Positions 1-64,000 of a stretch of DNA of 64,000 bases are shown here, one piece after another (the first letter of the stretch is position 1; each line of letters starts with the position of its first letter). A program made the position numbers and the translations under genes. The notes beneath the pieces are model-generated. The model was not told the origin of the DNA and searched no databases. It saw nothing but the letters and a program-made list of their open reading frames with translations. This stretch comes from Candidatus Bathyarchaeia archaeon. GTDB taxonomy: Archaea; Thermoproteota; Bathyarchaeia; Bathyarchaeales; Bathycorpusculaceae. Location: positions 64,001-128,000 of the forward strand of contig JBEKWR010000006.1 of the NCBI GenBank assembly GCA_049512935.1. The letters are read 5' to 3'.

Positions 1-66
1 AAGGAATTCAAGAATACCCAAATAGTCACTGTCAAGCAAATGCTCAACATCTTGGACGAAACCTGA
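1..66 (+). CDS. 3' end of a probable PIN-domain (VapC-like) toxin, partial at window edge
   Basis: Frame 1 reads KEFKNTQIVTVKQMLNILDET*, like the typical C-terminus of archaeal PIN-family TA toxins; lies near an MNT-HEPN pair. Confidence 0.45.
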   Translation, partial: KEFKNTQIVTVKQMLNILDET

Positions 67-318
67 AATGGTCACCGCCATTTTACCTATTAGCGGCGAC
101 TGGGTCTCACCGGTTAAGATTTAGAAGCGTTCTTACAGGCGTAAAAGGCGCGGCAACGGACCGAAAAAGCCGATGGCAAGGCGGCGAATTCAAAAGACAT
201 CGCAAAAAAACTCAACAAGCTCGTCGAGCAGCACAGGGAACGACGGGAAAAAGCCAAAGACGTCATCGAACAATACCACATAAAACGTTAACTTCGGCAC
301 TATGCCCCTTTGGCTCGG

Positions 319-687
319 TTATTTCAGCTCTTCAAGAACTTTTCTAAATTGCAGTTTGAGATTTGGAAGAATTTCCTTTGCTGTCACCCACAAAAGTTCC
401 TTATCCGCGCTGAAATATTCGTGAGTAAGATCAGTTCGCATATTCCTTAATCGATCATACGGAATGCGGTAGGTGTAGAACAAGTTTCTAATTTGCTTAT
501 GCTTAGATAAGACGCGTACAGCCTCACCGATATTTCTTACGAGGTCATCAACCGCATAGACCCTTATTTCGTCTTTTAGAAACTGTTCACATGTTAACCC
601 TTTAGTAATCGCTTCTATTTTCTCAATGTAAAAAATGATTTCTGACAGGTAAAGCAGAGGGCTTCTTTCCAGATGATCTTCACTCAT
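319..687 (-). CDS. hepT: HepT-like HEPN ribonuclease toxin (DUF86)
   Basis: 122 aa; Rx4HxY motif (RTDLTHEY) and IGEA motif; 4-nt overlap with upstream MNT gene. Confidence 0.9.
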   Translation of the reverse strand: MSEDHLERSPLLYLSEIIFYIEKIEAITKGLTCEQFLKDEIRVYAVDDLVRNIGEAVRVLSKHKQIRNLFYTYRIPYDRLRNMRTDLTHEYFSADKELLWVTAKEILPNLKLQFRKVLEELK

Positions 688-995
688 ACTGGTATCGCTT
701 CACTGAGCACGTGGTCTTTAATGACTGGATTTAGATATTTCTTTGAGACAACATCTACTTTAACGTGCAGTTTTCTTCTAAGGTAACTTCTAAGACCCGC
801 CACTAACAGCAGATCTGCCCCCTCAGAATAAGTTACCAGAATGTCAATATCGCTTTTTTCGGTCTGTTCTCCGCGTGCGTAGGACCCAAAAATATCTACG
901 GTTTCCACCTTGAACCGTTTCTTTAACGTGGGTTTTAATGCCTGAAGCTGCTGTTTCACTTCGTCAAGTGACCTTTGCATGCGAAGTAACTCCAA
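684..995 (-). CDS. mntA: Minimal nucleotidyltransferase antitoxin (MNT)
   Basis: FGSYARGEQTEKSDIDILV = GSx10DxD motif, ~100 aa, paired with HEPN gene. Confidence 0.92.
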   Translation of the reverse strand: MELLRMQRSLDEVKQQLQALKPTLKKRFKVETVDIFGSYARGEQTEKSDIDILVTYSEGADLLLVAGLRSYLRRKLHVKVDVVSKKYLNPVIKDHVLSEAIPV

Positions 996-1108
996 AGGGT
1001 GCTTAATTACTCTTTTTGAAGCTTTTGCTTCTTTAACTTTATGGATAAAAAACTGTGGCTCTTGACGGCGGATTAGGCATTGGCAACCCCCTTAAGGCGA
1101 ACGATTTT

Positions 1109-1558
1109 TTATGGATACCACGTGTAGTAAGGGGTAGACCGCTGTCTTGTTAGTGCCCCGCCGATGAGCCCTGCAACTGCCGAGACGACGGCTCCTAACG
1201 CTGCAAGAAAGCCGCCTATAATGCCGATAGCTGTTCCCACTAAGCTGCCGAAAGAGCCATGGAGGATGAGACTAAAGAACCCTCCAAGCAGGGCAGCGCC
1301 AGCGAGGGCAAGCACAACAATGACTACTGCGCCAAGCAGCCCAGACAAAAAGCCAGCTATCAAGCCGCGGATGGGTCCTCCCGCTATGGCGCCAGCGGCG
1401 AACCCGCCGATAAACATGCCTACTAAGACGCCGATGAAGGGCAAGAGCACGCCGAGGGGTATGCCTATGATGAGGGATAGGACGAAGCCTGCGAAACCGC
1501 CAAGCAACACTCGGCTGACACTGTTCACCTGTTTCACCGTTGGCTGGGTGAAGACCAA
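1109..1558 (-). CDS. Gly-rich integral membrane protein (DUF5518-like)
   Basis: 149 aa, several Gly/Ala-rich hydrophobic helices. Confidence 0.65.
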   Translation of the reverse strand: MVFTQPTVKQVNSVSRVLLGGFAGFVLSLIIGIPLGVLLPFIGVLVGMFIGGFAAGAIAGGPIRGLIAGFLSGLLGAVVIVVLALAGAALLGGFFSLILHGSFGSLVGTAIGIIGGFLAALGAVVSAVAGLIGGALTRQRSTPYYTWYP

Positions 1559-1699
1559 ACTTTAAGATAAACTTTTTCGAAGCAAACCTAAAGCGTCGTG
1601 TTATGCATGCAAATCCTGCCGCGGGTTCTATGCGGCTTCAAAAAGTGTTCTGCCCATAAAGGAAAAGAGAAATAAGCTAACGCGCGACCACTTCATACG

Positions 1700-2260
1700 G
1701 TGATTTATGTGTCTGCTAAAACTCAAGTAAACATATCCTCAGCCACTAGGCTCCTGCATCCGATGCACATCGTCCTGGTTTCATGCGTCGGCAAAGCTGG
1801 CAAACCCAACATCACAACCCTCGCGTGGGCTATGCCGACCTCGATTAACCCGCCGCTTGTCGCCATCAGCCTCGCGCCGACACGGCACTCCCACTTGCTG
1901 ATTGAGGAGTCAGGCGAATTCGTTGTGAACATTCCGACGCTGGAGATACTGCAAGCCGTTTACGCGTGCGGATCATTGACGGGAAGAAGCTTTGACAAAT
2001 TCAAAAAAACAAACCTGACGCCCATGCCAGCCAAAAAGGTGAAGACGCCAGCAATCCGCGAATGCATCGCGCATCTCGAATGCACAGTCGAAGACAAATT
2101 TACCACGGGCGACCACACGGTTTTCGTCGGCAAAATAGTTGAAGCCTACGCTGACCAAGGCGTCTTCACTGAAAGCTATGACCTGAAAAAAGCCCGCATG
2201 CTCTACCATCTGGGCGGCAACAACTTCGCCATACTTGACCCCAAAACCTACAAACCCTAA
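1700..2260 (+). CDS. Flavin reductase-like FMN-binding protein
   Basis: PNITTLAW, SINPPLVAI, SGEFVVNIP and GDHTVFVGKIV motifs. Confidence 0.9.
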   Translation: MIYVSAKTQVNISSATRLLHPMHIVLVSCVGKAGKPNITTLAWAMPTSINPPLVAISLAPTRHSHLLIEESGEFVVNIPTLEILQAVYACGSLTGRSFDKFKKTNLTPMPAKKVKTPAIRECIAHLECTVEDKFTTGDHTVFVGKIVEAYADQGVFTESYDLKKARMLYHLGGNNFAILDPKTYKP

Positions 2261-2362
2261 GCCACCCAAACCGCAGCGCTTAATTCCAGAGAACCCGTCG
2301 CCAGTGGGTTACGCATTTAAGCATCTACTGCGTTAATCCAAACAGCGAAAAAGTGAGCGGCA

Positions 2363-3268
2363 ATGGCATACGACCGGGAAGAAATTGAGAAATTCCGTTT
2401 ATCAGGGCGGATCCTGCGTGAAACAAGAGAGGAAATGAAAAACCACGTTAAAGAAAACATGCTAATCATCGACGTCTGCGAAAAAACCGAGGCGTTGATC
2501 CGAGCTAAAGGAGGCAAACCCGCTTTCCCCTGCAACGTCAGCATAAACGAGGTAACTGCCCATTACACTTCGCCGCCGGGTGACACGTCGAGGATTCCTG
2601 AGGGCTCCACGGTTAAGGTTGATCTCGGAGTTCAAGTTGACGGATACGTAACCGACACCGCGTTCACGGCATGCTTCAACTCTGAGGGCAGGGCAATGGC
2701 TAACACGGCGGAAGCTGCTTTGAAGGTAGCCATCGAAAACATCCACGGAGACATGGCGCTGGGGAAAATCGGAGGCTTAATAGAGACCACGATTAGAAAC
2801 CGCGGGTTCAAACCCATCTCGAACCTCACTGGGCACTCGGTTGGCAGGTACTTGATTCATGCTGGGCTGTCTATACCTAACGTGGCTGAAACGTTGTCGC
2901 TTGCCAAAGTCAAGGCTGGAGAAGTCTACGCCATTGAACCGTTCGTCACTTTGCCAGATGCCGTTGGCCGCGTTGACGATAGCCCGCAGTATACCATTTA
3001 TCGCCTGCTCAAAGCAAAATCCGTTAAATCTAAATCTGCTAAAAAACTGCTCAAGCACATCGAAGTTAATTTTAGGACTTTGCCGTTTGCTGAAAGGTGG
3101 CTTATCGGCGTTGTTCCCAAAGAGCAACATGGTGCCGCGTTCAAGGAGCTGCTTTCTTCAAAAGCAATAATGAGTTACCCTGTTTTTGTTGAAGTAAGCA
3201 AGAAACCTGTTGCCCAAGCCGAACACACTCTGCTGCTGAACGCTGAAGGCTGCGAAGTCTTAACTTAG
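2363..3268 (+). CDS. map: Type II methionine aminopeptidase
   Basis: AFPCNVSINEVTAHY, KVDLGVQVDGYVTDTAFT, NLTGHS, AIEPF and AQAEHT motifs. Confidence 0.97.
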   Translation: MAYDREEIEKFRLSGRILRETREEMKNHVKENMLIIDVCEKTEALIRAKGGKPAFPCNVSINEVTAHYTSPPGDTSRIPEGSTVKVDLGVQVDGYVTDTAFTACFNSEGRAMANTAEAALKVAIENIHGDMALGKIGGLIETTIRNRGFKPISNLTGHSVGRYLIHAGLSIPNVAETLSLAKVKAGEVYAIEPFVTLPDAVGRVDDSPQYTIYRLLKAKSVKSKSAKKLLKHIEVNFRTLPFAERWLIGVVPKEQHGAAFKELLSSKAIMSYPVFVEVSKKPVAQAEHTLLLNAEGCEVLT

Positions 3269-3277
3269 GCGCCCAAG

Positions 3278-3537
3278 ATGGCTCCCGCTGAAGGGTCAAT
3301 CCTCTACGAGCCCAAGGACATTGAGGATTTAGCCAAGTTTCTTAAGGCTAACAAAGAGAAATACCATGAAATTTGGGTTGTCTTAATCAAAAAGGAGCAT
3401 GCGAACCCTCAGCCTGTTTCTTTCAATGAAGCAGTCAGCACGGCATTACGAGTGGGCTTGTTGACAGCCGAACCAAAACTTTAGATGAGAGTAGGTACGC
3501 TGTTCGCCTCACAAAAAGAAAAAACAAAAAGGCTTAG
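3278..3537 (+). pseudogene. YdeI/OmpD-associated family gene with a 1-nt frameshift
   Basis: ORF 3278-3484 (EIWVVLIKK...SFNEAV) continues in another frame as VDSRTKTLDESRYAVRLTKRK to TAG at 3535-3537. Confidence 0.7.
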
Positions 3538-3542
3538 GCGGC

Positions 3543-3998
3543 TTAGACGCCGTAGTTTTTCTCTTTTTCTTTGACTTCCTTGTACACCGCAATTACCATC
3601 TGTTTTCCACCGCATTTGGGGCATGGCGTGTCAAGCTCCTTGTACACGAAGTCTCCGCGTTGAAATTCACGGACGGTTTTGGAGTCGCAGCCTGTGTTGG
3701 TGCACCCGATTGTCGTCATTATTTTTGGGATGTCAATCTTCATTTCTGCAACTTGCCTCCTTGACTGGAAAAGCGTGACTGATGACATGGTTAGGGCGAT
3801 TAAACCGATTATCGCTAAGACTCCTGCGGCTGCATAATCGCCTGATCGGGTTGAGCCGGTTGAAGTTGACGCTGTGTAAGCGAGGTTAACCGCAAGCAGT
3901 AGAGCTATGACGGCGAGCGCCATAACGATTACAACGATCATGGTTATGTAGTTTGAGATTTTTTTGGTGGATGCTGATGTTTGGTCTTTTTGTGCCAT
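3543..3998 (-). CDS. Conserved archaeal membrane protein with C-terminal zinc ribbon
   Basis: 2 TM helices, then CTNTGC...REFQRGDFV...CPKC; downstream of DUF1512. Confidence 0.8.
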   Translation of the reverse strand: MAQKDQTSASTKKISNYITMIVVIVMALAVIALLLAVNLAYTASTSTGSTRSGDYAAAGVLAIIGLIALTMSSVTLFQSRRQVAEMKIDIPKIMTTIGCTNTGCDSKTVREFQRGDFVYKELDTPCPKCGGKQMVIAVYKEVKEKEKNYGV

Positions 3999-4012
3999 TT
4001 GTCTTGTCCTCC

Positions 4013-5185
4013 TTATTGTCCTACTCCGATGGAGTTGCCGACACCCACGATAATGATTTTGTCGCCTTCCTTGGTGCGCTCCAACACGACGTTTCTAACT
4101 CTTTCAATGACTGGGTCAACCGCATCGTTGATTTCCTTGCGCATCGGCGACACGGCGTCTCCGATGTCCTCCTTGATTATCACAGCGTTGATTGGAATCT
4201 TGTACTTCGTCAGTTTTGCTTCAATCTTGTACTGGTCAACGCCTGGTCCGCCGATTGCCGCGCCGATGCCCTCAGCAACTTCGCCTACCGTTTCGCCTTC
4301 CAGCTTCAAGCCAGCGTCGATCATGATGACCATGCCGATTTTACCCTCGTTTTCCTCAATTACGGCTTCAACTGCGTCGCCTGGTTTGCCGACGTTGCCG
4401 CCTGGGCCTTCAGCTTTTATGACCAATGCGGTGCGTCCTGCAAACGGAACGGTTGCCATGACGCAGTCTTTGTATAGTTTGCGGATTTCGTAGCCGTGCA
4501 TGAGTTTCGCCGCGACCAGCGGTCCTGCGCCGTCGCCGATTGGTTGACCGTACGCGAAGGCTTTAAGTGCGCTTGCATAAGCCTCGGCTTCTTTCATTAT
4601 CATGGGCAGTATCATCTGTATCTGCATTATGACGTAGAGGCTTAGGGTTTTCTTTCCTTGAATGTAGTAGTGCCTTATGACTTTGTAGATGAAGTTCAAC
4701 GCCATGGCAGCTTCTAATGTGTTTTCTAAATTGTTCACCTGAACTTCGTCGCTTGCGGGCGCCATAAGTTTGACTTCGTCTTTCATTCGGTCGTCCCTGA
4801 CGTCGAGGATGTGGTCAAGCTTGTAAACGATGCCTGCAGGGTCCATGTTTTGCGGACCGATCGTGAAGTATTCCAAGAAGCGGTCAACACGGGCAGAAGG
4901 GTCAGAGGTTGGTTTCCCAATTTCCTTTATCGCTTCAATAGTGACTTTTCGCCCTTCCTCTTTGATGTACTTCAGCTTATGAAGCGAGTTCTCTACCTCG
5001 CGGATCATAACGTACATCTGGATTCTTTGACCGTAGAAAATCAAAACTATGAAGAACACGTATGAAAGAAGACTCAAATAAGTCAGCCAGTTGTTTGAGC
5101 TGCCGCCGAGCTGATTTGTAGTTACGGGCAGCGTCGCTACCGACATTACCCGCGCTAGTGCGCCGCTTTCTGGGATAAGACTCAA
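4013..5185 (-). CDS. DUF1512 family protein
   Basis: N-terminal TM; PIGDGAGPLVA, KAEGPGGNVGKPG, IDAGLKLEGE and GVGNSIGVGQ motifs. Confidence 0.9.
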   Translation of the reverse strand: MSLIPESGALARVMSVATLPVTTNQLGGSSNNWLTYLSLLSYVFFIVLIFYGQRIQMYVMIREVENSLHKLKYIKEEGRKVTIEAIKEIGKPTSDPSARVDRFLEYFTIGPQNMDPAGIVYKLDHILDVRDDRMKDEVKLMAPASDEVQVNNLENTLEAAMALNFIYKVIRHYYIQGKKTLSLYVIMQIQMILPMIMKEAEAYASALKAFAYGQPIGDGAGPLVAAKLMHGYEIRKLYKDCVMATVPFAGRTALVIKAEGPGGNVGKPGDAVEAVIEENEGKIGMVIMIDAGLKLEGETVGEVAEGIGAAIGGPGVDQYKIEAKLTKYKIPINAVIIKEDIGDAVSPMRKEINDAVDPVIERVRNVVLERTKEGDKIIIVGVGNSIGVGQ

Positions 5186-5266
5186 CTATTACACCACTTC
5201 TCAAAAAACATTAACGGTTAGTTATAAAGCTATGCCAAATCTACCAGTAAAAGTTTAGGGTAAAAA

Positions 5267-5390
5267 GTGGCTGCCAGCTTTCCCAGGTTCACGTGGCCTA
5301 AGACCACACTACAGCTGGAAACGGAACACGGTTTAACTTCTGAGTTCGGAATGGGATCAGGTGGAACCCGTGCCCTTTGACCGGCAAACC
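5267..5390 (-). rRNA. rrf: 5S ribosomal RNA, unlinked from 16S/23S
   Basis: Reverse complement contains CACCTGATCCCATTCCGAACTCAGAAGTTAAACC; terminal helix TGCCGGT/GCTGGCA; ~122 nt. Confidence 0.95.
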
Positions 5391-5485
5391 AACCATTACA
5401 CCTAAACTTTCCTTCATTAACCTTTCGCTTTTGCTTTCCTAAAAGCGGCTTAGGAGGCTGTTTTTTCCGTGGTACCCCCTTGAGT

Positions 5486-6400
5486 TTAATGGAGAAGTGC
5501 GCCTAGATTGCGGGGTAGCTCGTTGCTGTAGTCCGTGAGGCTCAGGGTCTTCATCTTAGTAACGGTGTCCGCAGGAAGCTCCGCAGTAGGTGTCCCAGCC
5601 AAGAGCAGTTTGGTTTCTTGCTCCGTAAATTCCGCTGTCTCACCGACGACGTTGAGGTATGGCTTGTTTTCCGGGCAGGCAGCTTGGCATCGAATGCAGC
5701 CAATGATGCAGTTGTGCCATTCAGGCTTAATCCAGGCTGGAAAGGGGATTTTGCCGTCCTTCTCGTTATGGAATGTGAGGCACCGCTCAGCATGAAGAAG
5801 AAAGCGGTCTGAGGATATGGCGCCAGTCGGGCAGGCGGCTTGGCATAGCTTGCAGTTTCCGCAGCGGTCCATCGTTTTTGCTTCTTGCCAACTGTCGCTT
5901 TCACAGGGCATGTCGGAGTAGACGGCGGTCAAACGCATGAAGCTGCCCATGCCTTGAGCGTAGGTTATGTTGTTTTTCCCGTACATTACCAAGCCGCTTC
6001 GGCTGGCAAGGAGCTTCAACGGAAGCTGAGGCGTAGCAATCTTGTAGCCTTCCTTGCCTACGGCTTCAGCGACCAAACGTTCGATGTGGAGGCGTTTCTC
6101 GTCAAAGGCGGTGTAGGTCGGTGGCAGGATGAAAGACCGCTTTTCTCCTTTCCAGGTGAAAATTGCTTTAGTGATGGGTCGAGGCATGGCGACGATGATT
6201 ATGGATTTTGCGTCTTTTAGTTCGTCTGGAGAGAGAAACTTGAACCTGTCTAAGTAGGTGCGAGCGAATTCCAAATCAAATTCGCCTCGGTCTCGGCGGG
6301 TTTCGATTTCCCGTTGCAACTCGGGCAGGTGGCTTGTTGACACGGTGCGGAACTTGCAGTTTTCTTCTGTCAACTCGCGGAATGCTTCTTTTGCGCTCAT
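5486..6400 (-). CDS. Epoxyqueuosine reductase (QueG)-like 2x[4Fe-4S] protein
   Basis: AKSIIIVAMP, KLLASRSGLVMYGKNN, CGNCKLCQAACPTGAI and GCIRCQAACPEN motifs. Confidence 0.8.
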   Translation of the reverse strand: MSAKEAFRELTEENCKFRTVSTSHLPELQREIETRRDRGEFDLEFARTYLDRFKFLSPDELKDAKSIIIVAMPRPITKAIFTWKGEKRSFILPPTYTAFDEKRLHIERLVAEAVGKEGYKIATPQLPLKLLASRSGLVMYGKNNITYAQGMGSFMRLTAVYSDMPCESDSWQEAKTMDRCGNCKLCQAACPTGAISSDRFLLHAERCLTFHNEKDGKIPFPAWIKPEWHNCIIGCIRCQAACPENKPYLNVVGETAEFTEQETKLLLAGTPTAELPADTVTKMKTLSLTDYSNELPRNLGALLH

Positions 6401-6504
6401 GGGTTTGATTATGCGTTTTTTTGCTTATTTGTTTATGCTTGCCCTCGGCTTGGGCGCAAATTATAAAACAACTTGCCGCCATTAAGGCTGCTGAGGAACA
6501 AGAC

Positions 6505-7116
6505 TTGCCTTCCGCAAGGGCTAGAAAGCAAAGATTAGGCGCAGTTGCAGGAATTTTAACCCCTGTACTTGCGTTTACCTGCATTCTTTTAGCAATAGCT
6601 TCTTACCCCTCCTTCAGCTGGACAAACAATGCGTTAAGCGACTTAGGCGTCATTTCAGGCGTAACTGGACCGCTCTTCAATTTTGGGCTTTACGCAAGCG
6701 GGTTTTTGGGGTTAATCTTTTCGCTCCTCGGCTTATTCACCTATGTCGGGAAAGGCGTTATTGGAAAAGTCGGATCCTTATTCTTCGCGGCGACAACAGT
6801 GGCGCTTATGGCTATCGGCGTTTTTAACGAAAGCTTCTCAGGATGGCACTTTGCTTTTTCCGCTGCGTTCTTTGTTTTGGCTCCCGTTTCATTGTTCATT
6901 ATTACGTGTGCTTTTGTGCTTGAACGTCAAACGCGAATGGCGTTTTTCACTGTTGGAATCGGAGTCATTGCGGCTCTACCCTGGATACTGCAGTTTGCTT
7001 TCAATTACGTGCCAAGCGTTGCTATTCCAGAAACTGTTTCGGGGCTTGCCGTTTCAGCATGGACCATTGCCCTCAGCTACCGAATACTGAAACAAGCCAA
7101 GTTGACTATTTCTTAG
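6505..7116 (+). CDS. DUF998 family membrane protein (start estimated; frame open from 6421)
   Basis: YPSFSWTNNALSDLG motif, GVFNE...H, ~6 TM helices. Confidence 0.8.
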   Translation: MPSARARKQRLGAVAGILTPVLAFTCILLAIASYPSFSWTNNALSDLGVISGVTGPLFNFGLYASGFLGLIFSLLGLFTYVGKGVIGKVGSLFFAATTVALMAIGVFNESFSGWHFAFSAAFFVLAPVSLFIITCAFVLERQTRMAFFTVGIGVIAALPWILQFAFNYVPSVAIPETVSGLAVSAWTIALSYRILKQAKLTIS

Positions 7117-8107
7117 TTTTCGAGTCGGCGTCCAAGTACATTTGAGCGCAGCAGTAAGAAGAAAACGAAGTCGTCCAACCCTTGCATTCGGCGTATTTTA
7201 CCGCTTCCTCGCTGGGGAAAGCAACGGCGTCCACCCCGGCTTTCAACGCTAAAACGTCTCCTTCACTGCGAGCTGCGCCTTTGGGTCTCATGCAGCCCAG
7301 AATCAGCGGCGTCTCTGGAAACATCAAACGCGTGACAGCAGCGACTTTGGCTACGTCCGCTGGCGTGGGCGGCGGCGTTTTTTCCATGGCTGTACCGCGT
7401 ATAGGCATGAACGCTATTATCACCAGCGCGGAGGGCTTAACGCTTCTGATCATCTTGAGAGCTTCGAGTTCGCCGTCCAGTTTGCCGTCGTTTAACCCGA
7501 CGATTACGTGGGGCACAAAGTTGCAGCCTGACTTTTCCAAAGCTTCAAGCGAGTCAGCGTAGTCTTGCGGCGTAACATTGAGGTTGAGGGCTTTTCTTAT
7601 TGTTTCAGCGGAGCCGATAACGTCAATTAACGCCGCGTCGACCCCAGCCTTTTTGAGCGCAACGGCACTTTCAAGCGTTACGATTCCTGTGTGAACGAAA
7701 ACTGTCAAGCCGAGCTCCCGCTTAACCCGCTCAAGCGCAGGCGCGAAGCCGTTGAGGGGCACTGAACCGTCAGGCAAGCATCCGCCGCTGACAAGGCAGC
7801 CCACAGCGCCAGCCCTCTTAAGCCTTGAGCATAACTCAAAAAGTTCCTCGGATGAAAGCGCGGGATGCATGGTTTCAAGGACTTTGCCGCCGCAGTGCTT
7901 GCAGTTTAAAGCGCAGAATGTGCCTGTGACAGAAACGGTTGGAAAACTCGTCGGTGATGAACGGTAGTGCTTTGTCTTGTAGTAGGTGAAGCTGGGCGCG
8001 TAGAAACGGATTTGTTTTGGTTTAGGCGTGAAAAAGCCTGAGTCCAGCAGGCTTAACAGTTCTTTTGGGTTTAGTCTCCAGATAACTTCGGGGGTTGGTT
8101 GTGGCAT
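7106..8107 (-). CDS. Radical SAM protein (biotin-synthase-related uncharacterised family)
   Basis: CALNCKHC (Cx3Cx2C), GCLVSGGC, VPHVIVGL and LGCMRPKG motifs. Confidence 0.88.
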   Translation of the reverse strand: MPQPTPEVIWRLNPKELLSLLDSGFFTPKPKQIRFYAPSFTYYKTKHYRSSPTSFPTVSVTGTFCALNCKHCGGKVLETMHPALSSEELFELCSRLKRAGAVGCLVSGGCLPDGSVPLNGFAPALERVKRELGLTVFVHTGIVTLESAVALKKAGVDAALIDVIGSAETIRKALNLNVTPQDYADSLEALEKSGCNFVPHVIVGLNDGKLDGELEALKMIRSVKPSALVIIAFMPIRGTAMEKTPPPTPADVAKVAAVTRLMFPETPLILGCMRPKGAARSEGDVLALKAGVDAVAFPSEEAVKYAECKGWTTSFSSYCCAQMYLDADSKTKK

Positions 8108-8175
8108 GCTTTTCAGTGTAAGAGTCCTGTTTCCCCGCTTAATAGCTTAATGTCTTGTGTTCGCTTTTGTCGGTT

Positions 8176-8556
8176 TTATTCGATGTGCCAGCGTTTCGCA
8201 GACTTCACGATTAAGAATACGATGAAGGCAACTATTAGGAATGTGATCAATGCAACCAAGAAGTCGCCGATGCCGAAGGTTTGTTTCGTGACTGTCACTG
8301 CGTATGTTGACAGGTTGTTTAATCCTGGGATAGCCAAGCCTATCGCCGGCATAACGAAGTCTTTGACGAGCGCTTGAACCAACCCGCCTAGATATAGCGC
8401 TAAGACGAAAGCGACGGCTAAGCCTAACACCTTGTATTTTGACAGGAAATCTTTAAACTCGTTCCACAAGCCCATTGGAGGCTGAGCAGGCGGAGCTTTC
8501 TCCACTGCTTCCCTAATTTTTTTTAACTCTGCAAGAATTTCATCGTCAGTTGTCAA
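8176..8556 (-). CDS. mscL: Large-conductance mechanosensitive channel
   Basis: EFKDFLSKYKVLGLAVAFVL...GDFLVALITFLIVAFIVF. Confidence 0.88.
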   Translation of the reverse strand: MTTDDEILAELKKIREAVEKAPPAQPPMGLWNEFKDFLSKYKVLGLAVAFVLALYLGGLVQALVKDFVMPAIGLAIPGLNNLSTYAVTVTKQTFGIGDFLVALITFLIVAFIVFLIVKSAKRWHIE

Positions 8557-8726
8557 ATTTAAGACCCCTATTCTGATTATTTGTAGATTTAGATTTTAAG
8601 TTTGCGGTTGCCTATCAGCTTTGAACTTTCAGAGTCTGCCCTTGCTCGCTTACTACCAAAATATAAATATCAAGCCGCAGATATTGATTTGAAATGACAC
8701 TTCTAAAGATTTTTTTAGGTTAAATT

Positions 8727-9875
8727 ATGAACCGAAAAGAGCTTGTTAAGTTATTTAAGGATTCATTTAAAGGGTGGTTGGGGCACGGCGCGCCTATACG
8801 GGCAGCTGCCTTGACATTCTTCATTATCCTGCCGTTGCCGTCGCTCTTGCTGATTGCAGTGACTTTTTTTGCGCAGATCTACGGTCAAGGCGCCGCAACC
8901 CAGTATTTGATTCAGCAAATAAGCTCGATTGCAGGACCAGTCGTCGCACAACTATTCAAGGAACTGCTTGCAAGCGCGACGTCGCCTTTCGCAACAGTTT
9001 GGTCAGCCATCACGGCGGTGGGGTTTTCTTTGGCTGGAGGAATCGGTGCCTTCGCGATTTTGAGAGATTCGATGAATGTGATTTGGGAAGTTGAGTTGCC
9101 TAAAACCAAAAAGTTAGCGGTTAGAATTAGGCAAACGATCGGGCCTTTTCTGCTTGTCTCGTCTCTTGGGCTCATCGTTATTGCGGGAACAACCATATCG
9201 ACCGCGGTGTTCAGCGCGATAAAACTCTACTCCATAAATAAAGTCTTAACGCTGATTTCCCTTACGGCAGCACAGATTGTATTGTCGTTCGGTTTGTCAG
9301 CGGTGCTTTTCGCCATAATTTACAAGGTTCTTCCCGACCGAGAAGTACACTGGAGAGACGTGGCGTTTCCAGCGATGATGGCGGGCGTCGCATTCACCGT
9401 AACCAACTACATTCTCGGCACTTACATCCAGACCTTCACAATAACAACCATCATCGGAGCAGCAGGATCTCTAATTATCATCTTGATTTGGATCTACATT
9501 CTAAACCAAATCGTGCTTTTCGGAGCCGAACTTTCAAAAGTTTACGCCACGACATACGGTCCGCACCCGTCAGAACACGTTATAACAGCGACAGAAAAAA
9601 TATTTGATCCTTTGGAGAAGGCTGGAGAAAAAATAGAAGACGCGGTGCTGGGACCTTTGGCTGAATCACCCGAAAAACCAGCCGAGAAAGCCGAGACGCA
9701 ACCCGCCGAAAAACCTGAAGTTCAAGTTGACAAAAAAGAAGAAACGGCTAAAACCGAGGCTTCGCCAGTTGAAAAGAAGCAAAAAGAGGCAGAACCCGAA
9801 AATCTTGATGAGGGCGTGGTGGAAGTCAGCGTTAAAATCAAGCCGCCTCGAAAGAAACGTGAAAGCGAAGAGTAG
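8727..9875 (+). CDS. YihY/BrkB family membrane protein with charged low-complexity tail
   Basis: AAALTFFIILPLP, SMNVIW, IYKVLPD, GAAGSLIIILIWIY...GAEL motifs. Confidence 0.88.
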   Translation: MNRKELVKLFKDSFKGWLGHGAPIRAAALTFFIILPLPSLLLIAVTFFAQIYGQGAATQYLIQQISSIAGPVVAQLFKELLASATSPFATVWSAITAVGFSLAGGIGAFAILRDSMNVIWEVELPKTKKLAVRIRQTIGPFLLVSSLGLIVIAGTTISTAVFSAIKLYSINKVLTLISLTAAQIVLSFGLSAVLFAIIYKVLPDREVHWRDVAFPAMMAGVAFTVTNYILGTYIQTFTITTIIGAAGSLIIILIWIYILNQIVLFGAELSKVYATTYGPHPSEHVITATEKIFDPLEKAGEKIEDAVLGPLAESPEKPAEKAETQPAEKPEVQVDKKEETAKTEASPVEKKQKEAEPENLDEGVVEVSVKIKPPRKKRESEE

Positions 9876-9876
9876 A

Positions 9877-9954
9877 TGGTGGGCCGAGGCGGATTTGAAC
9901 TGCCGACCTTTCGATTATCAGTCGAACGCTCCAGCCGTGCTGAGCTACCGGCCC
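9877..9954 (-). tRNA. tRNA-Ile(GAT), encoded CCA
   Basis: GGGCCGGTAGCTCAG...TTCGA-CT-GAT-AA-TCGAA...GTTCAAATC...TCGGCCCACCA cloverleaf. Confidence 0.95.
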
Positions 9955-10051
9955 ACCGAATAGAGCACTGAAGTTAAATATTATGTTGGTTTATAAGAAT
10001 TGCCGTAAATCTTTTAATGCAACTCCATTATTGAGTTGTTAGGTCAGGTTT
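9955..10051. promoter_or_regulatory. Divergent promoter region for the two tRNA genes
   Basis: 97-bp AT-rich spacer with TATA-like TTTATAAG (~9990) and TTTTAA (~10012), each ~35-40 bp from a mature tRNA 5' end. Confidence 0.55.
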
Positions 10052-10130
10052 GGGCTCGTAGCCTAGCACGGATTAAGGTGTCGGCCTTCGGAGCCGGAGA
10101 TCGTGGGTTCAAATCCCACCGGGCCCGCCA
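10052..10130 (+). tRNA. tRNA-Arg(TCG), encoded CCA
   Basis: GGGCTCGTAGCCTAG...TCGGC-CT-TCG-GA-GCCGG...GTGGGTTCAAATCCCAC-CGGGCCCGCCA. Confidence 0.95.
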
Positions 10131-10334
10131 ATGATTTCTCCAGCTGTCAATTTCTGTTTTTTCGAGAGAGTGAATGCACTTAATTCCGTAATGTTTTTTT
10201 GGGGGGCTCGCGTCATCGACGCGTTTTGGCTTTTCTACGATTGATTTAATTTTGTTCGGTGTTTGTTTTAGCTATGTTTAGCTGTTGATTTAGCGGTTTT
10301 ATAAAGTGATGCAAGGACACGCTTTGAACAGTGG

Positions 10335-11735
10335 TTGGCTGCGAGGTGCCGAATGCTCTGCACTTTATCGCCCGCCAGAGCGGTAGTCCGCGTGTCTGAC
10401 AAGCACATCGTAGAAAAACTAAGCGAAAATTATCCCTTGTTAAGCATCATAGTCGGAGCTGTGCTCGTTTCGGCTTCGGTAGGTCCCTACCAAAACGGCG
10501 ACACTCAATGGGAGTTCGAAGCCGCCTCGGGTGTGCTCAGGTGGGGCATGCCCTACGTTAACAGCTTCGGAAACCTCATGAATCAGCCGCCTCTGGGCTT
10601 CTACACTGAAGCGCTCTTCTTCAAAGCGTTCGGCTTGTCAATCACCACGGGCACGGTGCTGATAGGGCTGTTCGGGCTCGGCTGCATCGTCCTAGTTTAC
10701 AAAATCGGCGAGGCATGGTACGGCAAAACGACGGGTCTGCTGGCTGCCGCGCTTTTCGCGTTTACGCCGTGGGAGCTCGTCCTGTCAAGAAGCTTCCTTA
10801 TCGATACGCAGTGCCTGTTTTTCAGCCTGCTTTATTTGTTCGTGGGAACCGTTGCCGTTCGCAGAGGCTCATTTAAGCTTTTTATGGTTTCTGGGGCTCT
10901 TTTCGCCGCTGCCTTTCTAACGAAGGCATACGCGGTTTTTGCGTTGATTCCGCTGTTGCTGATGCTTGTTCATTATCGACCAAAAAGCATAGGGCGCGCG
11001 TTTGGCTGGCTGGCTGCGTTTTTCTTGCCTGCTATCTTGTCTTCTTTTTTATGGTATCAAGTTGTTTCCGGGCAAGGAATGCTGGCAGCCCTCTTTCAAG
11101 GCGGCGTCGTGACCCATAACGTCAGCGGAGTTGTTCCCACACCATTTTTTGTCGCCAATTTTCTGGAAAATTACGGGCTGGGCTGGTTTTTCCTTGATGC
11201 CGCAGTCTTGTCTTTGCTTGTTTGCGTTGTGTACAGAAAATTCCGAGGGACGCTTTTTTCCGATTTAACCTGCTTGGTAACCATTCTGGCTGTATTGGGC
11301 GTCAACACTTTTTTGGGGGCTGCTCTTAACCTTAAATCGCCCTACCTTGACTCCGTCAAATTTGACTATCAGACTTTGCCGTTCTTTTGCCTGTTGGCGG
11401 CGTCACTAGCCCCCAAGAGCCTTTCAATGCTTAAGTCAGCAAAACTAGACTTGAACCTGAAAAAGCTCAAATTCTCCGTCGGCTTGCTCGGGTTAACGTT
11501 GCTTGCCGCTTCGCTGGCTTTCAACTTCCTTTACATCCACAACTTGTCAACAGCTAACTACTTGCTTTTCAGAGTGGAGCCAAACGTCAACTTGGGCTAC
11601 TCCCTTTTTGACCCCAAATCTCAAAGCGCGCTCAGTCTCCTAACGGTTACGCAATACTTAGGGTTTGCAATCGCGCTTTCTGGACTCGGTTGGGCAGGCA
11701 GAAAAAAACTCCCGTTGCATCCAAGGCAACTTTGA
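10335..11735 (+). CDS. GT-C fold glycosyltransferase (ArnT/PMT_2 family); true start probably ~10392
   Basis: NQPPLGFY, GLLAAALFAFTP, SRSFLID and AAFLTK motifs; multiple TM helices. Confidence 0.85.
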   Translation: MAARCRMLCTLSPARAVVRVSDKHIVEKLSENYPLLSIIVGAVLVSASVGPYQNGDTQWEFEAASGVLRWGMPYVNSFGNLMNQPPLGFYTEALFFKAFGLSITTGTVLIGLFGLGCIVLVYKIGEAWYGKTTGLLAAALFAFTPWELVLSRSFLIDTQCLFFSLLYLFVGTVAVRRGSFKLFMVSGALFAAAFLTKAYAVFALIPLLLMLVHYRPKSIGRAFGWLAAFFLPAILSSFLWYQVVSGQGMLAALFQGGVVTHNVSGVVPTPFFVANFLENYGLGWFFLDAAVLSLLVCVVYRKFRGTLFSDLTCLVTILAVLGVNTFLGAALNLKSPYLDSVKFDYQTLPFFCLLAASLAPKSLSMLKSAKLDLNLKKLKFSVGLLGLTLLAASLAFNFLYIHNLSTANYLLFRVEPNVNLGYSLFDPKSQSALSLLTVTQYLGFAIALSGLGWAGRKKLPLHPRQL

Positions 11736-11872
11736 CAAATGGTTTCGATTTGAACAAAACAAGAAAAACTAAAGCTAAAAGACAACAAGAACGTGTCTTC
11801 TTTTCAAAAAAAGGTTCAACAAAAAACTAATTGGGGTTTTGTGAGTTTAGGTTGAGCTTGTTGCGGATTAGC

Positions 11873-11998
11873 TTATAGCCCGTCTACTAGATGGGCTGTT
11901 CCGTCTGGGCAGTAAACACAGCTGCCTTTTTCAACGATGCAGTAGCGTCTGTTGCACTCTTTCATTTGCGAGCATCCGTCGCAGTCTCTTGACAACAT
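11873..11998 (-). CDS. 41-aa Cys-rich microprotein (putative zinc binder), not in ORF track
   Basis: MLSRDCDGCSQMKECNRRYCIVEKGSCVYCPDGTAHLVDGL*; GGAGG Shine-Dalgarno 7 nt upstream of ATG. Confidence 0.75.
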   Translation of the reverse strand: MLSRDCDGCSQMKECNRRYCIVEKGSCVYCPDGTAHLVDGL

Positions 11999-12580
11999 TT
12001 CTTTTCCTCCTACGAGTTATCGTGATTTTTATGATTTTTTGGCAGAGGCGCGCTTGCGCATGTTGCAAACTGGCATCCCGCGGATTCGCAGGGTGAGCCT
12101 TTTGCCTCTGATAGAGCCAAGCAGAAGATGGAAAGCCGCTTTTAAAGGTGTTGCAATGGTTGAAGCAAACTCTAAGGGGAAAGTCTTTGGAAACCCTTTC
12201 CCCAAATCTGGCTGGCGCCTTTGCTCTTCAAGCAACTTTTAACCATTTTAGCTTTTAAATCAATTCTTATATAGCCCCAGATGCAGAAACCTAGTGAGGA
12301 GTATGAAGGAGAAAGTTTGGCTTAACGTGACCGCTCCAGCCAGCTAAAAAACAAAACGCTGAAAAGCCCGAGGGAACCACGGGGTGCAATCTTTACCCTT
12401 CAGAAAGCTGCTCCAAAAGGATAGAACAGCATCCGCTATTCTCTCCAACGCATTTCTCATCGACCCAGCAACACCCAAGTGTTCGCTTGTAAACGACGTT
12501 AAATCGCAGACCTTAGTGCTTAGCGGATTGCCAACGGCTCGTTGCGGGTCGGCGAACGTTACCCGCAGGAGGATTAAACT

Positions 12581-14209
12581 GTGAAGAAACTTTTCTGGCT
12601 GCTTTACGTTCTTGTTCCGCTAGCGGTCGCCCTCGGCTTAAGGCTTTACCCTACCCTAACGACGGGGATGCCGTTCTCAACCGACGGGTGGCCGATTATA
12701 AGAAACACCGAGCTCATCATAAAAAACACGCCTGTGCCCTTGAACAGCAACATCTTCGACGGCTACGACAACTTCATGCCTGCAAGCAGCCTTTTTTCAG
12801 CGATCCTCTCTGAAGTGACAGGCGTAGCGCCGATGAACGTCACGGCCCTTGCCATGCCAATAGTCGGCGCCCTTGCCATCCCGATTTTCTACGTCTTAGT
12901 CAACAGAATAACAAGAAACGCCTCCGTTTCCCTCGTAGCCTCAATCCTGCTGGCAACCGCTTTCCCCTGCACCATGTTCACGGCAGGAGTCACGAAGGAA
13001 ACCTACGCCAGCCCACTCTACATTTTGCTGATCCTACTGTTCCTCCTCAAACACGACTGGAAAACAACCGTCCTGTTCTTAACGGTCTCAGCCGCGCTGG
13101 TGTTGTCCCATCAAGTGACAGCCTTCTTAACGTTAGCTGTGTTAACCCTGCTTTCAGTGGGCTTTTGCGTCAGCAGAGCCGACGCGGAGCCAAAGCGCAA
13201 CTCGAACAAATCAAACTTTTTGTACGTGGGTATCCTGTCGACCGTCGCGGGGCTCTACTTTGGGCTCTACGCGAATGCGGCGCTGATCGTTACAGTGACG
13301 CCGAGCGACCTGCTTACGTTAGGCGCCTACGTTATCCTCATAACCGCCGCAACCCTGTATCTGCTGCTGAAACCAGTCAAGCCCGCCAAAACACACGTAA
13401 CCGCCCTTCTCAAATACGCTGTAAGCTTCCTAGTGCCAGCAGGCATCGTGTTTCTGTCAACAAGAATCCCGCTGGTGCCTGGAGCCCCCAAGCTGCCTCT
13501 GCATTATTTCGTTTACGCCACGCCCTTCCTGATTGCGGGACCCTTAATCGTGTACGGGCTAAGCGGGTTGCGGAAAAACAATTTTTCTCTGCTGATTCCA
13601 GTTTTGTGGTTCACAGCCATACTTAGCCCCGCAGTTTACTTGGTTTTCGCCGATGTCCCAAGCGAAACAGTATCGGTCTACAGGTTCCTCGATTTTCTGT
13701 TGCCGCCGATGATAATTCTTATGGCAGCAAGCTTGGGCAAAGTGTACAACTCTAAACCGAGGCGTTTCCATACGGATAAAATCGCGAAGTTTGCTGCTGT
13801 CGCCTTAATTGCAATCATAACTGCCACCAGCACGTTCAGCTTGTATGCCGCTGTCTCTTTGCAGGAGCCTTACCTTGGCTACTTCTGGAGCTACCAGCCC
13901 TCGGAGTACGCTGCGTCCAGCTGGATTGCCCAGAGATGCGGTAATCAAACGGTGACGGGAGACGCGAAAACCCAGTATCTTTTAAGCGGCTACTTTAACG
14001 TGAAAGTCAGCGTGTGGCCAGGTTTGGACTTCTTGGCTGGAAACGGCAGAGACCCGAGCATCCTGTACGTTTACAACGAAATGAAAACGAACGGGTACGT
14101 TCTCTACGGCGGAACCGTTGCGCCCTTGCCTGAAAACTGGACAGATAAACTCACAGACCTCAATGTAGTCTACACAAACAATGAAGTAACTATCTATTTG
14201 GCGCGGTGA
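12581..14209 (+). CDS. Multi-pass membrane protein, GT-C/AglB-like glycosylation family
   Basis: LGLRLYP...STDGWP, many TM helices, soluble C-terminus (SEYAASSWI...LNVVYTNNEV). Confidence 0.7.
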   Translation: MKKLFWLLYVLVPLAVALGLRLYPTLTTGMPFSTDGWPIIRNTELIIKNTPVPLNSNIFDGYDNFMPASSLFSAILSEVTGVAPMNVTALAMPIVGALAIPIFYVLVNRITRNASVSLVASILLATAFPCTMFTAGVTKETYASPLYILLILLFLLKHDWKTTVLFLTVSAALVLSHQVTAFLTLAVLTLLSVGFCVSRADAEPKRNSNKSNFLYVGILSTVAGLYFGLYANAALIVTVTPSDLLTLGAYVILITAATLYLLLKPVKPAKTHVTALLKYAVSFLVPAGIVFLSTRIPLVPGAPKLPLHYFVYATPFLIAGPLIVYGLSGLRKNNFSLLIPVLWFTAILSPAVYLVFADVPSETVSVYRFLDFLLPPMIILMAASLGKVYNSKPRRFHTDKIAKFAAVALIAIITATSTFSLYAAVSLQEPYLGYFWSYQPSEYAASSWIAQRCGNQTVTGDAKTQYLLSGYFNVKVSVWPGLDFLAGNGRDPSILYVYNEMKTNGYVLYGGTVAPLPENWTDKLTDLNVVYTNNEVTIYLAR

Positions 14210-14232
14210 ACGAGGCGTTTCCAGAGAAGTTT

Positions 14233-14862
14233 TTACTCGTCTTCTTCTTCCGCTGGCTCTTCCTGCGGTTCAGCGGTCTCCGCCTTTTGCGCTTCACTTG
14301 ACAGCAACATGTTGATCAGCGCTTTCTGGTCGACTTCCGCCCCCGTACGCCAATCAAGATACAGTTGCCCATTGTCGTCTTGCCCAAGGTAGCCGTAGCG
14401 TATGTAACGGTCGATGTTTAAGCCGATTTTCCAGTTAGGCATTTTTTCGCCGAGAAGTTTTTCAACGTCTTTCCGAGACGCCTGCCCCTTCTTGCTGATG
14501 ATGTACGAGATCGTTATGGCTAAGCCTGCCAGGTCGTCGATGCGCCAGCCGATCAACTTGTCTTTAGTCTGCAGGCCGCCGCGCAGCGCCACGTAGAATC
14601 TTGCCTTGTCCAGCTCCTCCAGCGTCGGCTTCTCAGGCGGTTTTTCCTCTTCGAAAACGGTTTTAACCTGCAGGTCGAGCGGTTTCAGGTAATCGTCAAG
14701 CAAGTCAAGCACTTTAGGGTAGTCTGAGCCTAACGCTTTATGCAGCTCGGAACCTCTTACGCCCGGCTTCTGATGCCTCTTATAGAAAAGCATCTGCGTT
14801 GCCTTCTTGATTTTGCCGCCGTAAACGCCTCTCTTGCTCAATCCCGCTCGCCTCTTTTCCAT
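14233..14862 (-). CDS. KITE-type tandem winged-helix SMC subunit (Nse1/Nse3-like)
   Basis: Two WH-like halves; YLDWRTGAEVD resembles the Nse1/MAGE 'L/WGPRxxxE' motif; third gene of SMC operon. Confidence 0.6.
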   Translation of the reverse strand: MEKRRAGLSKRGVYGGKIKKATQMLFYKRHQKPGVRGSELHKALGSDYPKVLDLLDDYLKPLDLQVKTVFEEEKPPEKPTLEELDKARFYVALRGGLQTKDKLIGWRIDDLAGLAITISYIISKKGQASRKDVEKLLGEKMPNWKIGLNIDRYIRYGYLGQDDNGQLYLDWRTGAEVDQKALINMLLSSEAQKAETAEPQEEPAEEEDE

Positions 14863-15674
14863 TTCTGCCAGTCTTCACATGAAACGGCGATGGGCACCGA
14901 CGTCGATTGCTGCGTCAAAAGTTCCGTTCTCTGGCGCTCGAACGGCTTTATCAAAACAAGCTCTTCCAAAGTGTCAATCTCCAAGGTCGCGTAACCGTAA
15001 GTGATTAAGAAGCTGGTTAAGAAGGCTCTTTGAACCGTCTGCTCGTAAGTGTCTGCCCCGATGAAGTCCCAGTAGTCGATTTTACCGTCCTGCCCCTTCG
15101 CGGCTGCGCAGTCTTTGAGTTCCTGCCAGTAACAGCTGAGCTCCTCCGAGAATTCCCTGTCGCTTAGGATGCGCTGCTTAATCAACTCGTCCCTGCTTGC
15201 GTAGCTGTTTGAAACTTCCGCGGCTTCGAAGTTTTTCCACCTGTCAACGATGGGCGACAAATTTTCCCAGTAGAGCAGCCCCTGCGCCAAAGTGTTCAGG
15301 CTGACTTGTTCAAACTCAACCAGCGGGTTCCAAGCGCGAAGGAAGAGGTCAACCATTTCCTCCTTGCCGAGCTTCATGATTTTCTCCTCCAGAAGAAACG
15401 GGTCGGTGTAGAGGGCGGTTGAACGCTGCTTTACCCATTCGCTCTGCATCTTGATGACCGTGGCTAAATGATGCAGTGTTTCAGCGTCAAGCTTTAACTC
15501 TTCAGGGTTCTGCCACTGCGGAAAATACTCCTTAATCACCTGGATGATTTCGTCAACGTCCAGCATGAAAGGCTCAACCGAGCGGTTTTCAATGGCGACG
15601 CACATCTCAATTACGCGTTCAAGCCTTTCCCTTCCCAGAACCTTAGAAGCCTTCGCCTTCTTCGCCTTCTGCAT
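14838..15674 (-). CDS. Kleisin (ScpA/Nse4-like) subunit
   Basis: N-terminal VEPFMLDVDEII (ScpA 'IDPWDIDI'-like); C-terminal WH AFLTSFLITYGYATLE...LVLIKP; 1-nt overlap with SMC gene. Confidence 0.65.
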   Translation of the reverse strand: MQKAKKAKASKVLGRERLERVIEMCVAIENRSVEPFMLDVDEIIQVIKEYFPQWQNPEELKLDAETLHHLATVIKMQSEWVKQRSTALYTDPFLLEEKIMKLGKEEMVDLFLRAWNPLVEFEQVSLNTLAQGLLYWENLSPIVDRWKNFEAAEVSNSYASRDELIKQRILSDREFSEELSCYWQELKDCAAAKGQDGKIDYWDFIGADTYEQTVQRAFLTSFLITYGYATLEIDTLEELVLIKPFERQRTELLTQQSTSVPIAVSCEDWQKWKRGERD

Positions 15675-17599
15675 TAGCCAATTACCTCGCGGACAACTGA
15701 TTTTCCTTCTATGTTCTGAACCGTAATCACGTTGGCGTCCTGCTGGGCGAAAGTAATTTGGCTCGGCGTAATCACCACGTACTGGGCGTTCGCGTCTTTG
15801 ATTGTTGCAAGAAGGATTTTGGCGATCATTTCACGGTTCTTCGGATCCATGTGAATGTCATACTCGTCCACAGCGCGGAAAGGCGACCGTACATGCTGCT
15901 GCAAGGCGAGAAGAAAACTCATGGTTGCGGTGGTTCGTTCGCCGCCGCTTTGGGTATAAGCGTCAAGAGCAATGGGTTTCCCGCCTTTGAACCCCACCAT
16001 GATTTCTAAGCCTGCGGCTTCAATGTCCTGACCGTTAGACAACTGCACTACGCCTGTCGCCGACGTCTGAGTCATTATTCGCTGGTACTCCACGTTTACC
16101 CTTTCAAGAAGGTTCTCCATCACTGTGCGCCATGACTGCATCCGCGTCTTCACTTCTGCAAGCGTCTTCTCACGGTTTTCAGCCACAAGCTGCACCTTTT
16201 CTTTGAGTTCCAAGTAAAGTTTCGAGTACGATTCGTACTGGCGTTCAATGTCCTCTGAAACGTCGGCAAGCGCCGCCAGATGCCCGTCGGTTAGGCGGAT
16301 TTCGTCTTGGATGTCGCCTGCGCTTTTGACGGCTACTATTCGTTCACCTGACTCCTGCGCCTTTTGAACCGCCAAGCTCAAGCTTTCATCGGCTTCCTTC
16401 AGCGACTTTTCGATGTCCTTCAGGTTCACGATGGCGTTGGCGCGTTTAAACTCCAGAAGCGCAAGCTTCACCCGCTGCTCTAACAGTTCATCCGACACTT
16501 TTCCAGCCGACCCTTCCAGACTAGCCATTTCCGCCTGGTTCAGCTTAACCCGCTCGTAAGCGCTGGAGATTTCCAGTTCAGAATTTTTCAGCATAGCCTC
16601 CAAGTTTTCGCTTCGGAGCAGCTTTAGCTGGATTTTGCTAGCTTGGATTGTCTGCTCCACCAGCCTGGTTTCTTCAAGCAGTTGGCTGATTAGCTCCTGC
16701 GTCGATTGGTTCTGGGCGATTTCATGTTCAAGGCTTAATCGCTCATCAAAAACGGCTTTTAAGTTCCCTTTCAAGGTTGCACTCTGATTCTGCTGGCTGC
16801 TCAGCTGGCTGGTTATTTCGCGTTTTTCCTCTTCAATCCTGTTAAGTGAATCCTGGTTCTTGTTAAAGTTCGCCTGCAAACTCTTAAGCGTGCTTTCCCG
16901 TCTTTCAACCTCCGCCCAGGATAATTCCCGATTCAGAAAGCGCCTCTTGATCTGCAGCTGCTTCTTCTCCTGGTATTTGTCGTACTGTTCCCGCCAGTAA
17001 GTGAGCGTCTGCTGCGCCTGCTCCAACAGCTTGGTCACCGACTCCTCCTGGGTGAGAATTCTGGTAAGCTTGGTTTTCGCCTGCACAACGTTTTCGCGGA
17101 AAGGCTCCAAACCGACCGCCGCCTCAACCATCCGCAGTTTTTCAATGTTGCTCAGAACGGTGAACTGCTCAACCATGTTCTGATGCATGATGATGAGCAT
17201 GTTGTTAGGGTCCACGCCGAACCTGCCGAGTAGCCGTTCAACGTCCTGTTTGCTGGCAGCGCGGTTTTCAAGCTCAAACCAGTATTTGCCGTCGCGGCGC
17301 ATTACGCGGGTTAGATAAAGCTGGTCTTTAGGGTACTTTGGCACTGGACGCTTGTTGCCTTGCTTGCCGTTGTCTAAAATAAGGGTGACTCGGGCTTGAT
17401 CTTTGCCCCAACGGATTAAATCGCTCAGTTTCCTTGAGCGTTCCGTGTACGTTTGACCCAGACCGACCGATATGGCGAGCAAAAGCGAGGATTTGCCTGC
17501 GCCGTTGGGTCCGCCGATCACGTTTACGCCCTGTTTGAACGGTACCCTAGCATACTCGTAACTCATGAAATTTTCAAGTATAACTTCCTGGATTAGCAT
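15674..17599 (-). CDS. Short SMC-family ATPase, SMC5/6-like head
   Basis: LENFMSY, Walker A GPNGAGKSS, Q-loop IMHQ, coiled coil, signature QSGGER, Walker B/D-loop PFRAVDEYDIHMDPKN. Confidence 0.92.
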   Translation of the reverse strand: MLIQEVILENFMSYEYARVPFKQGVNVIGGPNGAGKSSLLLAISVGLGQTYTERSRKLSDLIRWGKDQARVTLILDNGKQGNKRPVPKYPKDQLYLTRVMRRDGKYWFELENRAASKQDVERLLGRFGVDPNNMLIIMHQNMVEQFTVLSNIEKLRMVEAAVGLEPFRENVVQAKTKLTRILTQEESVTKLLEQAQQTLTYWREQYDKYQEKKQLQIKRRFLNRELSWAEVERRESTLKSLQANFNKNQDSLNRIEEEKREITSQLSSQQNQSATLKGNLKAVFDERLSLEHEIAQNQSTQELISQLLEETRLVEQTIQASKIQLKLLRSENLEAMLKNSELEISSAYERVKLNQAEMASLEGSAGKVSDELLEQRVKLALLEFKRANAIVNLKDIEKSLKEADESLSLAVQKAQESGERIVAVKSAGDIQDEIRLTDGHLAALADVSEDIERQYESYSKLYLELKEKVQLVAENREKTLAEVKTRMQSWRTVMENLLERVNVEYQRIMTQTSATGVVQLSNGQDIEAAGLEIMVGFKGGKPIALDAYTQSGGERTTATMSFLLALQQHVRSPFRAVDEYDIHMDPKNREMIAKILLATIKDANAQYVVITPSQITFAQQDANVITVQNIEGKSVVREVIG

Positions 17600-17811
17600 T
17601 AACTTTTCTAGGCCTCTAAATTGAGCGTTCCTAACTATTGAAAACCGTGTTATTAAAACAGTTTGACACGTTAGTGCTTAATGCTTCCGTGAACCAGAAC
17701 AGGAATGAATCATCCACCAAGCTTGCCGTGGACGCAGGGTTAAGAATTTCAATGTTGTTTTTGAATTCATAAGTGACTTGTATAAGTCCTTACAATTCAT
17801 CCTCTTAAAAC

Positions 17812-18051
17812 ATGGAAGGAATGATAATGTCGAATCAAGTAACCATCAAGAATAGAAAGGCACTCAGGAACGCGTTGGCTGAAGTGTTCAGTGACAGAAT
17901 CAAAGAGTTGCCAAACGAACTACAGTACATCCTGCTGGATGACTTAGTCACAGCCTTTGAGAATCGCCTGTCAACCTTCACCAAGATCCAATCCAGCCAG
18001 TCCACCATAAACTTTGAGTTGGCAGTTGACAACGAAAAAGTCGTTGCTTAA
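17812..18051 (+). CDS. Small hypothetical helical protein
   Basis: 79-aa ORF divergent from SMC operon; TATA-like GTATAAG ~30 bp upstream. Confidence 0.6.
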   Translation: MEGMIMSNQVTIKNRKALRNALAEVFSDRIKELPNELQYILLDDLVTAFENRLSTFTKIQSSQSTINFELAVDNEKVVA

Positions 18052-18198
18052 GAAGCAGCGGCTGCTCTTGCCGTACCAACCTAATGGACAATGGGTTTAC
18101 TGAAAGCATTCGCGTGAAAGGAGCCTCCTTTAGCCATCGAAAGATAGATTGCTTAGAGTCGCAATTGTAAGTCTCTAAGCCCAGAGGGATATTCGAGG

Positions 18199-18621
18199 TT
18201 GAAGTTAAGTTTCAAATGTGAAGTCTTAGCGTTCCTTTTCGGAGCATTAATAATACTTTTAGATTTCGGGGACGACCACACGGGTCCAACCATCGGGAAT
18301 TTAGACACCATTTTCGGACTGAAGCTTTGGCCCATGATGGACGTCATCTACCCGTTAGCCACCATCATCGTTTTCTTGGCTTACGGTCAAGCAAAAGGCA
18401 ACGGAGAATTGAGGTTCAACTCGAAAACCGTGCTGCCTCTGGTAGCGTTCGTGCTGGCGCTCTTCTTAATCAGCATTGACGATGTTTCGAGCGTTCTGAA
18501 CTTGGGATTGACGTTTCCACTGGCATACTGGATAGCGGCGATGTGGCTGTACCCAATCGTCTCGTTTATTGCGTTCTTCAGCTTCGGGCAGGCAAACGAG
18601 CAAGCAAGCAAAACAACATAG
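18199..18621 (+). CDS. Hypothetical 4-TM protein built from an internal duplication
   Basis: YPLATIIVFLAYGQA vs YPIVSFIAFFSFGQA repeat. Confidence 0.7.
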   Translation: MKLSFKCEVLAFLFGALIILLDFGDDHTGPTIGNLDTIFGLKLWPMMDVIYPLATIIVFLAYGQAKGNGELRFNSKTVLPLVAFVLALFLISIDDVSSVLNLGLTFPLAYWIAAMWLYPIVSFIAFFSFGQANEQASKTT

Positions 18622-18756
18622 ACGCAATCGACAGTTCGCCGTGACCGCCGTTTTCAGGCTGGCGCGTGAAGGCTTTTTCAAATGGCTGAATATTGATTGT
18701 GAATTAGTAAGCTATAACTTGTTTAAGGGCACAAGAACTTCCAAGTAGGGCGATGC

Positions 18757-19578
18757 TTGTTGCAAACAAAGTTCGGCTCCGCTTCCGAGCCCCTGATTGA
18801 AACGTCTGCGCTCACTAAGCGGTTCGGCTCGGTTCAGGCTTTAACCGAATTGAACCTGCGGGTTATGCCAGGCGAAATTTATGGTTTGCTGGGTCCGAAC
18901 GGCGCAGGCAAAACGACAACGATCAAAACGATCCTTGGCTTGTCAGAGCCCACTTCAGGCTGGGTCAAGGTCTGCAGCTTTGATCCTGTGAAGAGCCCGA
19001 TTGAGGTCAAATCAAGAATCGGTTACGTGGCTGAAAACCCGATAGTTTACGATTCTTTGTCTCCCAGGGACTTCCTGGAGTTTGTGGCTTCCATCAGGAA
19101 AACCGATCAAGCCGCCGTTAACGGGTTAGTCGGACAATTGGCAAGCGCTTTTGACATGGCATCGTACTTCGACTCGCCGATAGCCACCCTTTCGCTCGGG
19201 ATGAAGCAGAAGGTCGCTTTGATCGCTTCGCTTATCCACCAACCCCCCGTGCTTCTGCTTGATGAGCCGCTCAACGGTTTGGACGCTAAGAGCAGCCGCA
19301 TCGTCAAGGAGTTGGTTTCTTTTCACGCTCAGAAAGGCGGCGCAGTCCTGTTCTCAACCCACATCATGCAGGTGGCTGAGCAGGTCTGCACAAGAATAGG
19401 CATAATATACCAGGGCAGAGTGATTGCCGAAGGAACCCTCGAAGAACTGAGAGGCAAAACCGAAGGCGGAGGCGGCACGCTGGAGGAGGTTTTCCTCAAG
19501 TTAACCCACGAGGAGGACGAGGTCGCCGATACGATGAGGATGCTGAGGGAGGCATTCTTCAAGAATGAAGCCAAGTGA
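18757..19578 (+). CDS. ABC transporter ATP-binding protein
   Basis: GPNGAGKTT, LSLGMKQK, LLLDEP and STH motifs. Confidence 0.95.
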   Translation: MLQTKFGSASEPLIETSALTKRFGSVQALTELNLRVMPGEIYGLLGPNGAGKTTTIKTILGLSEPTSGWVKVCSFDPVKSPIEVKSRIGYVAENPIVYDSLSPRDFLEFVASIRKTDQAAVNGLVGQLASAFDMASYFDSPIATLSLGMKQKVALIASLIHQPPVLLLDEPLNGLDAKSSRIVKELVSFHAQKGGAVLFSTHIMQVAEQVCTRIGIIYQGRVIAEGTLEELRGKTEGGGGTLEEVFLKLTHEEDEVADTMRMLREAFFKNEAK

Positions 19579-21187
19579 AGCCTGGCGCCTGAGCAGGATA
19601 CCCTACCGAGAAATGGTTTACCGCTCGCTCGCTGAAGAGAGAGGGCGCATGTGGTGGGGCGCGTTCGGACGCAACCGCCCGGGAAAGGAAGCCCAGGACG
19701 ACTTGGAATTGACCAAGAGGGCGCTTCGAATCGCCAAGTTCGACAAGTCGGTCGTGGCGGTTTTCAACGTTATTGTTTCGCTGGCTCCTTTCGCCTCGCT
19801 TTTTCTCGGCGGCTCAGGGTTCGGGTTGACAAGCGCCATCTCGTTAAGTTTAGCCGTCACCTTCGGGTTCACGACGCTTTACGCGATTCAGACTCTTTCA
19901 TCGTTCATGAGCCCGGAATCTTCAGCGTTACTGTCAACTATGCCTTTGGAACGCGACGATTTCTCGCTTATAACCCTGTTCTCCTTCATCCGATCCTTCG
20001 ACTACATGGTGATAGGCGCAATCATCAGCCAAGTCGCGTTGGTGGCTTACTTAACCGCGTCGCCCACGGCAACCTTGATCATGCTTTTAGCCTCCGCTAT
20101 GAACGCCGTGTTCGCCGTTGCCGTCGCTCTTTGGTTCTCAAGAATTTTCCAGAGGAACATGCTGAGGGGCGGAAGATCGAAAGCCAACACGGCGCTGCGT
20201 TTGTTCTTCATTCTGATGTGGGGCTTGCTGCTTGTCGGCGTGGGCTTCCTCTTCAGCCTGCCATGGTACATCGTGCCCAACCTGCAATCCACGCTGCTCG
20301 GCGCCGGGCACGTTTGGAGTTCGCTTCTGGGTCTTCTTTACCCCTTCACGTCAGGCATAATCATAACGGGCGCAGTTTCCAGCAGCGTGACGTTCGCAAC
20401 CATACTTTTGGCGTGCGCTGCCATGGTGGGTTACGGCTTGCTTGCGGTTTTCGCTGGCAAATGGAGTTTAGGAACGGTGAGGCGCGTGTCGCAGGGAGCC
20501 GGCGTGAACGTTGCTCGGGTTGCGGCGCGGGACTTTTCAGTGAAAACGCGCGGTCCACTGCTGGGCTACGTTTACAAAGACCTCAAGGCGGCTTCCAGAA
20601 ACCCCGCTACCGCCTTCTTCTTTGCCCTGCCCGTCCTTGAAACCGTCATCATAACCCTGCTTGACTCCAACTTCGGAACGTTGCGGACAGTCCTGGTGCT
20701 TGTCGGCACTTCTCTGGGCGGAGTCTTCGCGCTGTTTCTGCCCCTTGCGCTCTTAAGCGCGGAGGGAAAAGGATTGGAGTACACCAAAACCCTCCCGATC
20801 AGCCCCCGCAGAATCGTCGTTCCGAAGGCGTTGATTGCCACGGCGACCTACGTTCCCGTGCCGTTAGCCTTAGCTGTTATATCCCTCTTTAAACCGTTGA
20901 CTTCGCCCGCCGCAATTCTCATACCCGTTTTAACCACGCTGGCGGTGGCTTCAGCAAGCGTCTTTGAAATCAAACTCTTCCTAAGAACAGCCGCGAGCGG
21001 AAAAATAGCCTCAGTCATCAACGACTTCGAAAAACTAACAGTTGGAATGCTCATCATTCTGGTTCCCGAGGTCGCGTATGCCGCAACGTTTCTTGCAACG
21101 TTCAACCACGCTTTCTCCCTTTCGGCTATGGGCGGGGCGGCGCTGGCGGAACTTGCAGTGGCTTTTTACGTGCTTAGGCGGTCTTAG
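19565..21187 (+). CDS. ABC-2 type exporter permease
   Basis: 540 aa, ~12 TM helices, LSTMPL/KTLPIS motifs, overlaps ATPase gene. Confidence 0.85.
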   Translation: MKPSEAWRLSRIPYREMVYRSLAEERGRMWWGAFGRNRPGKEAQDDLELTKRALRIAKFDKSVVAVFNVIVSLAPFASLFLGGSGFGLTSAISLSLAVTFGFTTLYAIQTLSSFMSPESSALLSTMPLERDDFSLITLFSFIRSFDYMVIGAIISQVALVAYLTASPTATLIMLLASAMNAVFAVAVALWFSRIFQRNMLRGGRSKANTALRLFFILMWGLLLVGVGFLFSLPWYIVPNLQSTLLGAGHVWSSLLGLLYPFTSGIIITGAVSSSVTFATILLACAAMVGYGLLAVFAGKWSLGTVRRVSQGAGVNVARVAARDFSVKTRGPLLGYVYKDLKAASRNPATAFFFALPVLETVIITLLDSNFGTLRTVLVLVGTSLGGVFALFLPLALLSAEGKGLEYTKTLPISPRRIVVPKALIATATYVPVPLALAVISLFKPLTSPAAILIPVLTTLAVASASVFEIKLFLRTAASGKIASVINDFEKLTVGMLIILVPEVAYAATFLATFNHAFSLSAMGGAALAELAVAFYVLRRS

Positions 21188-21280
21188 CGGAAGAAAGAGG
21201 CTTGGAACGCCCCGTCAAAGTTGTCTTGACGCGCTGGAACAAACTCGGCTTAGGCGAAGCGAAGGCAAGATATGTTAAAT

Positions 21281-21307
21281 TGCCTGAAAAACTTATATTT
21301 TAAGGCA
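21281..21307 (+). promoter_or_regulatory. Inverted-repeat operator straddling a TATA box upstream of the COG4280 gene
   Basis: TGCCTGAAAA-ACTTATA-TTTTAAGGCA; arms 9/10 complementary. Confidence 0.5.
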
Positions 21308-21393
21308 CAAGACTTGTTCGTTTAGGAACTGGTGAATTCAAAACGGCTACAGCCTCAAAACCGCCTTTGCACAAAGGAAAACCGTGATTTTCC

Positions 21394-22158
21394 ATGATTG
21401 ACCAAAGCACAGTTCTCCTATTCATCACTGTGGCGTTAGCAAGCGCGGTTGAGGCAACTGAGGCTCTCACCATCCTTCTGGCAGCGGGCATAACGCGGGG
21501 CTGGCGTTCCACGTTTGAGGGCGCCCTGCTTGCCATTGCCTGTTTAGCCTTAATCGTGTTGGCAGTCGGCACCGCGCTTATTCGCTACGTCCCTCTTTAC
21601 GCCTTGCGAACGGTTGTCGGGATACTGCTGCTTATCTTTGGGTTGCAGTGGCTCACCAAAGCCATCCTCCGCCAGACAGGATTCAAGGCAGCGCATGATG
21701 AACACGACATCTACGACAAGGAGGTGGCAGCCCTCAGCAAGGAGGCAGGCATTCGTGGAAGGCGGGATTCCTTGGCTTTCGCGGTGAGCTTCAAAGGCGT
21801 GCTTCTGGAAGGTATGGAAGTAGTTATGATCGTAATCAGCTTCGGCTTAGCCACCAAAAGCGGTAACCAGCTTGAAACCGCAACGTTAGGAGCCTTTCTC
21901 GGAGTAGCGGTTATGACGGCTGCCGCGGCGGTGATTGCGAAGCCGCTTGCCAGGGTGCCTGAGAACTACATGAAGCTGGGAGTCGGCGACCTGCTGACGA
22001 CTTTCGGGTTGTTCTGGATGGGCGAAGGAGTCGGCGTCCAATGGCCCCTCGGCGACGCGTTCCTGCCTGTGCTATTGGCGATAATCTTCCTGACCACAGT
22101 GGGGTTAATCGCTTACTTCAGGCGGGTTCACAAGAGAGAAATGGAGGCTGCCGCCTAA
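21394..22158 (+). CDS. COG4280 membrane protein (FTR1/GDT1-like putative metal transporter)
   Basis: ASAVEATEALTI and FKGVLLEGMEVV duplicated ExxE motifs; RVPENYMK. Confidence 0.82.
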   Translation: MIDQSTVLLFITVALASAVEATEALTILLAAGITRGWRSTFEGALLAIACLALIVLAVGTALIRYVPLYALRTVVGILLLIFGLQWLTKAILRQTGFKAAHDEHDIYDKEVAALSKEAGIRGRRDSLAFAVSFKGVLLEGMEVVMIVISFGLATKSGNQLETATLGAFLGVAVMTAAAAVIAKPLARVPENYMKLGVGDLLTTFGLFWMGEGVGVQWPLGDAFLPVLLAIIFLTTVGLIAYFRRVHKREMEAAA

Positions 22159-22403
22159 TGTCCACCTACAAAACGTCGAGCAAAATCTGGAAAGCCGTCA
22201 AAGGCTTCTTCGGATTTTGGAAGGACTTTCTAGTCGGCGACTCCCCAGTTCTGGCGCTGGGCGCAGTAATCATCTTAGCCGTCGCTTACCTCCTCCGCAG
22301 CTCAGCCGTCTTGGCGCCTGCCGTAGCCGTCGTTTTGGTGCTGGTTCTAATCACGTTTACCGTGTGGCAGAAAACTTGGAAACGACGCCGACTGCGACCT
22401 TAA
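22158..22403 (+). CDS. Small 2-TM partner protein of COG4280 (81 aa)
   Basis: ATG overlaps upstream TAA; FFGFWKDFLVGD motif followed by two TM helices. Confidence 0.7.
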   Translation: MSTYKTSSKIWKAVKGFFGFWKDFLVGDSPVLALGAVIILAVAYLLRSSAVLAPAVAVVLVLVLITFTVWQKTWKRRRLRP

Positions 22404-22551
22404 GTGGCGGGGGTTCAGCCTTCAGGTCTTTCCGTTTCAGGTCCTTTTTCTTGGGCTTTCTGCTGGGTCGTTTTTTCGAGTGTTAACGCCCAGTTGGTGA
22501 AGCAGTCCCACAGCAGGCTCGACTCGCTCTGGGTTTCTGTTTCGCCGTTGC

Positions 22552-23367
22552 TCATATGGTCGCCTTGAGGTACCTGTTGAAGAAGTCTAAAGCCATGGTC
22601 CACGCATCTTCAGCTGCGGCTTTGTTGTATGAGGGTCTGTTCTCGTTGAAGAAGGCGTGCTGCGTTCCCTGATAGACCTTCAGTTGAAACGTCTTCTTGT
22701 TCGCAATCATGCTTTCAACCAGCGCCGTGACGCCACAAGTTATCCTCTGGTCCTCCCCAGCGTAGATTCCGAACACGGGACCGCTGATTTTAGCGACGGA
22801 TTCCAACGGTCTAGGGTTCGCGCCGTAGAAAGGAACAGCAGCCTTGAACGGGTACAAAGTTGCAAGCTGGTAAGACAAGCCGCCTCCGAGGCAGAACCCC
22901 GTGATTCCAAGCCGCTCGCCGTCCACGACCTTCAGGCTTTTAGCGTAGTCTACGCAGCACAGAAGGTCCTCCGCCATCGTTTTTTCCGCGGCTTCCCGCC
23001 CTGCAAAGAAAAAGTTCATCACTTTTCGGTCGTTCTCAGGCAGGCTTTCCATGAGCGCTTTCATCGCGGCTGGGTCGTTGCGTTTTTCAGGCGGAACCTG
23101 CCACATGCGCATCATCGCCTTCTCGATTGCTTGCTCGGTCAGGTCTTTTTCTCGGCTGAAAAGGTGCGGAGCGACGGCGACGAAGCCTTGCTGCGCGTAC
23201 CTGTTCGCGACGCCTTTGATCTGCTCGTTGAGCCCCCACGCTTCGTGGACAACAATAATCGCGGGGTAAATGCCTTCGGGTTTGGGGATGGCTACGTAAG
23301 CCGCCATGTCTGCGCCGTCAGGACACTTGAAGGTTACAATTTGGTTAGAGAATTCCATAAAGGTCAA
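22552..23367 (-). CDS. Dienelactone hydrolase family protein
   Basis: HEAWGLN, nucleophile GFCLGG, HAFFN. Confidence 0.92.
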   Translation of the reverse strand: MTFMEFSNQIVTFKCPDGADMAAYVAIPKPEGIYPAIIVVHEAWGLNEQIKGVANRYAQQGFVAVAPHLFSREKDLTEQAIEKAMMRMWQVPPEKRNDPAAMKALMESLPENDRKVMNFFFAGREAAEKTMAEDLLCCVDYAKSLKVVDGERLGITGFCLGGGLSYQLATLYPFKAAVPFYGANPRPLESVAKISGPVFGIYAGEDQRITCGVTALVESMIANKKTFQLKVYQGTQHAFFNENRPSYNKAAAEDAWTMALDFFNRYLKATI

Positions 23368-23445
23368 ACTAAATTTTTAGCAGGTAAATATTTAACTGTT
23401 CCTACCTCACGAAGAAGCCCAACGGTCCGCTTCGAAACGGATTGG

Positions 23446-24015
23446 TCACTTGGCAATCAAGACAGCCACGTAGCACTTCAAATCATCCCTGTCCAAAAAA
23501 GAAGCAACCTGCAAAGACGTGCCCTCAAGAAAATCCACGAACGTTTCCAGCGGAAAAGCCTTCTTCAACCCAGTCACGACCACGATTCCGCCCGCCGCAA
23601 CCACCCTTTTCAGTTCGCCCAGCGTTTGCGACGGGTCAGGCATGTTCTGAAGCACCGTGAACGTGAAAACGGCGTCGAAAAAGCCGTTGCTGAAAGGCAA
23701 GTGGTCAGCGTCAGCCTGCAAAACGAAAACGTTTCCCGCCATCTTCGCCTCACCTCTGGCTTTAAGCAGCAGCCTACGTGAAACGTCAACAGCCACGACC
23801 ACGCTTGCGCAAGAAGCAACATGGCTGAAAAACAGTCCCGAGCCGCATCCGACATCCAAAACGGCGCCGCCTGCCACCGTGACGTTTTCCAGTGCCGCCC
23901 TGTACTTTGCCCGCTGCTCCTCCGCGTAGCGCTCCTCGTACATGTCAGCCGTCAAATCGTACCGCCGCATCACCCTGCGCTTCTCTCTCCAGCCTGCCAC
24001 GTGGGTTTCCTTCAA
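23446..24015 (-). CDS. Class I SAM-dependent methyltransferase
   Basis: VLDVGCGSG and ADADHLPF...FDAV motifs. Confidence 0.9.
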   Translation of the reverse strand: MKETHVAGWREKRRVMRRYDLTADMYEERYAEEQRAKYRAALENVTVAGGAVLDVGCGSGLFFSHVASCASVVVAVDVSRRLLLKARGEAKMAGNVFVLQADADHLPFSNGFFDAVFTFTVLQNMPDPSQTLGELKRVVAAGGIVVVTGLKKAFPLETFVDFLEGTSLQVASFLDRDDLKCYVAVLIAK

Positions 24016-24063
24016 GAAATCTTATGTACCCAAGCACTGTCTAAAATAGTTGGCTGAAAAACC

Positions 24064-24849
24064 TTGCAACAACCCAACAAACTCAACGTGCTAACCAAAC
24101 CCACGCTGGCACAAGCGGCAGCGCTGATTGAGCGGGCGTTCGCTCAGAGAAGAACCCTCATCGTCGCGGGCACTTGCAGCGTACACTACGTCGGCAGAGC
24201 AAACAGCACGCTTGAAGCTGGCGAACGCATATTAATCATCAAATCTGACGGGTCGCTTCTTGTCCACCGCCCAGTCGGGTACGAACCAGTCAACTGGCAG
24301 CCCTCGGGAAGCATCTTCCACGTCCAAGCCAAAGACGAAAGCCACCTTGAAATCCACGGAGTCAGGCAGAAACCCAGAGAAAACGTCAAAGTAACCTTCA
24401 GCAACATCCTTATGGTTTCAGCCTTAGCATTAGAAGATTCAGGCGAGTTTGTTCTAAACGCATCCGAAGACGACATGCACCGCGCCATCCTTCTTAAACC
24501 AGAACTTCTCGAAGAAGGCTTCAAACCCATCAGTTGGGAAAAGAAAGTTGAGCCAGGCTTTGTGGACGTTTACGGCGAAGACAAGAACGGGCGTCTGGTA
24601 GTTGTTGAGGTTAAGCGGAAAACTGCGGGAAAAGAGGCTGTCTTGCAGCTTTCGCGGTACATTGAGGCGATTAAGGGGAAGGCGAATCGTGAACTGCGCG
24701 GCGTGCTGGTGGCTCCGAGCCTAGGCAAAGATGTTCAGAGGATGCTGGCAACGTTGGGGTTGGAGTTTAAGGCGCTTGACCCTAAACAGTGCGCGGAAGT
24801 GCTGAAAAAGGCAGAGAACACAAGGTTAGAATCTTTCTTTAAAAAATAA
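24064..24849 (+). CDS. nucS: Endonuclease NucS/EndoMS
   Basis: YVGRANSTL, IKSDGSLLVH, PVNWQP, VDVYG...VEVKR and QLSRY motifs. Confidence 0.95.
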   Translation: MQQPNKLNVLTKPTLAQAAALIERAFAQRRTLIVAGTCSVHYVGRANSTLEAGERILIIKSDGSLLVHRPVGYEPVNWQPSGSIFHVQAKDESHLEIHGVRQKPRENVKVTFSNILMVSALALEDSGEFVLNASEDDMHRAILLKPELLEEGFKPISWEKKVEPGFVDVYGEDKNGRLVVVEVKRKTAGKEAVLQLSRYIEAIKGKANRELRGVLVAPSLGKDVQRMLATLGLEFKALDPKQCAEVLKKAENTRLESFFKK

Positions 24850-25013
24850 CCATAATTTAATCCGTTTTCAAGAGTTTTTCCCCGCTGTTCAGCCATTTAA
24901 CAATGTCCACGGTTTACATTGATACGTGAATTCGTTAGCGTATGCATTAGCTATCAAATTAAGAAAATAGTAACTTGAGCCGCTTAGGCTGAATCCACTG
25001 TTGATTTTGCGGG

Positions 25014-25475
25014 TTAAGCCCTTGCTCTGTTAGATCCAGTTAACAAACCTGCAAACCCCACAAAAAATACGTAGATGCATGCAATGGAGTAAAAGGCATA
25101 TGGTATCAATAAATCATAAACAAAGGTGCTGGGGCTGTAGAAGTTCGAATAAAAGTCTTGATAATATTCAAGGGCTTCAAAGGTTCTCAACCATTCGCCA
25201 ACAAAGAAACCTGCAAAAAAACCGATGAAGCATGAAACAAAAAGAAGAAACACAACTGACTTTAGTTTCGTAGAAGCGCCTGTTGATCGCCCGAAAAACC
25301 TGAAGACAAAAAAGGGGAACACGGTTGAAAACAGAAGCATAAAGGCGCCATACATCATTGCCCATGCTGGAATTGATAAGTTGAATTGCTCTTGAAAATA
25401 GTAGGGGTCGACGAAAACGCCAGTTGCAAAGGAAAACGAGAACCCGGCAATAGCTACTTTCACTGCCAATTTCAT
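25014..25475 (-). CDS. Phe-rich hypothetical membrane protein
   Basis: 153 aa, 4 TM helices, AT-rich; resembles the upstream gene. Confidence 0.7.
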   Translation of the reverse strand: MKLAVKVAIAGFSFSFATGVFVDPYYFQEQFNLSIPAWAMMYGAFMLLFSTVFPFFVFRFFGRSTGASTKLKSVVFLLFVSCFIGFFAGFFVGEWLRTFEALEYYQDFYSNFYSPSTFVYDLLIPYAFYSIACIYVFFVGFAGLLTGSNRARA

Positions 25476-25867
25476 GTTGACTCGCCGAGACGTTTTCTTG
25501 CTGCTAACTCTAAAGCGGAGAATTGTACGAAAAAGATGAATAGATATGGGAAGAACAAAGGTATGTAAAAGAAGAAGCTAGGCATAAAAGTTGAAAACAA
25601 GATTTCTAACATGTTGAATTGGATGGCTGAACCTGCAAAATAACCACCTACAGTCGAAAGTAACAGAAAAATAATCGTCACCTTGGAGAGGGCAAAAAAA
25701 GCAGGATTTTTGCCTAACTGGTAGAAGACTATGAAGGGGACAACTATGGTGATGACTTCCATCAAAATGCTAAATGGAAAAAAATAAAAAAAGGCAAAAT
25801 TCGTAACGGAAGTAATGGTAAACGAAAGCAGAAAAGCGACTAAACAGATTTTTTGGCTAAACTGCAT
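25472..25867 (-). CDS. Phe-rich hypothetical membrane protein
   Basis: 131 aa, 4 TM helices; ATGA overlap with the next gene. Confidence 0.7.
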   Translation of the reverse strand: MQFSQKICLVAFLLSFTITSVTNFAFFYFFPFSILMEVITIVVPFIVFYQLGKNPAFFALSKVTIIFLLLSTVGGYFAGSAIQFNMLEILFSTFMPSFFFYIPLFFPYLFIFFVQFSALELAARKRLGEST

Positions 25868-25978
25868 GTTTGACCAAGTTATCTTTACTGCCTAATTATT
25901 TTTGTGTTTTTCGTCATTTGCCGCCCCGCCAACAAGAAAACCTAGCTCGCCTGTGCCTACATCTTAACGAAGAAAGTT

Positions 25979-26030
25979 GCTGAAAAAGGCGGAGAGCACC
26001 AAGCTTGAATCGTTTTTTAATGATGAGTAA
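25979..26030 (+). repeat. Diverged duplicate of the nucS 3' end
   Basis: 25979-26018 matches 24801-24840 at 32/40 nt; encodes LKKAESTKLESFFNDE*. Confidence 0.85.
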
Positions 26031-27720
26031 CTGTCCCATTTTCGATCCACGTGTTCACGGAAGGGGAATCTAAAATTTGAGCTCCCAAATCCCAGAAGTC
26101 AGTTGCGCCCAAAAAAATGTTCGAGTCAAAAGTGTTGTTGTTGAATTTGGATATTTCCGCGGCATGCTCTTGGCTGGTAACAATGTTGTTTGAAAGAGTG
26201 TTGTTTGAGGCGTTGTCAAGTTGAAGACCTGTGAAAAAATTGTTGACTACGTTATTGCTTAGGTTGTTGAAGTAGGATTCGAATAATTCTACTCCGTAGC
26301 TTCCGCGCTCTGTGCTAAACGTGTTATTGCTTATCTGATTGTAGTTTGATTCATCGTTTATGTTGATTCCCGGCGCGGTTAACCCAAAATCGTTTGATTG
26401 CACGAAGTTGTATGATGAATTTTCAAGGTCTATTGCGGTTATTGCTCCAACGTTTGCAACCTGAGAATTATTCACGATGTTGCAGTCATTTGATAATTGG
26501 AGAAGGATTCCTTTAGGCAAAGAATTGATGAGCGGGTTTTGTAAAGAATTTCCGTCGATGTTGCAGTTGCTCGAATCTGAAATGCTAATGAAGGTGGAAT
26601 CATTTTGTTCAATGTTGTTGTTAAGCACAAGGATGTTGGTTGACGCCTCAACTGAGATGCCTATGTTGCTGTTTTGTGATACGTCATTGTTGGAAACCGT
26701 GCAGCCGCTGGAGAATTGAACCCAGACGCCCTCGTAGCTGCTGGAAATGATGTTGTTGGTGACGGCTGAGTTAACCGTTTTAACTAAGTGTATGCCGCCG
26801 TAGCTGTTGGTTATGTCAAGGTTTTGAACGGTAACGTCGTTGCAGTTCACGAGAATTAGTGCGCCCAAGTTTGGGTAAGAAGCTGAGTCTATCGTCAGTT
26901 GACTCTTGCCGATCAGGTAGTACACTGATTTGCCGTTAACGGTGTTCGATGAGTCAACGTTGTTTAAGAATAAGGAGGGATCGTCACCTGTCGCTCCAAA
27001 GTTGCACGTGTTATTGTACATGCTGTTGTTCCTCAAAGTGTTCCCTGTCGAGGATTCAAGCAGCATCCCGTTGTAACCGTTAAACGCCGTGTTTCCAGTG
27101 ATAAGGTTTTGAGTGGACGAATCTACCAGAACGCCGTAGTTGTTGCCTGAAAGCTGGTTGTCAAAGACCTGGTTGTCTGAGCCGCCGTAAACCCAAACTC
27201 CCTTTCCGCAGTTAACCACCACATTGCCGAAAACTTTGCAGCCTTGAACGTTGAGCAGATGAATGCCTGGAAGCTGGTTGAGCGAAGCAGAGGGCGGCGG
27301 CGCACCCGCGACATTTCGGACCGTGAAACCCGTTATTGTAACGTTGTCACTTTCGACAAGAAAAGTTGGACCCATATTGTTTCCGTCAACAATGGTTGTT
27401 CCGTTATTTTCGCCCTCTAAAGTTAAGGGCTTGTCAACGGTTACGCTTTCAACGTAGAGTCCCTGCTTCACGAAAATCACTGCTCCCGCGGTGGCGTTGC
27501 CCACGGCAGCGCTGATTGTCGGGTAATCGTCAGGGACCGTTATGGTGGGCTTTCCGATTGCTGAAGATTCTTGGGGTGCAACGTTGCCGTTGTCGGAGGT
27601 GGCTGCGGGCGCGGTCGGGCTCTGAGGGCGGCTGCCCTCATGGTTTGAAGTTGCCAGCACCGCCACGGCTGAGAGCAACGTGATAACGCAAACGATTAAC
27701 GCAACAGTTCGCTTATGCAA
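26017..27720 (-). CDS. Secreted/anchored right-handed parallel beta-helix protein (NosD/pectin-lyase-like)
   Basis: Signal/TM; ITVPDDYPTISAAV; many GI.L..S.NN.I..N repeats. Confidence 0.9.
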   Translation of the reverse strand: MHKRTVALIVCVITLLSAVAVLATSNHEGSRPQSPTAPAATSDNGNVAPQESSAIGKPTITVPDDYPTISAAVGNATAGAVIFVKQGLYVESVTVDKPLTLEGENNGTTIVDGNNMGPTFLVESDNVTITGFTVRNVAGAPPPSASLNQLPGIHLLNVQGCKVFGNVVVNCGKGVWVYGGSDNQVFDNQLSGNNYGVLVDSSTQNLITGNTAFNGYNGMLLESSTGNTLRNNSMYNNTCNFGATGDDPSLFLNNVDSSNTVNGKSVYYLIGKSQLTIDSASYPNLGALILVNCNDVTVQNLDITNSYGGIHLVKTVNSAVTNNIISSSYEGVWVQFSSGCTVSNNDVSQNSNIGISVEASTNILVLNNNIEQNDSTFISISDSSNCNIDGNSLQNPLINSLPKGILLQLSNDCNIVNNSQVANVGAITAIDLENSSYNFVQSNDFGLTAPGININDESNYNQISNNTFSTERGSYGVELFESYFNNLSNNVVNNFFTGLQLDNASNNTLSNNIVTSQEHAAEISKFNNNTFDSNIFLGATDFWDLGAQILDSPSVNTWIENGTVTHH

Positions 27721-27769
27721 ACTTGGCTCCTCGAATACTTTCCTCCATTAATCCGTAAAAAGGGTTTTC

Positions 27770-27823
27770 GTCAAGGTTCCTTGACTAGCAAAAAACAAGA
27801 CTTAGTCAAGGTTTCTTGACTAA
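27770..27823. promoter_or_regulatory. Tandem palindromes GTCAAG-N4-CTTGAC (candidate operators)
   Basis: Copies at 27770-27785 and 27805-27820 (second extends to TTAGTCAAG/CTTGACTAA), 50-100 bp upstream of the beta-helix gene. Confidence 0.55.
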
Positions 27824-27831
27824 AACTGACC

Positions 27832-28341
27832 CTAAGGGTTCTTGCCTGGAGCCATGCGCCACGTAGAAACGCTGAATAACGTGAACGCCGAGAGAAAAAG
27901 CAACACCATAATTTTGGTCAGGGCGAACGTTTGGAATGCGGAGATGGCCAGGATCGCGATTGGAAATGGACCGAGCAGCGTGAAAAAGAAGATGGCGACG
28001 GCTACGCCGTATGTTTCCTTGTAGTCTTTGATGCTTCGTTTGCCAAAGTACAACGCTGACAGCCTGCCCATGCCGAAGGTGCATTTTTTGCAGTTGTAGC
28101 AGGGTCGCATGCACCCAAGAAACTTGAGTACGCCGTAGACGCCGATGAGCGCAACAAGAAGGAACACCGCGCCAGCCGCCACGCTGACAAAGAGGAAAGC
28201 CGCAGTGTCCAGTGCAATCCAGAGTGCAAGGGCAAGGTTGCCGATGATGGTGAACGTTTTTGGGAACTCGATTGTCGCCGTTGCTTTTCCCGCTCCGCCG
28301 AGAATATGATTGCCCAGCGATATGAAAGTTTCACTTAGCAT
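27832..28341 (-). CDS. Hypothetical membrane protein with Cys cluster
   Basis: 4 TM helices around CMRPCYNCKKC. Confidence 0.75.
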   Translation of the reverse strand: MLSETFISLGNHILGGAGKATATIEFPKTFTIIGNLALALWIALDTAAFLFVSVAAGAVFLLVALIGVYGVLKFLGCMRPCYNCKKCTFGMGRLSALYFGKRSIKDYKETYGVAVAIFFFTLLGPFPIAILAISAFQTFALTKIMVLLFLSAFTLFSVSTWRMAPGKNP

Positions 28342-28455
28342 ATTCCAGCCAAGGATACTGTTAAGTTACCCATTTGACAGAACCTGTTCAACAACTTGTG
28401 ATTACAACTTGAAATACGCAAAATATATAAAGAGATACAATCGTTGTAGTAGCTT

Positions 28456-28485
28456 GAGCATGCCCTTAGACCAAAGGGCTTGTTT
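28456..28485 (+). ncRNA. Candidate small hairpin RNA convergent with the DUF3800-like gene
   Basis: GAGCA-T-GCCCTT-AGACCA-AAGGGC-T-TGTTT hairpin with G.U pairs on + strand, ~25 nt after BRE/TATA CGCAAAATATATAAA (28417-28431); no ORF follows. Confidence 0.4.
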
Positions 28486-28504
28486 CGTGTGTTAATTGAT
28501 GTAT

Positions 28505-29569
28505 CTATTTAGTTTTTTCTCTTAACTCATCAGGAGTTATTTTTGTTAAGCTAGTACCACAGTTCTTCAAGTATTGGTATAGTTTTTCGCTATTTTCCCC
28601 CAATACTAAGAAATAGTCGCCAGATTTGCCCAATCTAACATCAGTATCAGCTCTAAAATACTTGAAACTGCCTTTTGTAGCGAAAAGGAAATTCGATAAG
28701 TCATCAAAGATTGGCAGGTCTTCAAACAACGTTCTTTCCTCTTTTGTAGCCACACCCGCCAAGGACTCGGTGGGAACAAATACTAATGGTCGCGCAATAA
28801 ATTGGGTCAAATCAATTTCTCGCCTATTGACTGGGGTCATGAACCTCAATATTGCCGTGTTTCCACCTAGTTCATGTACTAAAACTTTTCTCGACCATGG
28901 GAATGCAGAATAAAGTCGTTCAAAGCCTTGTCTGCCAAAATATTCATGCCTTTCTTTTAGTGCCACAATAGTGACTCTGAGTAATAAATCAGCTACTGAA
29001 ATCAAACAATTACAGTTTCCACCCTTGTAAACGACAGATAAGTTTGAAAGGTGAGATATTGCTTCCCAACATGGCGTATGACATGACTCAAAATGGTCAA
29101 CGTAAATTTTTTCAATGTCTTTGTTGCCATACTCATTAAGATAGAAATAGGCAACATTATGTGGGTAACCATTTGTAATTAAGCGTAGAAATTCAACTGG
29201 ATTCTTTGTCTCTGGCTGATCTTGACCGTATATCGATATTGCTGGATTTTTAGCGGGATTGTAGCGAGTAAAATACACGTCAATTCGCTCTATCTCTTCC
29301 TTAAGGCAATCGAGTAATGGCATAAGTATTTGATTCTCACGTTCAGGTGCTAACCGTGAAATATCGTAGGCTTTTAGTACAACTCGTTTTGTTTTAATTC
29401 CGAGTGTATCTAAGGAACTTTTCATACAAGTCGCATAAGCATCATTGAATTTCTTTTCGTTTTTACATGACACGGCAATACCTAGCAATCCTTCAAAAAT
29501 GTTGGGTTTATTGCCTAATTCTGCCTTTACTGAGTCAATGCCTACAGCCACCAAGCAAATGTCATCCAC
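28505..29569 (-). CDS. DUF3800-like RNase H-fold protein (cargo)
   Basis: VAVGIDS...LLGIAV, KIYVD and CLISVADLL match the three-Asp pattern of DUF3800. Confidence 0.55.
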   Translation of the reverse strand: MDDICLVAVGIDSVKAELGNKPNIFEGLLGIAVSCKNEKKFNDAYATCMKSSLDTLGIKTKRVVLKAYDISRLAPERENQILMPLLDCLKEEIERIDVYFTRYNPAKNPAISIYGQDQPETKNPVEFLRLITNGYPHNVAYFYLNEYGNKDIEKIYVDHFESCHTPCWEAISHLSNLSVVYKGGNCNCLISVADLLLRVTIVALKERHEYFGRQGFERLYSAFPWSRKVLVHELGGNTAILRFMTPVNRREIDLTQFIARPLVFVPTESLAGVATKEERTLFEDLPIFDDLSNFLFATKGSFKYFRADTDVRLGKSGDYFLVLGENSEKLYQYLKNCGTSLTKITPDELREKTK

Positions 29570-29904
29570 GTTTTAGATTAGTAGGATTTCGCTCTTAATG
29601 TTTTTGTTTATGCTATTTTTACTTTCTGTTTGATTTTTCTTTTGTACTCCTCTTCACTTAGTTAACAGTATCGTATCCTTGGATACCGTTAAGTCTTTTG
29701 TGGTGGCAAGTGGGCTGAATTCAAATGCTGGAAAAACGCCGAAGAAGCAGAGCAAATCGTAACGTCACCCATGAAAAGCTACCAGCAACTCCAACAAAAA
29801 CAAGCAGGGCTCGCAGAAGCCCCATAACCATTTTTTTGGTTCAAAGGCAAGCGCTAACTTTTTATCGATTCGTCATTAAATTAACATGCCGCGGGAGAAC
29901 GCCA

Positions 29905-30510
29905 ATGGATTTCATATCCGATTTAGTCAAAGCCGTCATAGCCTTATTCATAATTGTCGATCCCTTCGGCAACATACCCATCTTTATAGGTTTAACCGAA
30001 AACATTCCCGAAGCACAGATAAAAAAGGTGTACAACACTGCAGTGATTGTTGGAATGGCTTTATTACTAGTTTTCGCCTTTGCAGGAACCGCCATTTTAG
30101 ACATTTTCGGGTTGACGATACCCAGCTTCGAGGTGGCAGGAGGAATTCTGCTCCTAATTATTGCCGTTAGAATAGTGGTCTCAGGTATTCACGAAACGGT
30201 TGAATCTCCAGAAAGTATAGGAGCAGTCCCAATAGCTATTCCGCTTCTCGTTGGGCCCGGAGCCATCACCACAACCATAATTACTCTTCAATCTTACAGT
30301 ACTGAAGGGGCAGCAATTGCAGTTACAATCACAGTTCTCGCCGTTGTGATAGTGCTGTCTTTAACATGGGTTATTCTTAGGTTCATTAACGGCATCCACA
30401 AGGTTTTAGGCAAAACAGGCGCGGTAGTGATAGCCAGAGTTATGGCGCTTCTTATCGCCGCCATCGCAGTCCAGTACATACTGACCGGCGTAACCCACTT
30501 CATAGCCTAA
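29905..30510 (+). CDS. marC: MarC family membrane protein
   Basis: LFIIVDPFGNIPIF, SFEVAGGILL and VPIAIPLLVGPGAITT motifs. Confidence 0.92.
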   Translation: MDFISDLVKAVIALFIIVDPFGNIPIFIGLTENIPEAQIKKVYNTAVIVGMALLLVFAFAGTAILDIFGLTIPSFEVAGGILLLIIAVRIVVSGIHETVESPESIGAVPIAIPLLVGPGAITTTIITLQSYSTEGAAIAVTITVLAVVIVLSLTWVILRFINGIHKVLGKTGAVVIARVMALLIAAIAVQYILTGVTHFIA

Positions 30511-30573
30511 AACGCAAACTGTACAAAACAAACAATTCGCCGGGCGTCGAGCAGGGGCAGTGGGCTGTCTGAC

Positions 30574-30827
30574 ATATTACGATTCTTTGCACAACGCTTA
30601 AAAGACGTTTCATTGAGAAATGGAAGTTATGCTCGTTTGGGGATGAGAGAGGGGCTTAAAGTCCACCCGAAGCCGCCCTTAGCTTCCATTCCGCTTCCGT
30701 CAGGAGGGGATTCCTTAGGTTTGTCCATGTTTCGCTTCGGGTTTCTGCGGCTTGGCTTCGGCTTATCCGCTGGACAACCGTGGATAGGGCCTCTTTCCGC
30801 CGTGATATACTGTAGAAATCGTAATAT
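30574..30827 (+). ncRNA. Candidate ~255-nt structured RNA (or MITE) upstream of the glycosyltransferase cluster
   Basis: Closing stem ATATTACGATT/AATCGTAATAT; internal stems AATGGAAGTTA/TAGCTTCCATT, TTGTCCA/TGGACAA, GCGG/CCGC with cUUCGg loop; G.U pairs favour + strand. Confidence 0.5.
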
Positions 30828-30867
30828 TGGCATGAGGTAATAATGGATATATTAATACTCGCTACAG

Positions 30868-31710
30868 TTGAAAGTCGGCGAGCAAAATGAGTGGAAAAAA
30901 CAGCATCAAACAAGCCGCCGTAATGTTCGAAGAAAAAGCGGATTCACAATTTACGAAGAAGAAAGCGTTGTTTACTTTCAGCAGATTGATGGAGACTTAG
31001 ACGTTTTGCCGCAGCAGTCAGATGCCCCCGACGTAAGCGTAATCATACCCGCCTACAACGAAGAGGAGACCATAGCTGAGGTCCTGCGCAGGATGATCAA
31101 AGTCAGCTGGTCGCTGGGCAACGTGGAAATCATCGTGGTCGACGACGGGTCCTCTGACCGCACCAGAGAAGAGGTCACGGCTTTTCCGCTTGTCAAGTGC
31201 TTCAGCCACGCTGTTAACCGCGGCAAAGGCGCCGCCGTGCGCACCGGCATCGAAAACAGCCATGGCAAAGTCGTTGTAATCAACGACGCGGATTTGGAGT
31301 ACGAGCCTGAGTACCTGCCTATGCTGGTGAAGCCGATTTTGGACGGTTCCAGCGACATCGTTTACGGCAGCAGGTTCAAAGGCGACACGGATGGGATGAG
31401 CTTTTCCCACTACGTTGGGAACTCGGTGCTGTCGCTTATGGCGCGGTTCCTCTACAGCCGAGAAATCACCGACATAATGACTGGGCAAAAGGCGTTCCGC
31501 CGCTCGATTCTGGACGGCGCCAAGCTGCGGGAAGACGGCTTCGCGGTTGAGGTTGAAATGACCTGTGCGGGTTTGAACGCCGGGCGAAGGTTCAAGGAGG
31601 TCCCGATTCCCTACTTGTACAGGCGCCACGGCTACAGCAAAATCGCCAACATGGACGGCGTCAGAAGCTTCATCAAACTAATAACGCTCTTCTTAACGAC
31701 AAACGGCTAA
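30868..31710 (+). CDS. GT2 glycosyltransferase (dolichol-phosphate hexosyltransferase-like)
   Basis: VSVIIPAYNEE, IIVVDDGSSD, NRGKGAA, DADLEY and VYGSRF motifs. Confidence 0.93.
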   Translation: MKVGEQNEWKKQHQTSRRNVRRKSGFTIYEEESVVYFQQIDGDLDVLPQQSDAPDVSVIIPAYNEEETIAEVLRRMIKVSWSLGNVEIIVVDDGSSDRTREEVTAFPLVKCFSHAVNRGKGAAVRTGIENSHGKVVVINDADLEYEPEYLPMLVKPILDGSSDIVYGSRFKGDTDGMSFSHYVGNSVLSLMARFLYSREITDIMTGQKAFRRSILDGAKLREDGFAVEVEMTCAGLNAGRRFKEVPIPYLYRRHGYSKIANMDGVRSFIKLITLFLTTNG

Positions 31711-31815
31711 AACAGGCGCAAAACGGCGCAGCCCTGTCTTCGTGTTTGGTCGCTCTGTCAAGAAGCCTTCTTGGCGAAGGCGCGTTTTTGAAACGGGTGT
31801 CTTCGAGGTCCCACT

Positions 31816-32985
31816 TTGATTCTTTGCTTTACGAGTCACCGTTACGCTCCGCTGGTCGGCGGCTACGATAACCAGATCAGGCTGCTGGCTGAGAACCTGA
31901 GCAGGTTCTTCCCCGTAAAAGTCGTCACGTTCAACCTGACAGGCAGCGTGGCGGCGGAGTCCATCGGCAACGTTCAAGTCTACCGCGTGAAGCCTCAGCT
32001 GGTTTTTTTCCGCGTGCCCTTCTCCGCGGCGTTCCTCAGGAAACTCGGCAGCTTGGAGTTCGACATTCTGCACGCGCACGGTTTCGTGCCCGTTGTCTCC
32101 GACCTGTGCGTTGCCTACGCCAAGTCCAAGGGGAAAGCCACGGTTTACACTCACCACTTCGACGGCAACGTCCAAGACGCCCAGGCGTGGAACCTTCTCG
32201 CCGACGCCTACAACAGAACCGTCGCGCGCTTCAGCTTCAAGTACGCGGACGCGTTGGTTGCGACGACCAAGAGCTACGCGGAAACCTCGCCCGCACTGAA
32301 ACGTGACCTCGGCAGAGTGAAGGTTATCCCGTGCTTCGTGGATTGCCGCCGCTTCAAGCCCCAGCCTCGGGAGCAGGTGGACGCGTTGAGGAGGCAGCTT
32401 GGTCTCGGCGGGGCTAAGACCGTGCTGTTCGTGGGCAGAATCGTTCCCTACAAGGGCTTGGAGTATCTTGTGCGCGCGGTTGAAGAGGCTAAGCAGCTGC
32501 TGGGCGAGGATCTCAGGTTGCTGGTGGTCGGCGGCGAAGAGGGAAAAAACATAACGGGCAAATCCAGCTACTACGCGCAGATCCGCAGGCAGGCAGAGCA
32601 AAGCGGCGTCGGCGGCAGCATCCGTTTCCTTGGCAGAGTCCCCGACAGCCAACTGGCAACCCTGTACAGCCTTGCCGACGCGTTGGCGCTTCCTTCGGTG
32701 ATGCGGGGAGAAGCCTTCGGAACCGTGCTGCTTGAAGCCTTGGCGTGCGGAACACCCGTGGTCGCGTCGGACATAGCTGGCGTGAAGGACGTTTTGATGG
32801 GCGACGGCTCGGTTGGCAGCTACGTTCCAGCGAGGGACGCCGCGGCGTTGGCTAAGGCGCTGGTTCGGATGGCCCACCGAAAAGACGAAGTGTCAGAGAG
32901 ATGCGTGCAGTTCGCGTTTGACAATTACCGCGTGGAAAAAATCGTGCAGGAATACGTCAACCTCTACACGTCGCTGAAACGCTGA
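31816..32985 (+). CDS. GT4 glycosyltransferase
   Basis: FVGRIVPYKG; EAFGTVLLEALACGTPVV. Confidence 0.93.
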   Translation: MILCFTSHRYAPLVGGYDNQIRLLAENLSRFFPVKVVTFNLTGSVAAESIGNVQVYRVKPQLVFFRVPFSAAFLRKLGSLEFDILHAHGFVPVVSDLCVAYAKSKGKATVYTHHFDGNVQDAQAWNLLADAYNRTVARFSFKYADALVATTKSYAETSPALKRDLGRVKVIPCFVDCRRFKPQPREQVDALRRQLGLGGAKTVLFVGRIVPYKGLEYLVRAVEEAKQLLGEDLRLLVVGGEEGKNITGKSSYYAQIRRQAEQSGVGGSIRFLGRVPDSQLATLYSLADALALPSVMRGEAFGTVLLEALACGTPVVASDIAGVKDVLMGDGSVGSYVPARDAAALAKALVRMAHRKDEVSERCVQFAFDNYRVEKIVQEYVNLYTSLKR

Positions 32986-33101
32986 CTGGTCTTTTGTGAG
33001 GTTTGGTTGCTTTGGCTTTGGTGATGGTTCAGATCCCTAAGAAGGTTGTCGGCGGCGAAGTTGTTGTCTTGAGTTTGAAGCCCAGCAGGATGAAGTAGAC
33101 T

Positions 33102-34244
33102 TTGCGAGTGTTAATGACTGCGCCGTCTTATTATCCAAATAAAGGCGGTACGGAGACGATGGTCCGTGAAATCTCCGCTGGACTTAATCGTGTTGGCATT
33201 GAAACGGACATTATGACTTTTAATATGACTGAAAGGTGGAAGCCAAGATGGAGTGGAGCGGTCGAAAGTATCGATCAGTCCACGATCTATAAAATTCCTG
33301 GCTTAAACTGGCATCCGATGACCGATTCCATGCGAATAACCATGGGTGTAAATGTTATTCCTGGTCGATGTACGCAAATAATGAAAAAATATGACATCAT
33401 ACATTATCATGAGCTTGAGTTGAGCTTTCCGCTATTCACTTATCAGGTTAAGAAACCTAAGATTTTGCACCTTCACGGATTCGATCCTAATTTCCTTAAT
33501 AGACATCTCCTGAGCAAGATGATTTTTGAAAGAACGGTAGATTACTACGTGGCTATATCTAGAAAAGCAAGAAGCGATTTATCAAGCTTAGGCATTTCTA
33601 GCAGCAGAATTCTTTATCTGCCAAACGGCGTTGACACGAATGTTTTTCAACCAAGCGGTGAAAAAGAGGAAAATTTGCTGCTATTCGTTGGTAGACTGAC
33701 AACCCAGAAGGGCTTGCCCGTTTTATTGCGTGCATTACGTTATGTAGACACTCCTGTTCGCTTGGTGGTTATAGGTCCTCCTTCATCATCTGCATATTAT
33801 GACTTTATCAGAGAATTAGCCAGAAAAGAGGTTTCAAGGGGCAGACATAAGATAGAGATTTTAGGCGACGTGAACGGTTCTATAGTACCCTGGTATCAGA
33901 AAGCCTCTATTTTCGTTTTGCCCTCGTTATGGGAGGGTTTGCCAGTTGTTGCGATAGAAGCACTCGCGTGCGGCACCCCAGTTGTTGCAACATCTGTAGA
34001 TGGAACACCTGAAGTTGTTACGGATAATGAAAATGGTTTTCTTGTGCCTGCAAATGATCCACGAAGATTGGCGGAAAAAATTCAGTATCTGCTGGAAAAC
34101 CCGTCTTTAAGAGTTAAAATGGGCAAGGAAGGCAGAAATAGGATGATTGAGGATTTTTCCATGGATGTTCTTTTGAAGAGGCTTCGCAGGTTTTATGAGG
34201 AAATCCTTTCTGGAGGAAGGGATAGGATAAGCGATATTGCTTGA
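33102..34244 (+). CDS. GT4 glycosyltransferase
   Basis: PNGVD, FVGRLTTQKG, EGLPVVAIEALACG. Confidence 0.93.
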   Translation: MRVLMTAPSYYPNKGGTETMVREISAGLNRVGIETDIMTFNMTERWKPRWSGAVESIDQSTIYKIPGLNWHPMTDSMRITMGVNVIPGRCTQIMKKYDIIHYHELELSFPLFTYQVKKPKILHLHGFDPNFLNRHLLSKMIFERTVDYYVAISRKARSDLSSLGISSSRILYLPNGVDTNVFQPSGEKEENLLLFVGRLTTQKGLPVLLRALRYVDTPVRLVVIGPPSSSAYYDFIRELARKEVSRGRHKIEILGDVNGSIVPWYQKASIFVLPSLWEGLPVVAIEALACGTPVVATSVDGTPEVVTDNENGFLVPANDPRRLAEKIQYLLENPSLRVKMGKEGRNRMIEDFSMDVLLKRLRRFYEEILSGGRDRISDIA

Positions 34245-34353
34245 TTATCTTTAACTGCAGATATTTGAGGTTGGAAGGAATGTTAATGCTAGCGCGCTTT
34301 TGGGCAACTAGCATGTAGAAAGGCTTGAAAAATGGGACGGCTTAGTCCGCCGT

Positions 34354-35538
34354 TTGCTGTCGGGTGAGGTTATGAGGGTTCTTTTTGTGACGTCTCTGCT
34401 GGGCAGGGAGTACGGCGGCGCCGAAATCAGCACTGGCCTGCTGCTTGACCGCTTAGCCGACGATGGACACTGGGTCCGCGCCTTGACCACGCGCAAAGCC
34501 CGCTCTGACCCGCGCCTCGTCTCAGTCAGCTTCCCCGTGGAGGTCCCTAAGAGGGTTCTGACTGTCGGCAACGGCAGCGTGGATTTCTTGCTTGCCAGAA
34601 AAGTCAGGCGACAGCTTGAAATCTTCAAACCCGACGTCGCCCACGTTCAGGACACGTACATTTTGCCCGCCGCGGTCGCCGCAGCCAAGCAGCTGCACGT
34701 GCCAGTCGTCGTCACCGTTCGCAACAACGTTTTAGATTCGGCGTGGGACATGATGTTTGGGTTTCCCTTCGCAGGCATGCTTAAACGCCGCAACAAAACC
34801 ATCATTGCGGCTCTGCACGGGGCAGACAGGGTCATCAGCGTCAGCCGCTACATCAAAGGAGAGCTGGTTACGCGCGGAGTCGACGCCGAGAAAATCGTGC
34901 CCATCTACAACCTGCCGCCCACCGTCAAAAACGCGGATGCGCAGGCAACCTTGGGCGGCGGCGCGGTTCACCTGTTTGCTCCGGGCTTTCTCGCGGGCTT
35001 CAAAGGGTTCCGACCGCTGATTCTGGCGATGAAGAGGGTTTGCGCTTCATGCGCTGACGTTGACTTGACCATTGTAGGCGGCGGTCCGCAGAGGAAGACA
35101 CTTCAGAAACTCAGCTCGGAGCTGGGTCTTTCGGGCAAAGTCAGGTTCGTGGGCAAAGTTCCCTTCGCCGATGTTCTGCCGCTTTACGCTGCGTGCGACG
35201 TAGTGGTTTTCCCCAGCATCTACCCTGAACCCCTCGGACGCGTGACTCTTGACGCCATGTACTTCGGCAAACCCGTCGTCGCCAGCAGAGTCGGCGGAAT
35301 ACCTGAAGTCGTAACCGACCAGGAAACAGGCATCCTCGTGCCCCCAGACAACCCTGAAGCCCTCGCCAACGCAATCATCACCCTCGCAGAAAACCCCGAT
35401 TTAAGAGCGTCAATGGGCAGGAAAGGCAAAGAAGCAGTTCATGAAAAGTTTAACCCGGAAAAAATCGTCGGTCAGCACCTGCAAGTTTACCGCGACGCGA
35501 TGATGGACTGTGGATGCGGCTCGGAGTGTCAGATTTGA
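34354..35538 (+). CDS. GT4 glycosyltransferase
   Basis: GGAE; EPLGRVTLDAMYFGKPVVASRVGG. Confidence 0.92.
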   Translation: MLSGEVMRVLFVTSLLGREYGGAEISTGLLLDRLADDGHWVRALTTRKARSDPRLVSVSFPVEVPKRVLTVGNGSVDFLLARKVRRQLEIFKPDVAHVQDTYILPAAVAAAKQLHVPVVVTVRNNVLDSAWDMMFGFPFAGMLKRRNKTIIAALHGADRVISVSRYIKGELVTRGVDAEKIVPIYNLPPTVKNADAQATLGGGAVHLFAPGFLAGFKGFRPLILAMKRVCASCADVDLTIVGGGPQRKTLQKLSSELGLSGKVRFVGKVPFADVLPLYAACDVVVFPSIYPEPLGRVTLDAMYFGKPVVASRVGGIPEVVTDQETGILVPPDNPEALANAIITLAENPDLRASMGRKGKEAVHEKFNPEKIVGQHLQVYRDAMMDCGCGSECQI

Positions 35539-36674
35539 AGATCTTTCAAGTTACCCCGTACTACCCGCCTCACGTGGGCGGAGTGGAGTCTTTCGTTCAG
35601 CTACTCTCCGAAGGGCTTGCGTCCCGCGGGCATGAAGTCACCGTTTTCGCCTCTTCCAACACGTCCGCCCAATCCGTTCGGAGGGTTAACGGCGTCAAGA
35701 TAATTTCCTTGAAAACGGTTTCTAAAGTTTATAATGTTCCCATTGTTCCTTCCCTCTTCAGCAGGCTCCTACGGGAGGGAACGCCTGACGTTATCCACGC
35801 TCACCAGTACCCTGTGTTTATGTCCGATGTAGCGGCGGCTGCCGCCATCGTGAAAAACATCCCGATGCTTTTGCACGTTCACCTTGTCCCAGACTCCAAG
35901 TCTGCCTTGTCAGGATGGATAAACAATTTTTACTATTCAACCATTGGTCTGTGCACGCTTAAATCCGCCGACGGTGTGGTGGTTCCCAGTTTGGCGTATA
36001 AGTCCAAAATCGAAAAAATGCATGTCAACCCAAGCAAGATACAAGTGGTCCCAATCGGGATTGATTTTGAAAGGTTCCAAACCAAAACCGACAAGGAATC
36101 ATTTAAAGAGCGTTACCACTGTCAAGGGTCAAAGGTGATTCTGTCAGTCAGCAGGTTAAACTACCAAAAAGGCTTGCAATACCTAATCAAAGCGATGCCA
36201 GCAGTTTTGAAAAAAGTGCCAAATGCCAAGCTCATGATTGTCGGCGAAGGGGAAGAACTCTCTTACCTCAAAGGGCTTTCAAAATCGCTCGGAATAAGTC
36301 AATCGGTGATTTTTACTGGAGTTTTAAGCCATGAAGAAATCCCTGTTGCCTACTCTTCTGCTGACGTGTTCGTTTTGCCTTCCCTCTTTGAGAATACGCC
36401 TTTAACTCTGATTGAAGCGCAAGCATCTGGAAAACCTGTTATTGCCACGCGCGTTGGAGGAGTGCCTGAAGTCTTAGTTGACGGCGAGACAGGGTTTCTA
36501 GTTGAATCTCGCAACGTAAAACAACTGGAAGCTAGAATTGTTGAGCTCTTGTCCGATAATAACTTGGCACGTGAAATGGGCGAAAAAGGAAAAGAGTTCG
36601 TTGAGGCACGATTCAGCATCCAATGCGCCGTAAGCAAAATAACAGACGCCTACAAAAAACTATTACAAAATTAA
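35514..36674 (+). CDS. GT4 glycosyltransferase
   Basis: YYPPHVGGVE, SRLNYQKG, ENTPLTLIEAQASGKPV. Confidence 0.93.
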   Translation: MRLGVSDLKIFQVTPYYPPHVGGVESFVQLLSEGLASRGHEVTVFASSNTSAQSVRRVNGVKIISLKTVSKVYNVPIVPSLFSRLLREGTPDVIHAHQYPVFMSDVAAAAAIVKNIPMLLHVHLVPDSKSALSGWINNFYYSTIGLCTLKSADGVVVPSLAYKSKIEKMHVNPSKIQVVPIGIDFERFQTKTDKESFKERYHCQGSKVILSVSRLNYQKGLQYLIKAMPAVLKKVPNAKLMIVGEGEELSYLKGLSKSLGISQSVIFTGVLSHEEIPVAYSSADVFVLPSLFENTPLTLIEAQASGKPVIATRVGGVPEVLVDGETGFLVESRNVKQLEARIVELLSDNNLAREMGEKGKEFVEARFSIQCAVSKITDAYKKLLQN

Positions 36675-36877
36675 CGAGGAATTGAAACTAGCTTCTGACG
36701 AATAGTCAGATGCTTTTGGGAAAATCTTAAGTATGTAGCATGATTCTTAACATCAAATTGAATTGATCTCTTAATCGAAATTCATACGAGCAGATAAAAG
36801 CTGATAGTCACGAATATGAGGAGAGGGACCATTTCCAAATAGAGCAAGCGAAGAAGATCACAGAGCATCCGCTGTTT

Positions 36878-38248
36878 ATGTTAGCAGTGGTAATTGCGGC
36901 ATTTCTTGTTGCTTTGATCTCTCTCCTTCCCACAAAAATCGTGCAAATGGGGACTAGCCCATACTTTATTTTCCAGGTCATACCCCTTCCGTTTTGGATT
37001 GCTATCGTCGTAATAGCCTGCACTGTTTTCTTTATGATTCCGCGGTTGAAAGAGAACCGTTTCAAGGTCTTATTCATTTTTTCATCGATTTTGCTGATTA
37101 TCTGTTTCAGAATGGCTTTTCCAATCGAATTCACTACCATACCTGCGTACGAACCTGACGCTTCTACATACATGACCGTCGTTAACTCATGGGTTACGCA
37201 TGGCATCGATTTTGGCGTGCAGGGTAACTACCAGCACAACTACCCCATGGCTTTTCTGGTAGCCTATGCCTTCGTTAAACTTGGAGTTTCTCTGGAAACT
37301 TTCTTCCGCGTTGCGCCTTTCGTCATTTACGCCTTAGACATGTTGTTCTTGTACTTGATACTCGAAGAAGTGATGCCTGAGGACAAGAAAAAGAGCGCTA
37401 TTCCGTTTGTGGCAATCTTCTTATTCTCCTTTTCCAGCCTCGGCTACTGGGTAACCGTTCACTACTGCCCCGAGATATTGGGTTCATTAATGTTTTTTGT
37501 CAGCCTATACCTTGGCGTCAGGCTTGCCAAGGCTAAAAGTTGGAGCGCAGAGAATATGCTGCCCGTTTTTGCCGTCATCTTTATCCTGATTCTTTCACAT
37601 CATTTAAGCACACTTTATCTCATCATAACCTTCTTCGGGCTTTCACTTTCAACGTGGTTCTTTAAACCGCAAAAATGGAAGAATGGGGCTCGAACATTCC
37701 TAGTTTTGGGAATTTTCGCTGCTGTGGCTTGGTTCACGTATGGCGAGATCGTTTACCCGTCCTTCTTTAACATTGAATCGTACCTCAAAGGTTTTTCAAA
37801 CGTGGTTCAACTTTCAAGAACTGCTGGGTTGATACCGAACCTCACCTTTGCTGTTTATCCAGTTTTCATCGTAATACTTTTTGCAATAGAATTCCTAAGG
37901 GTTATGCAGATCCAAAACCCAAAGTCTCTATCAACAAGCATTAAAGGAAAACTGCGTGAAATTCGAACCCGCGAATCAGGCGACACATTATTCGTGTTTT
38001 CTATGGGCTTCATTTTGATATTTGTTCTTTTCTTAGTAGGTTTACCCGTCCCAGTGCTTTTCGGCAACAGAATCATGGAAGTCCTCTTCATCGGCATGTT
38101 TCCGTTGGCGAGCCAAACATTGATTGGTCTTGCTGGCGAAAAATCTTGGAAAAAGAGGGCTTTGATAATTGCCATTTTAATTGCAGTTGTTTTGGTCGCC
38201 GACTACCGCTATTATTCTCAAATTCAAAGAAGAGTAATTTTCGCTTAG
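36878..38248 (+). CDS. Multi-pass membrane protein (GT-C/polymerase-like) in glycan cluster
   Basis: ~11 TM helices; EPDAST, YPMAFL and SHHLST motifs shared in style with 12581-14209. Confidence 0.7.
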   Translation: MLAVVIAAFLVALISLLPTKIVQMGTSPYFIFQVIPLPFWIAIVVIACTVFFMIPRLKENRFKVLFIFSSILLIICFRMAFPIEFTTIPAYEPDASTYMTVVNSWVTHGIDFGVQGNYQHNYPMAFLVAYAFVKLGVSLETFFRVAPFVIYALDMLFLYLILEEVMPEDKKKSAIPFVAIFLFSFSSLGYWVTVHYCPEILGSLMFFVSLYLGVRLAKAKSWSAENMLPVFAVIFILILSHHLSTLYLIITFFGLSLSTWFFKPQKWKNGARTFLVLGIFAAVAWFTYGEIVYPSFFNIESYLKGFSNVVQLSRTAGLIPNLTFAVYPVFIVILFAIEFLRVMQIQNPKSLSTSIKGKLREIRTRESGDTLFVFSMGFILIFVLFLVGLPVPVLFGNRIMEVLFIGMFPLASQTLIGLAGEKSWKKRALIIAILIAVVLVADYRYYSQIQRRVIFA

Positions 38249-38350
38249 GATAGCGTTTGTAATTGAGATAAAGTTGATTTGTTCATCTATGAGGTCACAA
38301 AGAAGCGGTAGTCAAGCCGATTAGAAATTGCCCTGCAACCAAGGATTTTT

Positions 38351-39517
38351 GTGGAAGCTATGAAAATTTGCATGTATAGCCCTTTTTCATTCTCGATGGA
38401 ATCGAGTACCCATCGGTTGGTTTCTTTGGCTGAAGAGTTGGTGAAAAGAGGCAACGAAGTTTCAATAGTTTTGCCGAGTTTTGACAGACATTCAGGTTTT
38501 GAGAAACAAAAACTTGACTGTTTTCACGGCGTTCGCCTCGTTCAGCCGTACCAGCCCAAAATCCGTAAAGTTGAGCTATCAATGATGCCGTACATATTTT
38601 CATCTTTCGTGAAAGAATTTGGTGAAACCTACGATGTTGTACACATTCTTAAGCCTCTGCCCATTAATTGCGCTCCATATTTGATGAAGCCGTTGAAAAA
38701 CACGCCGATTGTTCAAGACATGGATGATTTGGAACATAACGTCCTGATTATGGAGAAACATCCATCATCAAGCGTTAAGCTCGCAGAGTACTGCGAAAGA
38801 GTCTTACCTAGACTTGCAGACCACATCACAACCTGCTCTTCATCTCTGAAAAAAATTTATGTTAACATGGGGTTTGACGAAGAAAGAATTACTTGGCTTC
38901 CAAACGGGGTTAAAACTTCAGAGTTTAATGTTTCTTCTCAATCTTCACTTAAAGTAAAATTTGGCTTGAAAGACAAAGTCGTTGTTTATTTGGGATGGAT
39001 GAACAATCGTTTTCAAGTTTACCCTCTAATCAGAGCGATGGAGTTGGTGACGAAGCAACGAAGCGACGTCTCATGCATGATTATTGGTGACGGCTCGGCT
39101 AGACCCTTTTTCGAGCAACTATCCAAAAATTTGCATTTATCAGACTACATAAAATTTGTGGGATATGTGCCCTACGCTGACGTACCCGAGTACCTCTCAA
39201 TATGCGACATCGGCTTTGCCTGCTGCCCCCAACCTCTTACAAGCACAGGCGGCGCGTTGAAAGTCTTCATGTACATGGCGTCGGGGATGCCTGTCATAGT
39301 CGATGAAGCAGGTGACTTGCCATACTACATAGATTACGGCAACGCAGGAATAGTATCAAGACTGGATCCAGTTAGCTTGTCGAAGTCGCTTCTTGAACTG
39401 GTTGGAAACGGCGAGTTAAGAAGGAAAAAAGGAGCACATGCAAAAGAGTATGTTAGGCAAAACTTTGATTGGGAAATTTTGACCGACAAATTAGTCAGCG
39501 TTTATGAGAGCTTATAA
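38351..39517 (+). CDS. GT4 glycosyltransferase
   Basis: LPNGV, GYVPY..VPEYL, LKVFMYMASGMPVI. Confidence 0.9.
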   Translation: MEAMKICMYSPFSFSMESSTHRLVSLAEELVKRGNEVSIVLPSFDRHSGFEKQKLDCFHGVRLVQPYQPKIRKVELSMMPYIFSSFVKEFGETYDVVHILKPLPINCAPYLMKPLKNTPIVQDMDDLEHNVLIMEKHPSSSVKLAEYCERVLPRLADHITTCSSSLKKIYVNMGFDEERITWLPNGVKTSEFNVSSQSSLKVKFGLKDKVVVYLGWMNNRFQVYPLIRAMELVTKQRSDVSCMIIGDGSARPFFEQLSKNLHLSDYIKFVGYVPYADVPEYLSICDIGFACCPQPLTSTGGALKVFMYMASGMPVIVDEAGDLPYYIDYGNAGIVSRLDPVSLSKSLLELVGNGELRRKKGAHAKEYVRQNFDWEILTDKLVSVYESL

Positions 39518-39543
39518 TTCGTCTGTTTCGTAAAAAGCTCAAA

Positions 39544-40713
39544 ATGATTCAGAGGGCGAGAACGATCCGAATTGCGATAGTTTCACCAAACGCGCCACCT
39601 CTTAATGTTTTCAAGGGACTTCTCGGCGGAGGCGAAACCTTTGCGGTGAGCATAGCCCGCCAATTGGCTGACTTGAAACATGAAGTCACATTTCTAACCG
39701 TATCCAAGAATTCTGGCAGTTATTACGTCAACGAAAAATTGAATTTTAGATACATGAAGAGCAGCGTTTGGTCAACGGGAAAAGATGACATTAGTTCCCT
39801 TCAAATATTTCAAGATTTAAAGAAATACGATGTTGTTCACGTGCAACAGTTATGCATGAGTCTGACTCTTTCAGCTTGTTTTGCTTCAAAGATGCAGAAA
39901 ATTCCTACTTTTTTAACGGATCATGCTGGTGGTTCCCTTTTTCTTTATGCAATGCCTCAGTTTTGTGCAAAATTTCCCAATTACTTCCTGCCTATTTCTG
40001 AGTATTCTTCAAGATGGCTGCAGAGTCTTTCTCCTTCCACGAAGTCAACTGTTGTTTATGGCGGAGTAAACCCCGAAGTATTTCATCCCAACTACGATTA
40101 TTCAGACATTAACAAAAGGCTTGATCTGGATGGTTACCGCGTCATCTTGTTCGTTGGCAGAGTTGCGCCCCACAAAGGGATTGAAGTGCTGATTAAGGCT
40201 TTTCGTTACCTGCCTCCGAAATCAAAGTTATTAATTGTCGGTCCGATTCGAGATTCACGATACATGGCGTTTTTACAAGAAACCGCAAAGAAATTTTGTC
40301 CCGGACGAATGCTCGTTTTAGGTGCGGTTCCAGAAGAAGACCTACCAAAATACTACAACGCCTGCGACGTCTTCGTGCTGCCTTCAGTTTATACAGATTA
40401 TCTCGGGCATTACCACCGTTTTCCAGAACTGCTTGGATTGGTCAAGTTTGAGGCAATGGCATGTTCAAAACCCGTGATAGTGTCTAATGTTGGAGGCTTG
40501 CCAGAGCAGGTAATAAATGGAGAAAACGGCTTCGTCGTTGCTTCAGGAAACGAAGAACAATTGGCTTATGCAATAAACAAGGTTCTAGCCGACGATAAAC
40601 ACAAAAGAAGAATGGGGGCTAACGGGTTGAGACTTGTCCAAGAAAAGTTCACTTGGAAAATGACTGCTAAAAGAATCCTCCATTCTTACGAGTCAGCGCT
40701 AAAAAGCGGGTAA
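39544..40713 (+). CDS. GT4 glycosyltransferase
   Basis: FVGRVAPHKG; ELLGLVKFEAMACSKPVI. Confidence 0.92.
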   Translation: MIQRARTIRIAIVSPNAPPLNVFKGLLGGGETFAVSIARQLADLKHEVTFLTVSKNSGSYYVNEKLNFRYMKSSVWSTGKDDISSLQIFQDLKKYDVVHVQQLCMSLTLSACFASKMQKIPTFLTDHAGGSLFLYAMPQFCAKFPNYFLPISEYSSRWLQSLSPSTKSTVVYGGVNPEVFHPNYDYSDINKRLDLDGYRVILFVGRVAPHKGIEVLIKAFRYLPPKSKLLIVGPIRDSRYMAFLQETAKKFCPGRMLVLGAVPEEDLPKYYNACDVFVLPSVYTDYLGHYHRFPELLGLVKFEAMACSKPVIVSNVGGLPEQVINGENGFVVASGNEEQLAYAINKVLADDKHKRRMGANGLRLVQEKFTWKMTAKRILHSYESALKSG

Positions 40714-40775
40714 AAATAAACTTCGACTATGGGCAGATTGCCTGTGTACTTGCTGCTTTTTGAATCCCCATAGTC

Positions 40776-43187
40776 TTACGGGCTAATTATTAGTACATCT
40801 GCTCCGCCCGTGAGCGTTACCTGCACATTGCTGAGGCTTGTTATGTTAATTTGTTGACCGCTGGATGCCCAAGTTGCTGCATGCGACCTATTTGAGCTGA
40901 GACCTAACCCTGTTAAGTTAAGCGTTAACGGCATGTTCTGACTGAAATTCTGCAAGTTCATTATCGAAACGCCAATCTTCCCATTTGCCAACGTAAAGAC
41001 CTTCAAATCAGCAAGCGAATTAGAACAACTAACCGGGCAATTTGAAGCCCAATATATTGCCCTGTTAAGCATCCCTCTGTCATCAACAATGGAGCTAGCC
41101 GATCCCCAGCAATTCCCGTAGACGAACCTCCCTGAACTGCCACTGTAGTATATTCCCAGTTCAAGCGAGCCATCACTGTATTTTACCAACGGAATCATTC
41201 CTGCCGTAGCGCCCATTGAGCCAGCATTGCTATAGCCTGAGTAGGCTTGACCGAAAGTGTTGCCTATTATCGCTTTGGCATACGAGTTGGTTACTTGGCT
41301 GCTAGACAGGGTTGTTGCGCTGGTAGATGAACCTAAATCACCAGTTAATTGGAGTGTGCTCATGCACTGAGCGTTGCCTTGCCCCATAAACATCGTGTTC
41401 GCAAAATTCGCTTGATAGCGTTCACTGCTGAAGATAACGTTCAAACTGCCTTTCGAATAGAGATTGAGCAGGCTTTGGTAGGCGTTTCCGCCGATTGTGC
41501 TTCCCGAATTTTCGCATGCGTCAAGAAAAACCGTGCCCATCCCAGACACGAAGTTGCTGCCCGTGTTGTTCAAGTTCACCGCATCGGTGTACTGTGCAAT
41601 CGTAAAGTTGACTGAAAACGGACCTGCAGAGTCAGGGTTCAGGTAAACGGGTTGAACATCAACTGGACCCAGCCACGACGGCGTTATCTGTCCGTTCAGA
41701 GTGTTTGCCATAGTGGTAACCCACGTAGCCATCGCCTGCCCGCTGTACGCTGAGTCACTCCAACTTGTACCCGACGGAGCCCAAACCAGAAGCCAATCGG
41801 GATCAACAGCCCTGTACTGGACGCCGTTGACCCAAACGTAGGTTTCAATCATCGACAAGTACATCTGCTTCCAAGCCCAAGTCGGCATAACTGAGGAGCC
41901 GCCGTAGGCTAACGGCAACCCGCAGATGCAGTGGGCGCTTGGATCTTTGTCCTTGACGAGGGCGGAAACGTAGGCTGAGTATCGTCCAAGCATGCTGAGG
42001 TCACCCCACCACTCGCAGTCAATGTAGTAGAGACTGAACGAGTTGTACTGCGCGAACATGGTCAGGTTCTCCATCCCCGTGGGATTGTTGATGCCGTTGT
42101 CAGCCCACGTGCTCGAAAGGTCTTGCGAGATTATGGTTCCAACGTAAAAGCTGCTGGGACGACTGTTAAATATCTGGTTTATTTGGGCGTACAGTTGGGC
42201 AAAACGCGTTTGCCAATACTGCCACCACTGCAGGTTATCGTTAGTTGTTATCCAACTGATTTTTTGAGAAGTCGTGTAGCTTGCCCAGTTCGACGGCAAC
42301 CCCACGGCGTAGCTTGAACTCGCCCACGAGGCTATGCTTTGACCATCACCGTAAAACCAATCTGACAAGCTGCCTGTTCCAATCAATCTTCCAAAAGGTT
42401 GATTCGTACTCCAAACCCAATACATTGCTTGATTTGTCAACCCATTCCACCCGTCGATGCCGAACCACCCGTCCCACTGGAAACTTCCATCTGAAATCAT
42501 CTGCGAAAGCCGCTGAACGTAAAGGGTCGCCAAGCACGCTCCCGCAGGGATGTTTCTTGCAGGGTCAGGAGTCGCGTAATCAGCCCAGAAGTTCACCATC
42601 ACCGTGCCAGGGTGCAGTTGATCGTACCTGACGCCGCTGCCTGAAACAGCTATAAGCTCAGGGTGCTGCAAAGTCAGATAATTGTAAATGTATGCGTCAC
42701 TTGTGGTCGGCGTGTTGCCTGGGGAGTAAATGACTTTCCAGCCGAGCCTGTGAAACTCGTCGATGACGGATTTTAACTGGGCGTAAGTTATTTTGCCGTA
42801 GGGTCCTTCCCAACTTTGACTCGCATTCCAACCCGTGTAGCTGATGACGCTAAGTATGCCGCTGGAATAATCAGTCATGATGATGCCTGTTCCCCAAGGG
42901 TGAGCGGCAACGTAAGCGTCAACGGCGCTAGGCGAAGTTAAGCTATCAATCCAGACGCAGCGAATCAAAAACTGCGGTTTGACGGATGCGGCTGGCGAAA
43001 CGCTCTGGCTTATGGCTCCGCTTGCCTGGACGAGGGTTTGGGTTTGTGAGGTGGCGGTGCTGACGTCTATGAAGCACGCTGCGGATAGGATGGCGATTAT
43101 TGCCAAGGCTGCGACTGTTCGGTTTTTCATTTTTGTAGGTTTCCCCGTTTTTGGGTAGCAGTTTTTTTTGGTGTCAGTCAGCGACAA
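40776..43187 (-). CDS. Large secreted protein, probable glycoside-hydrolase-like
   Basis: Signal peptide from ~MKNRTV; Trp/Tyr-rich barrel-like region (DGWFGIDGW, WWQYW); C-terminal beta-sandwich. Confidence 0.6.
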   Translation of the reverse strand: MSLTDTKKNCYPKTGKPTKMKNRTVAALAIIAILSAACFIDVSTATSQTQTLVQASGAISQSVSPAASVKPQFLIRCVWIDSLTSPSAVDAYVAAHPWGTGIIMTDYSSGILSVISYTGWNASQSWEGPYGKITYAQLKSVIDEFHRLGWKVIYSPGNTPTTSDAYIYNYLTLQHPELIAVSGSGVRYDQLHPGTVMVNFWADYATPDPARNIPAGACLATLYVQRLSQMISDGSFQWDGWFGIDGWNGLTNQAMYWVWSTNQPFGRLIGTGSLSDWFYGDGQSIASWASSSYAVGLPSNWASYTTSQKISWITTNDNLQWWQYWQTRFAQLYAQINQIFNSRPSSFYVGTIISQDLSSTWADNGINNPTGMENLTMFAQYNSFSLYYIDCEWWGDLSMLGRYSAYVSALVKDKDPSAHCICGLPLAYGGSSVMPTWAWKQMYLSMIETYVWVNGVQYRAVDPDWLLVWAPSGTSWSDSAYSGQAMATWVTTMANTLNGQITPSWLGPVDVQPVYLNPDSAGPFSVNFTIAQYTDAVNLNNTGSNFVSGMGTVFLDACENSGSTIGGNAYQSLLNLYSKGSLNVIFSSERYQANFANTMFMGQGNAQCMSTLQLTGDLGSSTSATTLSSSQVTNSYAKAIIGNTFGQAYSGYSNAGSMGATAGMIPLVKYSDGSLELGIYYSGSSGRFVYGNCWGSASSIVDDRGMLNRAIYWASNCPVSCSNSLADLKVFTLANGKIGVSIMNLQNFSQNMPLTLNLTGLGLSSNRSHAATWASSGQQINITSLSNVQVTLTGGADVLIISP

Positions 43188-43589
43188 ATGTCTGAAGAAT
43201 TACGATATAATAATAGTTACGAATCCAGAAACCACATCAGACCTCTGAACAACACAAATACATCAGCGCCCAGAAACCAGCATCGCCAAAACAAGCCGAA
43301 CCAAAACGAAAGCTTTCCAAACGCGCTCCTTTTCAGGCGTTCACCGTGCGCCGACGGACTCCACGGTTCCTACGGGTTTACGGCTTAAATGGGTTTGTTA
43401 GCTCGTCTGGTTCAACAAGAGGCGGCAGGTTGCTGCCTGCAAAGCCTAAGCCCCTTGGAACCGCGCCCAAACACGCAGCGCCGCGCCGAACGCAGCCACG
43501 ATTTTTCGGCAAATCAACCATGCGCCAGCGAAAGCCATGCCGCCAAACCCGCCCACAGTAAGAACCAAAAAGTCGCAACTTTCACCAAC

Positions 43590-43720
43590 CTTGTCAGCGC
43601 CAGCCCCACAGGAGCACAAGCAAACATTAACTTCTGGCTATTGAACGGGCTCTCACCAGCCGACGGAAACAGCGTTGCGGTAGTGATAAAAAGCTTCAAC
43701 TTTACCCCCCGCAACCTAGC
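43590..43720 (+). pseudogene. Orphan C-terminal relic resembling the end of GH16-like glycoside hydrolases
   Basis: ANINFWLLNGLSPADGNSVAVVIKSFNFTP with no matching N-terminal part. Confidence 0.35.
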
Positions 43721-43794
43721 CTTATTTAGCAGCGATTCGCTCAAGTCAGAAAAAGATGAGTTTATAGGTTCACCATCGCATTATTGTTCCATAC

Positions 43795-44100
43795 GTGGTT
43801 GGAATGGCTGAAAACGAGGCAATGGTAGAGAGAATTTCCAAAGTCTTAGGGGTTCCGCCGAAGGAACTTGTAAAAAAAGGATTAGAAGAGCTGCTTGAGG
43901 CGCAGTTAAGGGCTTGTTTTGCTGAAATAACTGAAATAAAGAACAGATACGACGTTAAAAGTGCCTCCGAGCTTGAGGGGAAAATTGCAAAAGGAAACGT
44001 CGACGAGCACCCAGCTTGGGAAGACCTGATCCTCTTAGAAAACTTGGAGGAACGCGCCAAGAAGATTAAAAAAGAGTCAGTGGCTCTCAAGCATGCCTAG
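43795..44100 (+). CDS. Small putative antitoxin paired with the DUF6516 gene
   Basis: ELEGKIAKGNVDEHPAWEDLI motif; overlaps downstream gene. Confidence 0.7.
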   Translation: MVGMAENEAMVERISKVLGVPPKELVKKGLEELLEAQLRACFAEITEIKNRYDVKSASELEGKIAKGNVDEHPAWEDLILLENLEERAKKIKKESVALKHA

Positions 44101-44494
44101 CGATTCTTTGGAAGAGCTGTTCAATCGCCTTATCGACCTCATTCTTTCGCAATTTTCAGACTATGGTTGTTGACGTTCAACTTCGTTTTAGTCCTTCGGG
44201 CTCAGTTGAAAGGCTGCGGATTTTCCTGATTGATGAGACTTTTATTGATGTCTGGCTATCATCGTCTGGAAAATACTCTTACCACTGGGAACAAAGACAC
44301 GTTAGGGGTCTAATACACGCCATGATAACGCACCGCACAGCAAATGGAAAAAGATCAAAACGTTCCCTAAACACTTTCACGAAGGCACAGAAGACAACGT
44401 CAAAGAAAGCAGTGTTCCCGACGACCCTACAGAAGCCATAAGCTACTTTCTAAGCTTCGCAAGAAAATTCCTAAAAAAACAAAACGCCAAATAA
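44093..44494 (+). pseudogene. DUF6516 (TumE-like) toxin gene with two compensating frameshifts
   Basis: MPSDSLEELF... then shifted LRIFLIDETFIDVW...YSYHWE then original frame RHDNAPH..W....TFPKHFH...TAA at 44492-44494. Confidence 0.75.
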
Positions 44495-44796
44495 CGTGGT
44501 CTCATCACGCTTGGGTCGCTTACCGCGTGGACAGCACACCTACAACATTAGCCCACGACCTCAACAGCAAAGTCGCAACCCGCAAAAACCTTCAAACCTC
44601 CCAAATTGGAAAACCAAAACCCAAGCAAAACCGAACCTGCCGCCGAAAAAACCCAAAGTCGCAACGCAAAAGCAGAAGCCAAGCCTAAACCAAGAAAGCA
44701 ACCAGAAACGCAAAGCGCCAAGGCGGAAAGTCGCAACTTTCACCAAGGCAAAAGTCGCAACTTAAAAACATCTAGAAAAAGCCAACCAAAAAAAAC

Positions 44797-45144
44797 TCAC
44801 ACTTTTCCAAACTGCTTCCTAAGCCTACGCACTTCCAACGCAAAATTCACAGGCCGCGCACACACAAGCTTCAATCCAAGCCTTTTACAAAGCAACTCAA
44901 GAATCGTCTCCTCAAGAATCGAAGCACCACCCAAAATCTGCCGACGCCCAAAACCAACAATGTTCCGCAACTCCTCAGAAAACAACTCAGGATTACAAGA
45001 AACCAAAGCCAAAGGCAAACCCCGCTTCTCCAAAAAATCCCGAATAATCTCCGCGTTAGTCTCACCCAAACAATAACGAATCGTATCATAAACAGCACCA
45101 GCTAAAACAGCATCAAAGTCAACCTGCTGCTTAACCAAACCCAA
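44797..45144 (-). CDS. Small conserved archaeal helical protein (DUF3227/NitrOD-like)
   Basis: LGETNAEIIRDFL...PELFSEELRNIVG...ILEETILELLC motif. Confidence 0.65.
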   Translation of the reverse strand: MGLVKQQVDFDAVLAGAVYDTIRYCLGETNAEIIRDFLEKRGLPLALVSCNPELFSEELRNIVGFGRRQILGGASILEETILELLCKRLGLKLVCARPVNFALEVRRLRKQFGKV

Positions 45145-45432
45145 CTCAGCACCCGCCTCGAAACCGAGTTTTAGACCTCACGCAATCCGACAGCGACACC
45201 GAACCAACATAGCCGAGAAAAACAATAAAAGAATTATGAAGCCCCAATACCAATCACAAATAAGCACGATTCACACAAGCCACAAAAAAACCAGAACCAC
45301 AAACCCAACCGCAAAAACCCCAAAAACGCCAAAACCAAACAGCCCAAAACCAAAAAAACACGCCCAAAACCCATCTTTCCATAAAAGTTAAATGCACAGC
45401 CACCGAAATAACCCTATAACACGGAAGGGTCT

Positions 45433-46389
45433 TTGTTGCCAAAACACCACACAAACCATAACCAAGCGCTAATAAAATTAGCACTTGCACTATTCCTCCT
45501 AACCCTACTAACATACGCAGCGTCCACAACGCCGAACACAAAAGCACAAACAACAGGCGACATATACCTAAGCCCAGCCTCAGGCCCCATAGGATCAACA
45601 GTCACCATCAGCGGAGACGGATTCACAGGATCAACAACCATCACATTCGGCGGAACCACCGTCGCAACCATCACAACCCAACCAAACCCCATCGACAACT
45701 ACCCATACCTATCCGGATATTTCACCGTGCCAAAATCCGCCACCTCAGGCACCAGCGCAACCGTCACCGCCACCGACGCATACGGCGATTCAGCCCAAGC
45801 CAGCTTCTCCGTCACATCAGGTTCAGCTTCCACGCCGACACCCAGTTCCTCCACGTCAGCCACGCCAACGCCCTACCAACAACAGTCAGGCTCATCAGGC
45901 TCAACCACGTCCTACACATTCGCGCCCACAGTGGCTCCAGTCCAAAGCAGCGGATTCTGGTCTCCACTAGCAATAGGCGCAGTCGTCGCCGTCATCGCAC
46001 TGATAATAATCATCTCATTGCTCTTCATGCGCACAAGCGGCGGCGGTAAACGAGAAAGAGAAAGGATGCTTGAAAGAGAGCCCATGCCTTACCGGTCAGC
46101 ACCATATGGCCAACCTACCCAGCCTACATCACCATACAATCCGCCCGCCTCTCAATACGGGCAGTCCACGTCAGGATACCAGTCCAGGTACAACAGGTAC
46201 TCATACGCGTCTCGGTACAGCCAATCCCCCTCAAACCAAAGTTACAGCAGACCCCCAGTTACGAGTCGGTACAGTCAACCTTCTTACGGCGCTCAACAAT
46301 CGGCGGCTGCCGGGAAAACGTGCCCTCACTGCCACCGGGCCGTCAAGGGAGACTACAAAATCTGCCCCTACTGCTACAAGAAGATTTAG
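45433..46389 (+). CDS. Surface Ig/IPT-like domain + TM + Tyr/Gln/Ser-rich tail + C-terminal double zinc ribbon
   Basis: LSPASGPIGSTVTISGDGF, S/T/P linker, TM helix, CPHC...CPYC. Confidence 0.8.
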   Translation: MLPKHHTNHNQALIKLALALFLLTLLTYAASTTPNTKAQTTGDIYLSPASGPIGSTVTISGDGFTGSTTITFGGTTVATITTQPNPIDNYPYLSGYFTVPKSATSGTSATVTATDAYGDSAQASFSVTSGSASTPTPSSSTSATPTPYQQQSGSSGSTTSYTFAPTVAPVQSSGFWSPLAIGAVVAVIALIIIISLLFMRTSGGGKRERERMLEREPMPYRSAPYGQPTQPTSPYNPPASQYGQSTSGYQSRYNRYSYASRYSQSPSNQSYSRPPVTSRYSQPSYGAQQSAAAGKTCPHCHRAVKGDYKICPYCYKKI

Positions 46390-46595
46390 CGGAAAAACAA
46401 GCCTTTGCCCTATTCGTTTTTTCCCTATTGATGCATGGGACACGCTGCGTTGCTAAGCAATGTTTTTTGCTTTGCGCCTTTCAATAGAAGAAAGATTTTA
46501 CAAGAGCTTACACTCCAGCGATCTACCAAGCGTAAGTTCCTTTTAGCATTCGAGGGAGCGTCGATAAGGCAGCTGGTAGGCAGGATACTGTTAAG

Positions 46596-47021
46596 TTATT
46601 TGTCATGGTCTGATTTTATTGGTTCTTCCTTCCTCAATAATTCGCTTGTAGTCATAATACCCAATATGATTAGAAAAAGTGTTACGGCAATTGCAACGCA
46701 AGTCAACGCAATCAACTCATTTAACAGAGAAAGAAGGAAATATAGACTCGCAAAAAACGTTGTAAAGCCAGCAAGAAGCATGCCCACTAAAAGGTTTGAG
46801 CCTCTGGCGTCTGAGGCAATGACACAGGATAATGCAGCAAAAGTGAGAAAAACAACGGAAAGTGAAAGTGAAAGGGTAAGATAAGTGACTACGCTTCCAT
46901 CGATAGTATTTTTGAACTGATACAAAAGTAAGATTGCAGCAAAGCAGATTCCAGCAATAAATGTGGTTATCCCAGTAATAATTGAACGATTTGCAAGAGT
47001 TTCGTCTTTGCTAAGAGGCAA
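46596..47021 (-). CDS. 4-TM hypothetical cargo protein; stop codon lies within the left TIR
   Basis: 141 aa, hydrophobic; TAA at 46596-46598. Confidence 0.7.
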   Translation of the reverse strand: MPLSKDETLANRSIITGITTFIAGICFAAILLLYQFKNTIDGSVVTYLTLSLSLSVVFLTFAALSCVIASDARGSNLLVGMLLAGFTTFFASLYFLLSLLNELIALTCVAIAVTLFLIILGIMTTSELLRKEEPIKSDHDK

Positions 47022-47132
47022 GGGTATTCACCGAAATCAGATACTGTTTATTTATCCTTACTGCTATTTCTGTTTTACAATAAAAGATTTTACTTAAAAA
47101 GAAAAAACAAAAAAAGGGAAAGGGGTTTTGAT

Positions 47133-47867
47133 TTAGCTTTTCGTCTCTGCTAGTGCTTCACTTGATTTAGTCGTGTCTACTGTTTTTTTCTTCTCTGCCA
47201 TGAAGTCTATAAATTTCTTGGCTAGGTCGTAAGCTCCTTGCTCAAATAATCCCTTAAGCAAGTCGCCAGAACTGAGAGTATATGGAGCAGTTTCAGTATA
47301 TTGAGGTGATTGACCTTGCTTTGGATTTGCTTCGGAAGTGTTTATTTGGAGTGACTCTTGCATTTGATTAGCCTCATTTTGAGTTCCTTTTAACGAATTA
47401 AGGTAATGTATATCATCCAAATAATCGTTTCTGACCTTTTGCGAGATTTTTTTTGCGTCGTCAGGTACTATTTCAGCAATTTGCTTTAAGTCTACCCAAA
47501 AATCCACATCGGGCAGTTCTACATTCTTACTTGTATATTTCTCGTAAAATATCTTCCATAAAGGGATATTTACGATAGCTTCTTTGACAGCGCTAAAAGG
47601 GTCGTCTGCCTTTGTTGGATGAGCTATTCTTGCGCCAAGTTCCGATACTTGAACAAATCCTCTTCCAACAATTAAGCCATAAACTCTCATTGCTGCTATT
47701 TTGCTTAAATAGCCTCCAGTTATGCCTGTGTGCCCTAGGAATACAGCCAACATTTTTTTGTCGTCTATTGGATTAGTTCCAAATTTTCCCCACATCTTTT
47801 GCAGGTTATCGATTAGAGTAGGCTGGAGTCGCCAATCGGGGTATTCAAATTTCGTTCCTACTTTCAT
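47133..47867 (-). CDS. Winged-helix hypothetical cargo protein
   Basis: YP...LGH..GG....IAAMRVYGLI...VSELGARI...EAIVNIPLW pattern. Confidence 0.65.
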   Translation of the reverse strand: MKVGTKFEYPDWRLQPTLIDNLQKMWGKFGTNPIDDKKMLAVFLGHTGITGGYLSKIAAMRVYGLIVGRGFVQVSELGARIAHPTKADDPFSAVKEAIVNIPLWKIFYEKYTSKNVELPDVDFWVDLKQIAEIVPDDAKKISQKVRNDYLDDIHYLNSLKGTQNEANQMQESLQINTSEANPKQGQSPQYTETAPYTLSSGDLLKGLFEQGAYDLAKKFIDFMAEKKKTVDTTKSSEALAETKS

Positions 47868-47975
47868 TTTTACACACGCAACAAATAATACAATATAGAT
47901 GTAAAATTTAAAGGTTGCGCAATTCTACAAGATTTAGGAATGCTTATATTTAACTGTGTAGTAATTCCTATTTCA

Positions 47976-48092
47976 GGAGTAGTGAGAGGGTAGCGGTCTG
48001 GAAAGACTGACCACGCGAATAATATTGCGACACAAGCTTGGTGCAAACAGGCTTGTGAAAAAGGCGTGGATGCCTCTACCCTCTGCTGCTCT
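47976..48092 (+). ncRNA. Candidate 117-nt multi-stem RNA inside the transposon
   Basis: Stems AGAGGGTAG/CTACCCTCT, CGGTCT-GGAA-AGACTG, CCACGC/GCGTGG, CACAAGCTTG/CAGGCTTGTG; wobbles are G.U on +; TATA-like TTATATTTA at 47944-47952. Confidence 0.65.
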
Positions 48093-48102
48093 CGGATTGT
48101 CG

Positions 48103-48252
48103 CTATTTTATGACCGTTCGCTCTTTTATGCGTTTCTCCCATTCCGATTGCGAAACTATGCCTTTTTTATCGAGTAAATCAACTAGGCTTTCAAGCATAG
48201 TGCTAAGTAGGTTTATTTCTTCTTTCAAGTCTTCAATATTGGTTTTCTTCAT
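48103..48252 (-). CDS. 49-aa helical microprotein, third gene of the transposase operon (not in ORF track)
   Basis: MKKTNIEDLKEEINLLSTMLESLVDLLDKKGIVSQSEWEKRIKERTVIK*; AGGTG upstream; overlaps the RHH gene. Confidence 0.7.
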   Translation of the reverse strand: MKKTNIEDLKEEINLLSTMLESLVDLLDKKGIVSQSEWEKRIKERTVIK

Positions 48253-48406
48253 GTTTCCCACCTTTCGCAAGATAACCTTGTTCGGATAACCAATTCATGA
48301 TAATGGTGCGGAGAGTGTCTGATCGGGTTTGCCCGATTTTTCCTAGCAACTCTTTGTCTAAAGTGTTGACAACACCATCAGGTAAGGATACTAAGATTTT
48401 TTTCAT
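48233..48406 (-). CDS. 57-aa CopG/ribbon-helix-helix regulator (not in ORF track)
   Basis: MKKILVSLPDGVVNTLDKELLGKIGQTRSDTLRTIIMNWL...; ATGA overlap with the transposase stop. Confidence 0.8.
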   Translation of the reverse strand: MKKILVSLPDGVVNTLDKELLGKIGQTRSDTLRTIIMNWLSEQGYLAKGGKHEENQY

Positions 48407-49320
48407 TGTGTTACCATCTCTAACGCTTTATCATTCGCTTGTTTTGTTTGAACTGCTCTTGATACTGTTTCCGTTTCGTATTTTGTTGCTCGGTCAATTA
48501 AGGCTTTCCAGTTGTTGGGTACTTCCATTCTTGCTGCTTGAGCTGGAGTTTTTCCACCTAAACTTTGGTGTGGTCTAACGTAGTTATAGTGCACCGTGTA
48601 ACCTTCAAGAATGTCTTTTGTTGATTCAAAAGCTTTTAGTCCTCTCATGCATCTTGTTCTGTCTTTGAGTGTTCCATGTAACCGTTCTACTATATTGTTG
48701 GTCTCTCTTGCTCTTATGCCAACTCTTTGAACTAACTCTGGTCTTGTGTCTTTTCGCATAGTGTAAAATACCTTGTTAAAGGCTGCATTGTAAACATGAC
48801 TGCCGTCCACGAATACTGCTCTCGGTCTAACTCTGCTCTGTTGAACTCCTTTCTTGAAAATAGCTACTGTGTCTTCAAAGGTTCTTGTGTTTGAAATGTG
48901 AGACGCCACTAAGAATCGAGTATCCTCATCTATCATTTCCCAGAACCAAATGTTCCGTCCTTCGCATGAAAGCATTGTTTCATCTTCATGCCATAAACCT
49001 GAAAGTTGCGGTATAACAGTTGTAGTGTATTCTTTCACTAGTTTGCTGTATTTCTTTAGCCAATTAAGAATCGTGACTTGGCTAATTCTTTCGCCAAAAA
49101 TTTGCTCCAAGTTTCTCTGTGCTTTACGTAAGCTTAGACCGTCATAATAGAAGTTTAGGGCTGCTACTATTAGGTTTTTATCGTTTCTCATTTTGGAGAA
49201 TTTGCCGTTTGAGAAAAAGCGTTTTCCGCATTCTTTGCATTTGTAGACCTGCGTTCCTTTAATTGAACCGTTTTTGACGATTTTTTCGCTGTTGCAATAT
49301 TTGCAGTTCATCAGTTTCAC
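48403..49320 (-). CDS. IS6 family DDE transposase with N-terminal zinc ribbon
   Basis: CKYC...CKEC, HTH (GLSLRK...TILNW), WHEDET, FVDG, NNIVERLHGTLK, HYNYVRPH. Confidence 0.92.
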   Translation of the reverse strand: MKLMNCKYCNSEKIVKNGSIKGTQVYKCKECGKRFFSNGKFSKMRNDKNLIVAALNFYYDGLSLRKAQRNLEQIFGERISQVTILNWLKKYSKLVKEYTTTVIPQLSGLWHEDETMLSCEGRNIWFWEMIDEDTRFLVASHISNTRTFEDTVAIFKKGVQQSRVRPRAVFVDGSHVYNAAFNKVFYTMRKDTRPELVQRVGIRARETNNIVERLHGTLKDRTRCMRGLKAFESTKDILEGYTVHYNYVRPHQSLGGKTPAQAARMEVPNNWKALIDRATKYETETVSRAVQTKQANDKALEMVTQ

Positions 49321-49321
49321 G

Positions 49322-49394
49322 CTCTTACAGGTATACTATAGGATACCTTACCGTATTTATATCTTGTGGTATAGCTTTAAGATACCTGTAAGAG
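49322..49394. promoter_or_regulatory. 13-bp inverted repeat enclosing the transposase promoter
   Basis: CTCTTACAGGTAT (49322-49334) / ATACCTGTAAGAG (49382-49394) around a minus-strand ATATAAA box. Confidence 0.65.
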
Positions 49395-49543
49395 ACTGCT
49401 CTCTTTTATGACCTTTACCAATATTAATTTTTTTATAATAAAACTTATAAGAAGAAGCCATTGCTCTATTATTATTAGTTTATTCTCCCTATCGTTCGTC
49501 TAGGACGGTAGGTATTTATTTGCGTTTTCGTCATTAGCTAAAC

Positions 49544-50089
49544 ATGGGCAAAGCAGTTGTATTGATTGACGGTGGTTATCTCAACAAAGTTTTAGAGAAG
49601 ATATATCATAGACCACCGTTTAGTTATGAAAAATTTTGCAATAAATTATGCGAGAAAGCTGAATGCCAGCGTGTTAGAACTTACTACTACAACTGCCCAC
49701 CTTTTCAAAGCAATCCTCCAACCGAGATAGAAAGCCAAAAAACTGCTGATTATGATTGTTTTATTAAATTCTTGAAAGATACCCCGCGTTTCTTGTATCG
49801 ACCTGGAAGACTGCAACGCATAGGAGGAGAATTTAAGCAGAAACATGTTGATGTGCATTTATCTGTTGACCTTGTCAAACTATCCTGTAAACACAGTATC
49901 GATAAAGCTATTCTGGTTACAGGAGATAGTGATTTTGTTCCTGCCGTAGACGTTGCAAAAGAGGAAGGAGTGGTCACAATTCTCTATTACTCAAACATTC
50001 CACCGATGTACATCCATCGCGAGATATTAGAGAAATGTGATGAAAAATATTTAATTGACGCAGATATTATGGCTACTTCAAGACCCTAA
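49544..50089 (+). CDS. NYN domain (LabA/DUF88, PIN-like) ribonuclease
   Basis: VLIDGGYL, RTYYY, KQKHVDVHLSVD and LVTGDSDFVPAV motifs. Confidence 0.92.
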   Translation: MGKAVVLIDGGYLNKVLEKIYHRPPFSYEKFCNKLCEKAECQRVRTYYYNCPPFQSNPPTEIESQKTADYDCFIKFLKDTPRFLYRPGRLQRIGGEFKQKHVDVHLSVDLVKLSCKHSIDKAILVTGDSDFVPAVDVAKEEGVVTILYYSNIPPMYIHREILEKCDEKYLIDADIMATSRP

Positions 50090-50210
50090 ACTATTGCCGT
50101 TCTAACCGATTTAGGTCATGACAAATAACTTAACAGTATCGGTAGGCAGAAAGATTTAATTATCGATGGTTTCTGTTGGTTTCTTGTAAGATAGGAGGAA
50201 TGAATCAAAT

Positions 50211-50489
50211 ATGCCTACTTGTCCACATTGCGGCGCCACCGTTCCCGAAGGTGCCGTTTACTGTGGTAACTGTGGAGCTACATTAAACTCCCCGACAACT
50301 TCAATGACGACTCAGACCCAAACGTCTTCGCAGACATCAGCATGGTCTCAGGATAACACCAGCGGAGACATGCAAGCGCGACTTGAAAAAGCCATGAAGC
50401 GTGCAGAACAATTAACTTATGCAGCAGCAATTGTCGGCGGAATTATCCTTGTACTGATAGTGTTCACTCTACTGCAATATTTGCTTTAA
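50211..50489 (+). CDS. Zinc-ribbon protein with C-terminal TM anchor
   Basis: CPHCG...YCGNCG; GGAGG upstream. Confidence 0.82.
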   Translation: MPTCPHCGATVPEGAVYCGNCGATLNSPTTSMTTQTQTSSQTSAWSQDNTSGDMQARLEKAMKRAEQLTYAAAIVGGIILVLIVFTLLQYLL

Positions 50490-50536
50490 AACGAAAGAAA
50501 AAGCGTGAAAGACTACACTTGTGAGGTGGTAAAACT

Positions 50537-50644
50537 TTGGACAGCGTTCTTGAACAAACTGTTAAGAGAATTGAACGACTAAACAATATCCTCATGGCAG
50601 TGCTAATCATCGAGGTTGTCGTTCTTGTACTGATTCTCGTGTAA
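50537..50644 (+). CDS. 35-aa single-TM microprotein (not in ORF track)
   Basis: TTG start after GAGGTG; MDSVLEQTVKRIERLNNILMAVLIIEVVVLVLILV*. Confidence 0.55.
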   Translation: MDSVLEQTVKRIERLNNILMAVLIIEVVVLVLILV

Positions 50645-50756
50645 ACCCAGTTCTCTTTTCTCTCACTTTTTATTTATTGATTCGATGAATCTGCTTTGCA
50701 ATATCGATGCCGAATTTGTCTTCTTCTAAAAGAGCCAAGATCTTCTCTGCTTCTTT

Positions 50757-51119
50757 TCATTGCCCAAGGTATTCGCACCAGCTTCTTGGGCTTTCCCAGA
50801 CTCTAACTTTCTCCAGCGTGGGTTTTTCAGGCAGGCTTTTTTGCACGTGAACAAAAATGTACTTTGCGATGTTTTCAGTTGTCGGGTTGCCTATTTCGGT
50901 TATTTCGTTGAGGTAGGTGTGATCAAGTTTTTCAACTACTTTTTCTAAAGATAACTTTAACACTGCGAAGTCAACGACCATCCCGTTAGGTTCTGTTTTT
51001 TCGCCTAAAACGAAAAGTTCCACTTTCCAGGTGTGCCCGTGAAGCCTTTCGCATTTGCCGTTGCTTTCAACGACGTTGTGTGCCGCCGCAAATGTTGTTG
51101 CGACCCTAAGCCTGTACAC
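50757..51119 (-). CDS. queD: QueD / 6-pyruvoyltetrahydropterin synthase family
   Basis: FAAAH, CERLHGH, GMVVDF, LDHTYLN, PTTENIA and VRVWES motifs. Confidence 0.93.
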   Translation of the reverse strand: MYRLRVATTFAAAHNVVESNGKCERLHGHTWKVELFVLGEKTEPNGMVVDFAVLKLSLEKVVEKLDHTYLNEITEIGNPTTENIAKYIFVHVQKSLPEKPTLEKVRVWESPRSWCEYLGQ

Positions 51120-51133
51120 AGCCTAAACCTCCG

Positions 51134-51916
51134 CTACAAGAGTCCTCGCCATTCTGAACAAACGTTGTGGTCATGGATGGATTCGAAGCTTACGCATTTA
51201 ACCGTGCAGAATCTTTTGGGGTACTTTTCCTTCAGCAACTTGACGCATTGCCTTGTAACGTCTTCAACAAACTTGGCGTTCTCATGCATTTTTTCAACCA
51301 CCTTCTTCTCTTCGGGTCTTTTAAGCAGAGAAAACGTTGGGGAACTGAAGCTTTGACTGCAAATTTTGAGGACGTCAAGAAGGTCAGTGTTTTCGGTCAC
51401 GTCGATTTCCACGCTAAGAGAGCCTCTCTGGTTATGGGTCAATCCATGACACATTTCTTTCGAGCACGGACAGGCTAAGGCGCCGTTAACGGTGATGCCA
51501 GCAGTTTTCTTCCCCGTCTTGGTTGAGTAGCGTGCAAACATTTGCGCAATCGAGTTTTCCTTTTTGCCGCTTGGTCTTACCCTGTTGAATGGAAGTTCAC
51601 CGAAAACTTCTGTTTGGCAGTGGAAGCCATGCTTCTTAAACGCGCTTTTTGAAATCTGCACAGCTAAATTCTCGATTGAAGCGGCTTCCAACGGTATTTC
51701 TTCAATAGACTCAATGAACCTGCTCATGTGTACTCCACGCAAATGAGAAGGCAACGTGATGTAGCTGTTTATGTTGACTATGATGTTGAAGGTTCCCTCT
51801 GGTCTGTTCAACAAGACAAGTTTCCGAAGGCCTTCTACACCAACCTTTTCCAGCTCGATTTCATTTTCTGGTTTTTGGTTTTGGACGTCGACGACCAAAT
51901 TTTTCGTAATCCCCAT
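51134..51916 (-). CDS. mptA: GTP cyclohydrolase, FolE2/MptA family
   Basis: DVQ, RGVHMSRF, ACPCS, HNQRG, LLKRPEE, FVEDVTR and ESIHDHN motifs. Confidence 0.9.
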   Translation of the reverse strand: MGITKNLVVDVQNQKPENEIELEKVGVEGLRKLVLLNRPEGTFNIIVNINSYITLPSHLRGVHMSRFIESIEEIPLEAASIENLAVQISKSAFKKHGFHCQTEVFGELPFNRVRPSGKKENSIAQMFARYSTKTGKKTAGITVNGALACPCSKEMCHGLTHNQRGSLSVEIDVTENTDLLDVLKICSQSFSSPTFSLLKRPEEKKVVEKMHENAKFVEDVTRQCVKLLKEKYPKRFCTVKCVSFESIHDHNVCSEWRGLL

Positions 51917-52102
51917 TTAAATTCTAAACAGGCATCATGCCCTTTAATGCCATGCTTTGACGAATTTACGTGAGCACAAAGAACTTGTTGCTTATTATAC
52001 TTACTTGATTGGAAGCCGATTCTAAATGGATTTCTTAGGTTGCGAAGATGAAAATTGGCGACTAAACCCTTAACCAACGAAAGCTTCTGTAATTGTTGCG
52101 TC

Positions 52103-52393
52103 TTATGATTTTGCATGCTTCTTTTCGATTATGGCGCGTATTTCATTTTCGGCATCTGCTACAGAATATTTGAGAGAAACATTCCTGTTTCTAAGCTCAT
52201 CCAAAAAAGCCCAGAGTGAGACATCGGCGATTTCGGAGGATTTCTTCAAGGAAGTTTTTCCTTTAACGTAACTGTCAACTGCAATATCCATTTTCACTTC
52301 AGCAAGCCCCTTATCTAAGAGTTTTCTCAGGAGGGTTGACTGGTCTTCTCCCGTCACTTCCTGAAGATCTTTTACGGATTTTAAGTTTTCTGG
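52103..52393 (-). pseudogene. UPF0175 family antitoxin, apparently 5'-truncated
   Basis: DQSTLLRKLL...YVKGKTSLKKSSEIADVSLWAF; frame runs back to PENLKSV without a start; no intact partner toxin gene. Confidence 0.6.
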
Positions 52394-52534
52394 ATGTCAA
52401 AAACATTACGAGGCAAGAAAAACGTGGCATTAACTCTGATAAGGGGTAAAAACGCCTAAGGTTTTGGAAATCCCTACGATAGCTTAACGTTTATTAGTGT
52501 CAGATTCCCTAGTCGTCGCGTCAAAATTTAACTG

Positions 52535-53494
52535 GTGAATCCAATGGAGAAGGTTACTGTTTCGGCTCCAGCCCACTTGCACGCGGGCAATTTTGATTTG
52601 ACAGGCGATTTGGGAAGGCTTTACGGGACGGTTGGTTTTGCGATAGATCTTCCTCTTGAAGTTGAAGTTTCTAAGGCAAAAGGGATCAAGGCAGAGGACA
52701 AGTCAGCCTACAAGTTTGCTAAACGGCTCGTTGACGAGTTCGATTTGGAAGGCGCAGAGGTCAAAATTAAGAATGAAATCCCAAGGTTTGTCGGCGTAGG
52801 GTTCCACACGACTCTGGCTCTTTCCATCGGCGTCGCATTGTCAAAGCTCTACGATTTGAACCTCACCGTTGAGGATGTGTCTTTGATAATGGGCAGGGGA
52901 ACCATAACCGCGATGGGAGTTTACGCTTTCAAAACTGGCGGGTTCATCGTTGAAGGCGGTTTTAAAGTTGAAAGCCGAACAAAAATGGTGCCACCGCTCA
53001 TATTCCACGGCGCAGTTCCCAAGAACTGGTTTTTCGTCATCGCTATTCCCAACGAGTCAAGGCAGAAAATCGCCCAGATGAGGGAAAACGAGGATGAAAT
53101 CTTGGGCAACCTCAAACTTATGCCCAAAGAGCTTTCTGACGAGCTTTCAAGGATTGTCTTGGTGAAGCTTATGCCTGCCTTCGTCGAGAAAGACCTCAAG
53201 TCGTTCGGCGAAGCCTTGACATCGTTCAACCAGAAGCTCGGCAGGTTCTGGAGAGACTATCAGGAAGGAACCTACTGCAACCAGGTTGTGGAAGAAGGGG
53301 TAAGAATCATGCTTCGGGAAGGCTCGATGGCTTGCCAAACCTCATGGGGCCCAACCTTCTACACCATTGTGAATGGCAAACGCGCCGCGGAAAAATTGGC
53401 GAAGGAGTTAACACAGTTTCTGGACAAGCATGGCGGCGGAGAAATCTATGTCACCCGAGCGAACAATCGTGGAGCGACGGTTCTGAAGGCTTAG
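52535..53494 (+). CDS. Beta-RFAP synthase-like GHMP family protein (divergent paralogue)
   Basis: PAHLHAG..DL.G..GRLYG, GGFIVEGG, QTSWGPT; altered P-loop PRFVGVGFHTT. Confidence 0.85.
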   Translation: MNPMEKVTVSAPAHLHAGNFDLTGDLGRLYGTVGFAIDLPLEVEVSKAKGIKAEDKSAYKFAKRLVDEFDLEGAEVKIKNEIPRFVGVGFHTTLALSIGVALSKLYDLNLTVEDVSLIMGRGTITAMGVYAFKTGGFIVEGGFKVESRTKMVPPLIFHGAVPKNWFFVIAIPNESRQKIAQMRENEDEILGNLKLMPKELSDELSRIVLVKLMPAFVEKDLKSFGEALTSFNQKLGRFWRDYQEGTYCNQVVEEGVRIMLREGSMACQTSWGPTFYTIVNGKRAAEKLAKELTQFLDKHGGGEIYVTRANNRGATVLKA

Positions 53495-53496
53495 CC

Positions 53497-54648
53497 ATGG
53501 TCAAAGCTGTCGGCATCGACTCGGGAACGAAAACGATGGACATCTACGGGTTTGACGACCTCAGCGGCAAAGTGTTAGTTGACTGTGCTTTATCCCGAGA
53601 AGAAGTTACAAAGAACCCCTGCTTAGTTATTGAGAAGCTAAGAGAGGTTCAGCAAGCTTGCGGCAAGATCGACGCGATTTCGGGTCCTGCAGGTTATGGC
53701 TTGCCGCTTCAAAAAGCTAAAGACGCAAGCATGGAAGATATTGCGTTGGCAACGTTTGTGACGCAGGCTGATGTTGCAAGGAAACTCAAAATCGTCGGTT
53801 TAAGGCAGCTTATGCAGCTTATGAAGAACACGGAAGACCTTGACATCTGGTTTACTCCGTCAGTTATTCAGTTGCCGACTGTTCCAGAGTACAGGAAGGC
53901 CAACAGGGTGGACATGGGCACAAACGATAAGGTTCCAAGCGCCGTTTTAGCAGTAAAGGATCAGGCGGAAAGGCTAAGCATTGGTTATGACGAAACTGAC
54001 TTTATCGTTGTTGAGATAGGATTTGCATATACTTCCGCTATGGCGGTGAAAAGCGGTCAAATAGTTGACGCTATGGCTGGAACAGCTGGGTTTCCTTCAT
54101 TCCTCGGCATGGGCTTTGTTGACGGAGAACTAGCATACGCGTTAGCTAATACTGTTGAGGATTTTTCTAAGCTTACTTTGTTCGCTGGCGGCGCAGCGGC
54201 GGTTGCGGGGATCGACACCTCAAAACCGATTGAAGATTTCATCGAAAACGCAAAAGCAAGCGGAAAAATCCGTTCTGGTCTGGACCTGATGCTTGAATCC
54301 GTTGTTAAAGATGTCGCGTCGCTTTTGCCTTCGGTTAAGCCTAAGGAAGTGCTGCTTAGTGGAAGATTCACTAGTATCCCCGGGTTTTATGCGATGGCGG
54401 AAAACAGGCTGGCTGCTTTTTTCAGCGAAATCGGGTCAAAAATTGACGTTGTAAAGATTCAAGGCAGTGCTAAGGTTGCTAAGGGGGCGGCTGAAGGGGC
54501 AGCGATAATTGCAAACGGTTTGGCGCATGGAAAATATGAGCCGATCGTGGATGTGATGAGGCTTAGGGAAAGCAAAGGCGGAATATTCGATCACATTTAC
54601 CTAGATGAAAAAACAAGGAAGGAACTTGAAGTCTTCAAGAAGTATTAG
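53497..54648 (+). CDS. DUF1464 family (butyrate-kinase-like ASKHA) protein
   Basis: VGIDSGTKTMD, GPAGYGLP, PSVIQLPTVP..RKANRVDMGT motifs. Confidence 0.85.
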   Translation: MVKAVGIDSGTKTMDIYGFDDLSGKVLVDCALSREEVTKNPCLVIEKLREVQQACGKIDAISGPAGYGLPLQKAKDASMEDIALATFVTQADVARKLKIVGLRQLMQLMKNTEDLDIWFTPSVIQLPTVPEYRKANRVDMGTNDKVPSAVLAVKDQAERLSIGYDETDFIVVEIGFAYTSAMAVKSGQIVDAMAGTAGFPSFLGMGFVDGELAYALANTVEDFSKLTLFAGGAAAVAGIDTSKPIEDFIENAKASGKIRSGLDLMLESVVKDVASLLPSVKPKEVLLSGRFTSIPGFYAMAENRLAAFFSEIGSKIDVVKIQGSAKVAKGAAEGAAIIANGLAHGKYEPIVDVMRLRESKGGIFDHIYLDEKTRKELEVFKKY

Positions 54649-54662
54649 CTTGCCTTTATTGT

Positions 54663-55448
54663 TTAAACGAGCCGTTTCAAGTCTTCAGGCTGGATGCTTC
54701 GGAAACCTTTGATTTCTTCCCCGTTCGCCGTCAAGTTATAGAGTAAAATGTTTTGTTGCATTTTTCGGGCCAGCCACTCCAGCAGTTCTCTGCTAATCTT
54801 CAGCTTCTCACGCTTAACAGAGAGGGATTTCACCTTCACTTTAGAGTACTTGCCCACCGTCAACCCGAAATCCATTCCGGCTAACACGATAACTTTAGCG
54901 TCCATGGTTGCGGCAAGAAAAACAGCTCTGTCCCCGTCGGTGAATCCAAGGAAATTGTGAACGTTTGGACGCGGCTCAACCTGAGTGCTCCCGACTGCGT
55001 TTGAGAAGTCGGGAACGTAGCGTCTTAGCTGCTCAATGTTGTCGCCATGCGCTTGGATAACTACCGTTGATCCTTGCCGCTGGGCGGTGACAATGTCGCT
55101 GACTATCCCGTCCAGGTCAGTTACGATTACGTCTGGAGCGGCGTTTGCCATGTTTAGAAACGCGGTTGTTGCTCCGTCAGCTACAACAGTCACAAACTTC
55201 TGCAGAACCCCTTCCCGCATGATACGTTTAAGGTCTTCCTCAAGTGAAGGCCCAGCGCCGAAAACCAACACTGGCTGATTTGCCAATCGCTCTCTAAGCT
55301 TTGAGGGATCGGCTGCCTTCCCAGCCAACAGTGTGCTCAGCAGGTCAGCAGCGTATTGGTCTTTAGCTTGGTCGTAACCGAACGTTTGAATAATTCTTCG
55401 GTACCACGGCCACCAATCGTCCAATCCAAGCTTCATGCTTTTTCCCAC
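54663..55448 (-). CDS. mptE: 6-hydroxymethyl-7,8-dihydropterin pyrophosphokinase (DUF115)
   Basis: GAGPSL, VADGAT, VTDLDG, AHGDN, GFTDGDRA and GMDFG motifs. Confidence 0.9.
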   Translation of the reverse strand: MGKSMKLGLDDWWPWYRRIIQTFGYDQAKDQYAADLLSTLLAGKAADPSKLRERLANQPVLVFGAGPSLEEDLKRIMREGVLQKFVTVVADGATTAFLNMANAAPDVIVTDLDGIVSDIVTAQRQGSTVVIQAHGDNIEQLRRYVPDFSNAVGSTQVEPRPNVHNFLGFTDGDRAVFLAATMDAKVIVLAGMDFGLTVGKYSKVKVKSLSVKREKLKISRELLEWLARKMQQNILLYNLTANGEEIKGFRSIQPEDLKRLV

Positions 55449-55457
55449 CTGTTTTGA

Positions 55458-56432
55458 CTACGACGTTGTTTTAATATAAGCCCCTCTGTTGTTCGCGCCC
55501 GTCCAGAATACTTGCCCGCCTACGCTTTTTTGCAAGAACCGCTGCACGTCTAGTGAAAGCTTCTCCGCTTGCTCTTTGCCTTCGACAAGCCCGTAGACTG
55601 TTGGTCCCCATGAACTCTGCCCTGCTCCAAAAGCTCCATGCCTGAGCATGAATTCTATGCATTGGCTTGACGGGGAACTGGAGAATCTTCCGCCTTGAGC
55701 CGAGGCAAAGCAGTCGCCGACCAGGTTTTGAATCTGGGTTAATGCACCTCCGAAAGTCTTTATGTCTTTCTCTTTGAGCGCTGGCAGAAGAGACATCAGA
55801 ATCAAGCGGCTTATACGCCCAGCCTGCTCTGCTGACATAGGCGGCATATCCCTAAAAGCGTGAGCCTCCGCTTCCCCTGACAAACCGCCCTTAACCTGCG
55901 GGATGGCCACGGTAAAAAACCAGTTTTTTGGGAAAGATGATTGAAAAATCACTGGAGGAAAACTGTTCCACGATGCGAGCGGCTTGCCGTTTTGGCTTTT
56001 AACACCGCCCTCGGCAACGAAGCCACCTTTTTCAAAAAGCGCTGTTCCCACGCCAGAGACTGTGCCTCTTCCCATGGTTTTGGAAAGCTCCTGCGTCGAA
56101 GCCTCTACATTGAACAGTTTTGCGAGGGCAGCAGAGGTGGCTAGGGCAAGCTGGGTTCCTGAGCCTAACCCGACATGCTGGGGAATAACCTGCTTAACGC
56201 ATACGGCTACCTCAGGCTTCAAGTCGTATTTTTTGAGGAACCCCTCAACCCACGGCTTCACCAGCTCGCTTTTTTCGCCCTCGACAGTGAGGCGTTCTGA
56301 CTTTTCAGCTTCAACAATCGCGTTCGGCTGGTTTATGGCGACGCCTACGCCGCCGAAGAAACGTCCTAAGTCGCCTCCTAAATCGATGAGCCCCAAATGA
56401 AGCCTAGCTGAAGCCTTAACGTAAACCTTCAT
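55458..56432 (-). CDS. mptG: Beta-ribofuranosylaminobenzene 5'-phosphate synthase
   Basis: ARLHLGLIDL, PQHVGLGSGTQ, GRGTVSGVG and GQSSWGPT motifs. Confidence 0.88.
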   Translation of the reverse strand: MKVYVKASARLHLGLIDLGGDLGRFFGGVGVAINQPNAIVEAEKSERLTVEGEKSELVKPWVEGFLKKYDLKPEVAVCVKQVIPQHVGLGSGTQLALATSAALAKLFNVEASTQELSKTMGRGTVSGVGTALFEKGGFVAEGGVKSQNGKPLASWNSFPPVIFQSSFPKNWFFTVAIPQVKGGLSGEAEAHAFRDMPPMSAEQAGRISRLILMSLLPALKEKDIKTFGGALTQIQNLVGDCFASAQGGRFSSSPSSQCIEFMLRHGAFGAGQSSWGPTVYGLVEGKEQAEKLSLDVQRFLQKSVGGQVFWTGANNRGAYIKTTS

Positions 56433-56648
56433 CTGCTTAACGCCCAACCTATCTTCAATTCTATAATTGCCTAATATGTAAATTGAAGGGTTTCTTAAAC
56501 CCATTCAGCTAGATAACCCAGTTAAAGTAGGAAAATCTTTCTTCATCAACAACGATTCGCAAAAAAGATTGAGACAACCATCGCCCTTTTCTGATTCAGC
56601 CAAGTCACATGTCCCGCTATCTAATAGCATTGGTAAATATTTCTTTTA

Positions 56649-57380
56649 TTAGAATGAATCAAGATGTACTTGATCGCTATCAAAGTTAGTTGAACGCAAA
56701 CTGAACATTACCGCTCTTTTTGCTCTGTACTTATCTCTTAAGCTTTCAAGGGAAATATTATCCCATGCTTTTAGATTAGGGTCTCCGATGAAACACATTA
56801 AAAACTCTTTGAAAAAACTGGCAGCTGATTTTGCATATAATTTGTTATTTTTAGAAAGTGAAGCAACGGAAGACGCAGGCACAACCACAAATCCTTTCAT
56901 ACTATATACAATCACAAAACTGGCAGGAGTAATTTGCAGCATGTCATTAGCCTGACCCTTCAGTCTGATAAATTCTTGATCGAAACCAAACTTAACTGAT
57001 GTCGGTCCTCTGAAAAATATTTGTGGCTGGGTTTTAAGAACCTTAATTGAATCACTTTCTTTCTTAGCTTGGCAAAGAAACCCTTTGGTTAGCTTATATC
57101 CCTCGATCTTTATGTCTAAGACCGCTATAAAATCAGCCCCGTATTTGTGCTCGGGCGCGTTTGGTCCCATATCTCTAAGGGTGCATACGTCAATCTTTAA
57201 TCCTTCTTTTTTCCACTTTTCAGAAATAACATGCTGAAGGACCCCTAAATATCGATCAGTAATACTAGGCTCAGTTTGTATTTTTCCTTGGTCCATGTCT
57301 CTAATAATCTCCTCTTCTGTCTGCTTGACGAGTTGACCAAAATGCCTGACGCCTCCTATAGCGATCAATCGAACACCCAA
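56649..57380 (-). CDS. PD-(D/E)xK-like nuclease
   Basis: TEPSITD...EHKYGADF...FLCQAK motif; AT-rich. Confidence 0.65.
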   Translation of the reverse strand: MGVRLIAIGGVRHFGQLVKQTEEEIIRDMDQGKIQTEPSITDRYLGVLQHVISEKWKKEGLKIDVCTLRDMGPNAPEHKYGADFIAVLDIKIEGYKLTKGFLCQAKKESDSIKVLKTQPQIFFRGPTSVKFGFDQEFIRLKGQANDMLQITPASFVIVYSMKGFVVVPASSVASLSKNNKLYAKSAASFFKEFLMCFIGDPNLKAWDNISLESLRDKYRAKRAVMFSLRSTNFDSDQVHLDSF

Positions 57381-57534
57381 GGTTCGATTATTATCTTTGC
57401 CAGCATAAAAGTCCTTTGCTTTTGTGTTCTTTGAAGAGACTAAGAAAGAACAGAATAAATCTCCTGTTAGCGAGGAAGCGGCAAGCCATCTTTGCCAAGT
57501 TTTTTAAGCAACTAATACGAATAAGTGAATCTCA

Positions 57535-57990
57535 ATGCTAACCCCTGTTAACTGCCAGTATTGTTCTGCGGAGACTAACTTGCAAAACGTTGAAAGCACA
57601 ACTTCTGACAAAATCACACTGAAACTCTACGAACACAATCAATCTCAAAAAATAATTATTCCAAAAAGGACAATCAACTGCCCATTTTGCCATCGGAAAT
57701 ATGAGTTAATAAAATTTCCTGATTTCAATTGGGTGAAGAGGAAGTTAAAGCCCACCAATACCATGCTTGAAAAGTTTAAAATGACGTTTCCAAATTCTGC
57801 GTTCGATCTTTTTTACGAAAATATTTTGGGCATAACAAAACCTCAAATTGGTCTCGGAGAAAGAGTTCTTAGACACCGGCACTATCACATTTGTTTCGAG
57901 CTTGAAGGAATAAGAGCGTACGTTGATTGCCAAGAGGCACAACTCGCCGACAACACTATATTGCAAGGGTTAGACATATACGAGGCTTGA
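57535..57990 (+). CDS. Zinc-finger hypothetical protein
   Basis: CQYC...CPFC; first gene of a tight three-gene operon. Confidence 0.65.
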   Translation: MLTPVNCQYCSAETNLQNVESTTSDKITLKLYEHNQSQKIIIPKRTINCPFCHRKYELIKFPDFNWVKRKLKPTNTMLEKFKMTFPNSAFDLFYENILGITKPQIGLGERVLRHRHYHICFELEGIRAYVDCQEAQLADNTILQGLDIYEA

Positions 57991-57995
57991 TTAGA

Positions 57996-58577
57996 TTGGC
58001 TACAGAAAAAGTGGATTCAAAAGGAATAGAAGCCTATTCAGATGGTACAGTGGTTTATGATTACGAAGAGGCAAAAAGGATAATTAGTGAACTTAAGCCA
58101 AAGAAACATGCCGTTTCTGACTGTATTTTGCTTACGCTTTATGCTCAACCAGATAAACCGGTTTTTGGAAGAGTCTTAATGGTAAAGGAAGTATTCCTCT
58201 TGATGAAAGAGATTCTCAACCAAAGCGAAATTCAGGATGCCAAATTTGTTCCCTACCATTTGGGAATGTACAGTTTCACAGTTGGCAATGCATTGACTAA
58301 TCTCGAGTATTCTGGGTTCATAGAACGCAAAGGCAAGAAAAATACCAAACTTGAACAATTTGAGCTGACCAAAAAAGGTAAAGAATACACTTCCAAAGTC
58401 TGGAGAACGCTTTCACCCCACACTCAAGAAATTGCGAAAGAGAAAAGAAAGGGATGGGACCAATTAGGGTACGACGGGATATTACGGCTTGTCTACCAGA
58501 AATATCCAGAATTCAAAGAAAAATCGTGCCTTAAAGATCGATACAAAACTATTACATGGGGAAAGGGTGTTGGATGA
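57996..58577 (+). CDS. Panacea/SocA (DUF4065)-like winged-helix antitoxin
   Basis: GRVLMVKEVFLL, FVPYHLGMYS, L...GFI, FELTKKG and VYQKYPEF pattern; TTG start inferred. Confidence 0.7.
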   Translation: MATEKVDSKGIEAYSDGTVVYDYEEAKRIISELKPKKHAVSDCILLTLYAQPDKPVFGRVLMVKEVFLLMKEILNQSEIQDAKFVPYHLGMYSFTVGNALTNLEYSGFIERKGKKNTKLEQFELTKKGKEYTSKVWRTLSPHTQEIAKEKRKGWDQLGYDGILRLVYQKYPEFKEKSCLKDRYKTITWGKGVG

Positions 58578-59791
58578 GAATTAATGAGGTAAAAGTAAAG
58601 TCGATTGATGACAGTTCAAAGTTCCTTTATCCTAACAGGACGATCGAAATCAAAACCTCAAAACAAGATATCTTGACGCCAATCAGAGCTTCAACCGATT
58701 CTGAGTATAGACAAAAAGCACTAATACCCACAGACCTTCCCATAGAAAATCCCATCTCGATTGCAATTGAAGAATTAAACGCAAGGCAATTCGACAAGTT
58801 TATGAATGAAAATGGGTATTTTGCTAAGCTAACTAGCCGTGCTGAACTGAAAAACCGCCTTTCACAATACTCAAACCTTAGTTTGTTTTTGCTCAAACCA
58901 ACCAAATCCGACATAAAGGACCAGATAACAGGCGAAATTCGCTTTTCACCGATGACTCTTCTAAAACAAAATCCAATGCTACTCGAACGTTTTTTAAGAG
59001 TTAACGTTAGAATGCAACAAGAGGCTGGATTAAGCCCAATTTCGATCCCGTTCATTGACTTACCGTTTAAGGAATATTCAAATCTGATAATCAAACTTGA
59101 TAGGGACTTAGAAAAAATAAATGAGCAACCAGTATTTTTCATTGATATGAATTACAAAGATTTTGAAAAAGCCCTAAAATTAATTGTTAACACACTGAGA
59201 CTTAATCTAGTTGGTTTGTATTTTCAATCTTATCGACGCGCTCACATTAGCTATGAAGTGCTACGAAATTTTGTAAGGACCGATGTCGCTTTTTTCGCTA
59301 TACAAGTTGAAAGAGTTGGATTAAATGAGCTTTCCACAATGCATTATCTTCCATTCTTCGGAAACGATATTTATTCCGTTGAGAAACCAAGAGGTTTTTT
59401 GGAGATAGACCCATTAACTGGTAAACCTAAGAAGTTCATGATTTATAAACCCGAAAACGTTCGATTGTTTGATAAGAAAAGTTTGCAAGTCAGACATATA
59501 GCCGCTGACCCTTCTTTGGTTGAAAATTTGTCAGACGAATATAGGCAAGATCCTTTAATACCGACTGTTTTGCAAAACTATCAAGAAGCGACAACAAAAG
59601 AAAAATACGAAATTTTAAATGCTTTTTCAAAAATAAGCGAACTCAACGACAGCTCGTTGGAGTTTAAAAATTTCCAAAAATTCATTAAACAAAATTCTAC
59701 AAAAGACTATATTGATGAAAAGCCTGCTCTGAAGAAAACTTTGCGGGACGTTACAGGGCACCAGGTAAACGTTAACTGGAACTTCACTTGA
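58574..59791 (+). CDS. Hypothetical protein, possible TGT-like TIM barrel
   Basis: N-terminal RTIEIKTSKQDILTP resembles the TGT 'RxGxLxTxxGxIxTP' start; alternating beta/alpha pattern; no DSGG motif; ATGA overlap with upstream gene. Confidence 0.5.
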   Translation: MRINEVKVKSIDDSSKFLYPNRTIEIKTSKQDILTPIRASTDSEYRQKALIPTDLPIENPISIAIEELNARQFDKFMNENGYFAKLTSRAELKNRLSQYSNLSLFLLKPTKSDIKDQITGEIRFSPMTLLKQNPMLLERFLRVNVRMQQEAGLSPISIPFIDLPFKEYSNLIIKLDRDLEKINEQPVFFIDMNYKDFEKALKLIVNTLRLNLVGLYFQSYRRAHISYEVLRNFVRTDVAFFAIQVERVGLNELSTMHYLPFFGNDIYSVEKPRGFLEIDPLTGKPKKFMIYKPENVRLFDKKSLQVRHIAADPSLVENLSDEYRQDPLIPTVLQNYQEATTKEKYEILNAFSKISELNDSSLEFKNFQKFIKQNSTKDYIDEKPALKKTLRDVTGHQVNVNWNFT

Positions 59792-59952
59792 GGGCCCAAG
59801 AAGTGGGCTCGCAAAGTAAGAATTTCGGATAGGATTGTTATTGTGGCCCAACTTGGCTTTGTGAGGCACGCAAAGACAAGTATCTAAATTAGACATAAGA
59901 GGCACGAGGCAAAAGTTTTAAGTTTAGTAATCTGTATTTTGGTGGTGTTGTA

Positions 59953-60984
59953 TTGTCTTATTCACGGTTTCTTATTGCCAACATCACATGGAATGATTCA
60001 GGTTGGAAGAATATATACGTGAATCCTAAAGCGGGTCATCTTTATGCAAAGACTCATCCTGGGCATGAAACGCTTAATTTCAAATTTGACAAGAAGGGAA
60101 TCGATACTTTAGACAAAGTATATGGATATGTTCAATGGGTCGGCGCTCCGACTAGGCTGGACAAGGAGGCAGTTATCTTCTTCTACACAAAAAACCTTAC
60201 AAGTTGGACAAATGAAATCGTTGGAGTTTATGGCAATGTCGAAGTCATAAAGCCTGCACTGGAAACCGCCTGGCTAGGATTTGAGAATGGTAAACTTTTT
60301 TCAAACATAGTGGCTGACAAGAATCTATCATTACTCTTTCCGGTGCCGCTGGACGCAGACAAGTATTTGAGTGGCAAAAGGCTTGTTCCAGAAGCTGGAT
60401 TTAGATACGTTAACTTGGGTCTCGCTCGACAGATAATAGCAGATGAACTCGAGAAAGCAACATTGTCAGGGATAGCAAGAGAGCATTTTGATAAATTGGT
60501 CAGAATATTCGAATTCGTCACTGGGGAGACTTATGAAGAGAACTACCCAGCCGATAAATCAGTCACTCAACAAATTGAACTTGAGAAAGAAATTCTGAGG
60601 GACCTTACGGGCGAGAAGCGAAAGAAGTTGATCGAGGAGTTGAAGGCGCTAACTCCTTCAATGTCTCAGCAGGTTGTAATAAATGGCAAGACATATGATA
60701 GAGACAACAAAACTATCGTAGCCCTCAAGATTCTGCGCGACTTCAAATGCCAAATATGTGGAAACTCAATTTTGAAAAAGAACGGTGAGCATTACGTCGA
60801 AGCCGCACATATAAGAAGAAAAAGCGAGAAGGGCCCAGAGACTCCTGACAACATTCTAGTACTATGCCCAAACCATCACAAGGAGTTCGATTTGGGTAAC
60901 AGGAACTTAATCAATCACTCTGCCGAAAGAATTGTCTTTGAACTAAATGGTAACAAATATGACATTGACCTTTCTCTCAGCTGA
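59953..60984 (+). CDS. HNH endonuclease with N-terminal putative recognition domain (McrA-like)
   Basis: CQICG...YVEAAHI...DNILVLCPNHHKEFD. Confidence 0.85.
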   Translation: MSYSRFLIANITWNDSGWKNIYVNPKAGHLYAKTHPGHETLNFKFDKKGIDTLDKVYGYVQWVGAPTRLDKEAVIFFYTKNLTSWTNEIVGVYGNVEVIKPALETAWLGFENGKLFSNIVADKNLSLLFPVPLDADKYLSGKRLVPEAGFRYVNLGLARQIIADELEKATLSGIAREHFDKLVRIFEFVTGETYEENYPADKSVTQQIELEKEILRDLTGEKRKKLIEELKALTPSMSQQVVINGKTYDRDNKTIVALKILRDFKCQICGNSILKKNGEHYVEAAHIRRKSEKGPETPDNILVLCPNHHKEFDLGNRNLINHSAERIVFELNGNKYDIDLSLS

Positions 60985-62336
60985 AATGAGCCGACCTGCA
61001 TTTAAATCCACTAAGAAGATCAGCCTTGGCTGCTAGCGTCAGCTTTTCTTTATATTCAATCCCTTAGGGTTCGTACCTGTAGTTCATTGAACTTAAAAGA
61101 TAGATGAACAAACTGCCTACGAAGCGCAGTGTAGGGGTAAATGAAAGTGAATATCTCCCCTCTAAAAACAAAAGCATTATTAAATTTGGCTGAATTTAAT
61201 GATAGCAAGAGCTGGAACCAATAAGTTTAAGAAGCAACCGCTCTGAGAACTTTTTGTGGACGCAAACTTAGAACGCTTTAGGACTGAGACGAAACCGTTT
61301 GTCGATGATTGGCGGTCGATCGACATTCGAGTAATCGCGTCTCAAGTAGCTGACACATGGATGCTGGCGGTAGAATGCACAGAACAGGAGATTGACATAA
61401 GCAATAGACTCTCAAAACTTGCCACAAGAACAAAACTTAGTTGCTGCTATACCAAATATTTCTATCTTACCTGTCATAAAGTTCGCAAGAGCGATGCTCA
61501 ATGATGCTGATAAAGAAAAAGCAGAAAAAGAAAAGATAGGCATCCTTACATTAGATAATTTCGAGGGCTTACCTCAATTGGCCATTGAAGGCGGCGATTC
61601 AAATAAGGTCCGTGACTTTAGTCTGAGACTTGTTTTTGAGTTACTGACTGAGAAATCTATTCTATCTTGTCTCTTTTTGCAAGATTGCGCCTAGCACAAA
61701 GTAGTTGGATATTTTCAGCAATAAGAGAGGACCCACCTTTGTGATGGCTATCAGTTGTAAATAGCCGATTTTGCAATTATTTGTATGTTGAAAAAGCCTT
61801 GTTCCACATGAAAAGTGCGGATGCCGACTGCATGTTGAACTATGTTGTTTCAAATTTGGGGCATATTAGAAGCATATTGTTGACCGGAAGGTAGAAGTTG
61901 CAAAAATACAAACGGAACGGTCCGAGGCGTGTTTTTTTTTGTCTATTCAGCTCGCTTAGATACACCTATTTGGATAGTCTAATGGACCGTAGGGGTAGGC
62001 GGGACGAAAAATGGAAAACAGGCTTTTGCCTTGTTGTTGATGTTGTTGTTGATGAAACAATTATTTTTGCCGCAAACCGAAAGAACTAGCCTCTCAGACC
62101 AGTCGTCGTTGTTGAGGAGATAAAGGGCAATTTTCCTTCTTTCCAAAAAACATAACCTCTGGTTGGCTCAAACGGAGCAGGGTAGCATATATTGAAAAAA
62201 TCCACCACAAAAAGCAAAAAAGGTTGTTGTTGACGAACTATTTTCTCGCTTTCCAGAAATTAGAACGCACGCTTCAACAAAATGGGCATAATTACCACAA
62301 CTTCCCTTTGTTACCCTGCAAAAACAGCAGAGGCAT

Positions 62337-62579
62337 TCAAGACCCAGATAAAACGCCGACTACTTTCATCCGTTCAACGGCTTCTTCACCGTGAGGCGCA
62401 ATCTCCAGAGCCATCGTTAAATCCTGACCAGCCTCATGTCCCAAGTGGTCGCCGTCCAGCCACTGGCTCGAACCAGTTACGTCGTAAACCTTGCCCTTAT
62501 AAGCGATGTAGGCAGGCTGCCCGTTTTTGCCGTTAAATTTGCTCAGGTCATCCATGGTGAACGTTTGCAGCTTCTCCAA
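62337..62579 (-). CDS. Cytochrome b5-like heme/steroid-binding protein
   Basis: FTMDDLSKFNGKNGQPAYIAYKGKVYDVT...H..HEAGQDLT....APHG. Confidence 0.92.
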   Translation of the reverse strand: MEKLQTFTMDDLSKFNGKNGQPAYIAYKGKVYDVTGSSQWLDGDHLGHEAGQDLTMALEIAPHGEEAVERMKVVGVLSGS

Positions 62580-62705
62580 AATCTCAACTCCTTAACTGTA
62601 TATCTTGACCAAAAGTCAAAAACTCTAGTCGCAGTTAACAGGTATAACTCTTGCGGTTACGAAGTCCCCTTCGAAAACGCGTCTAAGCGCACATGATTTA
62701 GGATT

Positions 62706-63716
62706 TCACTGCCTGCCCTTGACTTGGAGCGTTTCCGCGGCTTTTTGCGCCCATTTTGAATCTTTCCACAAAGCTCTACCCACCGCTACCAAGTCAACTT
62801 TCCCGTCACGGATCAGCCTATCAGCGAATTCAGCATCGCGAATCCCGCCCACACCGATCACGGGAACCTTAACCGCCGCCTTAATTCGGCTAGCCTGCGG
62901 AACAAAATAGCCCACAACCCGCCGAAGCTGCTTTGGTTCGCTTCCACACATGCCGCCAGACACGTCAATCACATCAACCCCCGCCTGCTCCAGCCGAACG
63001 GCAAACGCGACGGAATCTTCAATTTGGGTTCCGTTAGGAGCCAAATCATCCGCTCCCAGCCTGTAGAGCAGCAACTTGTCGCTGAGGCTTTCTCGAACCT
63101 TCTTTACAACTAAAAGTGGAAAACGCATTCTGTTCTCCAATGAACCGCCGAACTCATCCGTTCGCTCATTTATCAGAGGTGAGAAGAACTGGTTAAGCAG
63201 GTACCCGTGCGCTCCGTGAAGTTCAACCCCGTCGAAACCAGCCTTAACCGCTCGTTCTGCTGCGGAAGCAAACTCCTCGGCGATGGCGTGCATCTCGCTG
63301 ACTTCCAAGCTTCTGGTTTTGCCTCGTGCAGAAGGACCCGCGGGCTGGGCGCCGATGACTTTTTTGTTGGCAACTCCGCCTGCATGAGTAATCTGAATCA
63401 CAGCCGGGGCGCCAACGTAATGAATTGACGTGGCAAGCTTCTCAAGGCCATTTATCAGCGAGTCATCGTAGATTCCCAACTGCTTTGGCCCGATCTTCCC
63501 GAACCGTGAAATGTACGAGTGCTCAATAATCGGCAACCCCACATAAGCCACGCGCCTCACGTAGAAGCTAATCAGCCTGCTTGTGACTTCTCCCTCAAAC
63601 GAGGCTCGACCCGACTGCATCGGAGCCATAACAATACGATTCCGCAAGGTTACGCTTTTCACGGGCAAAGGATCAAGAAGCCCCAACAGCCAACACCATG
63701 TCATTAGGCTTGCCAA
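62706..63716 (-). CDS. NADH:flavin oxidoreductase (Old Yellow Enzyme family)
   Basis: LRNRIVMAPM, QITHAG, AGFDGVELHGAHGYLLNQF, RTDEFGGSLENRMRF. Confidence 0.95.
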   Translation of the reverse strand: MASLMTWCWLLGLLDPLPVKSVTLRNRIVMAPMQSGRASFEGEVTSRLISFYVRRVAYVGLPIIEHSYISRFGKIGPKQLGIYDDSLINGLEKLATSIHYVGAPAVIQITHAGGVANKKVIGAQPAGPSARGKTRSLEVSEMHAIAEEFASAAERAVKAGFDGVELHGAHGYLLNQFFSPLINERTDEFGGSLENRMRFPLLVVKKVRESLSDKLLLYRLGADDLAPNGTQIEDSVAFAVRLEQAGVDVIDVSGGMCGSEPKQLRRVVGYFVPQASRIKAAVKVPVIGVGGIRDAEFADRLIRDGKVDLVAVGRALWKDSKWAQKAAETLQVKGRQ

Positions 63717-64000
63717 GGAACTATAAGAACATAATTCAAAGGAAACAAAAACGCGCTCAAGAACCCGCTGACTACCCTGCTTTAAGCCATTAACCAGCTT
63801 TCGGGTGCCAAGTGCTTATTTGGGCGGAAGAGGCGTGCGTGAACACTTGGCAAGGCTTGGAAGCATGGCACGTGAGCTATCCCCCCACATTTAAGCGCTG
63901 CATCATCCTTGGCAAACTGCCACTCCGACCAACGCTTGTTTAATAGCTCAACAGGCTTTCTTTCAATTTTACCCTTGCCGTATCCACCTGAACCTCCTCC

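What the first reader, a model, noticed from the sequence alone, without database searches (positions are those of the whole stretch)
46575..50149. Complete archaeal IS6-family transporter element with accessory operon, nuclease cargo and ncRNA
Seen: 24-bp perfect TIRs and an intact 9-bp target duplication (recent simple insertion) enclose a central transposase coupled to an RHH regulator and a 49-aa protein, plus NYN RNase, winged-helix and 4-TM cargo and a structured RNA. Established: typical IS6 members are ~0.8-kb single-gene elements with 8-bp duplications. Inference: a distinct clade of self-regulated unit transposons that spreads defence/TA-like modules, with non-autonomous derivatives (28354-29672).
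Basis: partly seen in the sequence, partly recalled or inferred. Interest (0 to 1): 0.85.

Follow-up and report, generated by a model that had tools for sequence, protein, structure and literature searches.

The report
Archaeal cargo-carrying IS6-like transposon
This is a complete 3.6-kb jumping gene in a peat-dwelling archaeon that carries passenger genes and a previously undescribed structured RNA, and it belongs to a large family of such elements that ferry anti-virus defence genes between archaeal genomes.

Summary
Window 46584-50140 is a 3557-bp element with perfect 24-bp terminal inverted repeats and a perfect 9-bp target duplication (GGTAGGCAG). Relatives hold the uninterrupted target.

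The host is a Bathyarchaeia MAG. The transposase passes the Pfam and NCBIfam IS6 models, but the element is not a canonical IS6:
- 32 related elements (1.9-8.0 kb) all have 9-bp duplications, not 8-bp.
- They share a three-gene core: transposase, an RHH-like protein (31 of 32) and a roughly 50-aa helical protein (32 of 32).
- They carry variable cargo. Restriction-modification or GmrSD genes occur in at least 12 of 32, PIN/UPF0175 in 4 of 32, and NYN in 2 of 32.

The "structured RNA" is real: 47979-48089 on the + strand, with 17 compensatory pairs across 18 sequences, and it is absent from Rfam. It also lies directly 3' of a second IS6-like transposase clade that makes 8-bp duplications.

A transposase-less 1.7-kb copy elsewhere in the genome shows non-autonomous derivatives exist.

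Self-regulation, the RNA's role and the transposition pathway remain inferred. I found no published description. I rate it a new variant of a known kind, interest about 0.7.

The parts
46575..46583 (.). Left copy of the 9-bp target-site duplication, GGTAGGCAG
   Evidence: Relatives have a single copy at the uninterrupted site.
46584..46607 (+). Left terminal inverted repeat (24 nt). In transposase orientation this is the downstream end.
   Evidence: I1, 100% complementary; 2 matches, 0.00 expected.
46596..47021 (-). 141-aa membrane-protein cargo with four hydrophobic stretches. Its stop codon lies inside the TIR. It sits between the outer end and an inner IR-like copy.
   Evidence: (hydropathy); no Pfam, NCBIfam or PADLOC hit.
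47040..47055 (+). Inner IR-like sequence (14 of 16 nt identical to the left TIR, same orientation). Possibly a former or alternative element end.
   Evidence: (D5/I7). Internal IR-like copies occur in 6 of 32 family elements against 0 for reversed-pattern controls.
47133..47867 (-). 244-aa cargo protein of unknown function ('c4'), with a possible N-terminal winged-helix-like domain. It recurs in 8 of 32 family elements.
   Evidence: AF2 model pLDDT 76.8. Foldseek gives only weak rows to wHTH-containing proteins. Atlas neighbours are unnamed archaeal and bacterial clusters.
47979..48089 (+). Conserved structured RNA motif of about 106 nt, not in Rfam. It is convergent with the transposase operon and has a TATA-like box about 27-38 nt upstream.
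   Evidence: 91.1% of cells paired, 17 pairs with compensatory changes, 0 of 500 shuffles reach this, slid controls give 3-6. (no Rfam hit). (upstream boxes).
48103..48252 (-). 49-aa helical core protein, the third gene of the operon. It overlaps the preceding gene by 20 nt.
   Evidence: A profile finds it in 32 of 32 elements on the transposase strand. No family or PDB match.
48233..48406 (-). 57-aa RHH-like core protein, the second gene. It overlaps the transposase stop by 4 nt.
   Evidence: A profile finds it in 31 of 32 elements. Support for the RHH fold is weak.
48403..49320 (-). IS6-like DDE transposase with an N-terminal 4-Cys zinc-binding domain. The likely true start is the ATG at 49311, giving 302 aa.
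   Evidence: Pfam PF13610 at 4.1e-20. NCBIfam NF033587 at 129.6 bits against a cut-off of 125, plus Zn-domain models. D113, D172, E212 and R221 are conserved. Homologues start at residue 4.
49322..49394 (.). Promoter region of the operon. Perfect 13-nt inverted arms (CTCTTACAGGTAT / ATACCTGTAAGAG) bracket a TATA-like box. This is a candidate operator.
   Evidence: (I4). Related motifs (GGTATCTTA, TTGTGGTAT) recur upstream of close homologues, but perfect arms of 8 nt or more were seen in only 15 of 31 elements.
49544..50089 (+). 181-aa NYN-domain (LabA-like) predicted nuclease cargo.
   Evidence: PF01936 at 4.3e-14, above the cut-off. PADLOC HEC-09 at 2e-07 and NYN at 4.8e-07. A second family element, L052, carries a homologue.
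50117..50140 (-). Right terminal inverted repeat (24 nt).
50141..50149 (.). Right copy of the 9-bp target-site duplication.
28354..29707 (.). Decayed relative. It is a low-GC (0.37) 1.3-kb segment with IR-like ends at 28354 (15/16) and 29672 (13/16), and no TSD. A third family IR at 29682 lies 9 bp beyond. It carries a 354-aa gene.
   Evidence: The 354-aa protein has homologues next to or inside family elements L058, L060 and L036 at 23-25% identity.

Best explanation
Window 46584-50140 is one intact, recently inserted copy of a cargo-carrying DNA transposon. It belongs to an IS6-related lineage common in Bathyarchaeia and also found in Nitrososphaeria and a Methanolobus genome.

Shown:
- The element is bounded by 24-bp TIRs and moved as a unit into an intergenic site. 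The site lies just upstream of the AAAGATTTAATTA box of the next gene, and 9 bp were duplicated.
- The lineage's core is a translationally coupled operon of three genes: a Zn-finger DDE transposase, a 57-aa RHH-like protein and a roughly 50-aa helical protein.
- Everything else between the TIRs is exchangeable cargo, placed on either side of the core. Here it is NYN, the 244-aa protein and the 4-TM protein.

Inferred:
- The DDE transposase binds the GATACTGTTAAG... ends and makes 9-bp staggered cuts.
- As in IS6 generally, it probably transposes replicatively through a cointegrate that host recombination resolves.
- The RHH-like protein probably represses the operon at the palindrome that brackets its promoter, perhaps with the small helical protein.
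- Cargo is probably gained by use of alternative outer ends and by recombination between elements at the shared core.

The RNA: the conserved RNA at 47979-48089 (+) is a genuine structured RNA that travels with IS6-like transposases of two clades. My best guess is that it modulates transposase expression or activity rather than guiding target choice.
For: Boundaries and insertion:
- Perfect TIR and TSD.
- Junction contigs are present in independent runs.
- The right flank is conserved in 32 of 120 genomes of the genus, with alignments starting at bases 2-5 of the flank.
- In 5 of 7 fetched relatives, the 21 nt directly upstream match the last 21 nt of our left flank at 13-16 of 21. Offset controls reach 11-12 at most.

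Family:
- 29 of 47 loci from genome contigs plus 3 copies in this genome have matching TIRs and 9-bp TSDs. L084, a weak bacterial hit, was dropped from the 48 loci returned.
- 31 of 32 TSDs are perfect. A 10th base agrees on only 4 of 64 sides.
- Sizes run from 1870 to 7988 bp.

Core:
- The trio is conserved with the C3 copy at 49, 50 and 47% identity.
- Profiles detect the RHH-like protein in 31 of 32 elements and the small protein in 32 of 32.

Transposase:
- It passes the IS6 models and has the DDE residues plus R.
- The homologue search returned 1136 proteins with E <= 0.001, named IS6 or IS1/IS6 transposases of Bathyarchaeota where a name is given.

Cargo:
- MTase-Mrr fusion in 7 elements, N6_Mtase type in 3 and GmrSD in 3, giving 12 of 32 elements in union.
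- PIN-like/UPF0175 module in 4, NYN in 2, the 244-aa protein in 8.
- Close transposase relatives carry different cargo, for example L051 and L052.

Non-autonomous copy: C1:162647-164341 is 1695 bp. Its TIRs match ours at 23/24 and 21/24, its TSD at 8/9, and it has no transposase.

Alternative ends: internal IR-like copies occur in 6 of 32 elements against 0 in controls.

RNA:
- 18 sequences, 91.1% of cells paired, 17 compensatory pairs, 0 of 500 shuffles as good.
- Conserved G-U pairs fix the strand.
- It is present in 12 of 120 genomes of the genus.
- 15 of 18 copies adjoin IS6-like transposase genes or their remnants.
Against: - Nothing shows activity. No empty-site contig was seen in the 4 runs laid, and no RNA data exist.
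- 18 of 47 related loci gave no TIR/TSD pair.
- The 9-bp duplication and the GA tip depart from the IS6 rule of 8 bp and GG tips (Varani 2021, passages). The IS6 mechanism may therefore not carry over.
- The transposase clears the NCBIfam IS6 cut-off only narrowly (129.6 against 125). It is 21-30% identical to annotated IS6 transposases on plasmids.
- The RHH assignment is weak.
- Promoter palindromes with perfect arms of 8 nt or more occur in only 15 of 31 elements.
- The RNA occurs in only 3 of the 32 delimited elements, plus L082, L038 and the remnant L089. It is therefore not essential to this clade.
- In this clade the RNA lies on the strand opposite the transposase, whereas in the 8-bp clade it is co-directional. 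A single role is hard to state.
- The RNA shows no complementarity to element ends or flanks beyond chance in 6 of 6 elements tested.
Confidence: 0.85

Rival explanations
1. The mobile unit is really only the roughly 1.9-kb three-gene core. On this view the 3.6-kb structure was built in place by successive insertions and decay of several elements, and the outer TIRs come from different events. The passenger genes would not be carried by transposition.
For: - An inner IR-like copy at 47040-47055 suggests layered ends.
- Tandem or nested ends occur in W_C5 and L055, 26 bp apart.
- Minimal elements of 1870 and 1912 bp exist.
Against: - The 9-bp TSD flanks the whole 3557 bp, and the two outer TIRs are identical over 24 nt.
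- Relatives lack the entire segment at the homologous site.
- 30 of 32 elements exceed 2 kb, each with its own perfect or near-perfect TSD at the outer ends.
- The same cargo families recur in different positions and orientations inside different elements.
Confidence: 0.07
2. The RNA motif is not a partner of the transposon. It would be a passive relic or a cis element, namely the 3' untranslated tail or terminator of the other (8-bp TSD) IS6-like clade. It would have been left in some 9-bp-clade elements by an old nested insertion.
For: - In the 8-bp clade it sits 0-40 nt after the transposase stop on the same strand: 4 full genes and 5 C-terminal fragments.
- In the 9-bp clade it is on the opposite strand and is present in few elements.
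- 5 of 18 copies adjoin only transposase fragments, and 3 adjoin none.
Against: - Compensatory changes and conserved unpaired blocks persist in copies that adjoin only fragments or no transposase. They also persist in the 9-bp clade, which argues for selection on the RNA itself.
- 4 of 5 copies in the 9-bp clade have their own TATA-like box upstream.
- Its position, right after the small gene and convergent, is kept in the window, L042 and L055. It is also kept in L089, where a remnant of the small gene precedes it.
- In L082 and L038 the spacing from the transposase fits the same position, but I did not check the small genes there.
Confidence: 0.3
3. The element is a small defence island whose insertion was made by another route, such as an integrase or homologous recombination. 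The IS6-like gene would be a bystander.
For: - The cargo has defence-like members: NYN, with weak PADLOC hits to HEC-09 and NYN.
- Low GC.
Against: - There is no integrase or recombinase ORF and no tRNA or att-type repeat in 45500-51200.
- The TIR-plus-TSD signature is that of DDE transposition. It recurs with this transposase in 32 elements.
Confidence: 0.02

Closest known systems
IS6 (IS26/IS240) family insertion sequences, especially the Zn-finger 'clade h' type of Varani et al. 2021
   Same: - The DDE transposase matches the IS6 profiles, and the DDE plus R residues are conserved.
- There is an N-terminal CxxC zinc domain like clade h. The best plasmid hit is a 345-aa Clostridium IS6 transposase at 28.6% identity over 87% of the query.
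- The IR contains the family's CTGTT motif (for the motif, for the IR).
   Different: - The target duplication is 9 bp, not 8 bp.
- The IR tip is GA rather than GG in most members.
- The IRs are 24 nt.
- The core has three genes instead of one ORF.
- Length is 1.9-8 kb against 0.7-1.76 kb.
- Cargo sits inside the IRs instead of between two directly repeated IS copies.
Transporter IS (tIS), e.g. ISDsp3, the only IS6 member listed with a passenger gene (Varani 2021, passage read)
   Same: A single transposase with passenger genes enclosed by one pair of IRs.
   Different: - Here cargo is the rule: 30 of 32 elements exceed 2 kb.
- The cargo is multi-gene, variable and rich in defence genes.
- Two conserved accessory genes accompany it.
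- I did not see the ISDsp3 sequence.
Tn3-family unit transposons and Tn7-like elements with defence cargo (Benler 2021, listing and abstract only)
   Same: The elements are TIR-bounded, have one transposition module plus variable cargo including restriction and TA systems, and have non-autonomous derivatives.
   Different: There is no resolvase or res site, no TnsABC-type machinery and no target selector. The elements are far smaller, and the transposase family is unrelated.
The second Bathyarchaeial IS6-like clade found here (375-401-aa transposase)
   Same: - 33-38% identical transposase.
- Related ends (GGTTCTGTxAAG).
- Small DNA-binding-type genes alongside.
- Elements of 2.2-3.7 kb.
- The same RNA motif.
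   Different: - 8-bp TSDs. My script found 5 of the 19 distant loci at +/-1.5 kb, plus L104. L103 and L105 were read by eye from the list of ends.
- The small regulator gene is divergent and upstream.
- The RNA is co-directional, immediately 3' of the transposase.
RNA partners of transposons (IS110 bridge RNA, IS200/IS605 omega RNA)
   Same: A conserved structured RNA encoded inside the element next to the transposase gene.
   Different: - The transposase here is of the DDE IS6 type, a family with no known RNA partner (recalled; no call shows this).
- No complementarity to ends or targets was found.
- There is no Rfam match.
- Resemblance is by position only.

Membership tests
IS6 family (ISfinder/Varani 2021 definition) | Transposase matches the family profile | tested here: met
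   NCBIfam NF033587 at 129.6 bits against a cut-off of 125, E 1.2e-37, model positions 1-201 of 202. Pfam PF13610 at 72.8 bits against a cut-off of 27. The margin over the NCBIfam cut-off is narrow.
IS6 family (ISfinder/Varani 2021 definition) | DDE triad followed by K/R | tested here: met
   D113, D172, E212 and R221 are conserved in at least 95% of the 42 aligned sequences. D113 and E212 are invariant, including in IS240C, ISHme1 and a Clostridium IS6. D172 is not matched in ISHme1, and R221 is not matched in the Clostridium IS6.
IS6 family (ISfinder/Varani 2021 definition) | 8-bp direct target repeats | tested here: not met
   The repeats are 9 bp here and in 32 of 32 delimited relatives. 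The 10th base agrees on only 4 of 64 sides. The finder required a 9-bp match with at most 1 mismatch, but an 8-bp TSD would have shown an outermost mismatch, and none did.
IS6 family (ISfinder/Varani 2021 definition) | Short (15-20 bp) IRs with a GG tip and a cTGTt motif | tested here: inconclusive
   CTGTT is present at positions 5-9. The tip is GA here, and GG in a few relatives such as L040, L043, L065 and L070. The IR is 24 nt.
IS6 family (ISfinder/Varani 2021 definition) | Single ORF, about 0.7-0.9 kb (up to 1.76 kb) | tested here: not met
   The element is 3557 bp, the family range is 1870-7988 bp, and the core has three genes.
IS6 family (ISfinder/Varani 2021 definition) | Replicative transposition through cointegrates | not testable with these tools
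   This needs an in vivo or in vitro assay.
Transporter IS (tIS) | Passenger genes unrelated to transposition, enclosed by the element's own IRs with a single transposase | tested here: met
   NYN, the 244-aa and the 4-TM genes lie inside the TIR/TSD. The family-wide cargo is tabulated.
Tn3-type unit transposon | Transposase plus site-specific resolvase and res site | tested here: not met
   No recombinase ORF lies in the element. No resolvase family appears among the top 25 Pfam families (of 30) listed for the 96 cargo ORFs.
NYN domain nucleases (PF01936) | Profile match above the gathering score | tested here: met
   53.7 bits against a cut-off of 24.2, residues 4-166. Catalytic residues were not checked.
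Ribbon-helix-helix (CopG/Arc/MetJ) regulators | RHH profile match or beta-alpha-alpha fold | tested here: inconclusive
   RHH_1 matches 2 of 18 members at best E 0.057. There is no PDB sequence match. The AF2 monomer has pLDDT 65, an extended N-terminus and helices 12-20 and 29-42.
Any Rfam family | Covariance-model match | tested here: not met
   No match at E <= 1 in 45500-51000 on either strand.

The most novel reading that the evidence does not exclude
The roughly 106-nt RNA is a dedicated functional partner of IS6-like DDE transposases. On this reading it binds the transposase or the small core proteins and controls when or where these cargo transposons move. That would be the first RNA component described for this superfamily, and the 9-bp clade would be a new family of archaeal defence-gene shuttles.
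Probability: 0.2. Interest if true: 0.9.

Novelty: new variant of a known kind. Interest (0 to 1): 0.7.

Why it matters
Passenger-carrying DNA transposons are central to gene flow in bacteria. [quoted passage not shown]

This element and its 31 delimited relatives show a widespread archaeal lineage that does exactly this. Restriction-modification, type IV restriction, TA and nuclease genes sit inside the inverted repeats. This gives a concrete vehicle for defence-gene exchange in Bathyarchaeia and Nitrososphaeria.

The lineage also widens what an IS6-type transposase can do, with a 9-bp stagger, long elements and two fixed accessory proteins. It supplies a new, covariation-supported RNA motif tied to transposase genes. 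That is timely, given the recent finds of RNA partners in other IS families.

Tried and rejected
- **Rfam:** the scan of 45500-51000 gave nothing.
- **Small-protein binding:** Complex prediction on the RHH-like dimer plus two copies of the small protein gave 'no answer', score 0.02 against a mark of 0.32. This is no evidence either way.
- **244-aa protein:** Foldseek against the PDB gave no match at E <= 0.001. The pdb_via_wide library was not on the machine.
- **PDB sequence searches:** profiles of the RHH-like and small proteins found nothing meaningful.
- **Protein Atlas:** the 244-aa and 49-aa proteins returned only unnamed clusters. DUF5343 at 0.89 and a TIR-containing cluster are leads only.
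- **Expression:** no RNA holder was listed among 24 runs.
- **Population polymorphism:** no empty-site joint appeared in the 4 runs laid. Contigs drop rare variants.
- **Guide-RNA idea:** the longest shared word between the RNA and the element ends or flanks was 6-8 nt in 6 elements. That is no better than shuffles, with the fraction at least as good between 0.20 and 0.98.
- **Left flank in relatives:** the DNA search gave only short hits elsewhere. I therefore judged the empty site from the right flank and its immediate upstream 21-30 nt.
- **Mate of the solo IR at 29682:** I looked for a second copy of its 9-bp flank and found none next to an IR. The 5-nt inverted CCAAG/CTTGG flanks of 28354-29672 are too short to interpret.
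- **Tree:** the 9-bp and 8-bp clades and a Clostridium IS6 form an unresolved polytomy. Canonical IS240C and ISHme1 sit on very long branches, so no order of events is claimed.
- **Literature:** searches found no description of this family or of the RNA. The preprint read (passages) concerns IS110 and omega RNAs. Its 'IS6' word hits that I saw were IS621. Supplements were not available, and they could list such elements or motifs.
- **Not available:** ISfinder could not be queried.

Full report
**1. Observation**

Boundaries:
- The repeat finder returns one outstanding inverted pair, 46584-46607 with 50117-50140. It is 24 nt and 100% complementary.
- The 24-mer, allowing up to 3 mismatches, occurs only at these two places in the 64-kb window. 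The expectation is 0.00.
- Immediately outside lie identical GGTAGGCAG 9-mers at 46575-46583 and 50141-50149.
- The enclosed 3557 bp have GC 0.379, against 0.493 and 0.434 in the 2-kb flanks.

ORFs. On the - strand:
- A 305-aa ORF at 48403-49320.
- A 57-aa ORF at 48233-48406, with a 4-nt overlap.
- A 49-aa ORF at 48103-48252, with a 20-nt overlap.
- A 244-aa ORF at 47133-47867.
- A 141-aa hydrophobic ORF at 46596-47021.

On the + strand there is a 181-aa ORF at 49544-50089.

Family assignments:
- Pfam assigns DDE_Tnp_IS240 (4.1e-20) and rve_3 to the 305-aa protein, and NYN (4.3e-14) to the 181-aa protein. It assigns nothing to the rest.
- NCBIfam places the transposase just above the IS6 equivalog cut-off (129.6 against 125 bits). 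It also finds N-terminal 4-Cys zinc-binding domains.
- D113, D172, E212 and R221 are conserved in at least 95% of 42 aligned sequences. D113 and E212 are invariant, including in IS240C, ISHme1 and a Clostridium IS6.

Assembly check: contigs from public peat and wetland runs bridge the left junction in 4 of 4 runs laid and the right junction in 2 of 4. One of these runs may be the source sample. The structure is therefore not an artefact of this assembly.

**2. It is an insertion**

- The right flank is conserved in 32 of 120 genomes of the genus. Alignments begin at bases 2-5 of the flank, that is, inside the duplicated 9-mer.
- In 5 of 7 relatives fetched, the 21 nt directly upstream of the conserved AAAGATTT match the last 21 nt of our left flank at 13-16 of 21 positions. 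The best of 375 offset controls reaches 11-12.
- The other two relatives score 10 of 21 without gaps.
- These genomes therefore hold the uninterrupted site with a single copy of the target. Window 46584-50140, plus one 9-mer, is the inserted material.
- No population-level empty site was seen in the four runs.

**3. Host and family**

- Names attached to homologues, and the titles of related records, place the host in Bathyarchaeia.
- The genome (2.30 Mb, 49 contigs) has two more transposase copies, at 74% identity on C5 and 49% on C3. It also has further TIR pairs.
- The C3 element is 3426 bp with TSD CTTCCTTCT.
- The C5 element is 5836 bp with TSD CTATGGATC. Its transposase is interrupted by an in-frame TGA, and its RHH-like gene is split.
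- On C1 there is a 1695-bp element whose TIRs match ours at 23/24 and 21/24. Its TSD matches at 8/9. It has no transposase, only a Peptidase_C39-like gene and a 319-aa gene. This is a non-autonomous relative.
- A scan of one genome per species returned 48 loci. I dropped L084, a weak bacterial hit.
- In 29 of the remaining 47 loci, a script found a pair of inverted ends bracketing the transposase, with flanking 9-mers. It required at least 14 of 16 matching end bases and at most one mismatch in the 9-mers. My order-of-magnitude estimate of the chance rate is below 1e-3 per locus.
- The hosts include Nitrososphaeria MAGs and Methanolobus vulcani.
- With the three own copies this gives 32 elements of 1870-7988 bp, with a median of about 4.35 kb.
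- 31 have perfect 9/9 duplications and one has 8/9. The next base outward agrees on only 4 of 64 sides. The duplication is therefore 9 bp, not 8 or 10.
- The other 18 loci gave no pair. Several are contig ends or partial genes.

**4. Core and cargo**

Core:
- Clustering the ORFs and profile searches of six-frame translations were used. They show that the RHH-like protein is present in 31 of 32 elements and the small helical protein in 32 of 32.
- Both always lie on the transposase strand and downstream of it.
- The profiles were built from 17 of these elements plus ours, so only the remaining detections are independent.
- Both proteins are well conserved, with mean column identity of 70% and 55%.
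- The smallest elements (1870 and 1912 bp) hold little more than this trio.

Cargo lies on both sides of the core. There are 188-3514 bp upstream of the transposase and 413-3402 bp downstream. Recurrent families:

| Cargo family | Elements |
|---|---|
| N6_N4 methylase fused to an Mrr-type endonuclease | 7 (two are fragments) |
| N6_Mtase/Eco57I-type proteins of 652-901 aa | 3 |
| GmrSD (PADLOC HEC-06, 2.6e-179) | 3 |
| PIN-like (PDC-S70) + UPF0175 + unknown three-gene module | 4 |
| NYN | 2 |
| The 244-aa protein | 8 |

- By cluster membership, at least 12 of 32 elements carry restriction-type genes.
- A scan of all 96 non-core ORFs of 100 aa or more gives the same picture. It adds single SacI, D12 methylase, HsdS, HsdR_N, ParA/ParB, HicB-like, DUF3800 and GHKL-ATPase hits.
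- Very close transposases carry different cargo, for example L051 and L052. Cargo therefore turns over quickly.
- Internal IR-like copies occur in 6 of 32 elements, against 0 for reversed-pattern controls. All are on the downstream side and in the orientation of the nearby end.
- In our element such a copy at 47040-47055 separates the 4-TM gene from the rest. This fits cargo gain by use of a more distal end, but it does not prove it.

**5. The 244-aa protein and the small proteins**

- The AF2 model of the 244-aa protein (9-row alignment) has pLDDT 76.8, with a confident N-terminal 160 residues.
- Foldseek against the PDB finds nothing at E <= 0.001. The weak rows are proteins with winged-helix domains.
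- Atlas neighbours are unnamed clusters.
- 'Winged-helix' is therefore a lead, not a finding.
- The RHH label is likewise weak.
- Upstream of the transposase, perfect 13-nt inverted arms bracket a TATA-like box, ending 2 nt from the ORF start.
- Related words recur upstream of close homologues, but perfect arms of 8 nt or more are seen in only 15 of 31 elements.
- Autoregulation by the RHH-like protein is my inference from this layout and from what RHH proteins usually do (established knowledge of the CopG/Arc class).

**6. The RNA**

- The + strand of 47960-48110 folds far better than shuffles (z -5.1) and better than the - strand (z -2.15).
- nhmmer and BLAST found relatives in other loci and genomes.
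- A seven-sequence alignment showed invariant unpaired blocks between helices that co-vary.
- A covariance model built from it finds 10 copies in 80 held sources. It finds 14 places in 12 of 120 genomes of the genus.
- On the 18-sequence alignment, 91.1% of cells pair and 17 of 30 pairs show changes on both sides. No shuffle of 500 reaches any of the five measures, and slid controls give 3-6 such pairs.
- That alignment was fitted to the model, which favours the structure somewhat. The first alignment, made by MAFFT alone, already showed 6 compensatory pairs.
- Conserved G-U pairs fix the strand.
- Rfam has no match.

Context of the 18 copies:
- Six lie in our clade (window, L042, L055, L082, L038 and the remnant L089).
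- In the window, L042 and L055 the RNA lies right after the small gene on the opposite strand. In L089 it follows a remnant of that gene. In L082 and L038 only the spacing from the transposase fits, because I did not check the small genes there.
- Four of five have a TATA-like box upstream.
- Four lie 0-40 nt after the stop codon of a different IS6-like transposase (375-401 aa, 33-38% identical), on the same strand.
- Five follow C-terminal fragments of such a gene.
- Three have no transposase similarity within 1.5 kb.

The second clade:
- Its ends start GGTTCTGT, it makes 8-bp duplications, and its elements are 2.2-3.7 kb.
- My script found these features in 5 of 19 distant loci at +/-1.5 kb, and in L104. 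L103 and L105 were read by eye from the listing of ends.
- The classical 8-bp rule therefore holds next door, and the 9-bp stagger is a real property of our clade.

The RNA shares no words with element ends or flanks beyond chance. I see no sign of a guide function. A role in transposase expression or activity is my best guess.

**7. The claimed derivative at 28354-29672**

- IR-like 16-mers are over-represented in the window, with 7 matches at up to 3 mismatches against 0.29 expected.
- The sites include 28354 (1 mismatch), 29672 (3 mismatches) and 29682 (3 mismatches).
- The segment has GC 0.37 against 0.49 in the flanks.
- Its 354-aa gene has 23-25% identical homologues in or beside family elements L058, L060 and L036.
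- There is no target duplication.
- The IR at 29682 is 9 bp beyond the right end and closely resembles the outer end of the C5 element. It has no mate.
- This is best read as a rearranged relic. The C1 element is the clean non-autonomous example.

**8. Comparison with what is known**

- Varani et al. 2021 (abstract and passages read) define IS6 by several features. These are 8-bp repeats, short IRs with GG tips and cTGTt, one ORF and 0.7-0.9 kb length (a few up to 1.76 kb).
- They list a single passenger-carrying member.
- They mention Zn-finger transposases of 340-350 aa in Clostridia (clade h).
- Our transposase is 21-30% identical to annotated IS6 transposases on plasmids, and the best hit is such a Clostridium protein.
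- In my tree the two archaeal clades and that protein form an unresolved group far from IS240C and ISHme1.
- Krupovic et al. 2019 (passages read) found only 1-2-gene IS in Thaumarchaeota. They wrote that passenger-carrying DNA transposons had not been detected in archaea.
- Searches gave no later description.

**9. Verdict**

I file the element as IS6-related by its transposase. It is not a canonical IS6 member, because the 8-bp repeat and the single-ORF architecture were tested and not met.

It is a new variant of a known kind: a transporter-IS lineage with a three-gene core, 9-bp duplications and defence-rich cargo. A new transposase-linked RNA motif comes with it.

Confidence that it is a unit-mobile cargo transposon is 0.85. 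Confidence in the regulatory details and in the RNA's role is much lower. Interest is 0.7.

Noticed in passing
G000:C5:60281-66116 (L126): This sibling element is 5836 bp. Its transposase has an in-frame TGA and its RHH-like gene is split. Its cargo includes a ParB_N protein and a PIN-like/UPF0175 pair. It has two tandem right ends 26 bp apart, and the same 26-bp tandem-end layout is seen in L055.
   Followed up: partly
window 29657-29707 and L103 (G020:C75) 10480-10527: Two element ends abut head-to-head, separated by exactly one TSD length. The spacer is 9 bp in the 9-bp clade and 8 bp in the 8-bp clade. In L103 the spacer equals the first element's TSD. This suggests insertion next to an existing end, or tandem elements. 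It remains unexplained.
   Followed up: partly
L104 5464-9182, L103 7086-10495, L105 8427-11401, L013, L015, L017, L018, L031: A second Bathyarchaeial IS6-like clade has a 375-401-aa transposase, GGTTCTGT ends, 8-bp TSDs and lengths of 2.2-3.7 kb. It has a divergent upstream RHH-like or AbrB-like small gene. In some members the same RNA motif lies directly 3' of the transposase.
   Followed up: partly
window 50150-50215: The element sits directly upstream of a conserved AAAGATTTAATTA box, a likely TATA element, of the zinc-ribbon membrane-protein gene at 50211-50489. The insertion may therefore affect that gene's upstream control region.
   Followed up: no
window 8739-8754: A further IR-like 16-mer (3 mismatches) lies on the + strand. 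It was not examined.
   Followed up: no
L052 and window: Both NYN-bearing elements also carry the 244-aa protein (2 of 2). In 4 of the 5 settings of this clade where the sequence after the RNA is visible, the 244-aa gene follows the RNA. These may form a functional module.
   Followed up: partly
window 50757-51916: Host genes next to the insertion look like a 6-pyruvoyl-tetrahydropterin synthase (QueD-like) and a GTP cyclohydrolase (MptA/FolE2-like). This is by eye only and was not searched.
   Followed up: no
L088, L092, L093, L094, L096: Several copies of the RNA motif sit next to only the C-terminal stub of the transposase gene, yet they keep their pairing. The RNA seems to outlive the gene.
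   Followed up: partly

Follow-up and report, generated by a model that had tools for sequence, protein, structure and literature searches.

A short GC-rich stretch beside a transposase gene of an uncultured archaeon raises the question whether it encodes an RNA and, if so, what ties this RNA to its mobile neighbour. The stretch lies in a window of 64,000 nucleotides from a Candidatus Bathyarchaeia archaeon (assembly GCA_049512935.1, contig JBEKWR010000006.1, positions 64,001 to 128,000), numbered here from its first letter. A preliminary description of the window proposed a novel multi-stem RNA of 117 nt that sits inside a transposon, has its own promoter and acts as a partner of the cargo or of the transposition machinery. 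Structured RNAs linked to transposons have repeatedly proved to be functional components of new machines, such as the guide RNAs of TnpB and IscB and the bridge RNAs of IS110. The IS6/IS26-like family, to which the neighbouring transposase can be compared, is important for genome rearrangement and, in bacteria, for the spread of resistance. To our knowledge, almost no small RNAs are known from Bathyarchaeia. In our literature search we found no RNA reported for IS6/IS26-like elements, and the searched text of a review on the IS6 family does not contain the word RNA and mentions a passenger gene in one member only (PMC7986276).

Results

We found that the GC content is 0.44-0.51 across 47950-48099 compared with 0.28-0.38 in the flanks, in agreement with the proposed GC-rich island. 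On the + strand, 47970-48100 folds with a minimum free energy (MFE) of -60.4 kcal/mol, while shuffled sequences reach a mean of -36.1 (sd 3.2; z -7.66) and none of 200 folds as well; the - strand gives -40.4 (z -3.76). The closing helix, the hairpin with the GGAA tetraloop and the extended arm, which had been read from the letters, are all present in the fold (Table 1). A K-turn, a UUGCG-UGCAA loop-loop pseudoknot and an H/ACA layout were compared with the RNA by eye, and none of them fitted.

Table 1. Positions of the RNA, its parts, its putative promoter elements and its neighbours in the window.
Feature	Positions	Strand	Basis or remark
P0001, 244 aa, no Pfam domain, winged-helix-like N-terminal part	47133-47867	-	divergent from the RNA
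Second A/T box (AAAATTTAAAGG on +)	47894-47905	-	conserved in three divergent loci, alignment A11
TATA-like box TTATATTT	47944-47951	+	24 nt before G47976
Structured RNA candidate, ~117 nt	47976-48092	+	fold z -7.66; 23 homologous copies aligned in A10
P1 closing helix, 5' strand	47976-47993	+	pairs with 48076-48092; MFE structure
Parts of the P1 5' strand: outer part; bulged A; inner part with GGGUAG	47976-47983; 47984; 47985-47993	+	
Hairpin capped by a GGAA (GNRA) tetraloop	47994-48009	+	insertion in the window and G026, shorter in L037
P2, 5' strand CCACGC	48011-48016	+	pairs with GCGUGG 48064-48069; family-consensus helix
Internal-loop segment GAAUAAUAUUGCGA	48017-48030	+	near-invariant; family consensus GGACAAUAUUGCGA; alignments A5, A7, A10
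P3 hairpin (the extended arm), 10 bp and 7-nt loop	48031-48057	+	sequence and length variable across the family
3' internal-loop segment AAAAAG, then P2 3' strand GCGUGG	48058-48069	+	family consensus GAUAAAG for the loop
P1 closing helix, 3' strand	48076-48092	+	MFE structure and 23-sequence alignment
RHH-like small gene, here two overlapping ORFs (48233-48406, 48103-48270)	48103-48406	-	relatives
Recurrent transposase and RHH unit (insertion sequence proper)	48121-49386	-	homology to 8 copies in other genomes
IS6/IS240-type DDE transposase, 305 aa, N-terminal Cys-rich part	48403-49320	-	PF13610, E 4.1e-20

Homologues of the RNA were found as 23 distinct copies, all of them within one Bathyarchaeia family, where 13 of 120 genomes of the genus and 7 of 151 genomes of the family carry it. 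The genome studied here holds a single copy, and the number per genome is one or two overall. In a class-wide sample, 2 of 151 genomes gave a match; one is the genome of the window itself, and the other, a weak match of 22.8 bits, was judged false because the family motifs are absent from it. Pattern scans of viral contigs returned no match, and two Nitrososphaeraceae loci with RHH and transposase genes showed no such RNA element. The covariance model built from the homologues matches 47974-48094 in the window, with 63.2 bits in R1 and 76.9 bits in R2.

These relatives support a real structured element whose helices covary. In the alignment of all 23 copies (A10), 91.5% of the cells pair, a value that 0 of 500 shuffles reach; shuffled alignments pair at 78.3% and slid controls at 31-50%; since A7 and A10 were fitted to the structure of the model, these pairing figures are inflated. 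Changes on both sides of a pair were seen at 22 of the 25 pairs, in 74 cells, and a set of 12 sequences gave the same picture of covariation. The inner part of the closing helix (P1b) is 94.5% paired in the 23 sequences with both-side changes at 6 of its 8 pairs; P2 has them at 5 of 6 pairs, with a compensatory insertion in G026, and P3 at all 10. Moreover, four pair types occur among the covarying positions of P2 and P3, and P3 has been swapped for unrelated sequence of other length which still forms a hairpin, in relatives capped by GAAA, GUAA or GCAA loops. When folded one by one, all 20 other copies examined share the layout of P1a, bulge, P1b, P2 and P3 (z -2.07 to -5.77), and for 12 of them none of 200 shuffles folds equally well.

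The family consensus is a rod, in which an outer stem GAG/CUC and an AAA bulge are followed by the almost invariant stem GGGUAGCGG/CCGCUAYCC, by P2, the loops and P3. The internal loop, GGACAAUAUUGCGA // GAUAAAG, is asymmetric and near-invariant in the 23 copies. Most relatives are without the GGAA-capped hairpin insertion of the window. In the window, forming P2 costs 3.3 kcal/mol (-54.8 vs -58.1), and two small hairpins of its MFE structure (CGCGA/UUGCG and AGGC/GCCU) are unconserved; relatives favour the long-range P2 in their place. A possible extra helix, UAUUGC/GUGAUA, of invariant sequence, appears in several single-sequence folds and is absent from the window.

The RNA family is previously undescribed and confined, as searched, to one Bathyarchaeia family. 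A scan of the whole window against Rfam 15 at gathering thresholds returned only a 5S rRNA and two tRNAs elsewhere. With the threshold relaxed to E<=10, 47700-48400 gave two lncRNA matches at chance level (E 3.9 and 9), and a search of 17 homologous loci at E<=1 returned no match over the RNA. ARAGORN called neither a tRNA nor a tmRNA here; it found only tRNA-Ile and tRNA-Arg at 9877-10130. The proposed novelty of the RNA was borne out by these searches.

The wobble pairs speak less clearly for a strand across the family than in the window. The window structure on the + strand holds 38 Watson-Crick and 7 G.U pairs, and all its wobbles read G.U on +, as had been described; on the - strand these pairs would be A.C mismatches. 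Across the 23 sequences, 31 G.U face 23 A.C wobbles (p = 0.34) on an alignment that is fitted to the + model, and across 12 sequences 13 G.U face 8 A.C; the wobble counts do not decide the strand family-wide. The + strand is the more stable one in 15 of the 23 copies and the - strand in 8, and the GNRA caps (GGAA, GAAA, GUAA, GCAA) occur in the + sense only. T runs of 4-6 follow several copies and are similarly frequent on the other strand.

In the window, the distance between the TATA-like box and the 5' end of the RNA agrees with the roughly 25 nt that had been stated. A GCTT(A/T)(T/A)AT box is found at the same place in G026 and G093, so that all three loci that have no same-strand gene upstream retain a TATA-like box some 24-26 nt before the RNA. 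Judged from these motifs, transcription of the + strand from a TATA promoter belonging to the RNA is likely; the promoter taken by itself, which the description had claimed outright, is plausible. The second A/T box is likely the promoter of the 244-aa gene. At 12 further copies (9 of type B, 3 of type A1), a same-strand gene or remnant called by homology ends at or just before the RNA, and in a thirteenth, G090, a same-strand open reading frame, an RHH-like ORF of 196 aa, runs into its 5' end. Two metatranscriptome runs of one study, which hold 0.18-0.20 of the sampled words and whose contigs cannot show an absence of the RNA, yielded contigs at 48254-48457 and 48309-48500 with a depth of 2-5.5, at the junction of the transposase and RHH genes, and no contig over the RNA.

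The RNA lies divergent from P0001 and convergent with the small ORFs and the transposase, an arrangement that had been recognized correctly. P0001 flanks the 5' side of the RNA in all 7 type A loci; it has no Pfam domain, and its 20 homologue clusters offer neither a domain nor a useful name. Its AlphaFold model has a pLDDT of 78, and its Foldseek alignments are limited to winged-helix parts, those of methyltransferases and of MarR-type regulators. The designation as a winged-helix protein is tentative, since the best PDB match has an E of 0.09 and the alignments are partial. P0001 was rejected as an obligate partner of the RNA, as 7 loci with homologues of 29-39% identity are without it; one of these 7 has an IS6-type transposase. 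The RHH-like gene is a single ORF of 102 aa in G093, G141 and G076. Between its stop and the 3' end of the RNA there are about 10 nt in the window and about 10-15 nt in 6 loci. A Pfam scan of the neighbouring proteins returned PF13610 DDE transposases, NYN domains and zinc ribbons; type B transposases match PF13610 with E 1.4e-15 and 2.7e-19, together with rve and SWIM.

As to the protein with which the RNA co-occurs, 15 of the 23 copies adjoin a gene or remnant of an IS6/IS240-type (PF13610) transposase, 7 have no transposase match in the examined flanks, and no single protein gene is common to all copies. The claim that the RNA sits inside the transposon could not be upheld. The transposase and RHH unit recurs in 8 other loci where homology extends only over about 48121-49386 and the RNA is absent, and therefore the RNA lies outside the unit, directly against it. 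Copies in different settings are homologous up to the 3' end of the RNA and not beyond. In the window, the RNA begins at least 311 nt past the transposase stop, and in type B it lies in sense, downstream of the transposase, where 5 of 9 copies are intact next to a 5'-truncated transposase. Among 30 related SWIM-type loci only 3 have the RNA, and it is found in none of 12 further loci of the window's IS type.

It is the transposase-distal end of the IS that faces the RNA, at the 5' side for SWIM-type units (9/9) and at the 3' side for the window's type (6/6). One side per IS type fits better with inherited junctions than with repeated targeting. We searched 9 loci (four full ones of type B, five of type A) for inverted repeats between the RNA arms and the far IS end, 14 nt or longer and with up to 2 mismatches, and found none that was convincing; the few matches are low-complexity or A/T-rich words that look like chance. 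The flanks of RNA-less IS copies are unlike the arm sequence of the RNA. A miniature, non-autonomous IS derivative (MITE) was also considered and provisionally rejected. No terminal inverted repeats matching the IS, the ends of which are bounded by homology only, were found at the RNA, it occurs in one or two copies per genome, and no flanking duplication was found on reading the 23 copies.

Discussion

Overall, we favour the reading that the locus holds a small, independent RNA gene which belongs to the mobilome and moves together with IS6-type elements. We give the whole of this reading, a structured RNA gene of about 105-120 nt at 47976-48092 (+) that belongs to the mobile pool, lies next to IS6-type elements and acts in trans bound to protein, about an even chance. 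The RNA would be part of the accessory, mobile gene pool, placed against the transposase-distal end of IS6/IS240-type elements and outside them, and would most likely spread as their adjacent cargo. In the window it is likely read from its own archaeal TATA promoter, and elsewhere probably by read-through from the upstream gene. The RNA probably binds protein, and it would act in trans in this form, with the invariant stem, its A bulge and the invariant loops as the putative recognition surface. Its partner would be a protein that binds nucleic acids, either one from the mobile neighbourhood (the transposase with its zinc-finger/HTH part, the RHH protein, the winged-helix protein) or one of the host.

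The structure might instead serve in cis, as a 3' untranslated region that ends or stabilises the upstream mRNA of the same strand and has no free-standing function. The same-strand genes or frames that end at or before the RNA in 13 of the 23 copies (9 type B, 3 type A1 with a P0001-like gene, and G090) argue for this, as do the T runs behind several copies. However, such runs are about equally frequent on the other strand, and archaeal termination relies on oligo-T rather than on hairpins. Moreover, the upstream gene is divergent and the TATA-like box kept in the window, G026 and G093, and a mere stabiliser would need neither 14-nt invariant loops nor an invariant stem. The RNA also stays intact beside truncated, dead transposase genes in 5 of 9 type B loci and is found in 7 copies whose examined flanks have no transposase match, although a frame runs into G090. 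We regard the cis-acting role as rather unlikely.

It is also conceivable that the element works as DNA, a palindrome at the edge of IS6-type units which serves as a preferred insertion target or as accessory binding site of the transposase or the RHH protein, its two arms co-evolving through one and the same protein. For P1b such a reading is possible, as the near-invariant sequence of its arms is also expected of an inverted repeat bound by protein. The position of IS6-type units at the outer end of either arm and the wobble counts, which favour neither strand, point in the same direction. The conserved loops, however, are asymmetric, and therefore this part of the element does not form a DNA palindrome; the covariation of P2 and P3 with four pair types, the variable length and sequence of P3 and the GNRA caps in one sense only also speak against a DNA site. 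No convincing inverted repeat between arm and far IS end was found in the 9 loci, nothing similar to the arms is seen in the flanks of IS copies that lack the RNA, and the restriction of each IS type to one side fits inherited junctions better. Taken together, a DNA site is unlikely.

We hold a similarly low expectation for a coupling of the RNA or its gene to IS6-type DDE transposition, in which the RNA could be a decoy or mimic which binds the transposase or its RHH regulator and so tunes transposition, or its gene a landing pad with arms that recruit the transposase-distal ends of two different IS6-type clades. If such a coupling holds true, the RNA would be the first RNA component for IS6/IS26-like elements and a new ribonucleoprotein of the archaeal mobilome.

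In the arrangement of the window, the RNA could form the structured 5' part of an antisense transcript that runs convergently from its promoter into the RHH and transposase genes and lowers transposase expression, an effect that antisense RNAs have at other insertion sequences. It does converge on this operon, close to the RHH stop in 6 loci, and antisense transcripts at transposase genes of archaea are described in passages of PMC6640164. In 9 type B loci, however, the RNA follows the transposase gene in the same orientation, so that antisense action is not the shared function, and the RNA is missing from all 12 other loci of the window's IS type. Moreover, it does not overlap the start of the transposase gene, the site of the archaeal antisense RNAs reported in those passages. 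We consider an antisense role quite improbable.

An obligatory guide or bridge-like cofactor that base-pairs with donor ends or targets of an IS6-type transposase is close to refuted: the type B layout, in which the RNA adjoins the 3' end of the transposase gene and itself ends where the homology does, recalls the guide RNAs of transposon nucleases, but the loci without RNA (27/30 SWIM-type and 12/12 of the window's type) mean that it is no obligatory guide or cofactor, its unpaired segments are invariant across settings and do not vary with the flanks, a search of 16 loci for sites complementary to either conserved loop gave only scattered 10-mers with 2 mismatches at chance level and at no shared position, and the transposase is of the IS240-type DDE kind, not IS110-type or RuvC-type. 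In our reading the RNA is neither programmable as a guide nor a requirement of transposition, and the suggested partnership, if it means that the transposition machinery needs the RNA as guide or scaffold, is unlikely. We return to the small RNA gene that travels with IS6-type elements and compare it with known systems.

Like the REP/BIME elements, which are linked to RAYT transposases, lie between gene ends and are often landing sites of IS, the Bathyarchaeia RNA is a structured extragenic element tied to a transposase family. REPs are about 20-40 nt long, and a genome holds tens to hundreds of them, whereas the RNA has about 110 nt, invariant loops and one or two copies. The regulatory RNAs derived from IS, such as RNA-OUT of IS10, the 5'tnpA sRNA of IS200 and archaeal antisense RNAs, are likewise small, structured and linked to transposases, and the Bathyarchaeia RNA might conceivably be a regulator as well. 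RNA-OUT overlaps the 5' end of the transposase mRNA. Such an overlap is described for IS-derived regulatory RNAs in PMC6640164 and PMC12594629. In contrast, the Bathyarchaeia RNA lies past the 3' end of the transposase gene, outside the element and in either orientation; with its distance from the transposase stop in the window and its sense orientation in type B, we rejected an antisense regulator of the RNA-OUT kind.

The omega or reRNAs of TnpB and IscB (IS200/IS605, IS607) resemble type B in being structured RNAs at the 3' end of a transposon gene that reach the end of the element. The neighbours of the Bathyarchaeia RNA, however, hold a DDE transposase and no TnpB or IscB nuclease; no variable guide segment was seen, most related IS elements are RNA-less, and there is no Rfam match to those families. 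The bridge RNAs or seekRNAs of IS110 and IS1111 are also non-coding, structured RNAs of about 100-200 nt beside a recombinase gene. Bridge RNAs carry two programmable loops which covary with target and donor DNA, as described in PMC11208160, while the loops of our RNA are near-invariant in 23 copies and have no consistent complementary site in 16 loci. Here, the neighbour is a PF13610 protein, not a DEDD recombinase of the IS110 type, and most IS copies do without the RNA.

Our data provide a new resource from uncultured Bathyarchaeia, namely 23 copies of a well-defined RNA family together with its consensus fold and a covariance model. The RNA is found mostly at the end of IS6-type elements (15/23), and yet most such elements are RNA-less. 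This asymmetry makes it possible to test whether the RNA binds the transposase, the RHH protein or the winged-helix protein and whether it affects transposition. Even if it is only a stable RNA that hitchhikes, it would add a new family from archaea to Rfam.

Like IS6/IS26 elements, the neighbouring transposases have a catalytic DDE domain of the IS240 type (PF13610). Archaeal members of IS6 are distantly related to IS26, and none of them has been tested experimentally according to PMC6807381. From a single copy, IS26 carries adjacent DNA as a translocatable unit, and IS6/IS26 elements end in GG-tipped inverted repeats of 15-20 bp and have target duplications of 8 bp, as described in PMC7986276. 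At the IS6-type unit of the window, GG-tipped terminal repeats and 8-bp duplications were not identified. A GGTAT...GATACC motif is common to the unit copies on the transposase-proximal side, with no matching repeat at the other end. Direct repeats are present in the window at 48103-48118 and 49401-49416. In relatives, the chromosomal flanks of the window (44002-44797 and from 50142 onward) are widely separated or placed on different contigs.

Structure and conservation of the element

The element at window positions 47976-48092 belongs to a conserved, covarying set of structured elements of about 110 nt that fall outside any known family. Its G+C content is 0.44-0.51, compared with 0.28-0.38 in the flanking DNA. 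Folded as RNA, the plus strand from 47970 to 48100 reached -60.4 kcal/mol (z -7.66; dinucleotide shuffles had a mean of -36.1 and sd of 3.2, and none of 200 was as good), while the minus strand of the element reached -40.4 kcal/mol (z -3.76). The plus-strand fold, with 38 Watson-Crick and 7 G.U pairs, includes a closing helix, a GGAA-capped hairpin and a long arm. Hence, the preliminary description of a GC-rich island with these helices, the hairpin, the arm and an upstream TATA-like box was correct. It had also stated that the element is not a tRNA, 5S, SRP or hammerhead RNA by motif and had suggested comparison with Rfam and a covariance model of homologues. ARAGORN gave no match at the element, and no Rfam family matched it, either at gathering thresholds over the whole window or at E<=10 over 47700-48400.

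The first relatives came from a DNA search, from nhmmer and from a single pattern scan of metagenomes. A covariance model, R1, was built from four relatives with the structure set by hand, and a second, R2, later from 23 copies. Of 151 genomes taken as a sample of the taxonomic family, R1 matched 7; in the genus it matched 13 of 120. Two of 151 genomes sampled class-wide were matched by R2, one being the window's own; the other match (22.8 bits) was without the family motifs and was rejected. The viral contigs scanned gave no match. In total there are 23 distinct copies, one or two per genome and a single one in the window's own assembly; the distribution is patchy and accessory.

All 20 other copies that were folded singly share a common layout (z -2.07 to -5.77), and for 12 of them none of 200 shuffles equalled the native fold. 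This layout comprises seven parts. An outer stem, mostly GAG/CUC with a few further pairs, is followed by an A bulge of 3 nt, a stem of 9 bp (GGGUAGCGG/CCGCUAYCC) and a joiner that varies; then come the stem P2, CACG/CGUG with outer pairs, an asymmetric internal loop with GGACAAUAUUGCGA on its 5' side and GAUAAAG on its 3' side, and the terminal hairpin P3. The minimum-energy fold of the window copy has two small hairpins at the place of P2, and imposing P2 costs 3.3 kcal/mol; we assign P2, rather than these hairpins, to the family structure. The window and its close relative G026 share the GGAA hairpin as an insertion, of which the metagenome relative L037 has a shorter form.

In the 23-copy alignment, standard pairs fill 91.5% of cells, compared with 78.3% after shuffling of partners (0 of 500 shuffles reached the native value) and 31-50% when partners were slid, figures flattered by the fitting of the alignments to the covariance model. 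Both sides change in 22 of 25 pairs (74 cells) among the 23 copies, and in 15 of 25 in the 12-copy set. The outer pair of P2 is seen as G-C, U-A, C-G and A-U, and G026 carries a matched one-base insertion on both P2 strands. P3 is swapped wholesale between copies (ACAAGCUUG...CAAGCUUGU, CACCC-GAAA-GGGUG or CCUAG-GGGU-CUAGG) and forms a hairpin in every case. The inner P1 stem barely varies and thus gives little information on RNA pairing.

Genomic settings

Features of the window at and around the candidate RNA, with further observations
Feature	Position	Strand	Remarks
TATA-like box TTATATTT	47944-47951	+	24 nt upstream of first paired G
Candidate RNA	47976-48092	+
P0001, 244 aa	47133-47867	-	beyond the RNA; no Pfam match
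Transposase, 305 aa	48403-49320	-	IS240-type DDE domain, PF13610, E 4.1e-20
Short ORF, 57 aa	48233-48406	-	after transposase
Short ORF, 55 aa	48103-48270	-	overlaps the 57-aa ORF in a different frame
Direct repeats CTATTTTATGACCGTT / CTCTTTTATGACCTTT	48103-48118 and 49401-49416		bracket transposase+RHH unit
20-nt inverted repeat CTCTTACAGGTAT...ATACCTGTAAGAG	49322-49394		immediately upstream of transposase start
NYN-domain (PIN-like nuclease) gene	49544-50089	+	PF01936, E 4.3e-14; adjoins transposase-proximal end of unit
Zinc-ribbon protein, 92 aa	50211-50489		after NYN gene
803-aa ORF	40776-43187	-	no Pfam match
5S rRNA gene	5269-5388	-	apart from other rRNA genes
tRNA-Ile(GAU), tRNA-Arg(UCG)	9877-10130		divergent; near 5S rRNA gene

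All genes neighbouring the RNA in the window lie on the minus strand. The two short ORFs correspond to a single 102-aa ORF in G093, G141 and G076, and are split in two frames in L037 as in the window; the split could reflect a frameshift mutation, programmed frameshifting or the presence of two genuine genes. Pfam gave nothing significant for the 102-aa protein; judged by sequence, its N-terminal part resembles a ribbon-helix-helix fold. Homologues of this small gene (39-41% identical) occur in the Nitrososphaeraceae contigs L033 and L035, without an RNA of this family, so the small-gene family crosses archaeal classes. None of the 20 homologue clusters of P0001 carries a domain, and its model (pLDDT 78) gave weak structural matches to winged-helix parts only (best E 0.09).

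The final codons of the small gene are encoded by the first direct-repeat copy; the repeats may be a target duplication or a remnant of a second copy's end. The inverted repeat is likely an operator or element end. A related GGTAT...GATACC motif beside a TATA-like box occupies the same position in most other fetched copies of the unit (L080-L085, L087).

Two settings recur. In type A (the window, G093, a metagenome contig, G141 with two copies, G076, and G026 with a remnant of the small gene only), transposase and 102-aa gene converge on the RNA 3' end with a gap of 10-15 nt from the stop. P0001 stands on the 5' side, either on the same strand and ending at the RNA (three loci) or facing away (three loci and G026). 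In the nine type B copies, a transposase gene encoding 375-380 aa, with a SWIM and an IS240 domain, lies on the same strand as the RNA and runs into it. Five of these transposases (G286, G278, G273, G331 on C91, and the second copy of G020) are 5'-truncated at differing points with the last ~170-330 nt left, and an intact RNA accompanies each. Seven more copies have no transposase match within the flanks examined. The RNA persists where the adjoining transposase is truncated or absent. G034 and G288 (L068 5927-6713 and the matching region in L065) have a common gene pair downstream of the RNA, encoding a 100-aa DUF5678 protein (E 1.3e-6) and a protein of ~157 aa with a D-S-G motif and the look of a retropepsin-type protease, without Pfam match.

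The transposase+RHH unit of the window is widespread in the genus, and eight fetched copies align only over 48121/48132 to 49371/49386. The covariance model found no match in the 12 other loci of this type (the eight fetched, two own-genome copies and two from Nitrososphaeraceae). Of the 120 genus genomes, 51 encode SWIM-type transposases, frequently more than one each, and the RNA is present at 3 of the 30 best loci; it is absent from one transposase copy 83% identical to an RNA-linked one. The RNA-less SWIM-type copies diverge directly past the last conserved codons, and type B pairs from different settings lose homology within ~10 nt of the RNA 3' end. These limits and the RNA-less copies place the RNA outside both IS kinds, against the transposase-distal end. 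It had been described as lying inside the transposon and, by inference, as a partner of the cargo or the transposition machinery. These views are right only in part: it does abut the element and is IS6-linked, but it lies outside the unit and is missing from 27 of 30 SWIM-type and 12 of 12 window-type loci. The RNA is accessory, and dispensable for the adjoining elements. A second unit in the window's own genome (L029, G000:C5:62695-63887), 75% identical in protein sequence, has an in-frame TGA in its transposase, a disrupted small gene and no RNA alongside.

Strand and transcription

The RNA is probably made from the plus strand, as suggested by the GNRA caps, same-sense upstream genes, TATA-like boxes and CUCUAC-U ends. 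GNRA caps (GGAA in the window; GAAA, GUAA and GCAA) appear in the plus sense only, their complements not being special loops. In 12 copies (nine of type B, three of type A1), a homology-called gene or remnant of the same sense ends at or just upstream of the RNA, and one more copy, G090, has an open reading frame that enters its 5' end. Three loci (window, G026, G093) have a divergent upstream gene; each carries a TATA-like box ~24-26 nt upstream of the RNA and a second conserved A/T box, which likely serves that gene. A CUCUAC terminus with 4-6 U after it is found in many type B copies, but T runs are frequent on the opposite strand as well. It had been noted that all wobbles read G.U on the plus strand, which is true of the window but does not extend to the family (31 G.U versus 23 A.C cells, p = 0.34), and the minus strand folds better in 8 of 23 copies. 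In two RNA runs, contigs cover 48254-48500 only, off the RNA.

Discussion

Overall, our data describe a real, new RNA family of the transposon-associated structured kind. We propose that the element is an RNA gene on the plus strand that would act in trans, with the invariant stem, the A bulge and the loops as a putative protein-binding surface. The RNA may have spread as adjacent DNA carried by a single IS copy, as is known for IS26 (PMC7986276). The SWIM-type transposase stands on the 5' side of the RNA in nine of nine cases, and in six of six the window's type stands on its 3' side; this fits a small number of old junctions that have been passed on and have spread, more than it fits targeting that occurred repeatedly.

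A pure stabiliser of the 3' end of the upstream gene appears unlikely, since it would leave the invariant loops, the promoter-bearing loci and the survival beside dead genes unexplained. A site acting at the DNA level, not as RNA, is somewhat less probable still: it best explains why the inner stem is frozen and why the two IS types take mirror-like positions, but neither the behaviour of P2 and P3 nor the one-sense GNRA caps would follow from it. A programmable guide RNA is close to excluded, given invariant loops for which no complementary sites were found in 16 loci, the wrong enzyme family and the absence of the RNA from most element copies.

The nearest kinds to the proposed RNA gene are transposon-borne structured RNAs, namely omega/reRNA, bridge RNA and IS-derived regulatory RNAs. 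The type B layout is like that of omega RNA, but every testable defining feature fails. Our literature search returned no report of an RNA for IS6/IS26-like elements: the word RNA is absent from the searched text of a 2021 IS6 review (PMC7986276), a 2019 analysis, in the part consulted, treats archaeal IS6 members as distant and untested (PMC6807381), and IS621 bridge RNAs are the only such mention in the consulted text of a 2026 preprint on intergenic RNA clusters. An unrelated known RNA, DUF3800-X (RF02984, 69.8 bits), is found next to a DUF3800-like gene at L049 297-368 (+), ~760 nt upstream of the G142 copy.
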